This document shows positions 1-21,551 of a DNA stretch of 21,551 nucleotides, in pieces. The notes beneath the pieces were generated by a model. It did no database searches. It saw only the letters and a list, made by a program, of their open reading frames with translations, and was not told where the DNA came from. The DNA comes from Candidatus Heimdallarchaeota archaeon (GTDB lineage: Archaea > Asgardarchaeota > Heimdallarchaeia > JABLTI01). The translations under genes and the position numbers were made by a program. The DNA lies in the NCBI GenBank assembly GCA_019058275.1, contig JAHLVW010000023.1, positions 1 to 21,551 on the forward strand. Direction: 5' to 3'. Every line of letters begins with the position of its first letter. The first letter of the stretch is position 1.

Positions 1-741
1 GAGAAACAAGATGAAGCTGTGTATGAAGCTGAATATTTCAAACCGGATTATCATTACTATTCAATCGATGAAAGCGGACAGGTATTTACAACAAAACCTT
101 CACAAAGAAAATACCAAGACAGATTGGTTTTCTCATTGTTAGGTGATTACTTTTCAGTTGGCAGAGAGATTTTTGATTTCTTGATAGGTTTGCTTATTGT
201 AATAATTTCCTTTAGTTTTACTTCTATCTGGATGACAAGGCTCCCTTGGAGTTATTTTGGTTTTATAGTAGCTGTTATTATGCTAATCTATACAACTTTA
301 ATTTATCCACAAAAATTGGTTGCTAAGAAGTTTGGTTACCAATCTAGGTATGTATTATCAAAAATTGGCATGATACTAACACTACTCACTAGTATATCAC
401 CTTTCAAAATTCTTAATCCTGGTATGCTTTTAATTCCGGATGTTGCATTTATGGGTAAAAAAGAAAAAGGACTAACTTATTCCACAGGGATTATTTTGAA
501 TTTGCTATATGGATCGGCATTTATTCTTTTGGGTTGGCTACTAACAAATCAAACAATTGCTTTATTTTTCACAAATGGTGCATTTCTAGTTTCACAATTA
601 CTAATTTTCAGTCTTATCCCCATTAGAATGTCAGCTGGTAGACAGATATTAAGATGGCATTGGACAATATACACTATACTTGCTTTAATTACAATTGCAT
701 TATTCGTTGGATCTATACTGCTTGGGGTTTTATCTTTCTAG
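1..741 (+). CDS. 5'-truncated site-2-protease (M50)-like integral membrane protein with degenerate catalytic motifs
   Basis: The frame is open from base 1 (EKQDEAVYEAEY...), so the true start is outside the window. It has several hydrophobic segments and the layout of small archaeal M50 proteins (E..D.LI; K.VA.K.GY...Y; G..L.L.S; NPG; E.G....G...N; F.LIP....G..I.RW). HExxH is replaced by LIYPQ and NxxPxxxxDG by SLIPIRMSAG. Confidence 0.7.
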   Translation, partial: EKQDEAVYEAEYFKPDYHYYSIDESGQVFTTKPSQRKYQDRLVFSLLGDYFSVGREIFDFLIGLLIVIISFSFTSIWMTRLPWSYFGFIVAVIMLIYTTLIYPQKLVAKKFGYQSRYVLSKIGMILTLLTSISPFKILNPGMLLIPDVAFMGKKEKGLTYSTGIILNLLYGSAFILLGWLLTNQTIALFFTNGAFLVSQLLIFSLIPIRMSAGRQILRWHWTIYTILALITIALFVGSILLGVLSF

Positions 742-745
742 TTAT

Positions 746-3547
746 TTATTGCTTCAATATAATTGCTATATTCTGTTTTGTAAATCTCACCAAAGATGGA
801 ATTGTTGTCAATACTGAGATTATTAATAAGGATACAAGAAATATAGGAATGCCTATGTAATCAAATGCAAAATAATAAGGTAAAATATTGTGTGTTGTAA
901 AGATTGCTCTGTTGAATTTAATACTATAAAGGGAAAATGGTATTCCAATTACTAAAGCTAACACAAATGAGAAAATGATTATCACCATTAATTCTGAAAT
1001 AATCATTTGCATTAAATTCGCATTTGGATTACCTAATGAATTTAATATAGCATTAGTTTGATCTCTTTGTTTTATAACATACTCAATATTTGTTGCAATA
1101 ATTACTAAACTGATTATATTCATAATAATAATTTGAATTAAAAGAAATGTTTGGACACTGGGAATATAGTACCCAATATACTTCCCAATGTATTGGTAAT
1201 TTATCATTTCAGGATTTACTACAATGACATTATCTAAAGCTTCAATTTCCTGAATTATCAATTCAACAGTATAGTCATCTTCCACTCTTGCAAAGAAAAG
1301 ATTTGTAACCTCAACAGCAAACTCTCTAGATAATGTTCTTTGATTCACAATAACAAACTCAGAATTTGGCTGATTTAATTCAATGTTGCGACCATCAGCT
1401 AAGCCAAATCCCGGAGCAGAATGAATTATACCTGTTATATTGAATGACTGATAAGTGGTTGTATTTGGTAAACCTCGAATAATAATTCGATCACCTATTG
1501 TTCGATTATTTACTATCGCTGTTACATCGCTTATTATAATTCCTCTATCATTTTGATTTAATGCATATAACATTTGATTAATTTCACTTTGATTTGAATA
1601 GAAACTATCCCAGCGACCTATCCTTGAATAAGCTATAGGGTCCACTCCATAAACGGTTACTCCATAAACTAGTAAAGCATCAACCCTCAAAACTGGCATG
1701 GCTTCTTTTATGCCAACAATCTGTGAAATATTTTGAGCATAATCCATTTCTACATAAGAAGTCTGGATTCTGAAATCAGAACCATTATTATAATATTGTT
1801 CAGCTTTTTGGTTACTATTGATTGTTGTATAAATGTTTAATGAAAAAACATTGATGCTTGCAACTAAAAGGAAGACAATTAGTATTGAGGTTAATTTATG
1901 TTCAGAACGTTTTAATGAATTGGAAATAAAGAATGAGTTCTTTTGAAATAATTTGCGATAAACTCTCTTTAAGTTACCAATAATCTTGTCTAAGAACAAT
2001 GTTAGTATGGTTGCTAATGTCATTATTAATAAAATCAAAAGAAGAAAAATTAACATGCTTCTTTTTGATTGATCTAATGTAAAATTATAGCTATCATGCG
2101 TATTTCGATTTGATTGTATTGTAGTGTAAATTAGTAGTGTAGCAATTAAAACAAATAAACCACCTACAAGGATTGAAATAACAATATTCAATATTCTTTT
2201 TCTGAGCATGATTTGTCTTTCCTCTAGATCATTTGTTAAAACGCTCAATATTTTTAGTATGCCAAATATGTTTGTTATAAACAAAGTACCTAATGCTACA
2301 TAAAATGTAAATGAATATGGAAAAATGACTTCTAAGATAAACTGTCCAAAAACAGCTCCAGAAAAAGAACCAGAGGCAATTGCCGGTATAAATGAAGCAA
2401 CAATGAATGCCAAAAATATCGATACAGTTAATCCTATAAGAGTTAAAATAAGGAATTCTAGAAGTATAATACTAATAATTTGCCATTTTTGCCCTCCACG
2501 ATCCTTTATAGTATGAATTTCACTCTTTCTATTCTCTATTATAATGTTTATTGTAAATATAGTAAGTATTACACTTATAGTTGCAACTGGAACAACAAAG
2601 ATAATAGAATTTTGAGCCAAACTATATGAATGCTGCAATTCAAGTACGGGAGCTTCCAAAATTATACTAAATGAAGTTGGAAAAGCTAATTCCATTCTAT
2701 CTGCCAAGTTCTTTATTTTATTCAAGATTTCTCCGATGCCATCTTTTTTTGTTTCATAGATGTTGGTTTTGATCATTAAAGCACGCTGAATACCATTTGC
2801 TTCCATTATATTAATATGAACATCCTCTACATTCTCCCTCAAAAAGATTACAGAATCACGTAAGAAGCTTGCTGAAAATGTTTTCTGTAACATAGATATT
2901 GCAGGAATAGATCGATAAATACCCTTGACAGTCACATTAAAATAATGTTCAAGCTGAAAATGCTGGATAAGAACATTTCCTAATTCTGGACTTCTTTTTG
3001 CTACACTTAAATTGATTGCCATTCCAGGTTCAATAGAATATCCATAAACACTTTCAAGCTCTAGTGCTTCATACTCACTGATTAAAACCTCATTTAATTG
3101 CAGATCAAAAGATCCACGGACAGAGAATTGTGATTCTATTCTTTCTAAAGAGGATTTAGGCCAAAGACCTAAAGCAGTAACCGAAATGGGATCATTCATA
3201 TCTTCTTGCTGGTCTTCTGGTGACCAACGATAATTTGGTGCTTTGTCCTCTGCATTAAAACAAGCCAAACTATAATATAATTCATGTATATCTTGCACAA
3301 CAGGATCAGTACTTAACCATTCAATCATTGCTGGAATTTCAACTGGTTGAATGCTAGTAAATTTTATTTCATAATCTTGATTAGTTAAAAAATCTTGAGC
3401 TGCTAAATCTTCAGCTGTAGAAGACCAAAGTCTTATTGACACAAGTAGTGTCACAGCAACAACAATTCCTAAAGTATACAAAGTGGACTGTTTCTTACCA
3501 TATCGAATATTTTTCAAAGCTGATTTGAAGTAGAAATTGAAACCCAT
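746..3547 (-). CDS. FtsX/MacB-like ABC transporter permease (two-repeat type)
   Basis: 933 aa made of two repeats, each a TM helix, a large extracytoplasmic domain and a TM bundle. FtsX signatures ENRKSEIHTIKDRGG...ILLE and QRDQTNAILNSLG...ISE are present. Confidence 0.85.
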   Translation of the reverse strand: MGFNFYFKSALKNIRYGKKQSTLYTLGIVVAVTLLVSIRLWSSTAEDLAAQDFLTNQDYEIKFTSIQPVEIPAMIEWLSTDPVVQDIHELYYSLACFNAEDKAPNYRWSPEDQQEDMNDPISVTALGLWPKSSLERIESQFSVRGSFDLQLNEVLISEYEALELESVYGYSIEPGMAINLSVAKRSPELGNVLIQHFQLEHYFNVTVKGIYRSIPAISMLQKTFSASFLRDSVIFLRENVEDVHINIMEANGIQRALMIKTNIYETKKDGIGEILNKIKNLADRMELAFPTSFSIILEAPVLELQHSYSLAQNSIIFVVPVATISVILTIFTINIIIENRKSEIHTIKDRGGQKWQIISIILLEFLILTLIGLTVSIFLAFIVASFIPAIASGSFSGAVFGQFILEVIFPYSFTFYVALGTLFITNIFGILKILSVLTNDLEERQIMLRKRILNIVISILVGGLFVLIATLLIYTTIQSNRNTHDSYNFTLDQSKRSMLIFLLLILLIMTLATILTLFLDKIIGNLKRVYRKLFQKNSFFISNSLKRSEHKLTSILIVFLLVASINVFSLNIYTTINSNQKAEQYYNNGSDFRIQTSYVEMDYAQNISQIVGIKEAMPVLRVDALLVYGVTVYGVDPIAYSRIGRWDSFYSNQSEINQMLYALNQNDRGIIISDVTAIVNNRTIGDRIIIRGLPNTTTYQSFNITGIIHSAPGFGLADGRNIELNQPNSEFVIVNQRTLSREFAVEVTNLFFARVEDDYTVELIIQEIEALDNVIVVNPEMINYQYIGKYIGYYIPSVQTFLLIQIIIMNIISLVIIATNIEYVIKQRDQTNAILNSLGNPNANLMQMIISELMVIIIFSFVLALVIGIPFSLYSIKFNRAIFTTHNILPYYFAFDYIGIPIFLVSLLIISVLTTIPSLVRFTKQNIAIILKQ

Positions 3548-3685
3548 TTAGACCACTTTATCTTATTAGGAATTCCTTAAAAACAATATTCAGTTTAGTT
3601 TAAAAAACTAGTAATAAGTCTCAGTAAATCAAAACTAGATTTATTCTAATATTTTTTAAGCATTTATTGCCTTATTTTTTAAATC

Positions 3686-3714
3686 ATATCTTAAATTAAC
3701 TTGAAATAAGATAT
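3686..3714. promoter_or_regulatory. 8-bp inverted repeat, possible operator upstream of the heavy-metal ATPase
   Basis: ATATCTTA (3686-3693), a 13-nt spacer, then TAAGATAT (3707-3714), ending 40 nt before the ATPase start in a divergent intergenic region. The context is AT-rich, so chance occurrence is possible. Confidence 0.2.
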
Positions 3715-3754
3715 ATTCATTTGGAGATAAACTAGAGCAAAAAGGTAAGCTTTA

Positions 3755-5983
3755 ATGACTAACCAGAAATTAACTTTGAAAATCATTGGCATTGACTGTG
3801 CAGGTTGTGCAAAAAATTTTGAAAAAAAACTTCTTGCTTTAAATGGAATGCTAGATGCTCGAGTAAATATTATCTTTAAACGACTCTATCTTGAATTCGA
3901 TCCAGGAAAACTTGAATTTACTAAAATAGAGGATTTTGTTAAGAAATCAGGTTATTCAGTTTATGAAGAAATTGAGGATGAATCCACAGGTAAAATATCG
4001 GACAGGAAACACAAGCAATCTATTTTACGACTCTTAACAAAGAAAAAATCCTTTTACACAACAATTGTTGCTGGTTTATTATTGTTAATTGGAGGTCTTC
4101 TCGAATTTGTTATTCCTTTAAATCTTCCTGAACGAACGAAGAATATTCCTGCACGAGTAATTTTAATTATCGCAATGTTAATTGGTGGAATATTCATTTT
4201 TAGAAAAGCTTTCTATTCAATTAGAAATTTGAACATTGACATCAATATATTAATGTCTGTTGCAGCTATTGCTGCAATAATTATCGGAGAAGATATTGAA
4301 GCAGCAAGCATAGTTTTTCTGTTTTCAATTGCAGAGATTGCTGAGGAAATTAGTATTGAAAGTGCAAGAAACTCAATAGAGAGGTTAATTGATTATGCTC
4401 CTTCAACATCAACTATTCTTACATCCGATGGAGAGCAGATAGTACAAGCTGATGAAGTAGAACCTAGGACAAAAATAATTGTTAAATCCGGAGATAGAAT
4501 TCCTCTTGATGGTATTGTAGTTTCAGGAAAATCCTATGTTAATCAGGCACCAATAACAGGAGAATCTTGGCCTGCACTAAAAACGAAAGATAGCACTGTA
4601 TATGCTGGTACCTTATGCGAGGATGGTACATTAACAATTGAAACTACAAAACGATATGAAGACATTTTCTTGAAAAAAATTGTTGAGCTTGTAGAAAATT
4701 CTGATCAACGCGCACCTATTGATCGCTATATCGACACTTTTGCTAAATATTATACTCCAATAATGTTTCTGATAGCTTCACTAACTCTACTTATTCCTCC
4801 ACTAGTAATTCCTGAAGCAATATTCCTTGATTGGGTAAAGATCTCTTTAGTAATTCTTGTGATATCTTGTCCTTGTGCAGTTGTTTTATCAACCCCTATT
4901 GCAATTGTTACTGCTATTAGTAAATCTGCTAGAAATGGTGTTTTGATAAAAGGTGGGTCTTATCTTGAAATTCTGAGTAAAACTGATGTTTATGCATTTG
5001 ACAAAACTGGAACCTTAACCATTGGTCATCCAGAAGTTGTTGACATAATAACAAATGAATCAGTAAAAAGAGATGAGCTGCTCAAAATTTGTGGGTCATT
5101 AGAGATGAATTCAAAACATCCAATTGCTAAAGCAATTAGAGAGAAAATGCTAGAAGAAAACATTAAACCATATGATGTAAGTAATTTCAAAACTATTGCT
5201 GGGATGGGTATAAAAGGAGATATAAACGGACAAACATGGGTAGCAGGTAATTACAGATTAATACAGGAAAATGAACTAAAAGTAAACAGTGAGTTAGCTG
5301 CTGAAATAGCAATAAAGCAACAAGAACGGAAATCAATTGTGATAATTAGTAATAGCAAAGAGGTTTTCGGAATAATATCAGTTTGGGATCAATTAAAACC
5401 ACATGCAAAAGGCTTGGTTGTAGAGTTAAGGGAATTAGGAATAAAGAAATCAATAATGTTAACAGGAGATAATTCAAAAACAGCAGCAGAGATTGCTAGA
5501 GAATTAACAATTGATGATTACTATGCTGAATTATTGCCTGATCAAAAAATGGATCTTATTGATAATTTGTATGCAGATTATGGTCATATAGCAATGATAG
5601 GTGACGGAATTAATGATGCTCCTGCATTAGCTCATGCAAATGTAGGCATTGCAATGGGAGCTTCAGGATCTGATATCGCTTTAGAATCAGCTGATATTGC
5701 ACTTATGACTGATAGCTTTGAGTCTCTTCATTATCTTATAACTATTAGTCGTAAAGTAATGAGAATCATAAAAGAAAATATCACAATAGCTATTATTATC
5801 AAGTTAATTCTATTCGTTCTATCTTATCTAGGTTTAATCGATTTATGGATGGCTGTTCTAATAGGTGATATGGGCGTTTCACTTTTTGTTATTTTTAATT
5901 CAATTCTAAGAGTGAAGGGTAAAAAAATGACCCATACTTATTGTGATGATGCTGTATGTGATACTATGAATGGAACTACCTAG
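3755..5983 (+). CDS. cadA: Heavy-metal translocating P1B-type ATPase (Zn/Cd/Pb, CadA/ZntA-like)
   Basis: N-terminal HMA domain GIDCAGC, TGES, TM motif SCPC, DKTGTLT, HP (SKHP), MLTGD and GDGINDAPALA. A Lys in the penultimate TM (IKLILF) and DxG in the last TM (GDMG) are typical of P1B-2. Confidence 0.93.
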   Translation: MTNQKLTLKIIGIDCAGCAKNFEKKLLALNGMLDARVNIIFKRLYLEFDPGKLEFTKIEDFVKKSGYSVYEEIEDESTGKISDRKHKQSILRLLTKKKSFYTTIVAGLLLLIGGLLEFVIPLNLPERTKNIPARVILIIAMLIGGIFIFRKAFYSIRNLNIDINILMSVAAIAAIIIGEDIEAASIVFLFSIAEIAEEISIESARNSIERLIDYAPSTSTILTSDGEQIVQADEVEPRTKIIVKSGDRIPLDGIVVSGKSYVNQAPITGESWPALKTKDSTVYAGTLCEDGTLTIETTKRYEDIFLKKIVELVENSDQRAPIDRYIDTFAKYYTPIMFLIASLTLLIPPLVIPEAIFLDWVKISLVILVISCPCAVVLSTPIAIVTAISKSARNGVLIKGGSYLEILSKTDVYAFDKTGTLTIGHPEVVDIITNESVKRDELLKICGSLEMNSKHPIAKAIREKMLEENIKPYDVSNFKTIAGMGIKGDINGQTWVAGNYRLIQENELKVNSELAAEIAIKQQERKSIVIISNSKEVFGIISVWDQLKPHAKGLVVELRELGIKKSIMLTGDNSKTAAEIARELTIDDYYAELLPDQKMDLIDNLYADYGHIAMIGDGINDAPALAHANVGIAMGASGSDIALESADIALMTDSFESLHYLITISRKVMRIIKENITIAIIIKLILFVLSYLGLIDLWMAVLIGDMGVSLFVIFNSILRVKGKKMTHTYCDDAVCDTMNGTT

Positions 5984-6114
5984 CAGAAGTAATTTTCTGG
6001 AAAGAGACTTTTTGATGTCACAATGAAATCGGTTAAAAAGACAATCAATATATTTATACATATGTTCAAAGAACCTCAGATACAGTAAACGCAAAACTTT
6101 GGTGAAGAAACAAG

Positions 6115-6732
6115 ATGGCTCAGAGCTTAAAAAGATCTGATTCAATTGCATACATAGTCACACAATGGTATAATTCTGTAAATGAAACTCATAGTCAATA
6201 TCTCGAGTATTTAAGTTCAATTTTAACAACCAATTTGAAAGATATTCTATTGCCTGCAATTGAACTACAGAAATCATTAGGGAAACCCAAATCAAGAGAC
6301 ATTATTGCCAAAAAAGAGCATCTTGTTGAATCAATAACCCAAATAGAAATTGAACTTATGGAGTTAATCGTATTTTTGTTTAGATATTTGAAATTAATTG
6401 AAACTATTAATGATTACGAATTAGACCTTAAATCAACTGAGAGATTAGTTGAGCTTGTGAATGTTGATATAACGATTTTGGAATATATACAAATATCTTA
6501 CAAGAATATTGCTAAATCATCAAATATCGTTTTCAAATCGAATATTAGTACAAATAAAAAATTCGAAGAAAATTTTGATAATTATGCTAAAGTTTATTCA
6601 AGAGTTATTAGAAAATTTGTTAGAGAAACTAAAGAGAATTCCGAGCAAATACAGCTTCTATTTTCACAAATGAAAAATGAAGTTGATCAAATAATACAGC
6701 AGGAAATTGAAAAAGAAGAAGTTGTTAAATGA
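6115..6732 (+). CDS. Hypothetical all-alpha/coiled-coil protein
   Basis: 205-aa ORF with long amphipathic helical stretches and no recognised motif; ends just upstream of nnr. Confidence 0.7.
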   Translation: MAQSLKRSDSIAYIVTQWYNSVNETHSQYLEYLSSILTTNLKDILLPAIELQKSLGKPKSRDIIAKKEHLVESITQIEIELMELIVFLFRYLKLIETINDYELDLKSTERLVELVNVDITILEYIQISYKNIAKSSNIVFKSNISTNKKFEENFDNYAKVYSRVIRKFVRETKENSEQIQLLFSQMKNEVDQIIQQEIEKEEVVK

Positions 6733-6742
6733 ATTTTAGCTC

Positions 6743-8254
6743 ATGAGTTGGTTATTAATGGTGATAACTGCTGAAGAGGTACGAATTATTGATAGTAATT
6801 GTGTAGAATTGGGAATGTCAGTTTTGCAATTAATGGAAAATGCCGGAGCAGCTGCAACAAAAATAACTGTAGAGAGTTTTCCAAAAGCAAGAACTGTTGC
6901 TCTCTGTTGTGGGACAGGCAATAATGGTGGAGATGGTTTTGTAGTAGCGAGACATTTAACTCATCATAACAAAAAAGTAAAGCTATTATTGGTTGGGCAA
7001 GAAACTAAGATTCATTCTAAAGTAGCTACACAGAATTTTCGAATCTTGAAAGAGATGGAGCAAACAATAGAAATTAGCACAATAAATGACTCATCTAAGA
7101 TTTCTTTTCTTAAGAAAGAATTAGTGGAAGTTGATCTAATAGTAGATGCATTATTGGGAATTGGTATCACAAGCGAGCCATATGAACCAATTAAAAGTGC
7201 TATAAAAACCATCAATAATTCAGGTAAAAGCATTATAAGTATAGATATACCGTCTGGCATGTGGTCAGATTTAGCTAAAAAACCAAAACTTATGATAAAG
7301 GCTGATAAGATTGTTACTTTCCATGATACAAAACCTTGTTTAACTATAGAGGAACTCAAAGAAAAAACAGTTATTGTTGGAATTGGAGTACCACCCGAGG
7401 CTGAATTCTTTGCAGGAAAAGGTGATCTAAAATATGCTATTCCAAGAAGAAAATCAGATTCACATAAAGGTCAAAACGGCACTGTGTTAGTTGTTGGTGG
7501 TAGTCTCAAATATTCTGGTGCTCCAGTACTGGCATCAAAAGCAGCATTACGAACAGGTGCTGATTTAGTAATCACTTGTATACCTAAGAGCATTTCAAAT
7601 GCAGTTAGGTCTGATTCTCCAAATATGATTGTTCAATCATTTGATGGAGATTATTTTACTCCTGAATCAATACCAGAAATTTTGGAATTGTTTAAAAAAT
7701 TTGATTCAATGGTATTGGGTCCTGGTATAAGTGAAAACAAAAAATCACTTGAATTTGTAGAAAACCTTCTTCTAAAGATTCCTAAGAATAAACCCATAAT
7801 TGTTGATGCTGATGCTTTAAAAATAATGAAAAGTAACCTTAAGGATTTACAAGAAAAGAAGCTAATTATTACACCACATTCAGGTGAATTTAAAATCATA
7901 TTTGACAAAGCTCCTAATGAAGATTGGTCCGAAAGAGCTAAATTTGTAACAAATACTGCTAAAGAGAACAAAACTACTATCCTCCTAAAAGGAAAGTATG
8001 ATATAATAAGTGATGGAGAGAATACCAAAATCAATAGAACTGGTCATGTTGGAATGACTGTGGGCGGAACAGGAGATGTTTTAGCTGGAATCCTTGGTGC
8101 AATCTGTGCTGTTAATGAGAACCTATTCAGATCATCTTGTGCAGCATCTTACCTTGCCGGAAAAGCTGGAGAATTAGCTGCTGAGGATTTTGGTAATAGT
8201 TTGTTAGCTACCGATGTTATAGAAAAAATACCTGAAATTTTATTGCAATTATAG
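6743..8254 (+). CDS. nnr: Bifunctional NAD(P)H-hydrate epimerase/dehydratase (YjeF-N + YjeF-C)
   Basis: LMENAG, CGTGNNGGDG, IVDALLG, SIDIPSG, R..DSHKG.NG, GGS..YSGA, GPG, VDADAL, ITPH.GEF, LLKG and GGTGDVLAG. The true start may be the ATG at 6758. Confidence 0.95.
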   Translation: MSWLLMVITAEEVRIIDSNCVELGMSVLQLMENAGAAATKITVESFPKARTVALCCGTGNNGGDGFVVARHLTHHNKKVKLLLVGQETKIHSKVATQNFRILKEMEQTIEISTINDSSKISFLKKELVEVDLIVDALLGIGITSEPYEPIKSAIKTINNSGKSIISIDIPSGMWSDLAKKPKLMIKADKIVTFHDTKPCLTIEELKEKTVIVGIGVPPEAEFFAGKGDLKYAIPRRKSDSHKGQNGTVLVVGGSLKYSGAPVLASKAALRTGADLVITCIPKSISNAVRSDSPNMIVQSFDGDYFTPESIPEILELFKKFDSMVLGPGISENKKSLEFVENLLLKIPKNKPIIVDADALKIMKSNLKDLQEKKLIITPHSGEFKIIFDKAPNEDWSERAKFVTNTAKENKTTILLKGKYDIISDGENTKINRTGHVGMTVGGTGDVLAGILGAICAVNENLFRSSCAASYLAGKAGELAAEDFGNSLLATDVIEKIPEILLQL

Positions 8255-8255
8255 T

Positions 8256-8290
8256 TAAAAAAGAGAAATGGAAGAGTATCTTAAAGATAC
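8256..8290 (-). terminator. Putative terminator between convergent genes (short hairpin plus pyrimidine/U tract on the minus strand)
   Basis: GTATCT-TAA-AGATAC (8276-8290), followed on the minus strand by TCTTCCATTTCTCTTTTTT, just after the stop at 8294. Confidence 0.35.
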
Positions 8291-8293
8291 AAT

Positions 8294-9040
8294 TCAGCTC
8301 CAATTTCGAGGATAAGGTATTGAATCAATAAACTCAAGAAAGAGATCAACTGTGTTTTCAATTTGTTCCTCTTCATATTCAAAGATAGACTCAAATTGCA
8401 TGCCTACATCTTTAATTTCTTCTCGTAAAGATAACCACAAAGTATTGTTTCTTGTTTTAGCTAAAAGTCTCAAAACATTCTCATTAGAAAGTAATTTTGT
8501 TGCCATTTTAACATTATTTGTTTTAATAATGAAAAATTCTTCTAGGAAACCAGTTGTAGGTATTGCTTTTAGTTCCATGAAATATTCTTGATCACCTTTC
8601 AGAACTTTCTTTCTTTTCTTAGATAAGATCTCAAGAGAAAAAGGTGGTCTTCTTCTGAGATTTGCTGAGAGTGTATATTTATCTTTACTTTTCTTTATCT
8701 TATCCCAAATAAATGCGATAAAGAAAGGTCTGCCCAATGGAATTCCAAGAACAACTAAGGACCTCATTGGTGCATCTTTTGTTGGGCGTGCTACTAATTG
8801 ATAACGTTCCTTCTCCTGTGTAACCTTCTCAAAAGATTCACAAATATCATTTAGTGGTACAGCGATTTTTGATAGCATTTCAAGAGCAAATTGCTTATTT
8901 TTCTTTTTACCAATTAGATAACTTGCCAAATATGCTCCTAGGATTAGAATTGAAGGAGATAATGCTATCACATATTGGGACCATTCAGCCATTGCTTTCC
9001 ACGAGGTTAATCTTGTGTAATATCTATTTAAATTTATCAT
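8294..9040 (-). CDS. CCDC47 / DUF1682 (PAT complex subunit)-like single-pass membrane protein
   Basis: One N-terminal TM followed by AYLASYLIGKKKNKQFA, resembling human CCDC47 AYIMNYIIGKNKNSRLA as I recall it. A colinear alpha/beta domain follows (LGRPFFIAFI...SKD; LEEFFIIKTN; VLRLL...TLWLSLRE; LFLEFID). The likely start is the ATG at 8992 (MAEWSQ). Confidence 0.65.
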   Translation of the reverse strand: MINLNRYYTRLTSWKAMAEWSQYVIALSPSILILGAYLASYLIGKKKNKQFALEMLSKIAVPLNDICESFEKVTQEKERYQLVARPTKDAPMRSLVVLGIPLGRPFFIAFIWDKIKKSKDKYTLSANLRRRPPFSLEILSKKRKKVLKGDQEYFMELKAIPTTGFLEEFFIIKTNNVKMATKLLSNENVLRLLAKTRNNTLWLSLREEIKDVGMQFESIFEYEEEQIENTVDLFLEFIDSIPYPRNWS

Positions 9041-9112
9041 TATACTTCTAAATAGAAGAAAATTAGAATTAAGAATTAAAAATATGAAAATTAAAAATAA
9101 GAAAAATTTGAG

Positions 9113-9796
9113 CTATGTGTATAAACTAACCCAACCAGATTTTTTGATGTTTGGGGCATAAACAACACGTAATCTTCTTAGCAAAACACCATTTTCATCT
9201 TCAGAAGGTTGGAATTCAATCACTCCATCAACAAATGCTTTAATCCCTTGAATTACTTTTTCATCCATCATTCCTGAATGAGCAATAATCAATCCACTAT
9301 GTTTCTTCTGTTTCAATCTAGCAACTTGTGCTTGAATGAAATCTAAAATGGCTATGCCACTGTTGTAAATTGATAGAGTAGATACAGTGTTTATTACAAG
9401 TCTAAGTTTTTGTTTAGTATCGATCATCTTCTTGATTATAACGCTGAGACCTGTAAGATCTCTAATGTTATCAACAGCTAGCATACTTAGATCAGCTTTT
9501 TCACCTGTTCTATAAGAAAATATATCTATGAATTCCAATTGTTTAGCATCTAAAAATGGACTTGGATCTGTTCCTAGTTGTTTCATCTTTTCAATAATAT
9601 CATCAGGAAAATCATCAGCAGCAACGTAAATACCATTATTTTTTTCGGTAAAACCATCAAGCATGTACTGTAACGCAAATGCTTCTTTTCCTGCACCGGG
9701 TGGACCTACAATAAGATAGATTTGTGCATCTGTCTGTCCGACTAGATCCTTCAAATGGACGATATTACTACTTACTGACAACTTTAATTCCTTCAT
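9113..9796 (-). CDS. RAD55/KaiC-like single-domain RecA-superfamily ATPase with degenerate Walker motifs
   Basis: YLIVGPPGAGKEAF (Walker A, E at the T/S position), GIYV, LEFID.F, RLVINTVSTL (Walker B with D to N), VDGVIEF and RRLRV. Confidence 0.85.
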   Translation of the reverse strand: MKELKLSVSSNIVHLKDLVGQTDAQIYLIVGPPGAGKEAFALQYMLDGFTEKNNGIYVAADDFPDDIIEKMKQLGTDPSPFLDAKQLEFIDIFSYRTGEKADLSMLAVDNIRDLTGLSVIIKKMIDTKQKLRLVINTVSTLSIYNSGIAILDFIQAQVARLKQKKHSGLIIAHSGMMDEKVIQGIKAFVDGVIEFQPSEDENGVLLRRLRVVYAPNIKKSGWVSLYT

Positions 9797-9802
9797 TTAT
9801 TA

Positions 9803-10582
9803 CTAATTCACTTTTTTGATGTTTTTAAGCATATACTCCAAGATTGCCCAACCAAAATCATAACATCTTTCCGCAAATTCTGTTACATTGTTGATTTTTG
9901 CTCCCAATCTGAAATCTCGAGCATCTATAGCTACTTTGGGATCAACCTTAATCTTTACTTTCTCGGCAAATAGCTCCGGAACATTATACCTATTGAAGTT
10001 CTTTTCACCCATGAATATTAATAAAGCTTGAGCACAACCTATAGCTGCTTCACTTCCGTAAAATCCTAATTCATCTTGTGCATCAGCTGGAGCGTTTAGG
10101 AAGCCATCACGCATGATAAAGATATTATCAAGACATATTTGAGTGGCTCCTTTCTTGATTTTGTTTTCATTCACTTTTAATTTAACAAATGGATTTTCTT
10201 TACCGATTTTTAGTTCTCCTTGTTGACCCGTTGATATATGAACCCAATTAACAATACTTGATGCATTGATATTTTCTTCATTTAAATCCTCTTCGAAGAA
10301 GACCATTAGATCAAGTATAGATGAATACTGTGGATCATTTTCAAATTCTGCTTTTACCTTCCCGATTTTTTGTAGTATTTCTACTTGTTTATCTCGGTCT
10401 TTTTTAATTACTAAGTAGAAATCACAATCGGAATCTCCCTTAACATAATTTTTCTGTGCAACACTGCCAACGAGTAGTAAAGCAGTAATTTCATTTCCTA
10501 CTTCCTTCTTTAGTTTAGCAGTTAGTTTTAGTATTAAGGCATCATATTCGTCTGGAATTTTCCTTTTTGTTGGTGTGCTCAC
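9803..10582 (-). CDS. Pol-beta-family nucleotidyltransferase (MNT/KNTase-like) with C-terminal helical domain
   Basis: LLVGSVA..NY..GDSDCDFYLV (GS and DxD) and a third acidic residue in ILDLMV. The C-terminal helical bundle (SEAAIGCAQALLIFMGE) is HEPN/KNTase-C-like. GTG start with GGAGG at 10593-10597 on the minus strand. Confidence 0.8.
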   Translation of the reverse strand: MSTPTKRKIPDEYDALILKLTAKLKKEVGNEITALLLVGSVAQKNYVKGDSDCDFYLVIKKDRDKQVEILQKIGKVKAEFENDPQYSSILDLMVFFEEDLNEENINASSIVNWVHISTGQQGELKIGKENPFVKLKVNENKIKKGATQICLDNIFIMRDGFLNAPADAQDELGFYGSEAAIGCAQALLIFMGEKNFNRYNVPELFAEKVKIKVDPKVAIDARDFRLGAKINNVTEFAERCYDFGWAILEYMLKNIKKVN

Positions 10583-10670
10583 TTTCTTTTTTCCTCCAAT
10601 CGTTCCAAATTTTTTTAGTTGTTACGTTCTTTTATCACATTAATATCTTCTAAATAAAAACTTTCTTTTT

Positions 10671-11507
10671 TCAGTCTTTTTCAGTCAAATCTTCAATCTT
10701 AAGTTTTTTCTCTTCCTCAGGTATTCGTTCAACAATCTTTTCTCTCTGTATGTTTTCTTTTATTATACAGATTTTTTGTCCCAAGTTAAGTTGAACATCG
10801 ATATCACCGATATTATATAGCTTTAGTAAAATATTGTAAACTTGCTCATCTGTTATTCCATACTCTTCAGCTATTTCATTGAATGTGATTTCAACAACTT
10901 TCTTCATTTCAAGTTCTTCAATCATTTCCTTAATTGATTCTTCTAACATATCAATTGGGAGAAATGTATGTAAGGATTTGATGTAATAACCTTCGACTTT
11001 CCCATCTGCAATTAAAGACATGAGTAGATCTTTAGTCACAGATCGTTTAAGCTCCAATTCATCAGCAACTTCATGAAGATCAACTTCAACACTAAGATTT
11101 ACTTGTTGGAAAAGTAGATCTAAGGCTGTTTTTCGGGTAATCATTTTACCATCTTTTCTGGAAAGCATGTTGATTCTATTACTTGCTATGAGTTTAATAA
11201 CATCAGCATTCCAATTATTTTCTTGGGCAATTTTATCTAAATCACAAATGCCTTTTGCTTTAATTAATCTTACAATATCCTTGACTTCAGAAGAAATAAG
11301 AGAAATATAAACTCCTTCAGGAATTATTACTGAACCAGTAACTTCATTGTTGTCGATCATTTTACTGATTTGAAATGCAAGGTACCTTCTTGCACTTTCT
11401 TCAAAAGGATTACCTAAATCTAAGTATTCAACATCTTTTATTGCTTTTAGGATATCTTTTTTCGGAATAGATTTCTTCTTCTTTTTGTCTTTTTTCTGAG
11501 AAGGCAT
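10671..11507 (-). CDS. Tandem winged-helix (PCI-like) protein resembling DDRGK1 C-terminus plus UFL1 N-terminus
   Basis: About four WH repeats (e.g. VDLHEVADELEL...LIADGKVEG; ITFNEIAEEYGI...LYNIGDID) and a Lys-rich N-terminus. Residues ~19-98 align by eye to the DDRGK1 WH region and residues ~103-124 to the UFL1 partial WH. GGAG precedes the ATG. Confidence 0.65.
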   Translation of the reverse strand: MPSQKKDKKKKKSIPKKDILKAIKDVEYLDLGNPFEESARRYLAFQISKMIDNNEVTGSVIIPEGVYISLISSEVKDIVRLIKAKGICDLDKIAQENNWNADVIKLIASNRINMLSRKDGKMITRKTALDLLFQQVNLSVEVDLHEVADELELKRSVTKDLLMSLIADGKVEGYYIKSLHTFLPIDMLEESIKEMIEELEMKKVVEITFNEIAEEYGITDEQVYNILLKLYNIGDIDVQLNLGQKICIIKENIQREKIVERIPEEEKKLKIEDLTEKD

Positions 11508-11752
11508 ATTTTAGCTCCAAATTGTGATTAGTTTATTTCTTAATGTAATTTTTATTCAAGAAATTTCGTATTTCTATCAGCAAATAGCTATTTAAAAATT
11601 CATCTAGAAGGATTAGATATCAAAATTTAAATTATACTGTTAAACGTAAGATTTTTAAAACAAACATTAACCATCAAATGATAGCTACAAAATATATCTA
11701 TAAAGAAAAATAGCAAAAAAAATTGTTAAGAAAAAATTGGAGATTATAAAAA

Positions 11753-12061
11753 ATGGAATACCTTCACGCTTCATTAATTCTTCATTCCGCTGGAAAGAAA
11801 ATAACAGAAAAAGCCGTTGGTGATATACTCACAGCTGCTGGTGTTACACCAGACAAGAACCGAATCAAAGGTCTAGTTGCCGCACTTGCTGATGTTAAAA
11901 TCGAAGATGCTCTAAAATCTGCTGCTGTTATGCCTACTGTTACTGCTGCTCCAGCTGCAGCACCTGCTAAAGATGCTACTGTACCTGCTAAAGCTGCTGC
12001 TGCCACACCAGAACCAGAAGAGGAAGAAGAAGAATCAGGATTGAGTTCTCTCTTCGGTTAA
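11753..12061 (+). CDS. rpl12: Archaeal 50S ribosomal stalk protein P1 (L12)
   Basis: MEYLHASLILHSAGKKITE...L.AAGV, an Ala/Pro-rich hinge, an acidic tail and a C-terminal GLSSLFG. Confidence 0.97.
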   Translation: MEYLHASLILHSAGKKITEKAVGDILTAAGVTPDKNRIKGLVAALADVKIEDALKSAAVMPTVTAAPAAAPAKDATVPAKAAAATPEPEEEEEESGLSSLFG

Positions 12062-12070
12062 GCAAACAAA

Positions 12071-12149
12071 TTTTAGTAATGAACTAAAAGGTCAATGTTC
12101 TCTTCAAGAACGTTGACAATTATTTATTTTCTTGATTTTATTATTTTTA
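12071..12149 (+). terminator. Two hairpins plus a U-rich tract after rpl12
   Basis: TTTTAGT-AATGA-ACTAAAA (12071-12089) and GTCAATGTTCT-CTTCA-AGAACGTTGAC (12091-12117; 11-bp stem with one G-U), followed by TTATTTATTTTCTTGATTTTATTATTTTT. Confidence 0.55.
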
Positions 12150-12273
12150 CATTTGCATTTTATGAAATCATATTTTTAACAAATAGCAATCATTAAAAGG
12201 ATGAATCTAATTCTGTTTAAAATTGCTTATTTAAAAAATTACTAAGATATCATCAGTTCATAGGGTGTTATAA

Positions 12274-13446
12274 ATGAACAACAAAAATGAATCATTATCA
12301 TCATGCGCAAGAAGAGTTCCTACAAGTGGAACAATGCGAATGGCCGTACTAGCAAAAGAATTGGAAGTAAAAGGAAAAAAGATAATTCATCTTGGAATTG
12401 GAGAACCTAATTTCCACACACCAAAGAAGATAATTGAAGCTGCCTATCAAGCAATGAATGATGGTAAGACTGGGTATACAACATCTAGAGGTATTTTACC
12501 TTTAAGGGAAAAAATCGCTGAAGTACATATGAAAGATACTGCCGTAGATATCAATCCAAAAGAAAATGTAATTTTAACACCCGGTGCTAAAGCATCATTA
12601 TTTGCAGCTATTGTTTCAATTCTCGATCCAAGTGATAATATGGTAGTTGTATCTCCTTATTGGCCAAGTTATGAAGGGATAGCACAATTCATTGGTGCAA
12701 CAACTAAGTCTGTTCAAGCTCATTATGATGATTTCGGATTCCCCTCTGAAACAATCAAAGAAGCTATTGATAAAAACACTAAAATTCTATTAATAAACTC
12801 TCCAAGTAATCCTACAGGAGTTATCTATGATTTAGAGTCATTAAAATTCATTAGTGATATATCAACAGATAATGATCTTTATATCATCACAGATGAAATC
12901 TACAAAAAAATTGTTTTTGAAGGTAAGTATCATCAATATTTATCCGTCTCAAAATCATTAGAAAGAACACTTGTAATTGATGGATTTAGTAAATCTCATG
13001 CTATGACTGGTTGGCGTATTGGGTACACAATTGGCAACAAAGAGATAATTTCTGCAATGAATAAAATACAGCAAAACGTCAGCACTTGTGTAAATACCCC
13101 TACTCAATATGCAGCTCTAAAAGCAATTGAGCTTGAAGAACCAACAAGAAAAATGGTTCAAGAATACAAACAAAGAAGAGATAAAGCTATTGAACTAATA
13201 GAGCAATGTGATAATTTCTCTTGTAGAAAACCCGATGGTGCATTTTATTTATTCATAAAATATGACGCAGATATAGAATCTGAAGATTTAGTTCTAAAAA
13301 TCCTTCAAGAAGCTGGAGTTGCTGTAACAGCAGGTTCTGTTTTTAGTGTTGATGAAAAATATTTCAGACTTTCACTCGCAAGTGAAATGGAAGATATCTT
13401 AGAAGGATTAAGAAGAATCGATGATTTGATTACAAAAATAAAATAA
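12274..13446 (+). CDS. PLP-dependent aminotransferase class I/II (aspartate aminotransferase-like)
   Basis: LGIGEPNF.TP, Y....G...LRE, TPGAK, PYWPSY, NSPSNPTG, DEIY, PLP-lysine motif FSKSHAMTGWRIG, P.GAFY and FRLS. Confidence 0.95.
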   Translation: MNNKNESLSSCARRVPTSGTMRMAVLAKELEVKGKKIIHLGIGEPNFHTPKKIIEAAYQAMNDGKTGYTTSRGILPLREKIAEVHMKDTAVDINPKENVILTPGAKASLFAAIVSILDPSDNMVVVSPYWPSYEGIAQFIGATTKSVQAHYDDFGFPSETIKEAIDKNTKILLINSPSNPTGVIYDLESLKFISDISTDNDLYIITDEIYKKIVFEGKYHQYLSVSKSLERTLVIDGFSKSHAMTGWRIGYTIGNKEIISAMNKIQQNVSTCVNTPTQYAALKAIELEEPTRKMVQEYKQRRDKAIELIEQCDNFSCRKPDGAFYLFIKYDADIESEDLVLKILQEAGVAVTAGSVFSVDEKYFRLSLASEMEDILEGLRRIDDLITKIK

Positions 13447-13463
13447 TCAGTAAAGGGAATAAT

Positions 13464-15110
13464 TCATTTGATGTCCCTTTGGATTATTTTCTCTTCAATT
13501 TCAATACCAATAGCCATTTGAACAACAGAATCTATTCTTTTCTTTCCTGATTTGTTTATTGATACTTGCATTCTTCTAAAATGTTTCATCACTAGCTCTC
13601 TAGCTTCTTCTCGAGAGATTTTTTTTCCATGACTATTAAAGATACCATAGATAATTGTCTCTCCTACTGAAACTTCATCATGAACAATATTTAAGCAACG
13701 TTGATACATTGATTGTATCTGCGAATCAAGAATTCTTCGAGCGTTTTTTACATCTTGTGATCTTAGACCTCTTCTTAAAGCAGCATCAATCATATTAATA
13801 ATATCTTTTTCAGGAATACCAAGGTCTAATTCTGTAGGTTCATCAGGAACAATTAGATCTTTTGGATCAGCTTTTATACTACCAACAATGTAGTTTAAGA
13901 CAAATTGTATCAAATAATCTAAAATAACAGCTTCTTGCATTTCCATATCTGTTGGTTTTTTTCCTTTGATCTTAAATCTGCCAAGAGCCCGGTTTAATCT
14001 TAATTTATCACTCTTGTAATATGTAGTAACATAATCGAAATGTTTTGGTATTTTACTTAGAAACTCTTGAGCCAAATTACAATAATCCATTAGCATCGCT
14101 AGAATTTCTCTGCCAATATTTAATGGTTGATCAGAAATTCTTGCTTCTTTCCATGCTTCAACTAAAATCTTCTCTGCTAACCCCTTCTTAGCTAGTTTGT
14201 CTTTATAGTTTAAAGTCAGGAGGTTATATTCCAATTTAGCTTGCGGAGTTGCTGTTGATAATCCTAAAGCTGATTCTAATTGAAATCTCATAATTAACTT
14301 GCCCATATCTTGCTGAGCTGTAAAATCACCTATTTTTTTCTCATATCTTTGAGAGAGTAACCATAAGATAATATCTGCAAGACCTTTAGAAGTCATCTCT
14401 TCTAAAGGTTGTTTTAAATCTTCATATAGAATTTCTGCTTCTATTATAGATCGAATAATCCAATTTGTTTGATCTGCATTTGCTAATATCTCTCCAAGGA
14501 CTTCTACTTGATCACTTAATTCTTTTTTAGCTTCCTTCATTTGTTTGGAAATATCTTTTGAACCATCTAAACCAATAATACTTGCATAGATTCTACTGGC
14601 TGCTACATATTCAATGGAACCAGCATGTTCCTCTACCCATTTCTCAATAACTGGTATGATTTTATTTGCTGCAATGAATTGTCTTTCCATCATTATTTGA
14701 GTTGCTAATGTAATTAAATCTGAATCTTTTAATTTACTCAATTTGGAAATAAGCGATTGGAAATTCTTAATGTCATCAACAAGGTTTTTTGCCAAAGTTC
14801 CTCTAAGAAAAGCAATCCATTTTCCTTCAGCAATAGCAAAATTGTACATATAAGTCTCTACTGGAGGAATATTACTATTAGCCTGTTCCAATCTTTTCAT
14901 TTCGTAGTAGAGATCTGCCAAAATTAACTTAGGTTCAATATCCAAATCATTGTTTAAAAGATAAATTACTCCCGCAAACTCTTGTGGACTATCATATTTA
15001 GCTGCAGTTTCAACTACTTTTTCTAAAGTTATTTTATCAACTCGGGTCAAGAGATCAGCAAAATTCTCTCCTAGTGGTATTCCTGCATTTTCCTGGTCTG
15101 AAAAGGACAT
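13464..15110 (-). CDS. Hypothetical soluble, predominantly alpha-helical protein
   Basis: 548-aa ORF with GGAGG at 15123-15127 on the minus strand; no TM segments and no motif recognised. Confidence 0.8.
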   Translation of the reverse strand: MSFSDQENAGIPLGENFADLLTRVDKITLEKVVETAAKYDSPQEFAGVIYLLNNDLDIEPKLILADLYYEMKRLEQANSNIPPVETYMYNFAIAEGKWIAFLRGTLAKNLVDDIKNFQSLISKLSKLKDSDLITLATQIMMERQFIAANKIIPVIEKWVEEHAGSIEYVAASRIYASIIGLDGSKDISKQMKEAKKELSDQVEVLGEILANADQTNWIIRSIIEAEILYEDLKQPLEEMTSKGLADIILWLLSQRYEKKIGDFTAQQDMGKLIMRFQLESALGLSTATPQAKLEYNLLTLNYKDKLAKKGLAEKILVEAWKEARISDQPLNIGREILAMLMDYCNLAQEFLSKIPKHFDYVTTYYKSDKLRLNRALGRFKIKGKKPTDMEMQEAVILDYLIQFVLNYIVGSIKADPKDLIVPDEPTELDLGIPEKDIINMIDAALRRGLRSQDVKNARRILDSQIQSMYQRCLNIVHDEVSVGETIIYGIFNSHGKKISREEARELVMKHFRRMQVSINKSGKKRIDSVVQMAIGIEIEEKIIQRDIK

Positions 15111-15356
15111 TCTAGCGCTTTTCCTCCGATACTCTCCACTAATATAAGATTATCAGTTTATTAAGTTATCAATTATGATATTTTATTTTACGTACCTTAT
15201 GTTTAAAAAGTGTCCGATAGAAGACAGTTAAATAAAATCATAACGTGTTTGGCATTTATGATAAAAAAACCATATCACAATTGCAAATACTTATTATATC
15301 AAATGAGTGGTCAAGTTTTAGAGAAAGCATAAGAAATAGAACAGGAGGAATGTCTG

Positions 15357-16826
15357 TTGAACGAAGAGGATTTGCCATTTAATTTAGAAACAACAGATAA
15401 GGAAATCGATAATAACCTAGTAAGTCATGAAGAGGAAGCTGGATTCTTTCGTAAAGCTTGGAAATGGTTGACTGAAGATAAAGAAAAACTAGGATCTATA
15501 ATATTTCTCTCTCTTTTTATTATTCTTATAATAGTTCTAGCAGCTCTAAATCTCAATCTTGGAGAAATAATGTCAAATATTATAGATTGGTTTTATGATA
15601 AATTAACCATTTGGGGTATCTATTTAGGAGTCTTTCTAATTTCGATTTTTGGCAACTTTACTGTCATTTTTCCTGTTCCCTATACTTTAGCTTTAATTGC
15701 TGTTGCTCAAGAAGATTATATTTTATGGTACCATATTTTAATAATGGGTTTATTTGCTGGTGCTGGAGCAGCACTAGGTGAAACATCTGCTTGGCTTTTA
15801 GGTAAAGCCTCAAAAAATGTAATCAAAGATGGAATGGAAAAACAAGTTGCAAGAGCTCAAAAATGGATTGATAAGGGTATAGCTCCAATAATGATCCTTT
15901 TATTTGCTGCTACACCACTACCTGATGATGCAATTTTAATTTTCATTGGTTTGTTAGGGTACGCTCTTTGGAAAACAGTTATATGGTGCTTTTTAGGAAA
16001 GATTATCCTAACATCATTCACTGGTTTAATTGCTAAATTCATCGGTGATACAAATACAGGTCAAGTAATTCTAAGATTATTTGGATTAACAGATCAGAAA
16101 ACTCCTGCATGGCAATCTGCTCTAACTTGGATTGGAACTATAGTTTTAATTGGAGTAATAATCTTTGTTGACTGGGGGGATGTATGGAATAAGCTTACCC
16201 GTTCAATGCTTAAAAGAAAATATTCTTTTTTAGTTAAAACAGATATAACACAGCAACAACCAACAATGGTTGCTTTAACGAGTGATTTAGCACCAGAAAC
16301 AGGGGTACCAGTCACTTCTGATAGTACATTATGGCAATGTGTTTTGCAAGATGAAAAGGAAGAACATCCAAATTACTTTGATTTCTATACTGTTTCATAT
16401 GTTTTAGGGAAATCTGCAAACATACTTTTGGAACCTGGTTGGTATGAAAAATTCGAGAATAATGTTTTAGAAAAGCGTTTCTTGAAAACTAATCACTATA
16501 AATTACAAAAAATCATTACAGGTAAAGAAACTCCAGAAGAAGATGAAGAAACTCAAGATATGCAAGATGATATAGCTGATAAGATGATGTATGTATCATT
16601 TAATTCAATGCATCCTGAGACAAATAAAAACTACAAAATTGGATTTCTACTTGAACGACTTCCTGAAGATAAGCTAAAAATAAAGTGTATTAGTGAAAGA
16701 GAAGCTTTAGCAATTAAAAGCTTTAAATCAGTTCATTCTGAATTGGTCCTGTCAAAGCTAGTCCTTTTGTTAAACAATCTGTCAGACAACCCTGAAAGTG
16801 TTAAGAAAGCTACTGTTGCATTCTAA
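15357..16826 (+). CDS. DedA/VTT (SNARE-associated; VMP1/TMEM41 superfamily) membrane protein with long C-terminal soluble extension
   Basis: N.T..FPVP re-entrant motif, GAGAALGETSAWLLG, FAATPLPDD...I..G and FLGK. TTG start 8 nt after GGAGG (15344-15348). About 200 aa of hydrophilic tail. Confidence 0.85.
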   Translation: MNEEDLPFNLETTDKEIDNNLVSHEEEAGFFRKAWKWLTEDKEKLGSIIFLSLFIILIIVLAALNLNLGEIMSNIIDWFYDKLTIWGIYLGVFLISIFGNFTVIFPVPYTLALIAVAQEDYILWYHILIMGLFAGAGAALGETSAWLLGKASKNVIKDGMEKQVARAQKWIDKGIAPIMILLFAATPLPDDAILIFIGLLGYALWKTVIWCFLGKIILTSFTGLIAKFIGDTNTGQVILRLFGLTDQKTPAWQSALTWIGTIVLIGVIIFVDWGDVWNKLTRSMLKRKYSFLVKTDITQQQPTMVALTSDLAPETGVPVTSDSTLWQCVLQDEKEEHPNYFDFYTVSYVLGKSANILLEPGWYEKFENNVLEKRFLKTNHYKLQKIITGKETPEEDEETQDMQDDIADKMMYVSFNSMHPETNKNYKIGFLLERLPEDKLKIKCISEREALAIKSFKSVHSELVLSKLVLLLNNLSDNPESVKKATVAF

Positions 16827-16854
16827 AAAAATTGGAAAAAATAGAGGATAATAT

Positions 16855-17796
16855 TTATCCTTTAATTTTCGATTTCCATTTTGCTAAAGCCACATCCAAA
16901 GATACTTTTCCAAGTTCATTAAACATACTTGGTTCATAATGTCCAACAAAACCAAATCCTGTAACATCATTTCCTCCATGTACTCCAACAACTGATCCAA
17001 GCTGTCCAATTCTCACATCAACATCTTTTCTGCCATTTTCTTTTAGAAAATGAGCAACTTCCTCAGCTATAGCTCTATTGGTTGTATAGGCAACATACAT
17101 AATGTTAACTTTCAGATGGTCTTGTATTTGTAATCCACACATCTTAAGTTGTATTAATGCATTCTTTCTTCCTTTCACTTTACCATCTATAGTAGAACCA
17201 CCTTTGTCAATACGAACTAGTGGTTTAATTCCAAGGAAATTACCTAGCAGTTTTTGGTATAGTTTTATCCTACCACCACGGTAAATATATTCTAATGTGT
17301 CTAATAATGGTAATGCTACAGTATAATCTGCTAGATATGTTATCCTGTCTACAATCTCATCTTTTGTTTTACCTTCTTTAACCATTTTAGACGCTTCAAT
17401 AACTAATATTGCATGAGCTAGAGATGCAGCTTGAGAATCAATTATTGTAATATCTTTATTTGGAAGATATTTATTAGCAACTAAAGTTGCTGTTTGGTTT
17501 ACTGCTGAAAGCTTTGATATCACAGAAATAAAAATTATTGATTCAGCTTCTTCTAGAGCTTTCTCAAAAACCTCAAGAAATTCTCCTGGTGCAGAAGCAG
17601 CTGTACCTATTGTTCTTTTCTCATCGATTAATTGACGATACACTTCATCATTTGTAATGTTGATGTGTTGTTTAAACTTCTTACCATCAATAATTACATA
17701 TGCTGGTACAAAATCAACATCAAGTTCCTTCAATTCTTCAACAGTAAGATCACAAGTACTATCAGTTATTATTTTTACTTTTTTCAAAGAGCTCAC
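16855..17796 (-). CDS. DegV/FakB family fatty-acid-binding protein
   Basis: ITDSTCDL, GTAAS.PGEF, SKLS, IDS..AS, DTLEY.YRGGRI, LGIKP and VGVHGG; GTG start. Confidence 0.92.
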   Translation of the reverse strand: MSSLKKVKIITDSTCDLTVEELKELDVDFVPAYVIIDGKKFKQHINITNDEVYRQLIDEKRTIGTAASAPGEFLEVFEKALEEAESIIFISVISKLSAVNQTATLVANKYLPNKDITIIDSQAASLAHAILVIEASKMVKEGKTKDEIVDRITYLADYTVALPLLDTLEYIYRGGRIKLYQKLLGNFLGIKPLVRIDKGGSTIDGKVKGRKNALIQLKMCGLQIQDHLKVNIMYVAYTTNRAIAEEVAHFLKENGRKDVDVRIGQLGSVVGVHGGNDVTGFGFVGHYEPSMFNELGKVSLDVALAKWKSKIKG

Positions 17797-18047
17797 TCAT
17801 TCATTATGATGAGATTTATCCATCTGAATAAATCATAATCAGAAATCCAATGTAATTGTTAGGAATGAGTGTTCCAAAAATTAGGAACAACTGATAACCT
17901 TTACTAGTTTATTTCAATATTATTCTCTTTTGAATCTATAAATAGATTTTCTAATTACTCATTGAAAATATTTAATAAATTGATATTCCATAGAAACTAA
18001 ACCATGATTTTTAAAATAAGGCTATAATAAATATCCATGAAAGAAAA

Positions 18048-18812
18048 ATGAAGATGCATAAAAAAATCAGCATAATATTGCTACTAATTATATCTGGAAC
18101 AATCATTACTAGCATGATTATCGCTAATGGTCAAACAGATCATTCGATAACTCATCAATTAGAGTCGAATTTGAAACCACCAGGTACTCTGGGTATGGAT
18201 TGGTCATTAGAGGATGTTCTTACAGACACAATAATTACATTTAGCAATTATGAGGGGAAAGTTGTTGTACTGGACTTCTGGGCTACCTGGTGTGGACCAT
18301 GTGCGGAATCCATAGCGGAACTAATAGATGTAAAAAATGAATTTAGTAGTAGTAAAGTTGTGATCATAAGTATCAATGTTGAGTCATCAGACACTGAGAC
18401 TATAATCGAGGATTATGCAAGTGAGCATAACATGAATTGGAAAATTGTTAGAGATACTGAAAATATTGCTGATTTTTATGGTGTTATTAGTATTCCTACC
18501 TTCTATATATTTGATAAAGAGTTGAAAGTTTACAAAACATATGAAGGCGTTATAGGTTCATCTTCGATGATTAGAACTATAAATGAAATTCTGGAAGAGC
18601 CAGCAACACCAACAAACACTAACAATGGAGAACCAATATCTGAGTTTTGGGCAAAGAACTGGTACTGGTTTGTAATATTAGGAATTTTCTTAATAATTTG
18701 TGCAGCGATTTTTATTCAAAGACAGCGAGTTATAAAGCAAAATAAAGAATTACAAAGACAGAAATTTGAAGAGAAGAAAAGACGCACCAGAAAAAGAAAA
18801 ATACACAAGTAA
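18048..18812 (+). CDS. TlpA/ResA-like thiol-disulfide oxidoreductase, exported and C-terminally membrane-anchored
   Basis: N-terminal signal peptide, GKVVVLDFWATWCGPC, cis-Pro motif YGVISIPT, a Pro/Thr linker, a C-terminal TM and a basic tail. Confidence 0.9.
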   Translation: MKMHKKISIILLLIISGTIITSMIIANGQTDHSITHQLESNLKPPGTLGMDWSLEDVLTDTIITFSNYEGKVVVLDFWATWCGPCAESIAELIDVKNEFSSSKVVIISINVESSDTETIIEDYASEHNMNWKIVRDTENIADFYGVISIPTFYIFDKELKVYKTYEGVIGSSSMIRTINEILEEPATPTNTNNGEPISEFWAKNWYWFVILGIFLIICAAIFIQRQRVIKQNKELQRQKFEEKKRRTRKRKIHK

Positions 18813-18860
18813 TAATTTTTAAGTGATAATTATTATCCACAACTAATAGGTGAAAATCCT

Positions 18861-19445
18861 TTGAAGAAGGAAATTATTGAATTGATAAAAGAACTAGAGA
18901 AAAAAGATGCAGAAGAACGAATACAAGGATTACCTGTTTCAGTTAGAATGAGAAATATAACACCTGATGTTGGATTATTTCTGAATATTTTAGTTAAAGC
19001 AACAAAATCTACAAGCATTCTTGAAATAGGTACTTCAAATGGTTATTCAACAATTTGGTTGGGTTTAGCTGCTAAATACAACAATGGTAAGATGCTTACA
19101 TTAGAAGTTGATCCTAGAAAGGTTACAATGGCTAAGGAAAATTTCTCTCGAGCAAATCTTGAAGACACAGTAAGTATTATTGAGGGAGATGCAAAAGAAT
19201 CAATAAAACAACTCGATAAGGAATTCGATTTTGTATTCATAGATGCAGAGAAGGAAGATTACATTGAATATTTTGACCTAGTTTTTCCAAAAGTGAAAAT
19301 TGGAGGGATAATTGTAGCTGATAATGTTGTTTCACATGCTGAACAGCTAAAAGTTTACTGCGATCATGTAAGAGCAAATCCCGACACACAAAGTGTACTT
19401 GTTCCAATTGGTCGGGGAGAAGAAGTAACATTAAAAATTCGATAA
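18861..19445 (+). CDS. SAM-dependent O-methyltransferase (CCoAOMT/YrrM-like)
   Basis: ILEIGTSNGYSTIWL, GDA, FDFVFIDAEK.DY and GG.IVADNV; TTG start. Confidence 0.92.
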   Translation: MKKEIIELIKELEKKDAEERIQGLPVSVRMRNITPDVGLFLNILVKATKSTSILEIGTSNGYSTIWLGLAAKYNNGKMLTLEVDPRKVTMAKENFSRANLEDTVSIIEGDAKESIKQLDKEFDFVFIDAEKEDYIEYFDLVFPKVKIGGIIVADNVVSHAEQLKVYCDHVRANPDTQSVLVPIGRGEEVTLKIR

Positions 19446-19529
19446 TTTCCTTTTTATTTCAAGTAAAACAATTAACTTGGTCAGAACGCTTGTCAAGACA
19501 ACATTTTTGAATGAACAAAGGGTATTTTT

Positions 19530-19572
19530 CCTATGCAAATTCGTTTCCAGCCAGGAATTGAATTCACATAGG
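19530..19572. repeat. Imperfect 13-bp inverted repeat / long hairpin upstream of the RHH gene
   Basis: CCTATGCAAATTC (19530-19542) ... GAATTCACATAGG (19560-19572). 11 of 13 pairs are Watson-Crick and the other two are G-U on the minus strand; there is an inner TTCC/GGAA stem. Confidence 0.6.
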
Positions 19573-19586
19573 AGCCCGATTATATT

Positions 19587-20141
19587 ATGTCAAAACAAAA
19601 TAAAAAGGATTCTGATGAGAAAGAAGTAATAAAAAAAGAAGAGAAAATCGATTTAAGGATCTCTTCCAGGGAAAAAGAGCTATTTAGAGAAGAAGCTAGA
19701 AAGCGAGAGATGAACCTTACAGAGTTTATTTTATCAACTATGAGATTAGAAGTTCGAGGAAAACAACGTGCTGCTGGATCAGGTGTAGATAATTTAATGC
19801 TGCAGCAGATTATTGAAAGATTAGAAAAATTAGAGAAATTGGTCCAGACTGGAAATTTGAAGATCGATACATTAAGTGATGCAGCAGAATTTGATGTAAG
19901 TGACAATGAAAAAATAACTCATGTAGAGTTTCTCTATAAATTACTGCAGCTAAAGGAATTTAGAAAGAAAACCCAGGAAGAAATTTTAAAATCAATAATT
20001 GAAAAATATCCGGATATGAAATCAGTTATTGAACCAACACCTGATAAACTCTATACCCCTTTGGACTTGGCAATTAGAAGAATAGAAAAAGAGGGATTAG
20101 TAAAAATTTCTACTAATGGAAACTTTCACTGGAAAGATTAA
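19587..20141 (+). CDS. Ribbon-helix-helix (CopG/MobC/DUF1778-like) DNA-binding protein with coiled coil and probable C-terminal winged helix
   Basis: KEEKIDLRISSREKELFREEARKREMNLTEFIL is an RHH pattern. IIERLEKLEKLV looks like a coiled coil, and LAIRRIEKEGLVKISTNGNFHW like a WH wing. Confidence 0.75.
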   Translation: MSKQNKKDSDEKEVIKKEEKIDLRISSREKELFREEARKREMNLTEFILSTMRLEVRGKQRAAGSGVDNLMLQQIIERLEKLEKLVQTGNLKIDTLSDAAEFDVSDNEKITHVEFLYKLLQLKEFRKKTQEEILKSIIEKYPDMKSVIEPTPDKLYTPLDLAIRRIEKEGLVKISTNGNFHWKD

Positions 20142-21046
20142 GCAACAATTTCTTCAGGAATCATTTTCTTATCTTTCAGTTGCTCCCTGAAGCGATCAAT
20201 TTTATCTTGTTCAGTAATTCCAAGGTATTCTTGTGTAGTGGCAATTGAACTATGACCTAGTATAAAGGAAACAGTATCAATTGATGCTCCAAGATCATAG
20301 AACATTATGCAAGCACAGGTTCGGCGTAATCTATGAGCATGAAAGTGGATATCAGTTTCATCAGTTATTTTTTTGAATTTCTTACAAAGCCATTCATAAC
20401 TAGGAGATGCTTCTGTGCGAGGAACAATTAGAAAACTTTTTTCAGTTGATCCTAATGAAAGCATCGATTCTCTAACTTCGAACCATTGTAAGAGATCAGG
20501 AATTTGAATATCTCTTATGGGAATTCTTCGTGTCTTTTTGCCTTTTCCTTTGCGAATAGTAATGAGTTTTTCATTAAAATCAAAATCAGAAATATTCAGG
20601 TTAAGCAATTCAGAAGCACGAACGCCAAAATTGATGATGAACCAACAAGCAAAGGTAAAAGTTTTGTTAAAAGCAGCTTTCTTAAACAAAAGCAAAACTT
20701 CTTTAGTTGATAACCTGGTTTTGATGGCTCCTTTCTCAAAACTAAATTGCTTGACATACTTTTGGATTCGTTTGAATTCCTTTAAAGGATAAGCATCCTC
20801 TTCATAAGCATACTCGAAAAAAAGTTGAATGGTTGAAAGATATCTCTTCACTGAAATATCTAGCAAACCACGATTAAGGCATTTCTGGGCATAAATAGCA
20901 ACATCGGTTTTAGTGAGTTCTAGTAAAGATTTTGGTTGCATGGCTTCTTGAAAAAGTTTGACATGAGATTTCCTATTAGTCAGTGAAACCTTTGAATAAG
21001 TAGCAATGCTGGCAAAGAAGCCAGCAATAAGATCAGAGTCATTCAT
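20138..21046 (-). CDS. Tyrosine recombinase / integrase (XerC/D-like fold)
   Basis: Full catalytic set: R (GVRASEL), K (RKGKGKK.R), HxxR (HRLRR), H (LGHSS) and Y (TTQEY). N-terminal SAM-like domain (SVKRYLSTIQLFFEY). Confidence 0.95.
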   Translation of the reverse strand: MNDSDLIAGFFASIATYSKVSLTNRKSHVKLFQEAMQPKSLLELTKTDVAIYAQKCLNRGLLDISVKRYLSTIQLFFEYAYEEDAYPLKEFKRIQKYVKQFSFEKGAIKTRLSTKEVLLLFKKAAFNKTFTFACWFIINFGVRASELLNLNISDFDFNEKLITIRKGKGKKTRRIPIRDIQIPDLLQWFEVRESMLSLGSTEKSFLIVPRTEASPSYEWLCKKFKKITDETDIHFHAHRLRRTCACIMFYDLGASIDTVSFILGHSSIATTQEYLGITEQDKIDRFREQLKDKKMIPEEIVA

Positions 21047-21249
21047 TGTCTCTCTTCGAGCTCCTGGACCTTTTGCTTCAGTTTTAGGATTTCTTCAGAA
21101 ATGATATCTTTCTCATAATTGTTGATCTTAAGAAGTTTCAAGACCTTAGCAAAGCGATCTTCGAGTTGAGTGATCCTGTCAACATTCTTCTGTGAAAGGT
21201 TCTCTTCTATCAGTTGATCCATCGATGATTTTGGTTTGCTCTCAGCCAA
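21043..21249 (-). CDS. Small coiled-coil protein translationally coupled to the integrase
   Basis: TTG start 9 nt after AGGAGG (21259-21264, minus strand). Its stop overlaps the integrase ATG (ATGA). Heptad-like stretches RITQLEDRF and ILKLKQKVQELEE. Confidence 0.75.
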   Translation of the reverse strand: MAESKPKSSMDQLIEENLSQKNVDRITQLEDRFAKVLKLLKINNYEKDIISEEILKLKQKVQELEERQ

Positions 21250-21550
21250 GATCTTGCTCCTCCTGAAGTTTTCTTGTTATTGATTTCAAATACTTCTTTC
21301 CATGTTCCCTAATGGTAAATTCACAAATACCGGTAATCCTAGCCATGTCTTTTTGAGAGATGAAAATCTTCTTGTAACATTTGGATTCTCCACTAAGTAG
21401 ATTGCAAATCAATCGACCAGCATAGTAAACTATTTAAGATGCCAAAGCATAGGGAGTTAATCCATATCTAGGTTGTTTCTCAGTTAAGGCAAAAATTCGA
21501 TTTGAGAATTTTGTTAATCGTTGTCTAAACTGATCTTTACCAATGCTAGA
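21242..21550 (-). pseudogene. 3' part of a TFB/TFIIB-like (cyclin-repeat) reading frame with an in-frame TAA stop; absent from the ORF track
   Basis: Manual translation from 21550: SSIGKDQFRQRLTKFSNRIFALTEKQPRYGLTPYALAS*IVYYAGRLICNLLSGESKCYKKIFISQKDMARITGICEFTIREHGKKYLKSITRKLQEEQDLG*. This fits the TFB second-repeat consensus G..P..LAAA..Y.A ... TQ..(I/V)A...GV.E.TIR. The internal TAA is at 21436-21434; the final TGA at 21244-21242 overlaps the next ORF's start region. Confidence 0.7.
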
Positions 21551-21551
21551 A

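What the first reader, a model, noticed from the sequence alone, without database searches (positions are those of the whole stretch)
8294..12061. Candidate ribosome-translocon quality-control locus: DDRGK/UFL1-like + nucleotidyltransferase + degenerate KaiC ATPase + CCDC47-like, divergent from ribosomal P1
Seen in sequence: four co-directional minus-strand genes share a 245-nt divergent intergenic region with rpl12. Established: the eukaryotic look-alikes of the first and last genes both act at the large-subunit/SEC61 junction. Inference: this could be an undescribed Asgard module for membrane-bound ribosome handling. One speculative model is that the nucleotidyltransferase supplies a covalent mark (NMPylation) in place of UFM1 and the RecA-fold protein acts as a sensor or adaptor. 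Caveat: an 88-nt gap (10583-10670) and a minus-strand U-rich tract at about 9055-9105 mean the four genes may not be one transcript.
Basis: inference. Interest (0 to 1): 0.7.

Follow-up and report, generated by a model that had tools for sequence, protein, structure and literature searches.

The report
Asgard CCDC47-like gene with conserved partners
A Heimdall-group Asgard archaeon encodes trimmed-down relatives of two eukaryotic factors that work where the ribosome meets the ER (CCDC47 and UFL1/DDRGK1). Evolution keeps only the CCDC47-like membrane protein together with a nucleotidyltransferase and a dead KaiC-like protein; the UFL1-like and ribosomal P1 genes are neighbours in one genus only.

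Summary
Four real minus-strand genes lie divergent from ribosomal P1: UFL1/DDRGK1-like, nucleotidyltransferase (NTase), KaiC-like and CCDC47-like.

- **Look-alikes:** both are supported by fold and by weak but recurrent Pfam hits. The 4-winged-helix protein best matches UFL1 and a DDRGK1-UFL1 chimera (Foldseek E 1e-9). The membrane protein best matches CCDC47 chains in three translocon structures (Z 15.6, 14.1, 12.2) and mycobacterial TtfA (Z 11).
- **Four-gene module:** only partly supported. Within the genus the whole ~15 kb is collinear, which says nothing about function.
- **Conserved core:** NTase, then pseudo-KaiC, then CCDC47-like sit side by side in families f1, f5 and f6. They form a rearranged cluster in f4. 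In f9 the NTase directly precedes the CCDC47-like gene.
- **UFL1-like gene:** it joins this cassette only in f1. Its distribution across genomes is independent of the cassette (60/68 versus 0/68 in f14). No UFM1 or UFC1 was found in this genome.
- **Transcription:** conserved promoter-like boxes suggest three units: UFL1-like | NTase-KaiC | CCDC47-like.
- **Best reading:** a membrane-anchored NTase complex, perhaps at the translocon. Function is untested.

Earlier follow-ups in this scan reached the same conclusion on three other genomes. No held paper mentions both CCDC47 and Asgard.

The parts
8294..8992 (-). CCDC47/TtfA-fold membrane protein (232 aa from the conserved start M17; the ORF as listed runs to 9040). 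It has one N-terminal TM helix followed by GKKKNK and then a cytoplasmic alpha/beta domain. It lacks the lumenal domain and the C-terminal coiled coil of CCDC47.
   Evidence: AlphaFold model pLDDT 79. Foldseek top hits are 7tm3_4 (E 6e-7), 6w6l_7 and 9i78_4. VIA-align gives Z 15.6, 14.1 and 12.2 to these and 11.0 to TtfA 6t84; the next hit is 5.5. Pfam CCDC47 is hit in 22/22 orthologues (best E 1e-7) but below the cut-off here (23.5 bits against 27.7).
9029..9112 (-). Spacer between the KaiC-like and CCDC47-like genes. It holds several T5 runs (archaeal terminator-like) followed by a genus-conserved TGATAAATTTAA box (9040-9029, TATA-like) about 40 nt before the conserved start.
   Evidence: Sequence; alignment of 7 genus loci. 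The promoter and terminator roles are inferred, not shown.
9113..9796 (-). Single-domain KaiC/RecA-fold pseudo-ATPase (227 aa). Walker A is GPPGAGKE, the Walker B Asp is Asn, and the catalytic EE is DD.
   Evidence: Pfam PF06745, E 4e-25. The family alignment shows a degenerate P-loop in every lineage: GESGTAKE, GTQSSIRQ, GQKNEFRD, GHVGYRRE.
9803..10582 (-). Pol-beta-type (MNT/NTP_transf_2) nucleotidyltransferase (259 aa). It has intact GS...GDSDCD...D motifs and a roughly 150-aa helical C-terminal domain. It lies 6 nt upstream of the KaiC-like gene.
   Evidence: Pfam Polbeta and NTP_transf_2, E about 7e-4. The family profile hits MNT-type NTases in the PDB at E 2.5e-6. G39, S40, S51, D52 and D91 are invariant.
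10583..10670 (-). 88-nt spacer holding a genus-invariant AAAGAAAGTTTTTAT(T/G)TAG box (about 10669-10649, BRE/TATA-like) straight after the UFL1-like stop codon, and a conserved GGAGG about 10 nt before the NTase GTG.
   Evidence: Alignment of 10 genus loci. The promoter role is inferred.
10671..11507 (-). Short single-chain UFL1/DDRGK1-like protein (278 aa). It has a Lys-rich disordered N-tail, four tandem winged-helix domains (16-68, 72-124, 125-184, 185-249) and a conserved tail ERIPEEEKKLxIEDLTxK.
   Evidence: Model pLDDT 80. The top 5 Foldseek hits are UFL1 or the DDRGK1-UFL1 chimera (E 1.4e-9 to 5e-7; the next family scores 8e-4). VIA-align covers 10-251 against chimera residues 0-254, Z 13.2. 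Pfam E3_UFM1_ligase is hit in 25/27 and DDRGK in 13/27 orthologues.
11508..11752 (.). 245-nt divergent spacer between the UFL1-like gene and P1. It contains an invariant TTTTAAAAATCTT block (about 11660-11648).
   Evidence: It could serve either or both genes; this is unresolved.
11753..12061 (+). Ribosomal stalk protein P1 (102 aa). It is single-copy and detached from the L1-P0 operon, which lies on another contig.
   Evidence: TIGR03685, 105 bits. tblastn finds a single copy on C9, with L1 and P0 on C105.

Best explanation
The locus combines two things.

(1) A conserved Asgard three-gene cassette.
- It encodes an active-looking Pol-beta-type nucleotidyltransferase, a KaiC/RecA-fold protein that has lost its ATPase motifs, and a membrane protein.
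- The membrane protein has one N-terminal TM helix and a cytoplasmic domain with the CCDC47/TtfA fold.
- I read these as one membrane-anchored complex.
- In that complex the CCDC47-like protein tethers it to the cytoplasmic face of the membrane, plausibly beside SecYEG-bound ribosomes as CCDC47 does in eukaryotes.
- The dead KaiC would act as an adaptor or scaffold.
- The NTase would transfer a nucleotide to a still unknown substrate there (a protein side chain or an RNA 3' end).

(2) A short, single-chain, four-winged-helix member of the Asgard DDRGK1-UFL1 family, together with the ribosomal P1 gene.
- In this one family (f1) these came to lie upstream of the cassette.
- They are probably transcribed separately.
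- This genome has no detectable UFM1 or UFC1, so the UFL1-like protein cannot be a UFM1 ligase here. It is more likely a ribosome- or partner-binding scaffold.

Shown: gene content, folds, motif states, and linkage patterns across families.
Inferred: complex formation, site of action, catalysis, and the transcription units.
For: Cassette linkage beyond genus-level collinearity:
- NTase directly followed by the pseudo-KaiC in all 8 f2 loci inspected, across 4 genera.
- NTase, KaiC, CCDC47-like co-directional in f5 (gaps 14 and 49 nt) and in f6 (gaps 10 and 15 nt in L115; also L109).
- The same three genes clustered but rearranged in f4 (L107).
- NTase directly followed by the CCDC47-like gene in two f9 genomes.
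- Contig coordinates add G244 (f6) and G048 and G297 (f4).

Folds and motifs:
- CCDC47 fold.
- Some relatives match the Pfam CCDC47 profile collinearly over positions 4-264 of 326.
- PF07946 hits only this gene in the genome and nothing in 14 control genomes.
- f2-type relatives carry a Lys/Arg/Glu-rich C-tail reminiscent of the CCDC47 coiled coil.
- Positive residues after the TM helix predict a cytoplasmic domain, the same orientation as CCDC47 (sequence; PMC7505659).
- NTase catalytic residues are conserved. The KaiC P-loop is degenerate family-wide.

UFL1-like gene:
- Fold and Pfam evidence.
- About 790-aa Asgard proteins carry DDRGK and E3_UFM1_ligase domains in one chain, both over the Pfam cut-offs.
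- UFM1 and UFC1 were not found over their cut-offs, in line with PMC10183829.

Transcription: conserved promoter-like boxes.
Against: - No expression, interaction or activity data exist. No RNA run was listed.
- In f2 and f3 the CCDC47-like gene is separated from the NTase-KaiC pair and instead sits beside a Ras-like GTPase, so the three genes are not obligately linked.
- The Nnr gene is also a persistent neighbour of the CCDC47-like gene in f1, f2, f4, f5 and f9. Some linkage may therefore be inherited synteny rather than function.
- The window's CCDC47-like protein lacks the coiled coil that reaches the exit tunnel in eukaryotes.
- The fold is shared with TtfA, a lipid-transport factor, so a ribosome link does not follow from the fold.
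- No fused forms were found (weak evidence).
- No sequence search reached eukaryotic CCDC47 directly.
Confidence: 0.45

Rival explanations
1. One reading: all four genes, and perhaps P1, form one ribosome-translocon quality-control module. The UFL1-like scaffold positions the NTase on membrane-bound ribosomes, and the NTase marks them by NMPylation in place of UFM1.
For: - All four genes are adjacent and co-directional in 10/10 genus genomes where contigs allow.
- Both eukaryotic counterparts act at the 60S-SEC61 junction (PMC10937380, PMC7505659).
- In f2 the UFL1-like gene is followed by an OST3/OST6-like membrane protein, another translocon-associated family (27.6 bits against a cut-off of 27). 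In one f2 genome it lies 4 kb from L1-P0-P1.
- The f1-type UFL1-like protein has a lineage-specific conserved C-tail that could be a docking motif.
- No UFM1 or UFC1 was found.
Against: - The UFL1-like gene is linked to the cassette only in f1.
- It is not found in f5, f6, f7 and f9, which have the cassette. It is found in 60/68 f14 genomes, where the CCDC47-like gene is 0/68 and the NTase 3/68.
- A conserved promoter-like box separates it from the NTase gene.
- Genus-level synteny covers unrelated genes too.
- UFL1 contacts the L1 stalk, not the P stalk, in eukaryotes (PMC10937380).
Confidence: 0.12
2. The genes are functionally unrelated neighbours. The recurrent adjacency reflects slowly decaying ancestral gene order around the Nnr gene in Heimdall-group genomes, and each protein acts on its own.
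For: - Nnr, with no obvious functional tie, is as persistent a neighbour as the NTase.
- The cassette is split in f2 and f3.
- The sampled genomes are all related, so the occurrences are not independent.
Against: - NTase-KaiC spacing is 6-14 nt in several families, and NTase-KaiC-CCDC47 spacing is 10 and 15 nt in f6, typical of operons.
- Order and orientation are kept across families whose proteins are only 20-35% identical, while the surrounding genes differ.
- f9 keeps NTase next to CCDC47-like after losing the KaiC gene from the site.
Confidence: 0.2
3. The NTase, pseudo-KaiC and TM protein form a defence or toxin-antitoxin-like system (CBASS- or MNT-like), with the membrane protein as the effector.
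For: The NTase has weak similarity to CBASS cyclases and to a PADLOC candidate (PDC-S09, E 1.4e-6). MNT-type NTases are common in TA and defence loci.
Against: - No PADLOC hit for the other three proteins.
- The CCDC47-like and NTase genes are single-copy in most class genomes, though f3 genomes carry two NTase paralogues and many carry two CCDC47-like copies. Both genes are present in nearly all class genomes sampled.
- The genomic setting next to Nnr is conserved across families, and protein conservation is very high (74% mean column identity within the genus). This pattern is unlike mobile defence islands.
Confidence: 0.05

Closest known systems
Eukaryotic CCDC47 (PAT complex subunit; multipass, TMCO1 and SND3 translocons; Pfam PF07946; chains 7tm3_4, 6w6l_7, 9i78_4)
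   Same: - One TM helix followed by a cytoplasm-facing globular alpha/beta domain of the same fold (Z 15.6 over 218 residues, model 22-248 against chain 135-402).
- Weak collinear Pfam similarity across the Asgard family.
- Some Asgard relatives (f2 type) also have a positively charged C-terminal tail.
   Different: - No lumenal acidic domain.
[quoted passage not shown]
- The Pfam score is below the cut-off.
- No Asterix homologue was found (inconclusive).
- The partners here are an NTase and a dead KaiC, which are unknown for CCDC47.
- That these chains are CCDC47 is inferred from chain length, residue range and the component common to the three entries. The tool did not print it.
Mycobacterial TtfA (trehalose monomycolate transport factor A; PDB 6t84; Pfam PF28092)
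   Same: Same fold of the soluble domain (Z 11.0, 156 residues, rmsd 3.6). It is among the nearest named clusters in the ESM Atlas, after CCDC47 (0.78 against 0.79, a lead only).
   Different: It is bacterial, works with the MmpL3 lipid transporter, has no detectable sequence similarity, and scores lower than the CCDC47 chains.
Eukaryotic UFL1-DDRGK1 (UFBP1) scaffold of the UFM1 E3 ligase (Pfam PF09743, PF09756; PDB 8b9x, 8c0d, 8ohd, 8qfc)
   Same: - Tandem winged-helix array. The four WH domains align end to end with the minimal DDRGK1-UFL1 chimera.
- Recurrent Pfam hits to both families.
- It belongs to an Asgard family whose long members carry DDRGK and UFL1 domains in one chain.
- An Asgard origin of both proteins was proposed in PMC10183829.
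   Different: - 278 aa against about 794 plus 314 aa.
- No DDRGK1 TM helix or ribosome-docking helix, no WH3-5, no C-terminal tRNA-site domain or PTC loop.
- No clear UFC1-binding helix.
- No UFM1 or UFC1 in the genome.
- Single WH domains match PCI domains equally well.
Archaeal single-domain KaiC-like proteins (ArlH/FlaH, GvpD P-loop domain; Pfam PF06745)
   Same: RecA/KaiC fold, single domain of about 225 aa.
   Different: Walker A lacks the Ser/Thr here and lacks the Lys in several lineages. The Walker B Asp is replaced in f1 and f6. It is not orthologous to the intact 310-aa KaiC next to the UFL1-like gene in f2.
Minimal nucleotidyltransferases (MNT, NTP_transf_2; e.g. AF0614 1ylq, 9xbd_E; ANT(9) and KNTase-type two-domain enzymes)
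   Same: GS / DxD / D catalytic signature and an N-terminal NTase fold signature. The two-domain size resembles KNTase and ANT enzymes.
   Different: There is no HEPN partner. The C-terminal domain is unassigned. f6 members add a helix-hairpin-helix-like extension. The substrate is unknown.

Membership tests
CCDC47 (PF07946) | Single TM helix followed by a cytosolic globular domain of the CCDC47 fold | tested here: met
   VIA-align Z 15.6, 14.1 and 12.2 to three translocon chains, next unrelated hit 5.5; Foldseek E 6e-7; TM helix and a following Lys cluster seen in the sequence.
CCDC47 (PF07946) | Score over Pfam's curated cut-off | tested here: not met
   23.5 bits against 27.7, with only residues 31-74 matched. 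All 22 orthologues hit the family, best E 1e-7. The best of the ten wider-family members scanned individually scores 27.5 bits.
CCDC47 (PF07946) | Conserved positively charged C-terminal coiled coil reaching the exit tunnel | tested here: not met
   The model ends with the globular domain at residue 248. Lys/Arg/Glu-rich tails exist in f2-type relatives only.
CCDC47 (PF07946) | Binding to the ribosome and Sec61/SecY; partner Asterix | not testable with these tools
   No interaction data. The PF03669 search of the genome found nothing, but the control genomes were also silent.
UFL1/DDRGK1 scaffold (PF09743, PF09756) | Tandem winged-helix array matching DDRGK1 WH, composite WH, UFL1 WH1 and WH2 | tested here: met
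   The top 5 Foldseek hits are all UFL1 or the chimera. Alignment is end to end with 8b9x_B (235 residues, Z 13.2, but rmsd 10, so domain orientations differ).
UFL1/DDRGK1 scaffold (PF09743, PF09756) | Score over Pfam's cut-off | tested here: not met
   18.1 bits against 23.2 for the window's protein. It is met by f2-type relatives (27.6 and 29.2 bits) and by 788-aa Asgard forms (54-61 bits; DDRGK 45-65 bits).
UFL1/DDRGK1 scaffold (PF09743, PF09756) | UFM1 and its E2 (UFC1) encoded in the genome | tested here: not met
   No match over the cut-offs for PF03671 or PF08694. The best hits score 17 and 15 bits inside unrelated long ORFs. The genome is 93% complete.
UFL1/DDRGK1 scaffold (PF09743, PF09756) | UFL1 C-terminal tRNA-site domain with PTC loop; DDRGK1 TM helix and docking helix | tested here: not met
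   The protein is 278 aa: a disordered N-tail, 4 WH domains and a 25-aa tail.
KaiC/RecA-type ATPase (PF06745) | Pfam membership | tested here: met
   89.1 bits against a cut-off of 26.6.
KaiC/RecA-type ATPase (PF06745) | Intact Walker A GxxxxGK[ST] and Walker B Asp | tested here: not met
   GPPGAGKE and LVINTVS here; degenerate in every lineage of the family.
Pol-beta-type nucleotidyltransferase (PF01909, PF18765) | hG[GS] motif, [DE]x[DE] pair and a third acidic residue | tested here: met
   G39-S40, D52-x-D54 and D91. G39, S40, D52 and D91 are invariant across 17 family members; D54 is Asn in two of them.
Pol-beta-type nucleotidyltransferase (PF01909, PF18765) | Score over Pfam's cut-off | tested here: inconclusive
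   20.2 bits against 21 for PF01909. The family profile hits MNT-type NTases in the PDB at E 2.5e-6.
Ribosomal protein P1 (TIGR03685) | Equivalog score over the cut-off | tested here: met
   105.3 bits against 100.

The most novel reading that the evidence does not exclude
Before UFM1 existed, Heimdall-group archaea may have marked or remodelled membrane-bound ribosomes with a nucleotidyl group. A CCDC47-like anchor at the SecYEG-ribosome junction would recruit a dead-KaiC adaptor and an NTase. In this family a single-chain DDRGK1-UFL1-type scaffold would position the NTase on the large subunit. That would make the locus a prokaryotic forerunner of ER ribosome quality control.
Probability: 0.07. 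Interest if true: 0.9.

Novelty: new variant of a known kind. Interest (0 to 1): 0.55.

Why it matters
CCDC47 and the UFL1-DDRGK1 scaffold are regarded as parts of the eukaryotic ER translocon and its quality control. An Asgard origin has been proposed for UFL1 and DDRGK1. No paper in the held library mentions CCDC47 together with Asgard archaea.

A CCDC47-fold membrane protein is widespread in Heimdall-group and other Asgard lineages, and it has its own conserved partners. It would add a translocon-accessory factor to the list of eukaryotic signature proteins. It would also give a testable handle on what such factors did before there was an ER.

The report also corrects the more exciting four-gene model. 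The UFL1-like and P1 linkage is local to one family.

Tried and rejected
- **Sequence searches of the PDB:** single proteins and family profiles gave no significant CCDC47 or UFL1 hit. Homology to the eukaryotic proteins therefore rests on Pfam profiles and folds.
- **HMMER profile search of 1.8 billion representatives with the CCDC47-like family:** 35 proteins of 43-302 aa (most 200-300), none of eukaryotic CCDC47 length. Those that carry a name are Asgard.
- **Search for longer or fused forms:** nothing found, which is weak evidence.
- **RNA runs:** no RNA holder was listed, so no reads were laid.
- **PADLOC:** no defence family beyond generic NTase similarity.
- **Asterix (PF03669):** no hit, but the control genomes were also silent.
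- **Narrow genus-level CCDC47-like profile:** it under-detected the family (0 hits in f4, f5, f6 and f9). It was replaced by the broad profile.
- **Second UFL1-like copy in G008 (contig C96):** its genes are 53-77% identical (UFL1-like 38%) to f2 genes, against 20-40% for f1-f2 orthologues. I treat it as probable bin contamination, not a paralogue.
- **The f2 KaiC (310 aa, intact GSSGTGKT) beside the UFL1-like gene:** it is not the orthologue of the window's pseudo-KaiC. The idea that a 'KaiC next to UFL1-like' is a shared theme was dropped.
- **Sigma-70 promoter scan:** not run, because it does not cover archaeal promoters.

Full report
**Observation**

The window is contig C9 of a 4.1-Mb Asgard MAG that is 93% complete. 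Database orthologues are labelled Heimdallarchaeota or Asgard group.

All four genes have orthologues at 60-94% identity in the ten other genomes of the genus.

The CCDC47-like ORF most likely starts at M17 (8992), not at 9040. Database orthologues start there. In one orthologous locus the codon aligned with 9040 is not a start codon.

**What each gene is**

*UFL1/DDRGK1-like (10671-11507).*
- The AlphaFold model (pLDDT 80) shows a disordered Lys-rich N-tail, four tandem winged-helix (WH) domains and a disordered but conserved C-tail.
- The five best Foldseek matches are all UFL1 or a DDRGK1-UFL1 chimera (E 1.4e-9 to 5e-7). The next family, SelB, scores 8e-4.
- VIA-align lays residues 10-251 on the whole chimera (Z 13.2). 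Single WH domains match PCI domains about as well.
- Pfam E3_UFM1_ligase is hit in 25 of 27 orthologues and DDRGK in 13, all below the cut-off for this protein. Relatives at about 25% identity in family f2 pass the cut-off.
- About 790-aa proteins of family f14 carry a DDRGK domain immediately followed by the UFL1 domain in one chain, both well over the cut-offs.
- The window's protein is therefore a short member of an Asgard single-chain DDRGK1-UFL1 family. This fits the proposal that both proteins arose in Asgard archaea before UFM1 (PMC10183829).
- The genome has no UFM1 or UFC1 over the cut-offs.
- In eukaryotes this WH array lies on the 60S subunit and the complex contacts the L1 stalk, not the P stalk (PMC10937380).

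*CCDC47-like (8294-8992).*
- The model (pLDDT 79) has a long N-terminal TM helix and an alpha/beta domain.
- Foldseek's best hits are chain 4 of 7TM3, chain 7 of 6W6L, TtfA (6T84) and chain 4 of 9I78.
- VIA-align gives Z 15.6, 14.1, 12.2 and 11.0, with the next hit at 5.5. The aligned chain range is 135-402.
- I infer that these chains are CCDC47. It is the component of that size shared by the three translocon entries, and the residue range fits a TM helix plus a cytosolic domain (PMC7505659). The tool does not print chain names.
- Pfam CCDC47 is the only family hit, in 22/22 orthologues. Some members of the wider family match it collinearly over profile positions 4-264 of 326.
- A six-frame scan of the genome with PF07946 hits only this gene, and nothing in 14 control genomes.
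- No sequence search reached eukaryotic CCDC47 itself.
- Compared with CCDC47 the protein lacks the lumenal domain and the C-terminal coiled coil. f2-type relatives (about 300-315 aa) do carry a Lys/Arg/Glu-rich tail.
- No paper in the held library mentions both CCDC47 and Asgard.

*KaiC-like (9113-9796).* It is clearly a KaiC-fold protein (89 bits). However, its Walker A is GPPGAGKE and its Walker B Asp is Asn. In other lineages even the P-loop Lys is gone. It is a pseudo-ATPase.

*NTase (9803-10582).* It has weak Pfam hits, but the GS, DxD and third-Asp motifs are present. Four of these positions are invariant over 17 family members, and the second Asp is replaced in two. The family profile finds MNT-type NTases in the PDB at E 2.5e-6. 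f6 members add a helix-hairpin-helix-like C-terminal extension.

**Is it a module?**

Within the genus the collinearity extends over all neighbours: P-type ATPase, Nnr, aminotransferase and a 548-aa protein. It therefore carries no functional information. Other families do.

- **NTase and pseudo-KaiC.** In f2 the NTase is directly followed by the pseudo-KaiC in all eight loci inspected.
- **Full trio.** In f5 and f6 the order NTase, KaiC, CCDC47-like is kept, with gaps as small as 10-15 nt. In f4 the same three genes are clustered but rearranged. In two f9 genomes the NTase is directly followed by the CCDC47-like gene. One f9-type protein is labelled Hodarchaeota by its submitter.
- **Extra cases.** Contig coordinates add three more co-located cases.
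- **Exceptions.** In f2 and f3 the CCDC47-like gene lies elsewhere, next to a Ras-like small GTPase. The same GTPase type precedes the cassette in one f6 genome.
- **UFL1-like gene.** Outside f1 it is never next to the cassette.
  - In f2 it is followed by an OST3/OST6-like protein and is divergent from a KaiC-roadblock-FIST-Ras operon.
  - In f4 it has other neighbours.
- **Distribution across genomes.**
  - The UFL1-like gene is found in f1, f2 and f4 and in f14 (60/68), plus scattered weaker matches in a few other families. It is not found in f5, f6, f7 and f9, nor in 18 of 21 f3 genomes.
  - The CCDC47-like family is found throughout the class and in many other Asgard families, but in 0/68 f14 genomes.
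- **P1.** It is single-copy and detached from L1-P0, which lie on contig C105.

The conserved unit is therefore the three-gene cassette. The UFL1-like gene and P1 are lineage-specific neighbours.

**Transcription signals (inferred)**

- An invariant AAAGAAAGTTTTTAT(T/G)TAG box follows the UFL1-like stop codon, and a conserved GGAGG precedes the NTase start.
- The NTase and KaiC-like genes are 6 nt apart.
- T-runs and a conserved TGATAAATTTAA box precede the CCDC47-like start.
- This suggests three units: UFL1-like | NTase-KaiC | CCDC47-like.
- No RNA run was listed.

**Mechanism**

The best reading is a membrane-anchored NTase complex. The CCDC47-like protein would be the anchor, the dead KaiC an adaptor, and the NTase the only catalytic part. 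It may act at the SecYEG-ribosome interface, by analogy with CCDC47.

This is inference. The same fold occurs in TtfA, a lipid-transport factor. The Nnr gene is an equally persistent neighbour. The cassette is split in two families.

The defence-system reading is unlikely. PADLOC finds no family beyond generic NTase similarity, the genes are mostly single-copy and inherited vertically, and their genomic setting is conserved.

**Relation to earlier work in this scan**

Three earlier follow-up reports on other genomes reached the same conclusion. I saw them only after reaching it independently.

This report adds:
- the conserved promoter-like boxes;
- the family-wide decay of the KaiC P-loop;
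- the single-chain DDRGK-plus-UFL1 architecture of the long Asgard forms;
- the contrast in distribution between the UFL1-like gene and the cassette across about 300 genomes.

Noticed in passing
window 6743-8254 (+); L064-L066, L071, L072, L107, L108, L110, L112: The bifunctional NAD(P)HX repair gene (Nnr; YjeF_N plus carbohydrate kinase) lies within 0-3 kb of the CCDC47-like gene in families f1, f2, f4, f5 and f9, in varying orientation. In f4 it is co-directional and 46 nt upstream. This could be ancestral synteny or an unexplained functional tie.
   Followed up: partly
own genome contig C61:40571-43166: Two tandem Ras-like small GTPases are followed by two tandem OST3/OST6-like membrane proteins. 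In f2 the OST3/OST6-like gene follows the UFL1-like gene, with a related GTPase in the divergent operon.
   Followed up: partly
L026 3173-8211; L024 6640-11864: In family f2 the UFL1-like gene and an OST3/OST6-like gene are divergent from an operon. That operon encodes an intact KaiC (310-322 aa), a roadblock-sized protein (119 aa, no Pfam hit), a FIST-domain protein, a Ras-like GTPase and a 105-128-aa protein. In one genome L1-P0-P1 lie just beyond the far (3') end of that operon, about 4 kb from the UFL1-like gene.
   Followed up: partly
L118 5405-7771 (-); L119 5929-8295 (-): 788-aa Asgard (f14) proteins carry DDRGK and E3_UFM1_ligase domains in one chain, plus a weak VPS28-like C-terminus. 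A DsbD_2 membrane protein is encoded just upstream.
   Followed up: partly
L067 7095-9790; L070: In family f3 the CCDC47-like gene is preceded by a JAB/MPN-domain protein (192 aa). In L067 it is followed by two Ras-like GTPases; in L070 only one fits before the contig ends.
   Followed up: no
L109 7497-8579; L115 1830-2963: f6 versions of the NTase carry a Lys-rich linker and a helix-hairpin-helix-like C-terminal extension. This hints at nucleic-acid binding.
   Followed up: no
window 15357-16826 (+): A 489-aa protein with a VTT domain (DedA/TMEM41/VMP1-type, PF09335, 37.9 bits).
   Followed up: no
window 13464-15110 (-): A 548-aa protein conserved across the genus (60-94% identity) with no significant Pfam family.
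   Followed up: no
window 19587-21046: A tyrosine integrase (302 aa) is convergent with a 184-aa protein that has a weak TacA-like antitoxin hit. This may be the end of an integrated element; earlier notes of the scan cover it.
   Followed up: no
L120 (G008 contig C96): A 6.8-kb contig in a genome of the same genus carries the complete f2-type UFL1-like/OST3/KaiC/roadblock/FIST arrangement. Identity to f2 genes is 53-77% (38% for the UFL1-like gene). This is probably bin contamination.
   Followed up: partly

Follow-up and report, generated by a model that had tools for sequence, protein, structure and literature searches.

Because UFL1 and DDRGK1 fold only together, via a common composite winged helix (WH), an archaeal protein that resembles both raises the question of whether the two halves of this pair can lie in one natural chain, and whether such a chain is the form from which the eukaryotic pair arose. 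The window considered here, that is, the whole 21,551-nucleotide stretch that was analysed, contains an open reading frame at 10671..11507 (-) for which a first-pass annotation, made from sequence alone, had proposed this: a possible unsplit ancestor that later underwent gene fission. The ORF itself is real. It was confirmed exactly in the ORF list and by translation (278 aa plus stop; P0001), and ~60 homologues of 276-286 aa, with 47-100% identity, have the N-terminus in common and an unbroken frame.

P0001 consists of four tandem PCI-type winged helices preceded by a Lys-rich N-terminal tail and followed by a conserved acidic C-terminal peptide (Table 1). The N-terminal tail is predicted to be disordered (pLDDT <50 over residues 1-11), and K10, K11 and I14 are invariant across homologues. 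WH-B is modelled as helix 72-85, strand 87-88, helices 90-96 and 101-111, and strands 114-116 and 122-124; its first half (72-99) parallels the C-terminus of DDRGK1 and its second half (100-124) parallels UFL1 36-58, with a DGK..IT wing turn common to the latter half and UFL1 52-58. WH-C matches UFL1 WH1 and WH2 equally and eS25 weakly (E 0.01). WH-C and WH-D are acidic (charge count: 17 K/R+... 13 K/R versus 25 D/E). The C-terminal peptide is the most conserved segment of the protein (mean column conservation 0.84; P263, K268, L269, I271, E272, D273 and L274 invariant), despite being predicted as disordered (pLDDT <50). The same motif was found in no other protein of the genome and is also missing from the 252-aa relatives described below; it is probably a docking motif.

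Table 1. Parts of P0001 and neighbouring genes in the window
Feature	Coordinates	Strand	Basis or remark
Lys-rich N-terminal tail	11463..11507	-	residues 1-15; 7 K/R, 1 D/E
WH-A	11295..11462	-	residues 16-71; predicted secondary structure; occupies the DDRGK1 WH1' position
WH-B	11136..11294	-	residues 72-124; complete winged helix at the eukaryotic composite pWH'-pWH position
WH-C	10956..11135	-	residues 125-184; predicted structure; lowest conservation among the repeats
WH-D	10758..10955	-	residues 185-250; Pfam PCI above cut-off, 24.4 bits, residues 179-250
C-terminal acidic peptide	10674..10724	-	residues 262-278; consensus IPEEEKKLEIEDLT.K
Downstream gene 1, 259-aa nucleotidyltransferase-like	9803..10582	-	weak Polbeta and NTP_transf_2 matches; 88 bp after the ORF
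Downstream gene 2, 227-aa KaiC/RecA-type ATPase	9113..9796	-	PF06745, 3.8e-25; 6-bp gap
Downstream gene 3, single-pass membrane protein, CCDC47 homologue	8294..9040	-	Pfam and fold; 72-bp gap
Ribosomal stalk protein P1, divergent neighbour	11753..12061	+	Ribosomal_60s, 3.5e-13

The predicted structure (four WH with the boundaries of Table 1; pLDDT 80.7) points to the UFL1-DDRGK1 platform. The best Foldseek match is 8b9x, an engineered human DDRGK1(207-305)-UFL1(27-200) fusion (boundaries from Banerjee et al., 2023, PMC10702826), with an E of 2e-9 over 251 columns, followed by ribosome-bound UFL1 (4.6e-8 to 1.2e-6); SelB (1lva, 1.8e-3), Odin Vps25 (7e-3) and CSN (1e-2 or weaker) rank lower, so that the platform leads by about six orders of magnitude and the superposition suggested by the first-pass annotation came out in its favour. 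In the VIA comparison with 8b9x (Z 12.9), 236 of 255 residues were aligned collinearly, model 9-251 to chain 0-254, placing four WH onto four WH in the order DDRGK1 WH1', composite pWH'-pWH, UFL1 WH1 and UFL1 WH2, with a complete WH predicted where the composite domain had been anticipated. The proposal that both halves occur in the right order in one chain is thus borne out by the collinear superposition, but it is weakened by the fact that UFL1 alone fits nearly as well one WH off (E 4.6e-8, model 40-263 to UFL1 29-265). A shape search of the ESM Atlas gave UFL1-type clusters a TM of 0.46-0.48 versus 0.35-0.38 for Rpn6, CSN2 and SelB, and the closest named clusters in a language-model search were E3_UFM1_ligase (0.78-0.82), which we treat as a lead only. 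UFL1-type entries are therefore at the top of all three fold or feature searches.

Like P0001, the human DDRGK1 (UFBP1)-UFL1 platform (8b9x; 8ohd, 8qfc, 9gy4) comprises four consecutive WH in ~250 residues and in the same order, but it is built from two chains rather than one. Identity between the two is ~12-16%; the wing of WH-A reads TPEGV at the position of the DDRGK motif, and DDRGK1 Arg265, the role of which is described in PMC10937380, aligns in the HMM alignment to the near-invariant Glu64 of the 278-aa family. The basic N-terminal tail and the acidic C-terminal motif are additions relative to the human platform. The engineered DDRGK1-UFL1 fusion folds as a monomer (PMC10702826), and a natural single chain is therefore physically plausible.

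Three human fragments quoted in the first-pass annotation proved exact, namely, DDRGK1 249-299 (parallel a), UFL1 36-58 (parallel b, with residues 103-124 of P0001) and UFL1 209-228 (parallel c, with residues 214-233). Parallel (a) gives one match to the family HMM (HMM 48-96, 10.0 bits, conditional E 1.8e-5 for a one-sequence search) and a Smith-Waterman score of 53, versus 33, 27 and 22 at the remaining WH junctions, which was reached by none of 2000 shuffles. Parallel (b) scores 36 versus 17-23 elsewhere (9 of 2000 shuffles), and parallel (c), which lies in UFL1 WH3 and is the best sequence parallel of WH-D, scores 42 versus 13-20 elsewhere (0 of 2000). Each parallel is above chance and each is in its best register within P0001. 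What did not hold is their mutual register: the offset to UFL1 is about -67 for (b) and -5 for (c), a gap of one whole WH, so that the two are not collinear, and HMMER gives both registers equal and very weak scores (2.3 and 2.4 bits). These comparisons set the family HMM against human sequences, the retrieved UFL1 set consisting of near-identical mammalian sequences only. The same fragments are matched as well or better by other Asgard WH arrays.

P0001 shows no significant similarity to the human proteins when judged at database scale. Its best BLASTP alignment with human UFL1 has an E of 0.03. The family profile searched against all PDB sequences found eS25 and MCM WH on top (E 0.01); DDRGK1 followed in a shifted register (E 0.49), and neither UFL1 nor 8b9x was among the matches. 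An exhaustive profile search with the 278-aa family recovered other Asgard WH arrays and no eukaryotic UFL1 or DDRGK1 at E 1e-3; at E 1e-4 to 1e-3 the profile also collects ordinary wHTH regulators.

The Pfam results run against the specific claim of an unsplit ancestor. On P0001, PCI (PF01399; gathering cut-off 22 bits) outscores E3_UFM1_ligase (PF09743; cut-off 23.2 bits), with 24.4 versus 18.1 bits (E 0.0022), an outcome that the first-pass annotation had itself listed as speaking against its reading, and DDRGK (PF09756; cut-off 27.8 bits) does not match P0001. Instead of the expected adjacent, non-overlapping DDRGK and E3_UFM1_ligase matches, the latter model pairs residues 67-196 with its positions 113-245, which is two WH from the proposed register. 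Some orthologues narrowly exceed the PF09743 cut-off (24.7-26.7 bits), which P0001 does not reach. The best DDRGK score among orthologues, 25.4 bits (residues 19-98 on profile 104-184), is below the cut-off, as is each of the five members listed, in which residues 18/19-98 align to profile 103/104-184. Across the family, PCI matches 25 of the 26 members (best E 5.2e-9), E3_UFM1_ligase 23 (5.4e-6) and DDRGK 10 (1.3e-5), and EAP30 matches a single member (0.0025). Given that the DDRGK model also rings in the Escherichia coli, Sulfolobus and Methanosarcina control genomes, its weak matches are not specific. Overall, three UFL1 registers appear in the Pfam, VIA and HMM comparisons, and the register remains ambiguous.

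P0001 is not a UFM1 ligase. As the first-pass annotation had noted, neither a TM anchor nor a UFL1 alpha1-like helix is found in the sequence or the model: just 15 residues precede WH-A, and in WH-B the second helix passes to the third via a 4-residue turn, with no alpha1-like helix before or inside the domain. The chain ends 28 residues past the fourth WH, and UFL1 WH3-WH5 are absent, as is the C-terminal domain, which reaches the tRNA sites. The missing alpha1 is the helix by which UFL1 binds the E2 UFC1 (PMC10702826, PMC10937380); of DDRGK1, the long helix and the UFM1-binding motif are likewise lacking. Searches of the genome (92.8% complete) returned no match to Ufm1 (PF03671) or to UFC1 (PF08694, a model without a positive control among the control genomes), no PF09743 match at E 1e-3 or better, no PF09756 match and no homologue of the P0095-like UFL1 type described below. 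Whatever the function of P0001 is, it must be UFM1-independent, in agreement with the earlier proposal.

Among 301 Asgard genomes, the 278-aa form is confined to one genus and a 252-aa four-WH relative (P0068, MHA1396383.1, 'Candidatus Heimdallarchaeaceae') to one neighbouring family; the remaining five families of the class yielded neither. The 252-aa family, of which 28 of 31 genomes carry a single copy, is collinear with P0001 over residues 40-230 (27% identity, E 3e-8) and matches E3_UFM1_ligase with 34.7-47.3 bits in an unchanged register, but it lacks the conserved C-terminal peptide and has a different gene neighbourhood. Single-chain Asgard proteins closer to UFL1 than the 278-aa family exist. 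On PF09743, the Ranarchaeia protein P0095 reaches 72.8 bits (residues 120-313, profile 30-221), and its BLASTP E against human UFL1 34-196 is 2e-9; a P0095 search of the 301 genomes gave matches to its C-terminal domain only. In the Odinarchaeota proteins P0064 and P0066, DDRGK (6-92) is followed by E3_UFM1_ligase (103-294, profile 29-223), both above cut-off. An attempt to bridge the register via P0066 was abandoned: pairwise BLASTP shifted the alignment by one WH (142-208 to 84-150), and transitive register arguments are therefore unsafe. We also set aside a 785-aa ORF of contig C22, which matches a WH weakly and belongs to no Pfam family.

The longer Asgard WH arrays, whose UFL1-like domains are already catalogued in the asCOGs (Makarova et al., 2024, PMC10936438), are, like P0001, single-chain tandem WH proteins restricted to Asgard archaea and match the same trio of PCI, E3_UFM1_ligase and DDRGK models. 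They differ in carrying extra modules and in scoring 35-73 bits on PF09743/PF09756 versus 18-27 bits in the 278-aa family, which consists of just four WH domains and tails of its own. Taken together, architecture and homology show P0001 to be a minimal and distant relative, made of one chain, of the WH platform that the C-terminus of DDRGK1 forms with the N-terminus of UFL1. We read the 278-aa family as one offshoot of a wide Asgard radiation of UFL1/DDRGK1/PCI-like WH arrays, not as the direct ancestor from which the eukaryotic pair arose.

That Asgard archaea naturally encode single chains with an identical four-WH order indicates that an unsplit form is viable and renders the fission scenario testable. 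The 278-aa family is the smallest such form and, being soluble and devoid of every ligase-specific part, offers a convenient way to study the role of the platform prior to UFM1. Its value is tempered by the existence of the closer UFL1 relatives, by its own restriction to one lineage and by the Asgard origin of UFL1 and DDRGK1, which Picchianti et al. (2023) have already reported.

As for its role, we tentatively favour, with a probability of about 0.45, a soluble four-WH adaptor, distantly related to the DDRGK1-UFL1 platform, that by analogy docks on a large ribonucleoprotein. P0001 would then be non-catalytic, its WH array and basic tail would most probably dock to large ribosomal subunits close to the membrane, and the near-invariant, disordered C-terminal peptide would fold on a partner and recruit it. 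Ribosome docking is suggested by the human complex, in which every WH domain but DDRGK1 WH1' contacts the 60S subunit (PMC10937380). A credible, if unlikely, alternative is that the likeness reflects a shared PCI-type WH only and that P0001 is an oligomerisation or scaffold subunit of a non-ribosomal Asgard complex (lid/CSN/eIF3-like or ESCRT-linked), acting through WH-WH contacts. The first rank of PCI in Pfam fits this, as do the superpositions of its single WH domains on those of CSN, Rpn and eIF3 (Z 10-11.6, rmsd 1.3-3 Å) and the fusion of many related Asgard arrays to Vps28, adaptin-ear, beta-propeller or ABC modules, fusions with which asCOG cog.003822 is annotated (PMC10936438). However, unlike in true PCI proteins, no WH of P0001 is preceded by a helical solenoid, and over the whole chain PCI proteins fall far behind UFL1-DDRGK1 both in Foldseek and in the Atlas search (TM 0.36-0.38 for PCI proteins).

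Tandem WH domains could also read nucleic acids, in the manner of a transcription or chromatin factor or of a SelB-like reader of RNA elements, with the Lys-rich tail aiding binding. We regard this as improbable. Weak matches to TrmB, MCM_WH, sigma-70 r4, Rrf2 and similar families, the Lrp or DtxR labels of some members in source annotations and the eS25 and MCM domains heading the PDB search point in this direction, and outside UFL1 the full-length fold is matched best by the SelB C-terminal 4xWH fragment; yet the regulator matches are all below the family cut-offs and span one WH each, a family-specific DNA-binding signature was looked for and not found, and the acidic WH-C, WH-D and C-terminal tail are ill-suited to a simple DNA binder. 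The whole-chain scores of SelB and of ESCRT-II Vps25, the other tandem-WH comparison, are far weaker than those of UFL1-DDRGK1. That the 278-aa family is itself the unsplit ancestor, or its direct descendant, is very improbable, even with the collinearity to the engineered fusion, the monomeric state of the latter and parallels (a) and (b) flanking the would-be fission point: its distribution is narrow, P0095, P0064 and P0066 are closer to UFL1, PCI outranks E3_UFM1_ligase, parallel (c) requires the loss of one whole WH, and its exhaustive profile search brought no eukaryotic UFL1 or DDRGK1 to E 1e-3.

Downstream of P0001 and in the same same-strand run lies the gene for a CCDC47 homologue. 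The Pfam CCDC47 model matches 14 of its 15 family members (best 1.2e-8), and the AF2 model (pLDDT 78) matches 7tm3_4 (Foldseek 5.7e-9, TMq 0.65) as well as 6w6l_7 and 9i78_4. The homologue is widespread in the class, and since we found no paper mentioning CCDC47 together with Asgard archaea, it may be the more novel observation of this locus. On the 60S subunit, CCDC47 docks in a manner similar to that of the UFM1 ligase complex (PMC10937380, Extended Data Fig. 3k). One could imagine that P0001 and the CCDC47 homologue form one archaeal module that docks to large ribosomal subunits where these meet the membrane translocon, a pre-UFM1 form of ribosome-translocon surveillance with the NTase-like and KaiC-like proteins as enzymatic components, of which the WH part was later split into DDRGK1 and UFL1 and coupled to UFM1; this scenario strikes us as hardly likely. 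The gene cluster is conserved within family f1 only, where synteny reaches unrelated metabolic genes, and ten genomes from other families have the CCDC47-like gene but no WH4, NTase or KaiC homologue within 8 kb of it. Synteny was rejected as functional evidence, the neighbourhood of the 252-aa relative being different in a complete genome; a KaiC-family gene beside that relative has only the Walker region in common with the KaiC-like gene of the window. The NTase-like gene is syntenic in loci L001 and L003, and the divergent, P1-facing arrangement is kept in both.

The open reading frame at 10671..11507 (-) is a genuine gene of 278 codons; its roughly 60 homologues (276-286 aa, 47-100% identity), all from Heimdallarchaeota and Asgard metagenome bins, share a common start and contain no frame breaks. 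The window (GC content 30-34%) is on contig C9 of a 4.12 Mb genome with a completeness of 92.8%. Given 26 family members as input, AlphaFold2 predicts four winged helices (WH) in tandem (mean pLDDT 80.7, pTM 0.65), with disorder at residues 1-11 and 255-278. The N-terminal tail is basic, with Lys or Arg at 7 of 15 positions. The C-terminal 17 residues (family consensus IPEEEKKLEIEDLT.K) form the best-conserved segment of the protein (mean column conservation 0.84 versus 0.61 in WH-C), and a motif search detected no second occurrence elsewhere in the window's genome. Disorder combined with near-invariance in a terminal peptide is typical of docking motifs.

Predicted domains of the WH protein and genes of the same-strand run
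Feature	Length	Position	Strand	Remarks
WH-A		residues 16-71		AlphaFold2 model
WH-B		residues 72-124		AlphaFold2 model
WH-C		residues 125-184		AlphaFold2 model
WH-D		residues 185-250		AlphaFold2 model
NTase-like gene	259 aa	9113-10582 (pair with KaiC-type gene)	-	gap to preceding gene 88 bp; weak Polbeta/NTP_transf_2 matches
KaiC-type ATPase gene	227 aa	9113-10582 (pair with NTase-like gene)	-	gap to preceding gene 6 bp; PF06745 3.8e-25
Single-pass membrane protein gene	248 aa	8294-9040	-	gap to preceding gene 72 bp; CCDC47 homologue

The first-pass annotation had drawn parallels between this protein and the human UFM1 ligase subunits, and the fragments it cited are all exact, corresponding to DDRGK1 249-299 and to UFL1 36-58 and 209-228. 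For each fragment the site it named is also the best one by Smith-Waterman score: 53 versus 33, 27 and 22 for the DDRGK1 fragment at residues 47-98 (reached by 0 of 2000 shuffles), 36 versus 17-23 for UFL1 36-58 at residues 103-124 (9 of 2000) and 42 versus 13-20 for UFL1 209-228 at residues 214-233 (0 of 2000); the sequence observation therefore stands. The family HMM places the DDRGK1 fragment at HMM positions 48-96 only (10 bits, conditional E 1.8e-5). The two UFL1 parallels are shifted relative to each other by one whole WH, HMMER comparison with human UFL1 ties two registers (103-218 to 36-148, 2.3 bits; 132-236 to 127-230, 2.4 bits), and the Pfam E3_UFM1_ligase profile favours a third (residues 67-196 on profile 113-245). 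Given these competing registers, the signal is better ascribed to UFL1-type repeats as a class than to one-to-one orthology of individual domains.

The closest PDB match of the model in Foldseek comparisons is 8b9x (2e-9, with 251 columns aligned to a chain of 255 residues), a fusion of DDRGK1 207-305 to UFL1 27-200 with four WH, the second of which is composite (PMC10702826). It is followed by ribosome-bound UFL1 (8ohd and 8qfc, 4.6e-8; 9gy4, 1.2e-6), with other tandem or PCI WH proteins far weaker (SelB, 1.8e-3; Odin Vps25, 7e-3; CSN, 1e-2 or weaker). VIA-align superposes model residues 9-251 on positions 0-254 of the 8b9x chain, with 236 residues aligned (Z 12.9), and the composite WH proposed in the first-pass annotation has its counterpart in a predicted complete WH at residues 72-124, where eukaryotes place the composite domain. 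UFL1 alone also fits, shifted by one WH (model 40-263 to UFL1 29-265). In the ESM Atlas shape search, two eukaryotic UFL1 clusters (TM 0.47-0.48) and a 788-aa Promethearchaeota cluster (0.46), 97-100% of whose members carry PCI, E3_UFM1_ligase and DDRGK, ranked over Rpn6, CSN2 and SelB (0.35-0.38).

Profile tests are less favourable to a specific DDRGK1-UFL1 assignment. In the window protein, the generic PCI profile scores highest and passes its cut-off at 24.4 bits, E3_UFM1_ligase stays under its own at 18.1 bits, and the Pfam DDRGK profile has no match; a PCI score equal to or above that of DDRGK/UFL1 is what the first-pass annotation had named as refuting its reading. Across the 26 family members, PCI is matched in 25 (best 5.2e-9), E3_UFM1_ligase in 23 (best 5.4e-6) and DDRGK in ten (best 1.3e-5, none above its cut-off). 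Because DDRGK (PF09756) also has matches in the control genomes of Escherichia coli, Sulfolobus acidocaldarius and Methanosarcina acetivorans, in one of them above cut-off, weak prokaryotic matches are not specific evidence of DDRGK1 homology. As had been stated, the UFL1 alpha1 helix and the DDRGK1 transmembrane anchor are absent; so are the long helix and the UFM1-binding region of DDRGK1. DDRGK1 Arg265, which touches UFC1 (PMC10937380), is aligned with a near-invariant Glu of the 278-aa family, and a profile search of the window's 92.8% complete genome returned no match to Ufm1, UFC1, PF09743 or PF09756.

The proposal that the protein represents an unsplit ancestor of DDRGK1 and UFL1, later separated by gene fission, has to be weighed against its relatives. 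An exhaustive family-profile search of 1.84 billion representatives yielded 65 proteins with E no higher than 1e-3, of which two are members of the family; among the other 63, scanned with Pfam, there is no canonical eukaryotic UFL1 or DDRGK1. All matches with a named source are Asgard (Odin-, Hel-, Prometh- and Ranarchaeia, and Heimdallarchaeaceae); the majority of the 63 match PCI, E3_UFM1_ligase and DDRGK jointly, and many are fused to further modules, including a Vps28 C-terminus, beta-propellers, an ABC ATPase and LRR. One such fusion, asCOG cog.003822, is listed as "E3 UFM1-protein ligase 1 domain" (Makarova et al., 2024, PMC10936438). Judged by sequence, several of these relatives are clearly closer to UFL1 than the window protein is. 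The top PF09743 score (72.8 bits, residues 120-313 on profile 30-221) belongs to P0095, a 605-aa protein of Ca. Ranarchaeia (MHA1917833.1) with 26% identity to human UFL1 34-196 (BLASTP, E 2e-9), in which the HTLD.K.YIT wing is kept. Since about 117 residues, whose sequence pattern is suggestive of one WH together with the missing half, precede the pWH-equivalent point, P0095 looks like a natural single-chain protein combining the DDRGK1 position with UFL1; no such protein was found in the window's genome. In the Odinarchaeota proteins P0064 and P0066, DDRGK (profile 97-182) at residues 6-92 is followed by E3_UFM1_ligase (profile 29-223) at 103-294, both above cut-off. Natural single-chain DDRGK1-then-UFL1 arrangements thus exist, with better examples among them than the 278-aa family.

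The 278-aa form itself was found, among 301 Asgard species genomes, in the window's own genus alone (9 of 9 genomes). A collinear 252-aa relative without the C-terminal tail (27% identity, E 3e-8) is present as a single copy in 28 of 31 genomes of a neighbouring family and was not found in any of the class's remaining five families. The first-pass interpretation is partly supported. The window protein is related to the DDRGK1-UFL1 WH platform as a minimal form that is single-chain and independent of UFM1. It represents a side branch of a known Asgard radiation, restricted to its lineage, and its status as an ancestor is not demonstrated. An Asgard origin for UFL1 and DDRGK1 had previously been put forward by Picchianti et al. 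(2023). Our literature search found no paper on the 278-aa family, none that proposes the fission and none that connects CCDC47 with Asgard archaea. Both the 278-aa gene and a 257-aa version of the 252-aa type (G123:C96:2894-3643, E 1.3e-52) occur in one genome belonging to the window's genus; the 257-aa copy may be a paralogue or may stem from contamination of the bin (genome contamination 4%). Contig C22 of the window's genome carries a 785-aa ORF (L019:463-2820, +) with a weak family-profile match (residues 122-204, E 3.4e-5), for which no Pfam family reaches E 1e-4.

CCDC47 is a subunit of the eukaryotic PAT/multipass translocon that docks on 60S. The WH gene, divergent from that for ribosomal stalk protein P1, opens a same-strand run in which the NTase-like and KaiC-type genes separate it from a CCDC47 homologue, an order kept within the family. 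Pfam CCDC47 matches 14 of 15 members of the family of this 248-aa membrane protein (best 1.2e-8), and the top three Foldseek matches of its AF2 model (pLDDT 78) are ribosome-translocon chains, 7tm3_4 (5.7e-9, TMq 0.65), 6w6l_7 and 9i78_4, which, judging by their lengths and the Pfam match, are probably CCDC47; CCDC47 is present in 7tm3, its 60S docking resembles that of the UFM1 ligase complex, and every WH of the latter except DDRGK1 WH1' contacts the ribosome (PMC10937380). The WH protein most likely serves as an adaptor: its basic tail and its array of WH domains would mediate docking, possibly on the ribosome, and its C-terminal peptide would recruit a partner. The link to the CCDC47 homologue is suggestive, though weak. 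Conservation of the cluster extends down to 48% identity, but flanking unrelated genes are kept equally. Of 83 genomes from the class, 60 contain a CCDC47-like gene, and in ten genomes of other families it had no WH4, NTase or KaiC neighbour. Synteny of the gene for a 548-aa protein without a Pfam family (13464-15110, -) extends to the most divergent relatives, and the adjoining gene (15357-16826, +) encodes a 489-aa VTT-domain membrane protein of the VMP1/TMEM41/DedA type.
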